Shown here in pieces: positions 1 through 38,391 of a stretch of DNA of 38,391 nt. Position 1 is the first letter of the stretch. Each line of letters starts with the position of its first letter. The stretch spans positions 1 through 38,391 of the forward strand of contig CAZIVB010000001.1 in the NCBI GenBank assembly GCA_964542565.1, given 5' to 3'. The translations under genes were made by a program, and so were the position numbers. Under the pieces are notes generated by a model. It was given only the letters and a program-made list of their open reading frames with translations. It was not told the origin of the DNA and did no database searches. The stretch is from an uncultured Hyphomicrobiales bacterium (GTDB lineage Bacteria; Pseudomonadota; Alphaproteobacteria; Rhizobiales; BM303).

Positions 1-1
1 G

Positions 2-526
2 GCCTATATTCCCACCAACGTGATTTCCATCACCGATGGCCAGATTTTCCTTGAAACCGATCTGTTCTATCAGGGCATCCGCCCGGCGGTGAATGTCGGC
101 CTCTCGGTCAGCCGGGTGGGCTCCGCCGCCCAGATCAAGGCGATGAAACAGGTCGCCGGCGCGATTAAAGGCGAGCTGGCGCAATACCGCGAAATGGCCG
201 CCTTTGCCCAGTTCGGCTCTGATCTTGACGCCGCCACCCAGCGCATGCTCAATCGCGGCGAGCGTCTCACCGAACTGCTCAAACAGCCCCAGTTCTCTCC
301 CCTGCGGGTCGAGGAACAGGTTTGCATCATCTATGCCGGCGTGAACGGCTATCTCGACAAGCTCGCCCCTTCCGATGTCGAGCGTTACGAGGAAGACCTG
401 CTGCGCTCGCTGCGCGATAAAAATCAGGACCTTCTCAAAGTGATCGCCGAGGAGCAGGAGCTCAGCGATGATACGGCGGCCAAACTCAAAGACGTGGTGG
501 ACACCTTCACCCGGAACTTTGCCTGA
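2..526 (+). CDS. atpA: F0F1 ATP synthase subunit alpha, C-terminal fragment (5' end lies outside the window)
   Basis: The frame is open from base 2. It translates [18 protein letters not shown]...[11 protein letters not shown], a classic AtpA C-terminal sequence, and is followed by atpG-atpD-atpC. Confidence 0.95.
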
Positions 527-545
527 TCTGGAAAGATAAAACCCG

Positions 546-1436
546 ATGCCCTCTCTCAAGGATCTGAGAACCCGCATAGCCAGCGTCAAGGCCACGCAGA
601 AGATCACCAAAGCCATGCAGATGGTGGCGGCGGCAAAGCTGCGCCGGGCGCAGGAGGCCGCCGAACAGGCGCGCCCCTATGCCGAACGGATGGAGGAGGT
701 CATTGCCCGGCTGAGCAAACTGCTTGAAGGGCGCACCGGGGCGCCGGCCCTCGTCATGGGCACAGGCCGCGACGAGAAACATCTTCTTATCGTCACCACT
801 GCCGACCGGGGGCTTTGCGGCGGCTTCAACTCCAGCATTGTCAAACTGGCCCGGGAACATGCCACCGCCCTTATGGCGAAGGGCAAACAGGTCCAGTTCA
901 TGTGCCTCGGGCAAAAGGGCTATGATTCGCTGAAATACCAGTTCAAGGACCAGATTCTTGACACACGACGCCTCGGCGGCTCCAAGGGCGAGAATTTCAC
1001 CCTTGCCAGACAGGTCGGCATCCAGCTTCTTGAGATGCTTGACGGCGAATCCTTTGATGTCTGCACCCTGTTTTATTCCGAATTCCGCTCGATCATTTCC
1101 CAGATCCCCACCACCCAGCAGCTTATCCCCGTTGTCCTGCCCGAGGCGGATGACGAGAGCATCAGGCCCAGGGCGGGGCAGGCGATATACGAATATGAAC
1201 CTGATGAGGACGAGATCCTCAACGAGTTGCTTCCGCGCAATATCAGGGTGCAAATCCTGCGCGCCATGCTGGAAAACGGCGCCAGCGAGCAAGGCGCCCG
1301 CATGAGCGCCATGGATAGCGCCACCAGGAACGCCGGCGAAATGATCGACAAGCTGACCTTGCAATACAACCGGGCGCGTCAGGCCATCATCACCAAGGAA
1401 CTGATCGAGATCATTTCCGGCGCGGAGGCGGTCTAG
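546..1436 (+). CDS. atpG: F0F1 ATP synthase subunit gamma
   Basis: 296 aa with an ATG start. N-terminus [36 protein letters not shown] and C-terminus [21 protein letters not shown] are gamma-subunit hallmarks. It sits between atpA and atpD. Confidence 0.95.
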
Positions 1437-1519
1437 CGATGGGGTTTGTCAAACACGGCCTATACCGGCAGGTTGAAAGCCCGGACAAGACTTTCGATTT
1501 ATTGAGAATTGTGAACTAG

Positions 1520-3051
<1,532 letters not shown>

Positions 3052-3062
3052 GGATAAAAACC

Positions 3063-3461
3063 ATGCCGGATACATTTCATTTTGAACTTGTCTCGCCCGA
3101 GAAACTTCTGTTCTCGGCGGATGTTGAAATGGTGGTCGTTCCGGGCTCGGAGGGTAATTTTGCCATTATGCCGCAACATGCGCCGACGCTCTCGACCATG
3201 CGTCCGGGCATGCTGGATATCCAGATTTCGGCGTCTGAAAACAAACGCATATTCGTGCGCGGCGGTTTTGCCGATGCCTCGCCCGCATCCCTCACCGTTC
3301 TGGCCGAGTTTGCCCTGCCCGAGGATGAGCTTGACCGCGATATTCTTAAACAGCAGATAAAAAATGCCGAGGAAGATGTCGCCGACGCCAAGGACGATCA
3401 GATGCGCAACCGCGCCCAGGAACATCTAGACCATCTGCGGGTCATTGAAGAGGCGCTGTAA
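3063..3461 (+). CDS. atpC: F0F1 ATP synthase subunit epsilon
   Basis: ATG at 3063 gives MPDTFHFELVSPEKLLFSADVEMVVVPGSEGNFAIMPQHAP, typical of epsilon. The longer track ORF (2817-) overlaps atpD and is an artefactual extension. Confidence 0.9.
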   Translation: MPDTFHFELVSPEKLLFSADVEMVVVPGSEGNFAIMPQHAPTLSTMRPGMLDIQISASENKRIFVRGGFADASPASLTVLAEFALPEDELDRDILKQQIKNAEEDVADAKDDQMRNRAQEHLDHLRVIEEAL

Positions 3462-3490
3462 TCACTGCCAAAGGGCCCTGAAAGAGCGCC

Positions 3491-4420
3491 ATGCTCTGGA
3501 ATATAAACTCGGATATCGACTGGCCGGCCTTTGACAGCGCCAGAGTGGACCGCAATATTCTGCAAGTCATCAAATCCGCCGCACTGGTCGAGGCCAACGC
3601 TTCTGATTATGTCGCTTATCTTTGCGGTGTCTGGCAAGACAATCCGGATTTGCAGCAAACGGTGAAACAATGGGGCCGGGAAGAAAGCCGCCACGGCGAG
3701 GCGCTCGCCAGATGGGCCTCTCTCGCCGATCCTGGTTTTGATTTTCCAAGCGCCCTTGAACGCTTCCGGAAAATGCAGGCGATCGACACCGCCGCGACCG
3801 CCTCAATCCGCGGCTCGCCAACCGGTGAGCTTGTGGCCCGCTGCGTGGTGGAAACAGGAACCTCGTCGCTATACGCCGCCATTCGCGATGCCACCGACGA
3901 GCCGGTTCTCAAACAACTGACAACCCGCATCGCCGCCGATGAATTTGCCCATTACGCCCTGTTCAGCGCCCTGATAAAAAAACAGCATCAACAACTGCCG
4001 CGCGTATCGCGCCTGAAAATTGCCCTCGCGCGCCTGTTCGAGGCCTCCGATGATGAACTGGCCTCGGCCTATTATTGCGCCGCCCGCCCGCCATCGGGCG
4101 AACTAGAGCACTTCCGGAAAAGTGGGAACCGGTTTTCCGATAAGAAGTGCGGCAACAACAAAGAATTAGAGCCCGGTTTTGATCTAATCAAAACCGGAAA
4201 TGCTCTTGTCTATGAGCGCAAGCTTTTCAGCAATGCCTATCAACTGGGCGTATTGCGCATCTATCAGCGCCGGCATATCAACCGTCTGGTGGCGATGATT
4301 GCCAGGGCCGGCGGCCTGAAACCGCATGGGCTGACCGTACGGTTTTTTCAGCCCCTGGTCTGGTTTGCCCTAAACGTTCAGAAAAAAAGACTGATCAGGA
4401 TTTTGCCGTCTCATATTTGA
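3491..4420 (+). CDS. Ferritin-like di-iron carboxylate protein (acyl-ACP desaturase / AurF-like fold), carrying an in-frame repeat-element insertion
   Basis: 309 aa with two ExxH motifs (REESRHGEAL and AADEFAHYAL) spaced as in di-iron four-helix-bundle proteins. It starts 29 nt after atpC. Codons about 205-239 are encoded by the repeat element. Confidence 0.65.
   Translation: MLWNINSDIDWPAFDSARVDRNILQVIKSAALVEANASDYVAYLCGVWQDNPDLQQTVKQWGREESRHGEALARWASLADPGFDFPSALERFRKMQAIDTAATASIRGSPTGELVARCVVETGTSSLYAAIRDATDEPVLKQLTTRIAADEFAHYALFSALIKKQHQQLPRVSRLKIALARLFEASDDELASAYYCAARPPSGELEHFRKSGNRFSDKKCGNNKELEPGFDLIKTGNALVYERKLFSNAYQLGVLRIYQRRHINRLVAMIARAGGLKPHGLTVRFFQPLVWFALNVQKKRLIRILPSHI
4103..4206. 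repeat. Two-hairpin palindromic repeat element, copy 2, inverted relative to copy 1 and inside a CDS
   Basis: Hairpin B is gcacttc-cggaaaa[gtgggaaccgg]ttttccg-ataa-gaagtgc (4108-4150). The linker is ggcaacaacaaagaatt. Hairpin A is agagc-ccggttttgat[cta]atcaaaaccgg-aaat-gctct (4168-4206). It aligns to the reverse complement of 2947-3051. Confidence 0.7.
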
Positions 4421-4925
4421 TCAGATATTTGAACTCCAGCGCCAGTTGTTCGTAAACCTCGCGCTTGAAAGGAACCACGAGTTTGGGAACCTTCTTGAGT
4501 TTGACCCATTTCCACTCATCAAATTCGGGCTTGTGCCGGCCATGGCAATCCAGACTGATTTCCGAATCATCGCCTTCAAAGCGCATGACGAACCATTTCT
4601 GGATCTGGCCGCGATATTTACCCTTCAGGGCAATCCCGAGCGCATCATCAGGCAGCTCATAGCTGAGCCAGCGGCTCGATTTGGCCAGAACGGTAACGCT
4701 CTTGATGCCGGTTTCTTCATAAAGTTCGCGCAGAGCCGCCTTTTTCGGGCTCTCCCCCTTGTCAATTCCGCCCTGGGGCATCTGCCAGACCAGTTCGGAA
4801 GCTTCGGGCATCCATTGCTGCAGGCGGCGGCCAACCCAGACCCGTCCTTTCTTGTTGATCAGCATAATGCCGGCACATTCGCGCAAAGGCAGGGTTTTTA
4901 AGTCGGTGAGGTTTTCAAGATTCAT
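4395..4925 (-). CDS. rppH: RNA pyrophosphohydrolase (Nudix)
   Basis: Nudix box GGIDKGESPKKAALRELYEETGI and C-terminal FDEWKWV as in RppH. I prefer the ATG at 4925 (MNLENL...) over the TTG at 4949 used by the track. Confidence 0.85.
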   Translation of the reverse strand: MNLENLTDLKTLPLRECAGIMLINKKGRVWVGRRLQQWMPEASELVWQMPQGGIDKGESPKKAALRELYEETGIKSVTVLAKSSRWLSYELPDDALGIALKGKYRGQIQKWFVMRFEGDDSEISLDCHGRHKPEFDEWKWVKLKKVPKLVVPFKREVYEQLALEFKYLIKYETAKS

Positions 4926-5142
4926 GTCGTAACAAATCCAAAGTCGCAAAAAATAAAACAGGCCGGAGTATGCCGCACTGCACCGGTGCCGGAATGAACC
5001 CGAATCCGGTTAAATCAGCAAACCTGGCCCAGAGCGGGTCTTGTTTTATCTGATTCGGCACCGGGCCGGTGCCGATTAACCACGACAGACTCTAGCGTTA
5101 AGGCGATATATTCAATTTGAGGCCAAAATGCAAACGGCGATG

Positions 5143-6459
5143 TTAATGATGTTGTTTTCTGAACGCCGCGCTGACCGGAACCAGCACAATGCCCCTGTCC
5201 GCCAGGGTTTTCGCCCAGGCGGCAACAAACTTGATCGTCAGCGGCATGCCGCTGCCAACACCGATGGCAAGCCCTTGTTCCGCCGCAAGACGTTCCAGTT
5301 TTTCCAGCCCGGCCTTGATACTTTTCGGTGTCTGGCCATAGTCAAGCCGCGCAGCGGCGATTTTCACCTTCAGGCCGCTGGCCGGGCTCAGTTTCAGGGT
5401 CTGGCTGCGCGGCGAGGCGCCATCATCAAGGTAAACCAGCCCGCGCGCGCCGAGCCATTTCATGATCGGCTGCAATGATTTTTCCGTCGATGTAAACCGC
5501 GCCCCCATATAATTGGTAACCCCGAAATAGCCTGAAAACCGCGACATCAGCCATTTCAGGCGCTTGACGTTTTCGGAAGGCTCGATCGTGCTCAGCAATG
5601 TGCGCGGGCCCGGGTCGTTATCGGGATAGTCAAACGGCTCCATGGGAATTTGCAGCATAACCTCATGCCCGTTCCGGCGCGCGCTATCGACCAGATTCTG
5701 CAATCCCTGACCATAAGGCGCAAAGGCGAGGGTAATCTCTTCCGGCAGCTTGTTGATCGCCTCACGGGTGCCGCTCTGGCTGATCCCCAGCCCGCCGATC
5801 ATAATGGCGATGCGCGCCGGTTGCGGCGCTCCGACCGCCGTTTTACGCCCTGCCGGCCTGGCATAGACATCAAAGGGTTTGCGGCCGTCCTTGGCGATGC
5901 GGGGAATGGCCCCGAACGGTGTTTTTTCCTGCAACGCCTTGAGCGGCGCCCGGACAAGAGCCCGGCGCACCCGCTGCGCCGGACCGCCCGCCGATTTGGA
6001 CGGATCAATGATCCTGACCTTTTTCATACCCGGCGGCGGCTCTGGCGCGCGTGGAATACCCGTCTTAACCGGTCCAGACAGATCGGAGCCGGGCCGGGCT
6101 GGCGGATTGCGAACCAGCGGATTGCGAACCAGCGGGTTGTTAACCGGCGGGTTGTTAACCAGCGGGTTGTTAACCGGTGGGTTGCGAACCGGCGGGTTCT
6201 CTGAATCGATGGATTTGCGGATACCGATCCCATCGCCCCCGCCCGGACGCTCACTGCCAGGCGTATTCAGGCCTGGCAGGTCAAGAACCAGAACCGGCTC
6301 ACCCTTTTGCGCTGATCCGTGCGGCCACAGATAAACGCCGAGCCCGGCAAGCCCGCCCAGAACAAGCAGGGCCGTTAAAAGCCTGACCCCGGCCCTTTTC
6401 CTTTTCACGCCCGCATCGGCAGGACCGGCATCGGCGACCAGGCCTGCATCACTGCTCAT
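5143..6459 (-). CDS. Divergent polysaccharide deacetylase family protein (YibQ-like), N-terminally membrane-anchored
   Basis: 438 aa. It has a TM segment LLTALLVLGGLAGLGVYLW, a Pro/Asn-rich repeat linker, and a C-terminal domain IAIMIGGLGIS...GHEVMLQIPMEPFDYPDNDPGP typical of the YibQ/DUF610 family. AAGGAG lies upstream of the ATG. Confidence 0.8.
   Translation of the reverse strand: MSSDAGLVADAGPADAGVKRKRAGVRLLTALLVLGGLAGLGVYLWPHGSAQKGEPVLVLDLPGLNTPGSERPGGGDGIGIRKSIDSENPPVRNPPVNNPLVNNPPVNNPLVRNPLVRNPPARPGSDLSGPVKTGIPRAPEPPPGMKKVRIIDPSKSAGGPAQRVRRALVRAPLKALQEKTPFGAIPRIAKDGRKPFDVYARPAGRKTAVGAPQPARIAIMIGGLGISQSGTREAINKLPEEITLAFAPYGQGLQNLVDSARRNGHEVMLQIPMEPFDYPDNDPGPRTLLSTIEPSENVKRLKWLMSRFSGYFGVTNYMGARFTSTEKSLQPIMKWLGARGLVYLDDGASPRSQTLKLSPASGLKVKIAAARLDYGQTPKSIKAGLEKLERLAAEQGLAIGVGSGMPLTIKFVAAWAKTLADRGIVLVPVSAAFRKQHH
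6102..6199. repeat. 15-bp in-frame tandem repeat, about 6.5 copies (pentapeptide NP[PL]V[RN] units)
   Basis: Consecutive units are gcggattgcgaacca x2, gcgggttgttaaccg, gcgggttgttaacca, gcgggttgttaaccg and gtgggttgcgaaccg, then a partial unit. They encode NPPVRNPPVNNPLVNNPPVNNPLVRNPLVRNPP on the minus strand. Confidence 0.9.
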
Positions 6460-6514
6460 AAAATATCAGCTCCTTTTTGCCCACTGGCCGCCGGCCTTTC
6501 CTGTCTGTGTCAAA

Positions 6515-7843
6515 TCAGTTGGGAATGACCTTGGCGTTTTCGCCCACGGATCCGCTATTGACCTTGACGCCCCGCAACAGATCAAGCGCATATTTCAGCT
6601 GGGTATCCTTGGTCTTGTCCTTGGGAACATATGAAGGCGAACCACTGCGTTCCTTGCCTTTTTCCGTTTTCAGATGGCCGCGCAGGGACGCTTCACCGAT
6701 GTTCTTGCGTTTTTTCTTCCGCTTCGCCGCTTCAGGCGAATCCTGAATGATCTCGACATCGGGCTTGATCCCCTTGGCCTGGATCGAGCGACCCGAAGGC
6801 GTGTAGTAACGCGCCGTTGTCAGACGCATGGCGCCGTTTGCACCCAGCGGAATGATGGTTTGCACCGAGCCCTTGCCAAAAGATTGCGAACCGATAACGG
6901 TGGCCCGGTTATGATCCTGCAACGCCCCGGCGACAATCTCCGAGGCCGAGGCCGAGCCGCCATTGACCAGTACGATCACCGGCTTGCCATTGGTGATATC
7001 CCCCTTGCGGGCATTATATCTGTGGGTTTCATCGCGTGAACGCCCGCGGGTGGAGACAATCTCGCCCCGGTTGAGGAAATCATCCGAAACCGCTATCGCC
7101 TGATCCAGAAGCCCGCCGGGATTGTTTCTCAGATCAACAATATAACCCTTGAGATCCGGCCCGATTTCCTTGCTCAGTTTTTTGACCGCCTTGACGAGTC
7201 CCTGATGGGTCTGTTCGTTGAATGTGGTGATGCGGATATAGCCAACATCCTTTTCACGCCGCGAGCGCACCGAACGGATGCGGATGATATCGCGCACAAT
7301 ACGGATTTCCAGCGGTTCATCCACGCCCTTGCGGACAATGGTCAGAAGAATCGGGCTCTTCACCCGGCCGCGCATTTTATCCACCGCCTGGGAAAGGGTA
7401 AGCCCCATGATGGATTCATCATCCAGATGGGTAATCAGATCGCCGGCCTGAATCCCCGCCCGCGCCGCCGGCGTTCCGTCGATCGGGGCCACAACCTTGA
7501 CCACGCCCTTTTCCATGGTGACCTCAATGCCAAGGCCGCCAAATTCACCGCGGGTATGAACCTTCATGTCATTGAAGCTTTTTTCGTTCATATAGCTCGA
7601 ATGCGGATCAAGCGAGGTGAGCATGCCGGTAATGGCGGATTCAATCAGCTTCTTGTCGTCGGGCTTTTCGACATAATCGCTTCGCACCCGGTCAAAGACA
7701 TCGCCAAACAGATTGAGCAACTGATAGGTTTTCGAGTTCGTGGCGCCTATGGCAACCTGGGGATAAACGGCCGGTTTGATAAGTGTCGCGGCAAGAAGCC
7801 CGAGAATGAAGAAACCGGCGCCGGTCAGTAAGGATTTACGCAT
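6515..7843 (-). CDS. ctpA: Carboxy-terminal processing protease (S41 family)
   Basis: PDZ plus S41 motifs are present (GGLGIEV, DLRNNPGGLL, VLVNGGSASASEI). The ATG at 7843 forms a TGATG overlap with the upstream gene's stop. The track's GTG at 7876 is less likely. Confidence 0.9.
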   Translation of the reverse strand: MRKSLLTGAGFFILGLLAATLIKPAVYPQVAIGATNSKTYQLLNLFGDVFDRVRSDYVEKPDDKKLIESAITGMLTSLDPHSSYMNEKSFNDMKVHTRGEFGGLGIEVTMEKGVVKVVAPIDGTPAARAGIQAGDLITHLDDESIMGLTLSQAVDKMRGRVKSPILLTIVRKGVDEPLEIRIVRDIIRIRSVRSRREKDVGYIRITTFNEQTHQGLVKAVKKLSKEIGPDLKGYIVDLRNNPGGLLDQAIAVSDDFLNRGEIVSTRGRSRDETHRYNARKGDITNGKPVIVLVNGGSASASEIVAGALQDHNRATVIGSQSFGKGSVQTIIPLGANGAMRLTTARYYTPSGRSIQAKGIKPDVEIIQDSPEAAKRKKKRKNIGEASLRGHLKTEKGKERSGSPSYVPKDKTKDTQLKYALDLLRGVKVNSGSVGENAKVIPN

Positions 7844-9186
7844 CAGCCTTTTGCCTTTTGTGTTTTTCCGGCCCACCAGGGTCCGGGATCAATAGAGTTA
7901 CCATTTTTCCGAAACTCAACATAGAGCAGGGGATCATCGGACCCCTCCGCCGTTCCTATCGCCGCGCTGCGCGCGGCATGATCGCCCATCGTCCCGACAG
8001 GCTCACCCGCCAGAACAAACTGGCCGACATCGACACTGATTCGCGCCATACCTGCCAATAGCACATGATAGCCGCTGCCGCCATCAACGATCAAGAGTTG
8101 ACCATAACCGCGAAATTCACCCGCATAGACAACCCAGCCGTCATTGGGCGAGATAACCTGCGCCTGTTTGCGGGTTTTGATCGTAATCCCCTGCGCCCCG
8201 TCGCCGCCGTTTTCCGCATCGCCAAACATACGCACGCGCAAGCCCCGGGCCGGATAGGCCAGATGGCCCTTGGTCTTCTCAAACGGCAGGGCCGGTTTCA
8301 AACGGCTTGGAGACAGCATGGCCAATCTGGAGCGCCTTTTCTTTTCTTCCTTGCTCAAGGCAAATCTAGCCTCGGCCGCCTCTTTTTCCGCCCGTTCCTT
8401 CTCTGCCCGTTGCTTTTGCGCCGTGATCAGCGCCTGTTGTTTCAGTTTGGCGATAAGGTCTTTCAGGCTGCGCGCTTCTTTTGCCAGTTTTTCGGCATAT
8501 TTATTCTGCGCGATCGCCTCCTTGCGGGTTTTACGGACCAGTTCTTTCTTCAACTCCAGCAGATTGCCGATCCGCAAGCGCTCTTTTTCCAGATCCCGGG
8601 CATTTTGCTCCAGCCTTTGTTTTTCTGCCGTAATATCCTCGCGCAGGCGCACCATACGGATAAGTTCGCGCGAAAGCGCATTCGCCTCGGCCCTGATTTC
8701 GGGCACCGCTTTCGACAAAAGCATGGCGCTGCGGATAGCGCCAAGAACATTTCCCGGTTTGACGATAATCGCCGGCGGCGGATGCTGCTCCAGCTTTTGC
8801 AAAGCCGCCAGCATATTGGCCAGGGTCTCGCGCCGTCTTGCAAGCCTGATCACCAGAACCTTGTTTTCCGCTTCAAGCTTCACCAGGCGTTTTTCCGCCG
8901 CGCTCATGCGCGCCTCATGCCCCTGAATGCGGGCCGCAACTTCAACCAGAGCCTGGACAAGTGATTTTTTTTCAGCCCGAAGAGCCTCAATGGCCATCGC
9001 AAGCTCTTTACGCCGCGCCGCCGCCGCCCCCAGCTTGTCCTCGATCTTGCGCAGCTCAACCGGCGCCTGCGATCCTTTAAGAGAGAGTTCATCCTTGCCC
9101 GGCGCCGCAAGCGCCAGATGGCCCAGGGCCGCCCATAAGCTGGCGCTCAGCAATAAACCCGGGATCATGAACCATGAAATCTGCAT
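7843..9186 (-). CDS. EnvC-like murein hydrolase activator (coiled coil plus degenerate LytM/M23 domain)
   Basis: 447 aa with a signal peptide and a long Ala/Glu/Lys/Arg coiled coil. In the C-terminal LytM fold the metal-binding His motifs are absent (LLYVEFRKNG in place of HLHFE), as in EnvC-type activators. Confidence 0.85.
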   Translation of the reverse strand: MQISWFMIPGLLLSASLWAALGHLALAAPGKDELSLKGSQAPVELRKIEDKLGAAAARRKELAMAIEALRAEKKSLVQALVEVAARIQGHEARMSAAEKRLVKLEAENKVLVIRLARRRETLANMLAALQKLEQHPPPAIIVKPGNVLGAIRSAMLLSKAVPEIRAEANALSRELIRMVRLREDITAEKQRLEQNARDLEKERLRIGNLLELKKELVRKTRKEAIAQNKYAEKLAKEARSLKDLIAKLKQQALITAQKQRAEKERAEKEAAEARFALSKEEKKRRSRLAMLSPSRLKPALPFEKTKGHLAYPARGLRVRMFGDAENGGDGAQGITIKTRKQAQVISPNDGWVVYAGEFRGYGQLLIVDGGSGYHVLLAGMARISVDVGQFVLAGEPVGTMGDHAARSAAIGTAEGSDDPLLYVEFRKNGNSIDPGPWWAGKTQKAKG

Positions 9187-9273
9187 GGAGGATAGTTACG
9201 CCTGTCCGCTTGAATATGGCAGTAAAATAAGCCCCTGAACCTTAATCACCAATAAATTCTGCACCTGTTTCTC

Positions 9274-9756
9274 TTATGAACGGTGGTAGGGGTGGCCGCT
9301 CATAATCGCCATGGCGCGATACAATTGCTCGGCCAGCAGAATACGGGCAAGCTGATGCGGCCAGGTCATGGGGCCGAGCGAGAGAACGCGCTGCGCCTTG
9401 TCAACAATCTGCCGGTCCAGCCCGTCAGGCCCGCCAAGAACAAAGGCAAGATGCGCCGTGCCCTGATCGGCCCAGCGGCCCATCTCGGCGGCAAATTTCC
9501 CGCTCGCCAGCGAGCCACCGCTCTCATCAAGAACCACCATCATGGCCCCTTCAGGAAGGGCGGCGATCAGGTTTTGCGCCTCTTTTCGTTTGCGCTCGGC
9601 CGCAGTTTTCCCCGGACTTTCGGCAAATTCCCGCAAAATCACATCCGTGAGCCCCCTGGCGCGGCCCATATTCGCAAGCCGTCCGATATAACGTGAAAGC
9701 AACTCCTGCTCGGGCCCGGCCTTCATGCGGCCGATGGCGATGATGTGGATTTTCAC
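9274..9756 (-). CDS. rlmH: 23S rRNA (pseudouridine1915-N3)-methyltransferase
   Basis: 160 aa with a GTG start. It reads KIHIIAIGRMK...LDESG...FVLGGPDGL...LSLGPMTWPHQLARILLAEQLYRA, a SPOUT RlmH signature, directly downstream of rsfS. Confidence 0.9.
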   Translation of the reverse strand: MKIHIIAIGRMKAGPEQELLSRYIGRLANMGRARGLTDVILREFAESPGKTAAERKRKEAQNLIAALPEGAMMVVLDESGGSLASGKFAAEMGRWADQGTAHLAFVLGGPDGLDRQIVDKAQRVLSLGPMTWPHQLARILLAEQLYRAMAIMSGHPYHRS

Positions 9757-9767
9757 GTCAAACGGTC

Positions 9768-10208
9768 TCAGATCGCGCGTTGTTCTTGCGGGCTGTCCAT
9801 CGACCAGAGTTTTTCAAGATTATAAAACGAACGCACTTCCGGCCGGAAGATATGGATGATCACATCGCCGCAATCAACCAGAACCCAGTCACAATAGGGC
9901 AGGCCCTCGATACGCGGCCGCCCGAAGCCGCCCTTGCGGACGCCTTTGCGCAACTTGTCGGCAATGGCGCCGACATGGGTGCGCGAGTTGCCCGAGGCAA
10001 CAATCATCTGATCGGCAATCGTGCTTTTTCCCAGCAGGTCGATGGTGATGACATCTTCAGCCTTGGAGTTTTCGAGTGTATCTGAGATGAGATCTTTAAG
10101 TCTGGCGACCTCAATGTGAGAAGAGGTGCGCGCACGCGGCCCGTCAGGGGCGGGGTGCGAAATCGTGTCGATATTCAGGGTCAAATTCCTTATATTGCTC
10201 TGACGCAA
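9768..10208 (-). CDS. rsfS: Ribosome silencing factor
   Basis: KAEDVITIDLLGKSTIADQMIVASGNSRTHVGAIADKL...WVLVDCGDVIIHIFRPEVRSFYNLEKLW is typical RsfS. The start is uncertain: the track uses a TTG at 10208, there is no upstream ATG, and this gives an N-terminal extension of about 35 aa. Confidence 0.8.
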   Translation of the reverse strand: MRQSNIRNLTLNIDTISHPAPDGPRARTSSHIEVARLKDLISDTLENSKAEDVITIDLLGKSTIADQMIVASGNSRTHVGAIADKLRKGVRKGGFGRPRIEGLPYCDWVLVDCGDVIIHIFRPEVRSFYNLEKLWSMDSPQEQRAI

Positions 10209-10272
10209 GTTGGACCATTGGGACCGGACAGGCCCCGGCCCTGCATAAAACTATACAATTTCCGCCCGGATT

Positions 10273-11523
10273 TCAATCCTGATCCGTCTTGTCCGTCAGG
10301 GCGTGGTTTTCTGCGATGTAGTTTTCCAGTATCTCTTCAAATTGTCTTGATAATTCATCGCCGCGCAAAGTCAGCGCTTTTTGCCCGTCAATAAACACCG
10401 GCGCGCTGGGCGCCTCCCCGGTGCCGGGCAGGGAAATGCCGATATTGGCGTGTTTGCTCTCGCCCGGTCCGTTGACGATACAGCCCATCACCGCAACATT
10501 GAGATCCTCAAAGCCTGCATAACGGGCCTGCCAGTCCGGCAGACGCTTGCGGATATAGGCCTGAATATCCGCCGCCAGTTCCTGAAACGCCTCGCTTGTA
10601 GTGCGCCCGCAGCCCGGACAGGCAGAAACCTGCGGCGCAAAGGCGCGCAGCCCCATGCTCTGCAACAGCTCCCGGGCAACATGAACCTCGCGCGCCCGCG
10701 CACCGCCCGGCTCGGGCGTGAGCGAGACCCGGATGGTGTCGCCAATGCCTTCTTGCAACAAGATGCCCATCCCGGCGCTGGAAGCCACAATCCCCTTATC
10801 GCCCATTCCCGCCTCCGTCAGCCCCAGATGCAGCGCATAAACCGAGCGCCGCGAGGCGAGACGGTAAACGCTGATCAGATCCTGAAGCCTTGAAACCTTG
10901 GCGGAAATGATGATTTTGCTCGCCGGCATACCCAGCTCTTCAGCCCTTGCGGCGCTGAGCAGCGCCGATTGCACAATCGCGTCATGCATGACATGGCGCG
11001 CATCATGCGGTTTGTCCCTGAGCGCGTTTTCCTCCATCAGCCGGGTCAGCAGGCTTTGATCCAGAGAGCCCCAGTTGACGCCGATCCGCACCGGTTTGTC
11101 ATTTTCGAGCGCGGTTTCAATCATGGCGGCGAAGCGGGCGTCTTTTTTATCGCCAAATCCCACATTGCCCGGATTGATGCGATATTTCGCCAGCGCCTGC
11201 GCGCAGGCCGGGTGGGATTTGAGCAGCGAATGACCAATATAATGAAAATCACCGACAAGCGGAACATCAACCCCGGCGCCGAGCATGGCGTCGCGAATAT
11301 GTGGCACCGCTTTGGCGGCTTCATCCCGGTCAACGGTTATGCGCACCAGCTCCGCGCCCGCGGCGCCAAGCTCCAGAGCCTGTTTGACGGTCGCCTTGAC
11401 ATCGGCTGTATCCGTGTTGGTCATGGTTTGCACGACAATGGGCGCGCCGCCGCCAATAGTGATATTTCCAACCCGAACCGGAATGGTCTTATGCCGCGGT
11501 GAGGCGGAATTGGTGTTGGTCAT
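10273..11523 (-). CDS. ispG: 4-hydroxy-3-methylbut-2-en-1-yl diphosphate synthase
   Basis: 416 aa with [28 protein letters not shown] and the CPGCGRT/GC cluster ligands. The ATG overlaps the znuB stop as ATGA. Confidence 0.95.
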
Positions 11524-12323
11524 GTGTTTTTATAGCCCTGAATAATACTCATCACACCAAAGCCGGTCAGGAACATCAGCGTGAGAGTGGCCACAATGGC
11601 GGGACCGGCGGGCAAGTCAAGCACAAAGGCGCCGCCAAATCCACCCAGAAAACCGGCCAGCCCGGTAACAATCGCAAGAGCCGCCATTTGCTCCGGCGAA
11701 CGGGCGAATAACCGCGCCGTGGCGGCCGGGATGATCAGCATGGCGGTAATCAGCAAAATCCCGACAACTTTCATTGCGATGGCAATGGTCAGCGCGATCA
11801 GAATCATCAGGACAATTTTCAAACCCCTGACCGGCACTCCCTCGGCCATGGCCAGTTCCTCATGGATTGTCGCCATTAAAAACTGTTTCCACAAAAACCC
11901 CGTCACAACCAGCACCAGAGCGGAGATGGCATATATCCAGTAAAGATCGCTGCGGGAAATGGCCAGAATATCGCCGAACAGATAGCCCATGAGATCAACC
12001 CGGACCCCGGTGAGCAGCGCCGCGGCGATAAGGCCAAAGGCAAGCATCGCATGGGCCAGTATGCCCAGCAGGGTGTCTGTTGCAATGAGACGCTGATTGC
12101 CAAGAACAATCAGCGCAAAAGTCACCAGAGCGGTAATGATAATGACCCCGAGAGTGACATCAATATCCAGCAACAACCCCAGCGCCACGCCCAGAAGCGC
12201 CGCATGCGCCACCGTATCGCCAAAAAACGCCATTTGCCGCCAGACAATAAAACAGCCCAGCGGCCCGGCGCTCAGAACAATACCCAAACCGGCCAGCAGG
12301 GCATAAAGGATAAAATTATCCAT
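11520..12323 (-). CDS. znuB: Zinc ABC transporter permease
   Basis: The ATG at 12323 gives [49 protein letters not shown], ZnuB-like. It has an 8-nt overlap with the znuC stop. The track's longer ORF is an upstream extension. Confidence 0.88.
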
Positions 12324-13092
12324 CCCCGTCCTCCTCTGACACGGGAATGATCTGCCCCGCATCATCATGAATATGATCATGGTGATGGGTATAAACGGCA
12401 AAATTGCGCGCTTCGGGACCAAACAGGCGCGCATATTCGGGGTGTTTGGCTACCTCAACCGGCACCCCGGCGCAACAGACATGCCGGTTGAGACAGATGA
12501 CCTTGTCCGAGCCGCCCATTACCAGATGCAGATCGTGCGAGACCATTAAAATCCCGCATCCCAGACGGTTTTTAATCTCCTGGATCAACCGGTAAAGCCG
12601 CGCCTCACCGGCAAAATCCACCCCCTGCACCGGCTCGTCCAGCACCAGCAGTTCAGGCTTGCGCAGGATCGCCCGCGCCAGCATGGCGCGCTGAAACTCA
12701 CCGCCCGAAAGCCCGCCCGCATCGGCATCTATCAGATGCGAAATCCCGGTCTCGGCCAGAGCCTGCACGATATCCGCGCGCCGGGCGGCCCCGTTGAGAC
12801 TGACCAGCCGCGCCACGCTAAGAGGAATACGCCCGCTCAAGGGAAAATCCTGCGGCAGATATCCAACCCGCAGCCCCTTGCGCCGCTCGATTGTGCCGCA
12901 ATCTGCCGGCAAAATGCCCAGAAGAATTTTGACCAGGGTGGATTTGCCCGACCCGTTGGGGCCGATCAGGGTCACGATTTCCCCCTGGGAAACACAGATA
13001 TCCACATTCGACAGCACGGACCTTGCGCCAAACGAGATGCCTAAACCGGACGCCCTGATCAGCATGGAGGTTTTTATCGATTCGGCATCCAT
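12316..13092 (-). CDS. znuC: Zinc ABC transporter ATP-binding protein
   Basis: Walker A GPNGSGKST, signature LSGGEFQR, Walker B LLVLDEP, and a His/Asp-rich C-terminal tail (THHHDHIHDD) typical of ZnuC. Confidence 0.88.
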   Translation of the reverse strand: MDAESIKTSMLIRASGLGISFGARSVLSNVDICVSQGEIVTLIGPNGSGKSTLVKILLGILPADCGTIERRKGLRVGYLPQDFPLSGRIPLSVARLVSLNGAARRADIVQALAETGISHLIDADAGGLSGGEFQRAMLARAILRKPELLVLDEPVQGVDFAGEARLYRLIQEIKNRLGCGILMVSHDLHLVMGGSDKVICLNRHVCCAGVPVEVAKHPEYARLFGPEARNFAVYTHHHDHIHDDAGQIIPVSEEDGDG

Positions 13093-13119
13093 GAGGTTAA
13101 GCCCCGCTTCTCAAACAGC

Positions 13120-13145
13120 AAAGCCCGGCGCAATGGCCGGGCTTT
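13120..13145 (-). terminator. Candidate stem-loop terminator downstream of the BI-1 family gene
   Basis: A perfect 10-bp stem aaagcccggc / gccgggcttt has a 6-nt loop. On the minus strand it is followed by gctgtttgag, which is only moderately U-rich. Confidence 0.45.
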
Positions 13146-13166
13146 GAGGTATCTTGTAATCGATCC

Positions 13167-13949
13167 CTAGTTGCGATTGCCGAACAGCGAGAGCAGCATC
13201 ACGAACAGGTTGATGAAATCAAGGTACAGCGCCAGAGCGCCCATGATCGCCTTGCGGCCGACGATTTCAGATGAATCGGCGGCGTAATACATCTGCTTGA
13301 TGCGCTGGGTGTCATAAGCGGTAAGACCGGCAAACACCAGCACGCCGATCACCGAGATGGCAAATTGCAGCGCCGACGAGCCTAAAAAGATGTTCACCAC
13401 CGAGGCGATGATGATGCCGATCAGCCCCATAAAGAGGAAAGAGCCCCAGCCGGAGATATCTTTTTTGGTCGTATAACCCCAAAGGCTCAGAGCCCCGAAG
13501 GACGCCGCGGTGATGAAGAACACCCGCGCGATCGAGCCATGGGTATAGACCAGGAAGATCGAGGACAAGGACGCCCCCATCAGGGCGGCAAAAATCCAAA
13601 ACGCGGTCTGGGCTCCCGAGGCGCTCATCTTGTTAATGCGCGCCGAAAGCAAAAACACCATGCCCAGCGGCGCCAGCATGATCACCCACTTCAGGGGGGA
13701 GACGAAAATCAGCCGGCCAAATTCGGTGATCATCGCCCCGTTGGGAAGCTGCGCCGCGGCGGCGGCCTGATCCTGGGTTACGGCCATGGAGAAAAACGCA
13801 TAGGCAACGACGCCCGTGATCGCCAGACCGACAGCCATATAGTTATAGACCTTGAGCATATAGGCGCGAAGACCCTCGTCGATGCCCTCCATGCCGGTGC
13901 GCGCGATATAGTCCGTCTGCGCGAATTTGTTGTTGTCAAATCCAGTCAT
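13167..13949 (-). CDS. Bax inhibitor-1/YccA family membrane protein
   Basis: 260 aa and multi-TM, with LRAYMLKVYNYMAVGLAITGVVAY near the N-terminus and C-terminal AIMGALALYLDFINLFVMLLSLFG, typical of BI-1/YccA. Confidence 0.85.
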   Translation of the reverse strand: MTGFDNNKFAQTDYIARTGMEGIDEGLRAYMLKVYNYMAVGLAITGVVAYAFFSMAVTQDQAAAAAQLPNGAMITEFGRLIFVSPLKWVIMLAPLGMVFLLSARINKMSASGAQTAFWIFAALMGASLSSIFLVYTHGSIARVFFITAASFGALSLWGYTTKKDISGWGSFLFMGLIGIIIASVVNIFLGSSALQFAISVIGVLVFAGLTAYDTQRIKQMYYAADSSEIVGRKAIMGALALYLDFINLFVMLLSLFGNRN

Positions 13950-14060
13950 GAATGTCTATTCCTCATGTAAAATTAGTCCCTACGTGTCTGCCGATACAGA
14001 CGCTCACCGTTAATATGGGAAATCCTGCCAATAAATGCAAGAATGCTCTTGGTCGGACCG

Positions 14061-14080
14061 ACATTACATTTTAGTAATGT
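14061..14080. promoter_or_regulatory. Inverted repeat acattac-N6-gtaatgt immediately upstream of the fetA ribosome-binding site
   Basis: Perfect 7-bp arms (14061-14067 and 14074-14080) lie 13 nt before the ATG and abut the AAGAGG Shine-Dalgarno. The function is unknown; it could be an operator or a 5'-UTR hairpin. Confidence 0.3.
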
Positions 14081-14092
14081 TAAAGAGGAAAC

Positions 14093-14689
14093 ATGCTTGA
14101 AATCGAAAACCTGCACCGTCCGGGATTAAGCCCGGTTTCATTGCGCATTGATGACGGGGAATGCCTTGCCCTGATGGGTCCGTCAGGTTCGGGCAAGTCC
14201 CTCATCCTGCGCGCCGTTGCCGATCTCGATCCCAATGAGGGAAGGGTAAGGGCCAATGGCGATGAAAGAGCGCAAACCCCCGCGCCGCTGTGGCGGCAAA
14301 AGGTCGGCTTTTTGCCCGCCCAGTCGGGCTGGTGGGGTGAAACCGTTGGTGATCATATAAAAAAATCGGATATTGTGCTGGATTTGCTGCACAAACTGCA
14401 CCTTCCCGATGAGAGTCTGAACTGGCCGGTCAGCCGTCTGTCCACAGGCGAAACACAGCGCCTTGCCCTGATCCGCCTGCTGGCCCAGTCGCCAAAAGTG
14501 CTGCTGCTGGACGAACCCACTTCCGCTCTTGATGAAACGGCAAGGCAGAGTGTCGAGGCTGTTTTACGCGCCCGGCTTTCATCAGGGGTCAGCATCTTGA
14601 TGACAACCCATGACGAGAAGCAGGCAAAACGCTTATGCCAGCGCATTTTTCGCATTAACAAAGGGGTTGTAACGGAGGCGTTCTCATGA
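14093..14689 (+). CDS. fetA: FetA/YbbL-type ABC transporter ATP-binding protein
   Basis: 198 aa with Walker A GPSGSGKS, signature LSTGETQR and Walker B LLLDEPTSALD. It has an ATGA overlap with the FetB-like permease gene. Confidence 0.8.
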   Translation: MLEIENLHRPGLSPVSLRIDDGECLALMGPSGSGKSLILRAVADLDPNEGRVRANGDERAQTPAPLWRQKVGFLPAQSGWWGETVGDHIKKSDIVLDLLHKLHLPDESLNWPVSRLSTGETQRLALIRLLAQSPKVLLLDEPTSALDETARQSVEAVLRARLSSGVSILMTTHDEKQAKRLCQRIFRINKGVVTEAFS

Positions 14690-15492
14690 GTTATATTACG
14701 CTGTCCTATTCCGATCTGCTCCTTGCCTCACTGCTGTTGATGATCAACGGCGTCCTCTCGGTGATCTTCTCGCTCGGCCTGCTCAAACGTCTTGTCATCG
14801 CCGTAACCCGCATGGTGGTGCAGTTGCTGCTGGTGGGCTCCATTTTAAGCTGGCTGTTTGCCGCGCCGTCTCCGTTCTGGACCCTGCTGGCGGCTTTTGT
14901 CATGGTGGCTTTTGCCGGCTATGAAATTGTTTCGCGTCAGGACCGGCCCCTGAAAGGCTTCTGGTCCGCCGGGCTGGGCGCCGGCTCCATGACGGTGGCC
15001 TCGATGGTTATTGTCCTGCTGGCGCTCACAACCCAGATCCGCCCCGACCCCTGGTACCATCCGCAATATATGATCCCGATTCTGGGCATGATCCTCGGCA
15101 ACACCATGACCGGAGTCAGCCTTGGCCTCAATACGCTGACAAACGCCGTGCGCCGCGAAGCCGGCGCCATCGAGGCCGGGCTTATCCTCGGAATGAGCCG
15201 TCACAAGGCCATGCAGGGAGTGGTGAGGCAATCCCTGCGCAATGGCCTGATGCCGCTCATAAACGCCATGTCGGTCATGGGCCTTGTCTCGCTTCCGGGC
15301 ATGATGACGGGCCAGATCCTGGCTGGCGCCGCGCCGCAAGAGGCGGTGAAATACCAGATTCTCATCATGTTCCTGATCGGCGGCGCCACCGGTTTTGGCG
15401 TCATTATTTCGGTGCTGGGCGCGTCCTTGCGCCTGAGCGATAACCGGCACCGGCTGCGGCTTGACCGTCTGGCAAGTGGAAAAGAGAAATAA
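14686..15492 (+). CDS. fetB: FetB/YbbM (UPF0014) ABC-type iron-export permease
   Basis: 268 aa. GLVSLPGMMTGQILAGAAPQEAVKYQILIMFLI closely matches my recollection of E. coli YbbM (GLVSLPGMMSGLIFAGIDPVKAIKYQIMVTFML). Confidence 0.85.
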   Translation: MSYITLSYSDLLLASLLLMINGVLSVIFSLGLLKRLVIAVTRMVVQLLLVGSILSWLFAAPSPFWTLLAAFVMVAFAGYEIVSRQDRPLKGFWSAGLGAGSMTVASMVIVLLALTTQIRPDPWYHPQYMIPILGMILGNTMTGVSLGLNTLTNAVRREAGAIEAGLILGMSRHKAMQGVVRQSLRNGLMPLINAMSVMGLVSLPGMMTGQILAGAAPQEAVKYQILIMFLIGGATGFGVIISVLGASLRLSDNRHRLRLDRLASGKEK

Positions 15493-16038
15493 ATGCGGCT
15501 TTTTACCGGTCTGAAAATTCCCGGAAATATTGCGGGGGAGCTGGACAAGCTGCGCGGCGGACTCCATGGCGGACGCTGGATCGAGCCTGAGGCCTATCAC
15601 ATCACATTAAGCTTTATCGGCGAGGTTGAAGGCAAGGCGATAGATGAAATCTGTCAGGCGCTGGGCAATGTCCGGGCGGCCATTTTTACCCTGCAACTGC
15701 AAGGCATGGGCTGTTTTGGAACCTCAAGGCCAAGGGCGCTCTATGCCGGGCTAAAACCCTGCGAGAGCCTGATGCAGCTTCAAAGCGCCCAGGCCAATGC
15801 GATCAAAAGCGCCGGGATAGAGCTGGAAAGGCGTAAATACCGGCCCCATGTCACTCTGGCCCGTTTCAAACCCAAAGCGCGCTCGGATGTGGGCAAATTT
15901 ATTGAGCGCAACAACCTGTTTCGCTCATCATGTTTTGAAGTCCCGGGCTTTGTATTGTTTTCCGCCCGCCCGTCCGGCGGCGGCGGGCCTTATGCGATTG
16001 AGGACGAGTTTAGTTTTAAGGATCAAGCCGGGCCCTGA
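15493..16038 (+). CDS. thpR: RNA 2',3'-cyclic phosphodiesterase (2H phosphoesterase, LigT/ThpR)
   Basis: 181 aa with two HxT/S motifs (YHITLSF and PHVTLARF). The ATG directly follows the fetB TAA with zero spacing. Confidence 0.85.
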   Translation: MRLFTGLKIPGNIAGELDKLRGGLHGGRWIEPEAYHITLSFIGEVEGKAIDEICQALGNVRAAIFTLQLQGMGCFGTSRPRALYAGLKPCESLMQLQSAQANAIKSAGIELERRKYRPHVTLARFKPKARSDVGKFIERNNLFRSSCFEVPGFVLFSARPSGGGGPYAIEDEFSFKDQAGP

Positions 16039-16507
16039 CATGGGCCAGAAGCCCCCTTGACGCCGCCTCCACCAGATCAAGCACATGAGCAAAGCCGTCC
16101 GGTCCGCCATGATAAGGATCGGGCACCTCATCGGCGGCCTCACCATCGGCAAAATCAAGAAACAGCCGCACCTTGTCCTCATATTGCGCTCCGGCCAGAT
16201 TCTGCAAATCCTCAAGATTGTCATAATCCATCGCCAAAACCAGATCGAAGGCGTCAAAATCGGCGCGGCTCACCTGTCTGGCGCGCAAATCGGAAATACC
16301 ATAACCGCGCGAGGCCATTTCACCCTGCGCCCGCCGATCCGGCGGCGAGCCCACATGCCATGAGCCGGTACCGGCCGAATCCGTGCCGATTATATCTTGC
16401 AGGTTTTCACCCTGAACCAGAGCCCGGAATGTGCCCTCCGCCATGGGCGAGCGGCAGATATTGCCAAGACAGACAAACAGGACGCGAAAGAGAGATTTAT
16501 TAGCCAT
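16016..16507 (-). CDS. Low-molecular-weight protein-tyrosine phosphatase
   Basis: The ATG at 16507 gives MANKSLFRVLFVCLGNICRSPMAEG (CX5R(S) P-loop), with DSAGT and the DPY general-acid region. The 328-aa track ORF is an upstream extension. Confidence 0.88.
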   Translation of the reverse strand: MANKSLFRVLFVCLGNICRSPMAEGTFRALVQGENLQDIIGTDSAGTGSWHVGSPPDRRAQGEMASRGYGISDLRARQVSRADFDAFDLVLAMDYDNLEDLQNLAGAQYEDKVRLFLDFADGEAADEVPDPYHGGPDGFAHVLDLVEAASRGLLAHVRARLDP

Positions 16508-16612
16508 AAAAAACGTGATGGCGCATTTTTCAGCCAAGTTCAAGCGGCAATGGAGAGAAGCTTTGGGAAAACAAATTGCGAAAACACCCCCAAGCACCAT
16601 ATAACACCGGTT

Positions 16613-17494
16613 ATGAACACCAAGACGCACATATCCTTCCGCAAGATGAACGGGCTGGGCAATGATTTTGCCGTGTTTGACGCGCGCCAAAACCCCGTCC
16701 CGCTTGATGCCCCGACCCTCCGCGCCATTGCCGACCGCAATAGCGGTGTGGGCTGCGATCAGATCATCAGGATCGAGCCAAGCAATCAGGCCAATGCCTT
16801 CATGCGCATATGGAACGCCGACGGCGATGAGGTTGACGCCTGCGGCAACGCCACGCGCTGCATTGCCGCGCTGTTTCTGGACGAAACATCGGCCTCGCAA
16901 ATCACCATCGCCACCAATGCCGGCAATCTGGTTTGCAGCCGCGCGCAAAACCCCGGCGAGATCAGCGTCGATATGGGTGTTCCCAAATTCGCCTGGGACC
17001 AAATCCCTTTAGCGGAGGAATTTGCCGACACAAGACGCATTGAGTTGCAGGTGGGGCCGATCGGCAATCCGGTTTTGCATTCGCCTTCCGTGGTCAATAT
17101 CGGCAATCCCCATTGCATCTTCTGGGTTGAGGATATCGAGGCGCATGATCTTGCCATTTTAGGCCCGTTTCTGGAAAACCATGTCCTGTTTCCCGAGCGC
17201 GCCAATATCTCGCTGGCGCAAATCACCGGGAAAGATGAAATCCGCCTGAAAGTCTGGGAGCGCGGCGCGGGCCTCACCAGAGCCTGCGGCACCGCTGCCT
17301 GCGCCGTCGGGGTTGCCGCCCCGAGGCTGCGCAAGACCGGCCGCGATGTCCTTGTCAACCTGCCGGGCGGCCCTCTGCGCATCAGATGGCGCGAGGAAGA
17401 TGATCATATCATCATGACCGGAGCTTATGAGCTGGAATATGAGGGCTCACTTGACCTTGAAAGACCGGCTCAGGCGCAAGGGGCGGTTTCATGA
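16613..17494 (+). CDS. dapF: Diaminopimelate epimerase
   Basis: The ATG at 16613 gives MNTKTHISFRKMNGLGNDFAVFDAR, with the active-site regions GNATRC and GAGLTRACGTAA. The track ORF starts further upstream. Confidence 0.92.
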   Translation: MNTKTHISFRKMNGLGNDFAVFDARQNPVPLDAPTLRAIADRNSGVGCDQIIRIEPSNQANAFMRIWNADGDEVDACGNATRCIAALFLDETSASQITIATNAGNLVCSRAQNPGEISVDMGVPKFAWDQIPLAEEFADTRRIELQVGPIGNPVLHSPSVVNIGNPHCIFWVEDIEAHDLAILGPFLENHVLFPERANISLAQITGKDEIRLKVWERGAGLTRACGTAACAVGVAAPRLRKTGRDVLVNLPGGPLRIRWREEDDHIIMTGAYELEYEGSLDLERPAQAQGAVS

Positions 17495-18747
17495 GCGCGC
17501 CTGAATTTCACAGCTTCGGCTGCCGTCTGAACAGCACCGAGACCCAGATTATCCGCTCGCAGGCCCGCGAGAGCTCTTTGCAGGACGCCATTGTGTTCAA
17601 CACCTGCGCCGTCACCCGCGAGGCGGTGCGTCAGGCGCGCCAGGCGATCCGCAAGGCCAAGCGCAAGAGCCCGCAGGCGCGCATTATCGTTACCGGCTGC
17701 GCGGCGCAAACCGACCCGCAAAACTTTGCCGCCATGGATGAGGTCGATCTGGTGCTGGGCAATGAGGAAAAATTTGTTCCCGCCCTGCTTTCCTCATCCG
17801 GCAATAACGACGGCGCAAGGGTGCAGGTCGGCGATATCATGCGTGAAACCCGCATGAACACGCCGCCATTGCAGGAATTTGGCCAGCGCGCCCGCGCCTT
17901 TGTTCAGGTGCAAAACGGCTGCAATCACCGCTGCACCTTCTGCATCATCCCCTTTGGCCGCGGCAATGCCCGCTCGGCCACGCCGCAGCAGATCCTGGCG
18001 CAAATCCGCCAGCTGGTGGAAAAAGGCTTTCGCGAAGTCGTCCTGACCGGGGTTGATATCACCGCCTATGGCCCTGATCTTGACCCGGATTTGAATCTGG
18101 GCGCTCTCGTTTCACAAATCCTTGACCAAATCCCCGCGCTTGAACGCCTGCGCCTGAGCTCGCTTGATCCGGTGGAAACCGATGCGCGGCTGATGCGGCT
18201 AATCGGCGAAGAAGAGCGTTTGCTGCCCCACCTGCATCTTTCCCTGCAAGCCGGTGACAATCTTGTCCTCAAACGCATGAAGCGCCGCCACAGCCGCGAG
18301 GATGCGATAAAGTTTTGCGCCAGACTAAGGAAGATTCGCCCCGATATCGCTTTTGGCGCCGATCTGATCGCCGGGTTTCCTACTGAAACCGGGGAAATGT
18401 TTGCAAACACGGTCCGGCTGGTTGAGGATTGCGGCCTGAATTTCCTGCACGTCTTTCCCTTTTCCGCCCGGCCGCAAACCCCGGCGGCAAAAATGCCCCG
18501 GCCGCCCGGCGATGTGATCAAGGCGCGGGCCCGGCGGCTGCGCGAGACCGGCGGGCAGGCGCGGGCAAAATATCTTGCCGCCCAGATCGGCCATATCCGC
18601 CAGGTGCTGGTTGAAAACGAAGATATGGGGCATTCCGAGCATTTCGCCCCGGTCAAACTGGACCGGCCCGCAAGGCCCGGCGCAATTGTCCCGGTGAAAA
18701 TTACCAGTGCAGACCACTCCGGATGTGAGGGCACCATACTCACATGA
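17491..18747 (+). CDS. mtaB: tRNA methylthiotransferase, MtaB-type radical SAM enzyme
   Basis: 418 aa with the N-terminal FGCRLN and NTCAVT cysteines and the radical-SAM CNHRCTFC. It has an ATGA overlap with dapF, and dapF-mtaB-ftsY synteny is conserved. Confidence 0.88.
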   Translation: MSAPEFHSFGCRLNSTETQIIRSQARESSLQDAIVFNTCAVTREAVRQARQAIRKAKRKSPQARIIVTGCAAQTDPQNFAAMDEVDLVLGNEEKFVPALLSSSGNNDGARVQVGDIMRETRMNTPPLQEFGQRARAFVQVQNGCNHRCTFCIIPFGRGNARSATPQQILAQIRQLVEKGFREVVLTGVDITAYGPDLDPDLNLGALVSQILDQIPALERLRLSSLDPVETDARLMRLIGEEERLLPHLHLSLQAGDNLVLKRMKRRHSREDAIKFCARLRKIRPDIAFGADLIAGFPTETGEMFANTVRLVEDCGLNFLHVFPFSARPQTPAAKMPRPPGDVIKARARRLRETGGQARAKYLAAQIGHIRQVLVENEDMGHSEHFAPVKLDRPARPGAIVPVKITSADHSGCEGTILT

Positions 18748-19793
18748 GCAAAAAAAAGAGCATGTTCGGCCGTCTTTTCGGAACCGAATCAAAAACACCT
18801 GAAAAACCGGAGAGGCCGAAGGGCGATGCTGAGGATAATGGACAACCCGTTGCCGAAAGCAAAAAGAAACAGGGCTGGTTCTCCCGCCTGAAGCAGGGAT
18901 TATCGCGCTCTTCAAACGCCCTGAGCACCGGCATTGCCGACATTTTCACCAAGCGCAAACTGGATGATGAAACCCTTGAAGAGCTTGAAGATATGCTCAT
19001 TCAGGCCGATCTGGGCATTGATATGGCGCTGCGGATCACAAAGGCTGTCGGTCAGGGCCGCTACGAAAAGGAAATCGACCCGGAAGACATTCGCGCCATT
19101 CTGGCGCGGGAAATAGAAACCGTTCTTACCCCGGTCGCCAAGGCGCTGGAGATTGATACTGCCGCCAAACCCTTCACCATATTAATGGTCGGCGTCAACG
19201 GCACCGGCAAGACAACCACCATCGGCAAGATGGCGGCAAAATTTCGCGATGAGGGCCGCTCGGTCATGCTGGTGGCGGGCGATACCTTTCGCGCCGCCGC
19301 CATCGAGCAGCTTAAAATCTGGGGCGAGCGCACCGGCGCTCCGGTTATCGCCAGCAAGATCGGCGCTGACGCTTCGGGCCTTGTATTTGACGCCATGCGC
19401 CAGGCGCGTGAAACCGATACCGATATTGTCATGCTCGATACCGCCGGACGGCTGCAAAACAAAACCGAATTAATGGCGGAGCTGGAAAAAATCGTCCGCG
19501 TTATCCGCAAAAACGATGCCGCCGCGCCCCATGCCGTGATTCTGGTGCTGGATGCAACCACCGGCCAGAACGCGCTTTCCCAGGTCGAGATTTTCCAGAA
19601 AATTGCCGGTGTCACCGGGCTGGTGATGACCAAGCTCGACGGCACGGCCCGCGGCGGGATACTGGTGGCGATAGCGGAGAAATACAAACTCCCCGTTCAC
19701 GCCATTGGCGTCGGCGAGAGCATTGAGGATTTGCACCCCTTCAGCGCCGCCGATTTCGCCAGCGCCATCGCCGGCACCACAAAATCCGTATAA
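18744..19793 (+). CDS. ftsY: Signal recognition particle receptor
   Basis: 349 aa with a charged N-terminal region and an NG domain: GVNGTGKTTTIGK, DTAGRL, TKLDGTARGG. It has an ATGA overlap with mtaB. Confidence 0.95.
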   Translation: MSKKKSMFGRLFGTESKTPEKPERPKGDAEDNGQPVAESKKKQGWFSRLKQGLSRSSNALSTGIADIFTKRKLDDETLEELEDMLIQADLGIDMALRITKAVGQGRYEKEIDPEDIRAILAREIETVLTPVAKALEIDTAAKPFTILMVGVNGTGKTTTIGKMAAKFRDEGRSVMLVAGDTFRAAAIEQLKIWGERTGAPVIASKIGADASGLVFDAMRQARETDTDIVMLDTAGRLQNKTELMAELEKIVRVIRKNDAAAPHAVILVLDATTGQNALSQVEIFQKIAGVTGLVMTKLDGTARGGILVAIAEKYKLPVHAIGVGESIEDLHPFSAADFASAIAGTTKSV

Positions 19794-19813
19794 CATCCGG
19801 CAATGGTCTGATC

Positions 19814-20350
19814 TTATGCCGGTTTACCATCCTTGCGGGTCATGGAATTCTTGATGAATTCAAAAGCCTCATCCGCGCCGCCCCAACGCTGGATTTTCAC
19901 CCATTTGTCTTTTTCAAGGTCCTTGTAATGCTCAAAGAAATGCGCGATCTGGTCGAGCAGGATTTGCGGCAGATCGCGATAGGATGAGACATCCTTGTAA
20001 TAGGGCGATAATTTATCAACCGGCACCGAAATGATCTTTTCATCCTCGCCCGCCTCATCCTGCATCACCAGAACGCCAATCGGCCGGACGCGCACGATCG
20101 AACCGGGAACGACAGGAACCCGGCTGACCACCATAACGTCGATCGGATCGCCGTCATCGGACAAGGTATGGGGGATAAAACCGTAATTGCACGGATAGCG
20201 CATCGCCGTGTGCAAAAACCGGTCCACGACCAAAGCGCCTGAATCCTTGTCGATCTCATATTTGACCGGCTCACCGCCCAAGGGAACTTCGACAACGACA
20301 TTCACATCATAAGGCGGGTTTTCGCCAATGGATATTGCATCAAGACGCAT
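19814..20350 (-). CDS. ppa: Inorganic diphosphatase
   Basis: 178 aa with [37 protein letters not shown] and DEKII, a family I PPase. GGAGG lies upstream of the ATG. Confidence 0.95.
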
Positions 20351-20543
20351 GGGGTCCTCCAGTTGTTAAAAACGAGTGTTATCGCCGCGTCGGCGGCAGA
20401 TCAACCTTTCTTTGGAATTATTCAGACCCGGGCGTTGAAGCCGGCAAGACGAAACAATTTGTTAACCATAAAACCAGACTCAGGCTAGACTGAAGACCGA
20501 TGCCAACCGGCTGATTCGTCACGTTTTGAAGAGTTCCGCTTAA

Positions 20544-20867
20544 ATGAGCCTTGTTAACGCCATATCCGTCAGCGCTGCGCGGGCCTACCGCACACAGGCA
20601 AGGCCCACCGCTTTGCCCGAACCCGTCGGAATTGCGCCAAAACCGCATATCAACCGGCGTAATAACGGGGTGAAAATCGATCTCAGCCCGGATGCGCGCA
20701 GGCTCCTGGCCCAAACCGGCGCAACAGATATGAGCGCCGCCACGCCGGAGCGGCAGATTCAACCGGGCGCCATCGCTCCGGACGGGGTGGGCAGGCGCGA
20801 GGCCCCGATGCGGACAAGCGCCCCGGCTTATCGCCCGCCGGGCGGCAAGGTTGATTTGCGCGTGTAA
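20544..20867 (+). CDS. Hypothetical small Pro/Arg/Ala-rich protein (107 aa), coding status uncertain
   Basis: This is the only plausible ORF in a 530-bp gap. Third-codon positions are G/C-biased like neighbouring genes. The overlapping minus-strand ORF translates to Arg/Cys-rich nonsense. I recognise no domain, and the Shine-Dalgarno is weak. Confidence 0.35.
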   Translation: MSLVNAISVSAARAYRTQARPTALPEPVGIAPKPHINRRNNGVKIDLSPDARRLLAQTGATDMSAATPERQIQPGAIAPDGVGRREAPMRTSAPAYRPPGGKVDLRV

Positions 20868-20880
20868 AGGCCCCGGACCA

Positions 20881-22293
20881 TCAGGAATCGCCGGAAAAAG
20901 CCACTTCAATCACGCCCTCGGGTTTGCCGCCAACTCTGGCCGCCAGATCATAAAGTGCATTTTGCATGCCCTCTTCAACCACCGGATGATAAAACGGCAT
21001 TGCCAGTAAATCCCACAAGGTCAGGTTTTGCTCAATCGCCCAGGTCAGCTCATTGGCAAGATGCTCGCCCCGCGGCGCAATCATCTCCGCCCCCAGAATG
21101 AGCCCGTCGGATTTACGGCCATAGATATGCAGCAGGCCGGCATTTTCGTGCAACACCCGCGCCCGCGCCTGAGTATCGAAATTGCGCCCACCCACCGCAT
21201 AATCATCGCGCCCGGCCAGTGACTTCATGGTCTCGCCAACCCGGGCGATATTGGGACTGGTAAAAGCAATGGCAAAAGGCGTCTTGCGGCGGAATGAAGC
21301 AATTTTTTCAGCAAAAATATTATACCCGGCAATCCGCCCCTCATCGCCCGCCTCATGCAGCAACGCCCGCTCGCCATTGGCGTCGCCGACAACAAACATG
21401 CGCGTGCCCTTGATTTGCATGGTCGAAGGGTCAATATCCGGCATGCCTTTTTCATCCAGCGCAATTCCGGCCGCCGCCAGATCGAGGGTATCGAGATTTG
21501 ACCGCCGCCCCAGCGCCACCAGAACCTTGTCCACCACAACCTCGCGCGCACCGGCCCTGACCAGAACGCGCCCGTCCGGCGCCTCTTCAAGCTCGGCCGG
21601 AGAGCCGAGCCAGATATTGAAATCTTCCGAGATCAGCCCGATGGCCTCATCGCGCACCGCCTCATCTTCCAGCCCGCCGATGCTATCGAGCATATCGACG
21701 CCGGTGATCCCGATACCAAGCCGCGCCAGCGCCTGCCCCATTTCCAGACCAATCGCGCCAAGACCAAGAACCGCCATTTTGCCGGGCAAATTGTCTTGTT
21801 CAAAAAGACTGTCTGTTGTCAAAATCCGGTCGCCGAATCTCTCCCAGGCCGCGGGAACGACGGGGCGCGAACCCGGCGCGAGGATAAAGCCCTCCGCCTC
21901 AATCTCCTCGCCCTCCACATCAATCACGCCCGGAGCAACAAAGCGCGCCTTGCCCCTGATGAGTTTTTTCGCCGGGCCCTTGTTGAAATTCCCCATCACG
22001 CTGCCGACAAATATATCGCGCATGGCGCGCACATGGCGCAACACTTCGGGGATATCAACACTCAGGCTCTCACCGCCCGAAATACCGGTTGCGGCAAAAT
22101 ACTTGCGGGAGTGAAAATCCTCCGCCGCCTGAATAAGCACCTTGGAGGGCATGCAGCCGACCCGCGCGCATGTCGTACCCAGAGGGCCGCTATTGACAAT
22201 AACAAAATCGCCCGTGTGCTTGCGCAACTGACCAAGCGAGAACAGACCCGCTGAACCCGCACCCACAACGCAGGCTTTGACTTTTCGCCGCAT
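20881..22293 (-). CDS. Dihydrolipoyl-dehydrogenase-family FAD/NAD(P) pyridine nucleotide-disulfide oxidoreductase
   Basis: GAGSAG dinucleotide fold, redox-active CxxxxC (GTTCARVGCMPSK), a second Rossmann motif (VLGLGAIGLE) and a C-terminal dimerisation region with HPV. The ATG at 22293 is preceded by AGGTGG. The track's GTG at 22302 is less likely. Confidence 0.85.
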   Translation of the reverse strand: MRRKVKACVVGAGSAGLFSLGQLRKHTGDFVIVNSGPLGTTCARVGCMPSKVLIQAAEDFHSRKYFAATGISGGESLSVDIPEVLRHVRAMRDIFVGSVMGNFNKGPAKKLIRGKARFVAPGVIDVEGEEIEAEGFILAPGSRPVVPAAWERFGDRILTTDSLFEQDNLPGKMAVLGLGAIGLEMGQALARLGIGITGVDMLDSIGGLEDEAVRDEAIGLISEDFNIWLGSPAELEEAPDGRVLVRAGAREVVVDKVLVALGRRSNLDTLDLAAAGIALDEKGMPDIDPSTMQIKGTRMFVVGDANGERALLHEAGDEGRIAGYNIFAEKIASFRRKTPFAIAFTSPNIARVGETMKSLAGRDDYAVGGRNFDTQARARVLHENAGLLHIYGRKSDGLILGAEMIAPRGEHLANELTWAIEQNLTLWDLLAMPFYHPVVEEGMQNALYDLAARVGGKPEGVIEVAFSGDS

Positions 22294-22427
22294 GATACCC
22301 ACCTTTATTCGTGAATTTGAAATTTAACCGAAATTGGGAATTAACATATGCGCGTTTCCTGATATAACTTCAAGTCCCTGAAAACCTATCGGCAGCCGCA
22401 TTTCTTAATTGAAGGAGACAAAGCAAG

Positions 22428-22862
22428 ATGTCCCAGACCTATCAAGTCGTATGCCCCCATTGCGGAACGATTAACCGTCTGCCAATTGACAAGGACGCCA
22501 AATCCGCCGATTGCGGCAAATGCCACCGGCCGTTATTTACCGGTGAACCGGTTGTGTTGAACAGCGCCAATTTCAACCGTCATATTGCCAAGAGCGACAT
22601 TCCGGTTCTGGTTGATTTCTGGGCCGAATGGTGCGGGCCGTGCAAAATGATGGCGCCCATATTCGCTCAGGCCGCCGGCGAGCTGGAACCGGCCATGCGC
22701 CTTGCCAAGCTTGACACCGAAAGCGCCCCGGATGTCTCCGCCCAGTTCGGCATCAGATCCATCCCGTCTCTGGTTATGTTCCGCCGCGGTCACGAGGTTG
22801 CCCGTCAGGCCGGCGCCATGCCCCTGCCGCAGCTCCTGAGCTGGGCGCGTTCGCAATTGTAG
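22428..22862 (+). CDS. trxC: Thioredoxin 2 (N-terminal zinc-finger thioredoxin)
   Basis: 144 aa with CPHCG...CGKCH zinc-binding cysteines followed by WAEWCGPCK. GAAGGAG Shine-Dalgarno. Confidence 0.9.
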   Translation: MSQTYQVVCPHCGTINRLPIDKDAKSADCGKCHRPLFTGEPVVLNSANFNRHIAKSDIPVLVDFWAEWCGPCKMMAPIFAQAAGELEPAMRLAKLDTESAPDVSAQFGIRSIPSLVMFRRGHEVARQAGAMPLPQLLSWARSQL

Positions 22863-23003
22863 CCACACAACCATGAATGGAAATGTATTCCGTTAATATA
22901 GGAATATTTTACTATTAACCTGAATATTATGAAATATATCCTGTTAAGGCTTTATTAGCATCAGTAATACGACTATAAGCTGTACAGATAGCAATTTCAT
23001 CTG

Positions 23004-23507
23004 ATGCGGGTTATTTCGCCAATGTTCCGATCTCAATCGCCTGCAATTTTCCTTGCCCTGCTGGCCGTTATGTATTTCAGAACAGCGCCGGTTCAGTCCA
23101 AAAGCGCCTTTCTGCCCGGCCCGGTTCTGGGCTATCTGGAACAGGTCATTGACGGCGACACCATTCGCGCCCGGGCCCTGATCTGGCTGAGACAGGAAGT
23201 GCGGGTTACTATTCGCCTCAACGGCGTTGACACGCCTGAACTGCGTGGAGGCTGCGCCGAGGAGATCGCCATGGCCCGCAAGGCGCGCCAGTTCACTGCT
23301 GATTGGCTCGCCAACGGACCGATTCGTCTGACCCGCATCCGGCAGGGAAAATATGGCGGCCGGATTATTGCCAAAATCGCCAATGCCGCCGGCGCGGATT
23401 TGGGCCGCGCTCTGCTGGAACAAGGTCTGGCCCGGCCCTATAGCGGCAAAAAACGCCAATCCTGGTGCCGGATTGCCCGGCGGCCACAGGCGCGCTATCA
23501 GCCCTGA
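23004..23507 (+). CDS. Staphylococcal-nuclease-like (thermonuclease family) protein with an N-terminal hydrophobic segment
   Basis: 167 aa with VIDGDTIRA...IRLNGVDTPEL...GKYGGRIIAKI, matching the SNase Ca-binding and catalytic motifs. N-terminal AIFLALLAVMYF suggests export or anchoring. Confidence 0.75.
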   Translation: MRVISPMFRSQSPAIFLALLAVMYFRTAPVQSKSAFLPGPVLGYLEQVIDGDTIRARALIWLRQEVRVTIRLNGVDTPELRGGCAEEIAMARKARQFTADWLANGPIRLTRIRQGKYGGRIIAKIANAAGADLGRALLEQGLARPYSGKKRQSWCRIARRPQARYQP

Positions 23508-24667
23508 TTCAGAACCTCCATTGCCGCAAGGACGCCGCCTCTTTCAAACGGAATATTTGCCGCCTCAAAACCCATCTCGACACCTGAAAGCGCCCCCGCC
23601 AGGGTAAGAGCGTTCATATATCCCAAATGGCCGATCCTGAACACCCGGCCGGCAATTTTGCCCAGCCCGGCCGCCAGGGACATATCGAATTTTTCCAGAA
23701 CGATAGCCCGGTAGGCATCGGCATCATGCCCTTCCGGCAAACGCACCGCCGTCACCGCACTGGAATATTCTGCAGGTTTGCGGCACTGGATTTCAAACCC
23801 CCAGGCCGCAACAGCGGCGCGCGTTGCCGCCGCCAGTTTGGCATGACGGGCAAAAACATGCTCCAGCCCTTCTTCCTGCAGCATGGCCAGGGATTCGCGC
23901 AACCCGTAAAACAAGGTTACCGGCGGCGTATAGGGGTAAAGCCCGTTAGCCGCCGCCTCGATCATGGGCTCCCAGCGAAAATACCCCTTGGGCAGATTGG
24001 AAGTTTTGCAACGCTCAAGGGCTTTTTCACTGGCCACCGTAAAGCTCAAGCCCGGCGGCAACATAAAGCCCTTTTGCGAGCCGCAGATGGTGACATCGAC
24101 ACCCCAGACGTCATGGGCATAATCTATCGCGCACAGCGATGAGATGGTATCGACAAAAAGCAAAGCGTCATGACCGGCATTATCCATGGCGCGGCGCAGC
24201 GCCTGAATATCGGATGTGACCCCGGTCGCGGTTTCATTATGCACCGCCAGAACCGCCTTGATCTCACGCCTTTCATCCGCCTTCAGATGCGCCTCGATGG
24301 CATTTGCATCAATGCCGCTACGCCAGTCGCCGCTGATCTCTATCACATCAAGACCAAGATCAATGGCAATCGTCTTCCACAGATAGGAAAAATGACCGGT
24401 TTCAAAAATCAGCACCTTGTCACCCGCACTCAGCGTATTGACGATCGCCGCTTGCCAGGCGCCGGTGCCCGAAGAGGGAAAAATCATTACCGGCTGTCTG
24501 GTTTTGAACACCGCTTTCAGATCATTGGAAATCCGCGCCGCCATGCCGGAAAATACCGGGCCGCGATGATCAAGCGCCGGCATCGCCATTGCCGCGGCAA
24601 CCCGGTCCGGGATAATTGTCGGACCGGGGACTTGCAGGAAATATCGGCCGGAAGCAGCTGTTGGCAT
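23498..24667 (-). CDS. Class V aminotransferase (serine-glyoxylate / alanine-glyoxylate type)
   Basis: The ATG at 24667 is preceded by AAGAGG and gives MPTAASGRYFLQVPGPTIIPDRV. The PLP lysine sits in the GSQKGFMLPPGLSF context. The track ORF starts 60 nt upstream. Confidence 0.88.
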   Translation of the reverse strand: MPTAASGRYFLQVPGPTIIPDRVAAAMAMPALDHRGPVFSGMAARISNDLKAVFKTRQPVMIFPSSGTGAWQAAIVNTLSAGDKVLIFETGHFSYLWKTIAIDLGLDVIEISGDWRSGIDANAIEAHLKADERREIKAVLAVHNETATGVTSDIQALRRAMDNAGHDALLFVDTISSLCAIDYAHDVWGVDVTICGSQKGFMLPPGLSFTVASEKALERCKTSNLPKGYFRWEPMIEAAANGLYPYTPPVTLFYGLRESLAMLQEEGLEHVFARHAKLAAATRAAVAAWGFEIQCRKPAEYSSAVTAVRLPEGHDADAYRAIVLEKFDMSLAAGLGKIAGRVFRIGHLGYMNALTLAGALSGVEMGFEAANIPFERGGVLAAMEVLNQG

Positions 24668-24879
24668 GGATGACCTCTTTTTGCTAATAATGTTCAGGAC
24701 GGTGAAAAAGACCATATGCCAGAGCACATGAGAACTGCATGCTTCATAGACGCTGCTGAATTAATCATCAATACGGATTTTTCGCCTTCAATTTGCCACA
24801 GCTTTCTGGCAGGGAAAAAGGCAAATTCGGGGATAAGGACTGTTATTGCATCTCATCAGCTTGTATATAATGCATATAC

Positions 24880-24952
24880 GGCAGGATCGGATCCGGTATT
24901 GCGACAAAAATCGCAACAAAAACAATGGAATAGAGCATTCGGGTTTAGCTAG
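24880..24952. repeat. Degenerate partial copy of the two-hairpin repeat element (approximate boundaries)
   Basis: ccggtattgcgacaaaaatcgcaacaaaaacaatggaatagagc aligns at roughly 70% identity by eye to the ccggttttccgataagaagtgcggcaacaacaaagaattagagc segment of copy 2. The second GCTCT anchor is missing. Confidence 0.35.
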
Positions 24953-24966
24953 GTATAATCAGTATC

Positions 24967-25515
24967 ATGACGGACAAGACAATCGGCAAACATGTATTCT
25001 TTCGCGGCCTGGCTCTGATATTGGCGGCGTCTTTCCTATCCGCCTGCACATCAGGCGCTAATGTCAAGCAAAGCTACCCGGTTGAGCAACGCGGCAGGTA
25101 TTACCAGAGCAAGGATGACACCCCCATCAAGGGCAAGCTGTTTGGCGAAGATGGCGGCCTGATCAAGGGCAAGCGAAAAAACCGCGATGGCGGCGGCGGC
25201 ATTGGCGTAAACGGTTATCTGTGGCGCGCCTCGCTTGATACCGTCTCTTTCATGCCGCTGAAATCAGCCGATCCGTTTGGCGGCGTTATCATCACGGACT
25301 GGTATATCTCGGAAAAGACACCCAATGAGCGGCTGAAACTCACGGTTTATATTCTGGACCGGAGGCTGCGCGCCGATGCCGTTCGTGTTTCGGTTTTCAA
25401 GCAGCGCCGCAGAGGCGGATGGCGTGATACGCCGGTCGGCAAAGACACCGCCCGCAAGATAGAAAACCAGATTTTGACCCGCGCAAGGCAACTGCGTATT
25501 TCGCATCTCGACTAA
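24967..25515 (+). CDS. DUF3576-type lipoprotein
   Basis: 182 aa with a lipobox LSAC after a signal peptide. The conserved core is GVNGYLWRASLDTVSFMPLKSADPFGGVIITDWY. Its position upstream of leuS is conserved in alphaproteobacteria. Confidence 0.8.
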   Translation: MTDKTIGKHVFFRGLALILAASFLSACTSGANVKQSYPVEQRGRYYQSKDDTPIKGKLFGEDGGLIKGKRKNRDGGGGIGVNGYLWRASLDTVSFMPLKSADPFGGVIITDWYISEKTPNERLKLTVYILDRRLRADAVRVSVFKQRRRGGWRDTPVGKDTARKIENQILTRARQLRISHLD

Positions 25516-25541
25516 TTTTTATAGCTTAAGGGGCTGATCAC

Positions 25542-28151
25542 TTGATATCTGAGCGTTACAACGCCCGCAAATGCGAGCCGCACTGGCAATCCGTGTGGGA
25601 ACAAAATTCAGTTTTTCAAGCCGCTGAAGATCCGGCAAAACCGAAATATTACGTTCTGGAAATGTTTCCCTACCCGTCGGGACGAATCCATATGGGCCAT
25701 GTGCGCAATTACGCCATGGGAGATGTGGTCGCCAGATACAAACGCGCCAGGGGCTTTAACGTTCTGCATCCCATGGGCTGGGATGCGTTTGGCATGCCGG
25801 CTGAAAATGCCGCCATGGAACGCGGCGTCCATCCGGGTGAGTGGACCTATTCCAATATTGACGCCATGCGAACCCAGCTCAAGCATATGGGACTGTCGCT
25901 GGACTGGTCGCGCGAATTTGCCACCTGCGATCCGGAATATTACCGCCATGAACAGGCCATGTTTCTTGATTTCCTTGCCATGGGCCTGGCTTATAGAAAA
26001 AAATCGCGGGTGAACTGGGATCCGGTTGACAACACCGTGCTTGCCAATGAGCAGGTTATTGACGGCTGCGGCTGGCGTTCCGGCGCTCCGGTGGAGCAGC
26101 GCGATCTTTCACAATGGTTCCTGAAGATCACCGATTATGCCGAAGATCTTCTTGAATCTCTCGAAGGGCTGGAAAGATGGCCGGAAAAAGTTCGCGCCAT
26201 GCAAAGAAACTGGATCGGCAAATCCCGCGGTCTTCTGATCCGTTTTGCCTTTTCACCCGACAAGCGCCTGAAATCCGGCCAGAGCCTTGAGGTTTACACC
26301 ACCCGGCCCGATACGCTCTTTGGCGCCAGCTTTTGCGCCCTCTCGCCGGAACACCCAATCAGCAAGTCCCTAGCCGCCGGCAATCCTGAACTGGCAGCCT
26401 TTATTCGCGAATGCCAGCAACTGGGAACAAGCGAGGAGGAAATCGAAAAGGCGGAAAAACGCGGCTTTGATACCGGCCTTAAGGTTGTCCATCCGTTTGA
26501 TGCAAACTGGCAGCTTCCGGTTTATGTCGCCAATTTTATCTTGATGGATTATGGCACCGGCGCCATTTTCGGCTGCCCGGCGCATGATCAGCGCGATCTT
26601 GATTTCGCCAATGCCTATAAACTCGATGTTGTCCCCGTTGTGATCCCGGAAGACGCCGACCCCGCCACATTCACGATTGATAAGGAGGCCTATACCGGCC
26701 CGGGGAAAATTGCCAATTCAAAATTCCTTGACGGTCTGAGCGTTGATGAGGCGATGGATGTGGTGGCGGCCAGACTGGAAGAAAAAGGCACCGGAGAGCG
26801 CCAGACTCATTATCGTCTACGTGACTGGGGAGTTTCGCGCCAGCGCTATTGGGGATGCCCGATCCCGATAATTTATTGTGATAGTTGCGGAACCGTGCCG
26901 GTTCCAAAGACTGAGCTTCCGGTGCGTCTGCCTGAAGATGTAAGTTTTGACAAACCGGGCAATCCGCTTGAATCCCATCCAGACTGGAAATATGTCAAAT
27001 GCCCTCAATGCGGCGGGGAGGCTCTTCGCGAAACCGACACCTTCGACACCTTCATCGATTCGTCATGGTATTTCGCCAGATTCTGCGCCCCCCATTCCTC
27101 CAGTCCCACCGAAACGCAAGCCACCGATTACTGGCTGCCGGTTGATCAGTATATCGGCGGCATTGAGCATGCCATCCTGCATCTTCTTTATTCGCGCTTT
27201 TTCACCCGCGCCATGCACAAGACCGGCCATATCAATATCGATGAGCCCTTTGGCGGCCTGTTTACCCAGGGCATGGTCATCCATGAAACCTACCGGACGC
27301 CGGAGGGCAACTGGCTCACCCCCGATGAAGTCGAAATCACCGGCGAGGGGGAAACCCGGTCGGCAATTCAGATTGAAACCGGCCAAAAGGTTGTAATCGG
27401 CTCCATAGAAAAAATGTCGAAATCACGCCGCAATACGGTTGATCCGGCCAGGATTATCGAACATTACGGCGCCGATACCGCCCGCTGGTTCATGCTCTCC
27501 GACTCGCCCCCCGAGCGCGATATCGAGTGGACCGACGCAGGCATTGAAGGCTCCTCGCGCTTTGTGCAAAGATTATGGCGAACCGTGCAACAGGGCCTGC
27601 CGATCATATCCCCCATAGCGGCGCCAAAACCGGATCGTTTTGGCGGCGAATCGATTTTGCTCAGAAAAGCCACCCACCGCACCCTGGCGGCGGTCAGCGC
27701 CGATATTGAAACTTTAAGATTTAACCGCGCCGTTGCCCGCATCTATGAATTTACCAATACCATTGTCGCGGCCGTTTCCGCCTCAGATGCGCATAAGGAC
27801 AGCGGTTTTGCCTGGGCCTTAAGAGAAGCCTTGCAATATCTGACCTGCATGATCGGTCCGATGATGCCGCATCTGGGCGAAGAATGCTGGTCGGCCCTTG
27901 GTCAGGAATCACTTCTGGCCAACGCAAGCTGGCCGCAAATCGAGCAAGATTTGCTCGAGGATGACACGGTCACCATCGCGGTTCAGATCAACGGCAAAAG
28001 ACGCGGTGAGATTACCTATCCCCGCGGCAGTTCCAATGATGTGATCGAATCCCTGGCCTTGAAGCTGGACAGCATCAGCCGGACATTGCAAAGTAAAGAG
28101 GTGCGAAAAATCATTATCGTACCGGAAAGAATCGTCAATGTGGTCATCTAG
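25542..28151 (+). CDS. leuS: Leucine--tRNA ligase
   Basis: 869 aa with the HIGH-type motif ([15 protein letters not shown]) and KMSKS. It has a TTG start preceded by AAGGGG. Confidence 0.97.
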
Positions 28152-28674
28152 AAAAATCAACAAGCTGCTGATCGGTTTTCTGGTTATTGGCGGTTTTTCA
28201 TTTCTTTCCGCCTGCGGGTTTCGCCCCCTTTATGGCAATGCGGCAAACTCAAAACCGGTCAAAAGCGCTCTGGCGTCAATAACGGTTGCAGAGCCCAAGA
28301 CCCGATTGCAGCAGGTGATCAGAAATCATCTTGTCTATCTGCTCTCGTCGGACGAAGCGGCCCCGGCCCGTTACAAGCTCAAATTTACCGCAACCGAGCA
28401 GGAAACCAATGTTCTGGTTCAGCGCTCCACCCAGGTTGACAGGCAGATTTATCAGATTGATATCAAGTTTGAGCTTTTTGATCTTAGCCGGCCGGACAGC
28501 AAGGTACCGCTCTATAAGGGAACGGATGTGGTAAAACTCTCCTATACCCGCACCGCTTCTGAATTCAATAACATACGCGCCAAGAAAAGCGCTTCGGAGA
28601 AGGCCGGCAAAAGAGCGGCGGAAAATCTCCATATCAGGCTGGCGGCCTGGTTTGCCCGCAATCGCGCATCCTGA
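28138..28674 (+). CDS. lptE: LPS-assembly lipoprotein
   Basis: 178 aa with lipobox [11 protein letters not shown]. It has a 14-nt overlap with leuS and lies in the conserved leuS-lptE-holA arrangement. Confidence 0.8.
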
Positions 28675-28714
28675 TCTCCGATATTATGAGAATGCGACTT
28701 ATTAATAATTCATC

Positions 28715-29749
28715 ATGACGGTTCTTAAAGGCAAACAGATCCAATCCTTCCTCACCAGCCCGGATCCGGGCATTAGCGGGGTATTGATATATGGTCCGGA
28801 CCGGGGCAGGGTCAGGGAACGGGCCAGACAGATCGTGACATCCGTCCTTGGCGAAGAGGATGATCCGTTTTGCCTCGCGGAACTGGGCCCGTCGAATTTG
28901 TCTTCAGACCCGGCCCTGCTGCGGGACGAGTTGATGGCCATCCCGTTTCTAGGCAACAGAAAAATTGTCTGGCTGCGCGGCACGGATAAAAATTGCGAAA
29001 ACCTCATTCGGAAAACCATAAAAGATGAACGCACTCATCAGGCATTGCTGGTTGTTGAATCCCTCGCCCTCAAACCGGCATCGGCGTTGCGCAAGACATT
29101 TGAGCAATCGCGGCATCTGGTTTCGATCGCCTGTTTTGAAGATGATGGAAAATCATTGGGGCAGGTTCTGGATGATGAACTGATGCGGATGCATCAGACC
29201 ATCTCGCCAGAGGCACGGGCGCAGCTCATTTCGCAACTGGGATCGGACCGGGCGCTTTCGCGCAATGAAATTGAAAAACTGTGTTTATATACCGGCGAAG
29301 GGCAACGGATTGAACTGACCGATATAGAGGCCATTTCAGGTGATACATCCTCCCTGACCATGGATATGATTGCTGATAATGTCGCTGGCGGCAATGTTGA
29401 TTTGCTTGACAAGGATTATCAGCGCGCCATTTCCAGCGGCATTCAACCCGCTTCAATCCTGCTCAACGTCACCCGCCATTTGAGCCGCCTGCACTTTGTC
29501 CTGGCGAGCGCGGCGCAGGGCCAGTCACGCCAATCCCTGCTAGCGCGCCTGCGCCCGCCCGTCCATTTCAAACGCAAGGACGCTTTTACCCGGCAATTGA
29601 ACAGGTGGAGTGAACCGCAACTGAGAAAGGCGCTTGGTCTTTTAAGGCAATCAGAGCTTCAGAGCCGCACAGGTCACGCCAATCCGGCAACGCTTGTCAA
29701 CCGTGCCCTGCTTCAGATCTCGACCCTGGCTTCACCGCGACGCGGATAA
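28715..29749 (+). CDS. holA: DNA polymerase III subunit delta
   Basis: 344 aa. The N-terminus is FLTSPDPGISGVLIYGPDRGRVRE, the length and helical C-terminal half fit HolA, and it follows lptE. Confidence 0.85.
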   Translation: MTVLKGKQIQSFLTSPDPGISGVLIYGPDRGRVRERARQIVTSVLGEEDDPFCLAELGPSNLSSDPALLRDELMAIPFLGNRKIVWLRGTDKNCENLIRKTIKDERTHQALLVVESLALKPASALRKTFEQSRHLVSIACFEDDGKSLGQVLDDELMRMHQTISPEARAQLISQLGSDRALSRNEIEKLCLYTGEGQRIELTDIEAISGDTSSLTMDMIADNVAGGNVDLLDKDYQRAISSGIQPASILLNVTRHLSRLHFVLASAAQGQSRQSLLARLRPPVHFKRKDAFTRQLNRWSEPQLRKALGLLRQSELQSRTGHANPATLVNRALLQISTLASPRRG

Positions 29750-29779
29750 CCGGCCGTATTCATGAAACTCTGATCGGGA

Positions 29780-30670
29780 TTAAAACGCTTCCGAATCGGG
29801 TTTGGTGGTCAGACGGCGGCAAATTTCATCGAGCTGCTCGAGAGTTTTATAAGAAATCCGCATTTCCCCGCCCCGGCTGCCCTTGTGCCGGATATCGACT
29901 TTAAGCCCGAGAGCAGTGGTCAGATCATTTTCCAGCGCAAGCGTATCGGTATCCTTTTGCGCCCTGGCCGGTTTTTTGCTTTTTGCCTTCTCGGGCTCCT
30001 TCACCAACTGCTCGGTTTGACGCACATTCAAGCCTTCCTGAACAACGCGCAAGGCATGGGTCTCGGCATCAGGTGAAGCCAGCAACGCACGGGCATGCCC
30101 GGCGCTGAGAAGACCATCGGTAACAAAATCCTTGATTTTTTCAGGCAGTTTGAGAAGGCGCAACGTATTGGTCAGATGCGGCCGGCTTTTGCCGATCGCC
30201 CGCGAGAGCTGCTCCTGGGTATAGCCAAACTCGTCAATTAAACGGCGATAGCCATTGGCCTCCTCCATGGCGTTCAAATCGGCTCTTTGCACATTTTCTA
30301 TAATGGCGATTTCAAGCGCTTCGGCATCAGAAACATCGCGGCGGATGACGGGAATTTCATGCAACTGCGCGTGTTGCGCCGCCCGCCAGCGCCTCTCGCC
30401 GGCAATGATTTCAAAATTCTTGTCGGAACCGGGCGCGCGCCGCACCACAATCGGCTGCAACAGGCCCTTTTCCCGGATCGAATCCGCCAACTCCTCGATA
30501 TCCTCGGGATTGAAATTCTTTCTGGGATTGAGGTTGTTGGGCACGATAAATTCGATAGGCACGCTTCGCAAACCCCTGGCGCGCTCTACGCTCTCATCTT
30601 CAGCATAATCATCGCCAAGCAGCGCCGCAAGGCCGCGTCCCAGTCTGTCTTTAACATGTTCATTAGCCAT
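29780..30670 (-). CDS. parB: Chromosome partitioning protein ParB
   Basis: 296 aa with LGRGLAALL, NPRKNF, IVVRR...IIAGERRWRAA and an HTH region. Confidence 0.95.
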   Translation of the reverse strand: MANEHVKDRLGRGLAALLGDDYAEDESVERARGLRSVPIEFIVPNNLNPRKNFNPEDIEELADSIREKGLLQPIVVRRAPGSDKNFEIIAGERRWRAAQHAQLHEIPVIRRDVSDAEALEIAIIENVQRADLNAMEEANGYRRLIDEFGYTQEQLSRAIGKSRPHLTNTLRLLKLPEKIKDFVTDGLLSAGHARALLASPDAETHALRVVQEGLNVRQTEQLVKEPEKAKSKKPARAQKDTDTLALENDLTTALGLKVDIRHKGSRGGEMRISYKTLEQLDEICRRLTTKPDSEAF

Positions 30671-30755
30671 TTGTTTTATCCTACAGCCTCAGTGGCAAAT
30701 ATATTGTGCCGGACGTGAATCGATTTGCCGGAACTACCCGGCGTTAAAAATTCCC

Positions 30756-31601
30756 TCACGCTGCGCGCAATGTTTTCTCCCGCTGAATAATTTCTGATGC
30801 CAATTTGATATAAGCCTGTGAACCGGTACAGGTATGATCATAAAGCAGCGCCGGTTTGCCATATGACGGCGCCTCGGAAATTCTGACATTACGCGGTATG
30901 ACCGTTTTATAAACCTTGTCCCCCAGATAGGCCCTGACATCATCAGCCACCTGCCCCGAAAGATTGTTTCGCTTGTCAAACATTGTCAGGATGATGCCAT
31001 GAATATCCAGATCGGGGTTCAGGGTATTGCGCACCCGCTCCACCGTGCGCAACAGCTGGCTCAAACCCTCCAGGGCAAAAAACTCGCATTGCAGCGGAAC
31101 CAGAACCGAGCTTGCCGCCGCCAGTGCATTGATGGTGAGCAAATTGAGCGAAGGCGGGCAATCAACCAGAATATAAGAGTAGTTACGCTCATGAATCGAA
31201 TCCGTCTTGCCCTCAGCCAGCCGGGCAATGGCGTCTTTAAGACGATAGGTCCGCCGCGCCGCCTCCGAAAGCTCCAGTTCCGCACCGAGCAAATCCAGGG
31301 TGGAGGGCGCCACATGCAAACGCGGTATGCCCGTCTCGACAATCGCCTGCGACAGCGGCTTTCTGCCCATCATGACATCATAGGTCGAATGCTTGCGCTT
31401 TGATCTGTCAAGCCCGAGCCCCGTACTGGCGTTCCCCTGCGGATCAAGATCAATGATCAATACATTTTCCTCGACAGCGGCGAGCGCCGTCCCCAGATTG
31501 ATCGCCGTTGTTGTCTTGCCAACGCCGCCCTTTTGATTGGCCAGGGTCAATATTCTGGGGGTTTTGGCCGTTTTGCGGCGAAGCTTTCCCAAATTAAACA
31601 T
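30756..31601 (-). CDS. parA: Chromosome partitioning ATPase ParA
   Basis: Deviant Walker A (NQKGGVGKTTT) and DCPPSL. The ATG at 31601 overlaps the rsmG stop by 8 nt. The track's GTG at 31634 is less likely. Confidence 0.93.
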   Translation of the reverse strand: MFNLGKLRRKTAKTPRILTLANQKGGVGKTTTAINLGTALAAVEENVLIIDLDPQGNASTGLGLDRSKRKHSTYDVMMGRKPLSQAIVETGIPRLHVAPSTLDLLGAELELSEAARRTYRLKDAIARLAEGKTDSIHERNYSYILVDCPPSLNLLTINALAAASSVLVPLQCEFFALEGLSQLLRTVERVRNTLNPDLDIHGIILTMFDKRNNLSGQVADDVRAYLGDKVYKTVIPRNVRISEAPSYGKPALLYDHTCTGSQAYIKLASEIIQREKTLRAA

Positions 31602-32259
31602 GATTTTCTTTTCCAGGTATTGCTTGGATATCACTCACGACCAGAATTTTCCCGTCTGGGTCCGTCTGACTTGGGTGAATTTGAGCCGTAATATTCCAAC
31701 ATTTAGAGGCCTGGGTCAATTCTTCATCTACATATTGACCCTTAAGAAACAAACAGCGGCTATTTATCCCCAGAAAAGGCTGCGCCAAACCCAGCAGCTT
31801 ATCTAAAGGCGCCAGCGCCCGGGCGGTGAGAATATCCGCTTTAATCTCACCGGGCCGGAAACTCTCTATCCTGCGGTTTAAAACCTTGACCCTGACATTG
31901 GCCATGCGGGCCGCCTCGCGTAAAAAGGCGCATTTTTTACCATTGCTTTCAATCAGCGTGAACCTGGCCTCCGGCCTCTCATGAAGCGCCATGGCCAGAA
32001 TCAGACCGGGAAACCCGGCGCCGGATCCGATATCAAGAAATGAAATTGCCCCCGCCGGGATAAAATCCAGCAATTGCAGCGAATCGGCAATATGACGTTG
32101 CCGCAACCGTTGCATCTCTCCTGCACCGACAAGATTCATGCGGCTATTCCACTTAAAAAGCAATTCGATAAATCGCTCCAGTCTCGCCTCTGTTTCACGT
32201 GAAACATTGGGGATCGCGGAAGGCGTATCCCTGGACGGTCTAATTTTCATTTCTGACAT
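31594..32259 (-). CDS. rsmG: 16S rRNA (guanine527-N7)-methyltransferase
   Basis: [28 protein letters not shown] and the SAM motif [12 protein letters not shown]. The start is the ATG at 32259, or alternatively the ATG at 32250, which forms ATGA with the mnmG stop. Confidence 0.9.
32191..32206. promoter_or_regulatory. parS: parS centromere site inside rsmG
   Basis: A perfect TGTTTCACGTGAAACA palindrome, matching the widely conserved parS consensus TGTTNCACGTGAAACA. It encodes the conserved NVSRET peptide of RsmG. Confidence 0.85.
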
Positions 32260-34115
32260 GAATCGAACTTCTTCACATACCGTAACAACAAGGTAATGGC
32301 CGCCGGAGTCATACCATCGATCCTGGACGCCTGACCCAGCGTTTGCGGCCGGACCTCGATAAGTTTTTCCCGTATCTCCCACGATAAGCCTGATATGTGG
32401 TTGTAATCAATAGTGCCGTCCAATAGCAGATTTTCCTCTTTGCGAAAGGCAGTGATTTCATCCCTTTGCCGTTCAAGATAAACCGAGTATTTGGCATCGA
32501 TCTCCAATTGCTCTGAGATTACGGCATCAAATTGTTTTATCTGTGGCCAGATCCGGCTCAGTTTTTCCCAGCCAATATCCGGATAAGATAAATACTCAAG
32601 CGCCGTCCGCCTTACCCCGTCCATGGCGACCTGAATTCCGAATTTTCCGGCCTCATTGGGCGTCATCGTCAGTTCTGAACATACTTGGCGCGCTTTTCTC
32701 AATTTGTCCAGTTTCCTTGAATAGAAACACTCCCTGTCCCGGCCTATACACCCGGCGGCCATACCCTTGGCGTGAAGCCTCTGATCCGCATTATCAGCCC
32801 TGAGGCTTAACCTGTACTCGGCTCTTGACGTGAACATCCGGTAGGGCTCGGTAATCCCGCGTATAACCATATCATCGATCATCACCCCTATATACGCATC
32901 GGCCCGATCAAGAATGAAGGGGTCCTGTCCCGTGCATAATCTGGCGGCATTGATACCGGCGACAAGCCCCTGGGCTGCGGCTTCTTCATATCCTGTCGTG
33001 CCGTTGATCTGTCCGGCCAGAAACAATCCCCCGATTCGCTTTGTTTCCAGCGAGTGAAGCAAGGATCTGGGATCTATATAGTCATATTCTATCGCGTAAC
33101 CCGGCCTGAGTATTTCGACATTCTCCAGCCCTTCGATCGTATGAATGAATTGTTGCTGCAGTTTTTGCGACATGGACGTCGATATGCCGTTGGGATAAAC
33201 CGTATCATCGTCGAGCCCTTCGGGTTCAAGAAAAATCTGATGGTTGGATTTATCGGCAAAACGCAAAACCTTGTCTTCAATGGACGGGCAATATCTTGGC
33301 CCGCGCGATCCGATCTGGCCTGAATATATCGGTGCCGAATCGAGGTTTGATTTAATGATCGCATGCGTGTCCGGATTCGTCTGGGTTAAAAAGCACGAGA
33401 TTTGCGGTGTGGTGATTTCCTCGGTTAAAAAGGAAAAAGGCACCGGGGGCGTATCGCCCTTTTGCTCCTGAAGAATATTCCAGTTGACGCTGCGGCCTGA
33501 TAATCTCGCCGGCGTCCCGGTTTTCAAACGCCCAAGCGGGAATTGCGCCCTGGAAAGCGACTTTGCCAGACCCAGAGCCGGTTCGGCCCCGAATCGTCCG
33601 GCCGGCCATGACTTGTCACCGATATGAATAACGCCGCGCAGAAAGGTTCCAGTGGTGAGCACAACACTTCGGGCGGGCAATAAACATCCATCCTGTAATC
33701 TGATACCAGTGAAGTGACTGTCCTTGATCTCCAGATCTTCTGCGCTGCCTTCAATCAGATCAAGATATTCAATATCCTGAAGACACTTCAGCATGGCCTG
33801 CCGGTAGAGTTTTCTGTCACTCTGCGCCCGCGGTCCCCTGACAGCCGGCCCCTTTCTCTTGTTTAACATTCTGAACTGAATGCCTGATAGATCAGCGACC
33901 CTGCCCATCAAGCCATCAAGTGCATCAATTTCCCGCACCAGATGCCCTTTACCCAGCCCACCGATAGCGGGATTGCACGACATCTCTCCAATTGTTGCTA
34001 AATCATGCGTTACCAGAGCCGTCCTGGCGCCCAGCCTCGCAGCGGCAGCAGCGGCCTCACAGCCGGCATGGCCGCCTCCGACAACCACAACATCATATGA
34101 AAATGCTGATTTCAA
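32247..34115 (-). CDS. mnmG: tRNA uridine-5-carboxymethylaminomethyl synthesis enzyme
   Basis: 622 aa with [16 protein letters not shown] and a conserved MnmG core throughout. It has a TTG start with no in-frame ATG nearby. Confidence 0.97.
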
Positions 34116-34197
34116 CGGTGATATTTTCCTCTGATGGACGTTTTAGATTGCATTTCCTGGTAATGAATCTACTCAGAATATCTTTTCGGAATCGAAA

Positions 34198-34213
34198 TGT
34201 TTCACGTGAAACA
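34198..34213. promoter_or_regulatory. parS: parS centromere site between mnmE and mnmG
   Basis: A perfect TGTTTCACGTGAAACA lies within a 20-bp perfect palindrome aatgtttcacgtgaaacatt (34196-34215) that abuts the mnmE stop codon. Confidence 0.85.
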
Positions 34214-35551
34214 TTATTTGCCAATGCAGAATTCGGCAAACACCACATCGAGAATCTCCTCGACACCCACCTTGCCGATAATCACCCCTATTTTATCAAT
34301 GGCGATTCTGATCATCTCAACTTTCAAATCGAATTGTTCGTCAGTAAATTCCTGAGCCTGTTTTATCGCCTCAACACATTCCTGCAAATAGATTTTATGT
34401 CTTTGCCTGATCACCACGGAATCAATTCCGCTTTGCAAACCTGCACTGGCTTTTTCAGCCACGTAGTTCAGTAAGTTATCAAGCCCCTGACCGGTTTTCG
34501 CTGAGATGTAAAACTCGCCTTGTGTTTCTTCCATCTCACCCAGATCAATTTTGTTCCAGACAATAAGGGTCTCCACCTTATCGAATATTCCAGCCAGCGG
34601 CATTTTAGTTCCGGGGGAGAATCGATCCTTGATATGCAGAACCAGATCAGCTTTGTTGATTTCTTTAACCGCCCGCTTGATGCCCTCCTTTTCTATATCC
34701 TGTTTGGTTTCTCTCAAACCGGCTGTATCACTGATAAGTACCGGCATGCCCAACAGGTCGAGTTGGACCTGCAAGACATCCCGTGTTGTACCCGGCTGAT
34801 CGGAAACAATGGCGACGTCCCGTCGCGCCAGAGTATTGAGCAAAGTCGATTTTCCGGCATTGACATCCCCGGCCAGGACAATACGAAAGCCGTTTCTTAA
34901 TCTCTCACCATGAATCGCCGTGTTAAGCGAGGCCTCTATCTCATCGCTGAGATTCTGTAATTTCATTTGAATTTTTGCGTTCAGATCATCGCTCAACTCC
35001 TCTTCCGAAAAGTCTATGCTGGCCTCCATAAAGGCCAGCAAGGTTTTTAAATCCTCGCGCCATTTCCCATATTGCCGGCTTCCAAATCCCTGATAGTGTT
35101 TTAACGCCAGTTCAATTTGCGATTCGGTTTCCGCATGAATAAGATCCGAAAGAGCCTCTATCTCCGTCAAATCCATTTTACGATTTAAAAAAGCCCGCCG
35201 GGTGAACACTCCAGGATCGGCGGGAACCAAACCGTCATATTTCATTAACTCAGCGAATAAAAGCCGCGTTACCGCCATACTGCCGTGAACATGAAATTCA
35301 ACGACATCTTCACCCGTATAACTGCCCGGAGCCGGAAACCACAAAACCAGCGCTTCATCAATGATTTTATCCGACCCTGCCCGGCGAAGATTCCTCAAGG
35401 ATGCATATCTTGGCTGCGGAACACTACCTGTCATGCCAGTTAAAACCTGACGGCAATGGGGACCCGAGAGCCTGACAACGCTGATACCGGCCACACCCTT
35501 TCCCGAGGCGAGGGCAAAAACCGTTTTGCCTTCTTGTGCTCCTGTAATCAT
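34214..35551 (-). CDS. mnmE: tRNA modification GTPase
   Basis: 445 aa with N-terminal GKGVAGISVVRLSG, G-domain GDVNAGKSTLLN / DTAGLR / NKID, and the C-terminal CIGK motif. Confidence 0.95.
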   Translation of the reverse strand: MITGAQEGKTVFALASGKGVAGISVVRLSGPHCRQVLTGMTGSVPQPRYASLRNLRRAGSDKIIDEALVLWFPAPGSYTGEDVVEFHVHGSMAVTRLLFAELMKYDGLVPADPGVFTRRAFLNRKMDLTEIEALSDLIHAETESQIELALKHYQGFGSRQYGKWREDLKTLLAFMEASIDFSEEELSDDLNAKIQMKLQNLSDEIEASLNTAIHGERLRNGFRIVLAGDVNAGKSTLLNTLARRDVAIVSDQPGTTRDVLQVQLDLLGMPVLISDTAGLRETKQDIEKEGIKRAVKEINKADLVLHIKDRFSPGTKMPLAGIFDKVETLIVWNKIDLGEMEETQGEFYISAKTGQGLDNLLNYVAEKASAGLQSGIDSVVIRQRHKIYLQECVEAIKQAQEFTDEQFDLKVEMIRIAIDKIGVIIGKVGVEEILDVVFAEFCIGK

Positions 35552-35658
35552 TCTGCTCTCTTGTCCTGTATGTTCATACCGCTGTCATTACGCTTGTGAA
35601 TCAAAGTTAAAATAATTTAGATCATTTCCAAATTATATTGATTTATGCAAATTCCTGC

Positions 35659-35675
35659 ATATGTTATCAACATAT
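35659..35675. promoter_or_regulatory. Inverted repeat atatgtt-atc-aacatat in the mnmE / hydrolase divergent promoter region
   Basis: Perfect 7-bp arms lie 25 nt upstream of the ATG at 35701. The repeat contains TTATCAACA, one mismatch from the DnaA-box consensus. The function is unknown. Confidence 0.3.
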
Positions 35676-35700
35676 CTGTGTTTAACCGAAGGAAATCAAA

Positions 35701-36402
35701 ATGGGAATTGAAATTGATATAGCCTGTCCCGATCGAACATTCATGGGCTATCTTTCCATGCCGGAACATAAAGTCGGACCCGGCGTTATTCTCCTTCATG
35801 ATAAATTTGGTATTGATACCGTTCTTCGCTCCAGGGCGGATGCCCTGTCTCAAAAGCTTGGTGTCTTTGTTCTTATCCCGGATTTGTTCTGGCGCCAGCA
35901 GCCTTGCCTGAACCTGAATGCCTTATCACAGCCGGATCAGGAAAAAGCCAACACATTGCAGAACAGCTTTGATTTTGAAACCGGCAGCAAGGATACACTC
36001 GACACCATAACCGCCCTGCGCGAGATCGGAGGTTGCACCGGCCGCGTCGGCGTTCTCGGTTATGGTCTTGGCGGCCGCCTCGCCTTTATGGCCTCGGCCC
36101 GCAGCGATATAAATGCCTCTGTCAGCTATTACGGCGCCGGGATTGAAAACCATCTCACTGAGGCCATCAAGATAACAAATCCCCTTCTGCTGCACTTTGC
36201 CACTAAAGGCGAGCCCGGCGGCACCGCCACAAGGAAGCAAATCCTCTCATCTTTAAAAGATTATTTTATGATTACCCATCATATTTATCTCGATTGCCGC
36301 CAGGGTTTTGCCCGTCCCGGCATTTCAGCTTTTGATGTTGAAAATGCCCGGCTTGCCGATCGGCGCTCGGAAGAGTTTCTCGCCGCCAATCTGGCTTTTT
36401 AA
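35701..36402 (+). CDS. Dienelactone hydrolase fold protein, apparently lacking the catalytic triad
   Basis: 233 aa that aligns along its length with my recollection of Pseudomonas ClcD (for example RVGVLGYGLGGRLAFMASARSDINASVSYYGAGIENHL against KVGLVGYCLGGALAFLVAAKGYVDRAVGYYGVGLEKQL). The nucleophile Cys is Gly here. Confidence 0.8.
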   Translation: MGIEIDIACPDRTFMGYLSMPEHKVGPGVILLHDKFGIDTVLRSRADALSQKLGVFVLIPDLFWRQQPCLNLNALSQPDQEKANTLQNSFDFETGSKDTLDTITALREIGGCTGRVGVLGYGLGGRLAFMASARSDINASVSYYGAGIENHLTEAIKITNPLLLHFATKGEPGGTATRKQILSSLKDYFMITHHIYLDCRQGFARPGISAFDVENARLADRRSEEFLAANLAF

Positions 36403-36501
36403 TATTTTTCTCCACCGGTAAAACTCAGGCAATCCTTGTTTTTCGCGGTGATTACGTGCCCGAATCGAAATCGGAACCTTTCTGCAACAGTCAGAACCCG
36501 T

Positions 36502-37767
36502 TTATGTGTTCATCGAGTCGAAGAATTCCTTGTTGTTTTTGGTCTGAGAGAGTTTATCGAGCAGGAACTCGATGGCGTCAACCGTTCCCATCGGATTGAG
36601 AATCCGCCGCAGGACATACATCTTCTTCAAAACATCCGCTTCAACGATCAGTTCTTCTTTTCTTGTTCCCGAGCGTAAAATATCCATGGACGGGAAAACC
36701 CGCTTGTCGGCGCATTTGCGGTCCAGGATAATTTCCGAGTTGCCGGTCCCTTTGAATTCTTCAAAAATCACCTCATCCATACGGCTGCCGGTATCAATCA
36801 ACGCAGTGGAGACGATGGTCAGCGATCCGCCTTCTTCGATGTTTCGCGCTGCGCCAAAAAAGCGTTTTGGTCTTTGCAGCGCATTGGCGTCCACGCCGCC
36901 CGTGAGCACTTTGCCCGATGACGGCACCACCGTATTATAGGCCCGCCCCAGCCGGGTGATGGAATCCAGCAAGATGACAACATCGCGTCCATGCTCCACC
37001 AGACGCTTGGCTTTTTCGATCACCATCTCCGCCACCTGCACATGCCGCGTCGCCGGTTCATCAAATGTCGAGCTGACAACCTCGCCCATAACCGAGCGCT
37101 GCATATCCGTGACCTCTTCTGGTCGTTCATCGATAAGAAGGACGATCAAATAGCATTCGGGATGATTCCTGGTGACGCTATGGGCGATATTTTGCAGCAA
37201 AACCGTTTTGCCGGTTCGCGGCGGCGCCACGATAAGAGCGCGCTGGCCCTTGCCCAGCGGTGCAACAATATCAATAACGCGTGAACTTCTGTCTTTTAAC
37301 GCCGGATCATCAACTTCCATATACAGACGTTCATCAGGATAGAGCGGCGTCAGATTATCGAAATGAATTTTGTGGCGCGCTTTTTCCTTATCATCAAAAT
37401 TGATTTTATTCACCTGCAGCAGAGCGAAATAGCGCTCGCCTTCGCGCGGTGAGCGGATAGGCCCCTCGATGGTATCACCGGTTTTGAGATTAAATTTCCT
37501 GATCTGCGAGGGCGAGACATAAATATCATCAGGCCCCGGTAGATAATTGGCATCGGGTGAGCGCAGAAACCCAAATCCGTCCTGCAAGACCTCAACCACC
37601 CCTTCACCTATGATCTCAATTCTATTTTCCGCCAGCTCTTTTAAGATCGCGAACATCAATTCCTGTTTCAACAATGCACTGGCATTTTCAACGTCTTGTT
37701 CTTCAGCGAATATCAACAGCTCTGTTGGTGATTTCTCTTTAAGATCCTGTAATTTGATCTGTTCCAT
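36502..37767 (-). CDS. rho: Transcription termination factor Rho
   Basis: 421 aa with an N-terminal RNA-binding domain (GFGFLR), Walker A (APPRTGKT), and a conserved C-terminus. AGGAG Shine-Dalgarno. Confidence 0.97.
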
Positions 37768-37938
37768 AAAATCAGCTCCTCTTCATCCGCTCTGGTTCAC
37801 AATCGCAATGCTGCGAATACCGCTCTGCAATCTGGATGGATATTTGATATGATATAATCTTGGAAAAAGGACTTCTCCCGCGGACGCGGTGTCATTGACT
37901 GATAACAGATTGTTTCCGACCTGAAAAGCCATCAATGC

Positions 37939-38391
37939 TTAAAAAGGTCTCACAATGACCAAAATCACAATCGCAATCATGAGCAATGTCGGAATTTCGT
38001 TTATATAACGGAAAAACTTTTCCGAATGTCGATTCATATTTTCTTGAAATAATGAAACTTGTCTTCCAAGATAAAAATGGAATATTGTAATCAAAACAAC
38101 CAGAACAATCTTGATATGAAACCAGATATCTGTTTGAAAATCTATAATACCCGGAGTAAATAAGCATAATGATCCAAAAAACCACATTAAATATAATGCT
38201 GGTTGCATAATATAATTATATAATTTATATTCCATTATTTTAAATTTATCACTGGATAATTCAGTATTATCTTTTTGACTGTGATAAACAAATAATCTTG
38301 GAAGATAAAAAATACCAGACATCCATGCAATCATGCTTATGACATGCAATGCCTTTGTCCAGGGATATAATTCACTGAGAAAATCAAACAT
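37939..38391 (-). CDS. hemJ: Protoporphyrinogen IX oxidase HemJ (UPF0093/CopD-like membrane protein)
   Basis: 150 aa with KALHVISMIAWMSGIFYLPRLFVYH, the HemJ signature. The ATG occupies the last three bases of the window, so the ORF appears complete. The gene is very AT-rich. Confidence 0.85.
   Translation of the reverse strand: MFDFLSELYPWTKALHVISMIAWMSGIFYLPRLFVYHSQKDNTELSSDKFKIMEYKLYNYIMQPALYLMWFFGSLCLFTPGIIDFQTDIWFHIKIVLVVLITIFHFYLGRQVSLFQENMNRHSEKFFRYINEIPTLLMIAIVILVIVRPF

Follow-up and report, generated by a model that had tools for sequence, protein, structure and literature searches.

Described repeats that resemble the element considered here in size and architecture include Bru-RS1 and Bru-RS2 of Brucella, palindromic repeats of 103-106 bp that are intergenic, occur in multiple copies and are preferred targets of IS711 via YTAR. 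An element of ~108 bp with two large palindromes, RIME, was reportedly described in Sinorhizobium/Rhizobium by Osteras et al. in 1995.

Two other groups of repeats are known to enter coding sequences. Rickettsia palindromic elements (RPEs) are palindromic repeats of ~100-150 bp that lie in frame in unrelated housekeeping genes, where they are translated as a conserved peptide compatible with the fold (PMC10969869). ERIC/YPAL of enterobacteria, QMITE1 of Coxiella and the MITEs of Anabaena have terminal inverted repeats (TIRs) and open frames; in-frame extension or interruption of an ORF by them is occasionally seen (PMC10969869).

Results

A two-hairpin repeat in a di-iron protein gene

Our window, by which we mean the whole 38,391-nt stretch of DNA that was analysed, carries two copies of a two-hairpin repeat, one between atpD and atpC and one inside a gene for a di-iron protein. 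The features concerned are as follows.

2947..3051, plus strand: intergenic copy between atpD and atpC, 105 nt, with CTAGAGC...GCTCTAG ends
2948-2987 and 3003-3046: hairpin 1 and hairpin 2 of the intergenic copy
2948..2950, plus strand: atpD stop codon TAG, inside the terminal CTAGAGC of the intergenic copy
3491..4420, plus strand: host gene, 309 aa, ferritin-like di-iron carboxylate protein, acyl-ACP-desaturase/R2lox-like fold
4103..4204 (equally 4105-4206), canonical strand minus: two-hairpin repeat, very probably inserted (empty site, protein alignments, nhmmer profile)
4108..4150: hairpin 2 of the copy in the gene, stems GCACTTC/GAAGTGC and CGGAAAA/TTTTCCG, loop GTGGGAACCGG (fold, compensatory pairs, Rfam RF02599)
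4168..4206: hairpin 1 of the copy in the gene, AGAGC/GCTCT clamp around a perfect 11-bp stem CCGGTTTTGAT/ATCAAAACCGG (fold, sequence)

A preliminary description of this DNA had reported the AGAGC/GCTCT anchors, the 11-bp hairpin and the compound hairpin, and we find all of them present, with CTAGAGC beginning at 4103 and GCTCT finishing at 4206. Translation of 3491-4420 bears out its further claim that the ORF stays open across the element. It had also taken the segment for a copy of the intergenic element at 2947-3051. The similarity is kept under formal alignment (blastn, 79% identity over 72 nt, E 6e-12) and is seen again with an nhmmer profile built solely from 26 copies of other genomes, which has exactly two matches in the window, at 4099-4211(-) with E 1.4e-27 and at 2943-3054(+) with E 1e-17. 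However, the two copies lie in opposite orientation, which had gone unstated. For the copy in the gene, the canonical order, in which hairpin 1 precedes hairpin 2, is that of the minus strand, and the plus-strand gene reads it antisense, as LEHFRKSGNRFSDKKCGNNKELEPGFDLIKTGNA. Mismatch-tolerant motif searches and the independent profile revealed no further copies in the window.

Comparison with the closest relative, L001, provides an empty site. Across atpD-atpC-gene the two are 93% identical at the nucleotide level, and in L001 the sequence GGGCGAA/CTTGTC (the slash marks the site) is uninterrupted and the product has 275 aa. This DNA-level comparison, which involves a single relative, gives a net gain of 102 nt, or 34 codons, in the window gene, and the placement of the insert is ambiguous by 2 nt because CT is present on both sides. 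The length of 104 nt given before, with boundaries left unfixed and a true gain of 105 or 108 nt suspected, is replaced by this figure, and the ~35 added residues become 34, LEHFRKSGNRFSDKKCGNNKELEPGFDLIKTGNA, at residues 205-238.

The protein alignments agree. In relatives, the orthologous genes come immediately after atpC and encode ~272-275 aa. The 119 other homologues listed (of 3270 found) have 268-297 aa, and only one of these, which has an N-terminal extension, is long enough for such an insert. The segment is absent from 66 of 66 aligned homologues, which miss residues 205-238, as the preliminary description had foreseen. The C-terminal 70 residues downstream of the insert align with homologues in the same frame, so the doubt whether they are in the ancestral frame is removed. 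From these comparisons of sequence, 4103-4204 is very probably a recent insertion of a ~100-bp two-hairpin repeat rather than ancestral sequence. Its target would have been a Leu codon in a conserved di-iron carboxylate gene that lies downstream of the atp operon, at a point where the protein has an inter-helix loop.

A caveat to this analysis is that the contig is apparently a metagenome-style assembly, that repeats are a classic source of misassembly, and that the 309-aa protein forms a singleton cluster known from one contig. The 102-nt segment might then be an artefact, a repeat copy misthreaded into the gene during assembly. We find this scarcely credible, since both flanks continue the same gene, frame and synteny as in relatives, and the copy differs in sequence and orientation from the sole other copy on the contig. 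In-frame copies are moreover found in independent assemblies of other organisms, with identical contigs from two ant-gut samples. A genuine insertion is thus the reading we keep.

The intergenic copy is common to the window and L001 and is absent in the more distant relatives L126 and L127. In relatives without it, atpD ends in TGA and the atpC start follows 12 nt later.

Structure and distribution of the repeat family

Both strands of both window copies, as RNA, form two hairpins of -34 to -42 kcal/mol, with folding z of -5.0 to -6.4 and 0 of 200 shuffles folding as well; over 28 family copies the mean z is -5.3. Within the family, hairpin 2 is the best-conserved module, and a 28-copy alignment contains compensatory pairs in it, one pair being UA in 11, AU in 8 and GC in 8 copies, another GC in 16 and CG in 12. 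RNAalifold on the MAFFT alignment recovers the inner stem of hairpin 2 only, missing hairpin 1 because it is out of register between subfamilies, and folding of each copy was used instead. The repeat has 7-bp TIRs, CTAGAGC...GCTCTAG, and both window copies are polymorphic for presence or absence between related genomes; it is non-autonomous and behaves like a MITE. We infer that the hairpins reflect a transposition substrate, or a structural role of RNA or DNA, and not a role in the protein.

The two-hairpin family is widespread in Hyphomicrobiales, in genomes and on megaplasmids, and extends over Sinorhizobium pSymA, Rhizobium, Brucella/Ochrobactrum, Hyphomicrobium and Bradyrhizobium. Its hairpin-2 core pattern is found in at least 119 stretches in species-representative genomes, and by record title nearly all matches are Hyphomicrobiales or unclassified alphaproteobacterial MAGs. 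Full-length relatives of 103-110 nt are present in 89 plasmid records (Sinorhizobium 47, Rhizobium 29, the remainder Nitratireductor, Agrobacterium, Bartonella and others), and nhmmer yields 173 matches in 1.1 Mb of collected loci. Full-length alignment was obtained with copies from Brucella pituitosa, Rhizobium, Nitratireductor and S. meliloti 1021 pSymA, the last including a 103-nt relative at 143373-143475.

At gathering thresholds, Rfam has no match anywhere in the window. Two Brucella sRNA models match below threshold: RF02599 does so locally, over hairpin 2 only (41 bits, E 7e-9), and RF02600, whose gathering score is 59.8, matches the element along its whole length with 26 bits. Repeats of this kind seem to be part of at least two Rfam Brucella 'sRNA' models.

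Copies of the repeat in other genes

In species-representative genomes, neither the ~125 core-pattern hits nor the ~55 near-full-length copies include one inside a credible gene. In metagenome contigs, the same element is translated in the same orientation and frame (LEHFxKSGNRF...) inside TsaB-like, HemH, Smr, DciA and Ogt genes, with two in-frame copies in Ogt. Four of these five host genes probably come from Rhizobiales of turtle-ant guts. Some of the agreement in frame is due to ascertainment, because of the seven other in-CDS copies five were recovered by a peptide query that is able to find the same frame alone. A word-index protein search with the insert peptide gave no match. Searching proteins with an alignment of seven insert peptides gave only ORFs of 27-81 aa, apparently called on repeat copies; this search is no usable census, because known long proteins are absent from its listing.

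Stop-to-stop ORFs spanning the ~125 copies gave 23 candidates for further coding insertions. All but the window copy had the appearance either of spurious Arg/Gly/Ala-rich frames in GC-rich DNA or of ORFs belonging to neighbouring genes, and the two longest, in L105 and L058, were rejected on inspection. Among the plasmid matches, those under YegP and treY overlap with the stop codon only, and the match under YcaO is in a probably over-extended N-terminus; no convincing insertion within a gene is among them.

Consequences for the host protein

The frame of the host gene survived because the gain is 3 x 34 nt and because the phase and orientation of the insertion put no stop codon of the element in frame; two of its six frames are open. 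With a fixed gain of 102 nt and two of six frames open, about one third of random insertions would stay open by chance, and an open frame is therefore weak evidence of selection.

The AlphaFold model of the 309-aa protein has a mean pLDDT of 89.6 and places the insert in an inter-helix loop, in line with the loop raised in the preliminary description; residues 212-235 are below 50, and this low-confidence loop sits between helices 189-198 and 243-255. The insert follows all four helices with the conserved Glu/His motifs (E34, EExxH 64-68, E121 and DExxH 150-154), and every conserved metal-ligand column is preserved. Against the relative, the part of the gene upstream of the insert has a dN/dS of 0.25 and the part downstream 0.23, values that average both lineages since their split and say little on the period after insertion. 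The value for the gene is 0.24, compared to 0.026 for the adjoining atpD.

These numbers can be read in a second way, in which the insertion inactivated the gene, the frame is open by chance, and what we see is a young pseudogene heading for decay. The one-in-three chance of an open frame and the excess of the gene's dN/dS over that of its neighbour would fit, and the lack of copies inside credible genes in the sampled core-pattern and near-full-length sets suggests that such insertions are normally purged. Nevertheless, we consider a pseudogene unlikely. The gene has no frameshift and no stop, and all family-invariant residues are kept, which for the invariant columns of the 67 aligned homologues holds by construction. 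The insertion lies in the modelled inter-helix loop, outside the metal-ligand helices, and downstream dN/dS equals upstream dN/dS. In addition, the essential genes tsaB, hemH and dciA have the same insert in other lineages, which argues that the peptide is tolerable. Taken together, the sequence and the predicted structure favour an insert that is tolerated as a disordered loop, in a protein that is probably still made and functional.

Possible mobilization and target site

The element would be mobilised in trans by a putative transposase. A tentative candidate, possible though rather doubtful, is the type that inserts at YTAR with TA duplication, as IS5-family/IS427-group elements such as IS711 do. 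This model would explain the flanks, Y-TA/GAGC...GCTC/TA-R, as well as the frequent coincidence of element ends with stop codons. In 28 copies the flanking sequence is for the most part Y-TA...TA-R. Of 102 ends, 22 have a terminal TAR that terminates an open frame of 200 codons or more, versus 8 of 204 control frames. In the window, YTAR sites take the form of CTAG, which the intergenic copy has at each end and the CDS copy at one. The target duplication at the CDS site is unclean: CT is present to either side, and a TA model has TA facing TT. Whether read as CT, T or TA/TT, the junctions require either that no duplication took place or that a single mutation followed. For the intergenic site, agreement with TA within CTAG depends on TAG having been the ancestral stop.

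The two strong hairpins near the element ends are also what a tyrosine (Y1, HUH) transposase of the IS200/IS605 or RAYT type might read on single-stranded DNA, and the repeat would then be a PATE/REP-like element. An ant-gut contig with three copies, L121, has an IS605-type pair (Y1_Tnp and TnpB) at 18934-20755, although the nearness of this Y1 gene is a single observation. However, the element has true TIRs, CTAGAGC/GCTCTAG, whereas IS200/IS605 ends are without them, and it does not start with GTAG or CGTC, given as the tags of the large REP superfamilies in PMC3733652. We regard a Y1/HUH mover as improbable and retain insertion at YTAR as the working model.

Discussion

In-frame insertion of small mobile repeats is already documented, and the present case is a new example, not a new principle. 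What it offers is a protein that has very probably gained 34 residues from selfish DNA, with the filled and the empty allele both available in near relatives. RPE-like behaviour would thereby extend to palindromic repeats that are common in Rhizobiales-type bacteria, and to essential genes of what are probably ant-gut symbionts. There are also consequences for annotation. A large number of short 'hypothetical proteins' look like the two-hairpin repeat in translation, and the terminal TAG or TAA of the element often serves as the stop codon of a neighbouring gene.

We tentatively propose, with slightly more doubt than belief, that the Hyphomicrobiales two-hairpin repeat of Bru-RS/RIME type is an RPE-like system in its own right, the second of its kind and independent of the first. 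It would be a MITE targeting TA/YTAR, with survival normally confined to stops and spacers, and in some lineages it would deposit peptides repeatedly. Under this proposal, one conserved module of 34-35 residues (LEHFxKSGNRFxDKKCGxNKELE...) may be placed into loops of housekeeping proteins, and the lineages concerned are possibly host-associated, such as the turtle-ant gut Rhizobiales. If true, the system would be a natural, datable experiment in protein insertion tolerance.

The element had first been likened to RPEs, and the likeness stands for its behaviour. It is palindromic, ~100 bp long and has a stable two-hairpin fold; its in-frame insert is absent from homologues, and the peptide is read in the same frame in TsaB, HemH, Smr, DciA and Ogt. 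The likeness very probably does not extend to kinship, the relatives being Hyphomicrobiales repeats of Bru-RS/RIME type. The taxon is Hyphomicrobiales and not Rickettsiales, the family is overwhelmingly intergenic in the sampled species-representative genomes, and the window has a single in-frame case. By record title, almost all genome and plasmid matches are Hyphomicrobiales, other alphaproteobacteria or unclassified MAGs, with no Rickettsia record among them, and membership in the RPE families is very unlikely.

With Bru-RS the window copies share their length (102 and 105 nt), palindromic structure, multiple copies and YTAR (CTAG) at the ends, and the architecture of RIME agrees as well; these likenesses are of size, architecture and description. 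Bru-RS and RIME are described as intergenic, whereas the copy at 4103-4204 is in a CDS. The searched literature contains no report of in-frame coding copies of Bru-RS/RIME, and a full-text literature search for the element sequence or the insert peptide found no relevant paper.

REP sequences, according to PMC3733652, are 20-40-bp palindromes with GTAG or CGTC at one end, in contrast to a ~100-bp element that ends in CTAGAGC/GCTCTAG. The intragenic MITEs are non-autonomous and have TIRs, as the window element does, yet they belong to other sequence families and other phyla. Compared to these, the window case has a filled and empty pair in near relatives, which dates the event and sets its boundaries to within 2 nt.

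In-frame insertion in the di-iron protein gene

The open reading frame at 3491-4420 (+) runs without interruption along its whole length and encodes 309 residues, 34 of which set it apart from its homologues. A protein search returned 3270 homologues of the di-iron protein; the 119 listed other than the window protein have 268-297 residues, and the single one of 297 is longer through an N-terminal extension. In alignments of 16 and of 67 sequences, residues 205-238 are present solely in the window protein, and the 70 residues C-terminal to them align in the same frame, including the invariant Y241, Y258, H262 and W291. The closest relative (GCA_024275895.1) has a protein, P0002, of 275 residues, on a contig syntenic with the window (atpH-A-G-D-C, the di-iron gene and a convergent NUDIX gene) and 93% identical at the DNA level. 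Its empty site reads GGGCGAA/CTTGTC, compared to GGGCGAA-CTAGAGC...AAATGCT-CTTGTC in the window, a net gain of exactly 102 nt, or 34 codons. The insert can be placed at 4103-4204 or 4105-4206 because CT stands on either side; in a more distant relative the insertion point reads CCA CTG GTC.

These comparisons bear out the preliminary description, which had proposed an in-frame insertion, to be checked by its absence from homologues, and had made alignment of the downstream 70 residues the decisive check. Its length of 104 nt does not stand; the net gain is a multiple of three, as in one of the two alternatives it gave, but neither the 105 nor the 108 nt that it offered.

Features of the two repeat copies
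3491-4420, plus strand: di-iron protein gene
From 4103: left end of the coding copy, with CTAGAGC at the start
4108-4150: compound hairpin of the coding copy
4168-4206: second hairpin of the coding copy, an AGAGC/GCTCT clamp around a perfect 11-bp stem
2947-3051: intergenic copy, between atpD and atpC
4106-4151 and 3004-3045: matches to Rfam Brucella sRNA models (RF02599, RF02600)

Two hairpins are predicted on both strands of the coding and intergenic copies (-34 to -42 kcal/mol), with folding z-scores of -5.0 to -6.4; 200 dinucleotide shuffles gave no fold as good. By pairwise blastn the two copies are 79% identical over 72 nt (E 6e-12), and the alignment pairs the intergenic copy with the coding copy's minus strand, so that they are related but inverted. 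An independent profile of 26 copies, all from other genomes, matches the two copies (E 1.4e-27 and 1e-17) and no other part of the 38-kb window, even with a cutoff of E 10. The palindromic repeat and its similarity to 2947-3051, both seen from the sequence at the outset, are therefore real and far beyond chance on the folding, pairwise and profile results; what is added is their opposite orientation.

Elsewhere in the window, 6-8 tandem 15-nt units at 6086-6205, within the minus-strand gene 5143-6459, translate into tandem copies of the pentapeptide (N/R)NP(P/L)V, NPPVRNPPVNNPLVNNPPVNNPLVRNPLVRNPP; the gene at the syntenic position in the relative has a Polysacc_deac_2 domain. The contig end (38186-38245) is very AT-rich and partly palindromic; the rest is 55% G+C.

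The host protein

Pfam matches to the host protein (FA_desaturase_2, Rubrerythrin, COQ7) are all sub-threshold. The label "di-iron protein" is nevertheless reasonable, because the AlphaFold model (67-sequence alignment; mean pLDDT 89.6, pTM 0.87) is an all-helical bundle whose nearest folds by Foldseek are plant acyl-ACP desaturases and R2-like ligand-binding oxidases (TM ~0.5-0.57). In the model the insert is a low-confidence stretch between helices 189-198 and 243-255, with residues 212-235 below pLDDT 50 and without predicted secondary structure. The invariant Glu/His columns (E34, E64/E65-H68, E121, D150/E151-H154) are all kept and all lie upstream. Measured against the closest relative, the gene has a dN/dS of 0.25 before the insert and 0.23 after it (atpD, 0.026). 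Position, kept columns and dN/dS are compatible with a tolerated loop insertion but do not in themselves prove function: with the gain fixed at 102 nt and two of the element's six frames stop-free, about one random insertion in three leaves a reading frame open.

Codons 45-70 of the gene (3623-3700) have a dS of 0.93 against the closest relative, compared to 0.16 in the rest of the gene, with 12 non-synonymous differences; the patch resembles a short tract of recombination or gene conversion. At its 3' end the gene shares 26 nt (4395-4420) with the convergent NUDIX hydrolase gene, an overlap retained in the closest relative (L001 9886-9911) and in a more distant one (L126 4800-4825).

The repeat family

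Scanning one genome per species with a hairpin-2 core pattern gave at least 119 matching stretches; among the matches listed, nearly all are, by record title, Hyphomicrobiales or unclassified alphaproteobacterial MAGs. Named groups include Ochrobactrum/Brucella, Mesorhizobium, Rhizobium, Bradyrhizobium, Nitrobacter, Hyphomicrobium, Methyloceanibacter and Xanthobacteraceae. Plasmids carry the family too: full-length relatives occur in 89 records, among them S. meliloti 1021 pSymA and a Bartonella plasmid as well as plasmids of Rhizobium, Nitratireductor and Agrobacterium. The family is a mosaic: hairpin 2 stands by itself in many genomes (unit ~50-65 nt), and other genomes have a ~105-nt composite of CTAGAGC, hairpin 1, GCTCTAR, a T-rich spacer (TCTTTGTTTTG), hairpin 2 and CTCTAG. 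Stem sequences vary by lineage with complementarity maintained (in hairpin 2, one pair is UA, AU and GC in 11, 8 and 8 copies, another GC and CG in 16 and 12), and for each of the 28 composite copies the fold is more stable than in shuffles (mean z -5.3). In some genomes (e.g. Mesorhizobium robiniae) hairpin-2 modules by themselves follow one another head to tail, as 3-4 units ~57 nt apart.

Loci with hairpin-2 arrays
L021: 4788-5011
L080: 4681-4801 and 6994-7100
L084: 3015-3135

No Rfam family covers the element at gathering level. Below threshold, in E-value mode, RF02599 (BASRCI408) scores 41 bits (E 7e-9) over part of the model and RF02600 (BASRCI27) 26 bits across the whole two-hairpin unit; these Brucella "sRNA" models seem to include copies of this dispersed palindromic repeat. 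An insert-peptide profile matches 152 proteins, and the 120 listed (P0125, P0130-P0248) all have 27-81 residues, many named "hypothetical protein" (e.g. in Mesorhizobium ventifaucium); they appear to be translated repeat copies and would hence be gene-calling artefacts.

Mobility and a possible target site

Presence/absence comparisons reveal two independent events in the window. The 93%-identical relative lacks the coding copy; the intergenic copy is common to the window and that relative and missing from more distant ones, where atpD ends GCG GCT TGA and atpC starts 12 nt on. In the window, the atpD stop codon (2948-2950) is the TAG within the terminal CTAGAGC of the intergenic copy. Across 132 loci, a terminal TAR ends an open frame of at least 200 codons at 22 of the 102 ends of near-full-length copies, versus 8 of 204 in control frames, so the element's terminal TAG/TAA often doubles as a neighbouring gene's stop codon as a general pattern; annotated plasmid examples are the YegP and treY genes (L128 1599-1602; L130 3101-3104).

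IS5-family/IS427-group elements insert at YTAR with TA duplication. IS711 has been reported to do the same. The flanks of 28 copies, mostly Y-TA/GAGC...GCTC/TA-R, lead us to suggest this mode of insertion for the repeat, as a tentative reading that we would not call probable. A 100-nt core plus a 2-nt duplication would yield the observed 102 nt, and a TAG or TAA stop hit by the element would be restored; the coding site, with TA left and TT right, would need one added assumption, and no parent transposase came to light. Movement by a Y1 transposase, as for PATE/REP-like elements, is a weaker alternative: an IS605-type pair (Y1 TnpA and a TnpB/OrfB gene) lies on an ant-gut contig bearing three repeat copies (L121 18934-20755) and is a possible mobiliser, but against this route stand the element's true inverted termini and the absence of the GTAG/CGTC tag that marks REP families.

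In-frame copies elsewhere

Eight proteins came out of an exhaustive phmmer search that used the 34-residue insert as query; four are real proteins with the same peptide internally.

Proteins containing the peptide
TsaB-like protein: residues 158-190
Smr-domain protein: residues 94-125
DciA protein: residues 87-118, splitting the domain
O6-methylguanine methyltransferase: two copies, between its domains

The TsaB-like, Smr and DciA contigs come from one JGI sample (record prefix CVPL005L), with an identical contig from CVPL010W. By name match we infer that these are Cephalotes varians colonies PL005 and PL010, the guts of which gave Rhizobiales-rich metagenomes (bioRxiv 10.1101/2021.09.08.459499). 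A profile search found 11 repeat copies in 60 kb of recovered loci, including an additional in-frame copy inside ferrochelatase (HemH), AIEHFPKSGNRFLDKKCGKNKELEQIGDSIKSHSAIE, directly after which alignment to human ferrochelatase picks up. All in-CDS copies are antisense to the canonical orientation and share one frame, which is partly ascertainment because five of the seven came via the peptide query; the HemH and window copies are independent of it. DNA-pattern sampling of species-representative genomes found no copy inside a credible gene among ~125 core-pattern matches (~55 near-full-length).

In L124, a degraded copy (9963-10068) lies across the annotated start of the DciA gene. The opening 21 residues (MRQKQTIETQMSDSIKSHSAL) thus derive from the element, through a mis-called start or because the N-terminus is supplied by the repeat.

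Comparison with known repeats

The window element agrees in architecture with RIME elements. It also agrees, in size and architecture, with published descriptions of Bru-RS1/Bru-RS2, which are palindromic, 103-106 bp long and intergenic, with ~222 hits in B. melitensis, and are IS711 hot spots via YTAR sites. We call it "Bru-RS/RIME-type" as a comparison by description, not as a proven member. In the literature searched, coding copies of such repeats are not reported. A 2024 review (PMC10969869) documents in-frame fusions from small mobile repeats, Rickettsia palindromic elements (RPEs) foremost but also ERIC, QMITE1 and Anabaena MITEs, and terms them "not unusual"; Rhizobiales or Brucella examples are not mentioned there.

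Taken together, the in-frame insertion is correct and well resolved, and is a further case of an already documented phenomenon. Its value lies in a clean filled/empty allele pair, in showing the phenomenon for a repeat family that is very common, and in a hint that inserts of this kind are numerous in essential genes of some lineages, possibly ant-gut Rhizobiales. The likeness to RPEs drawn in the preliminary description holds for behaviour: the insertion is RPE-like in what it does, and very unlikely to be an RPE by origin.
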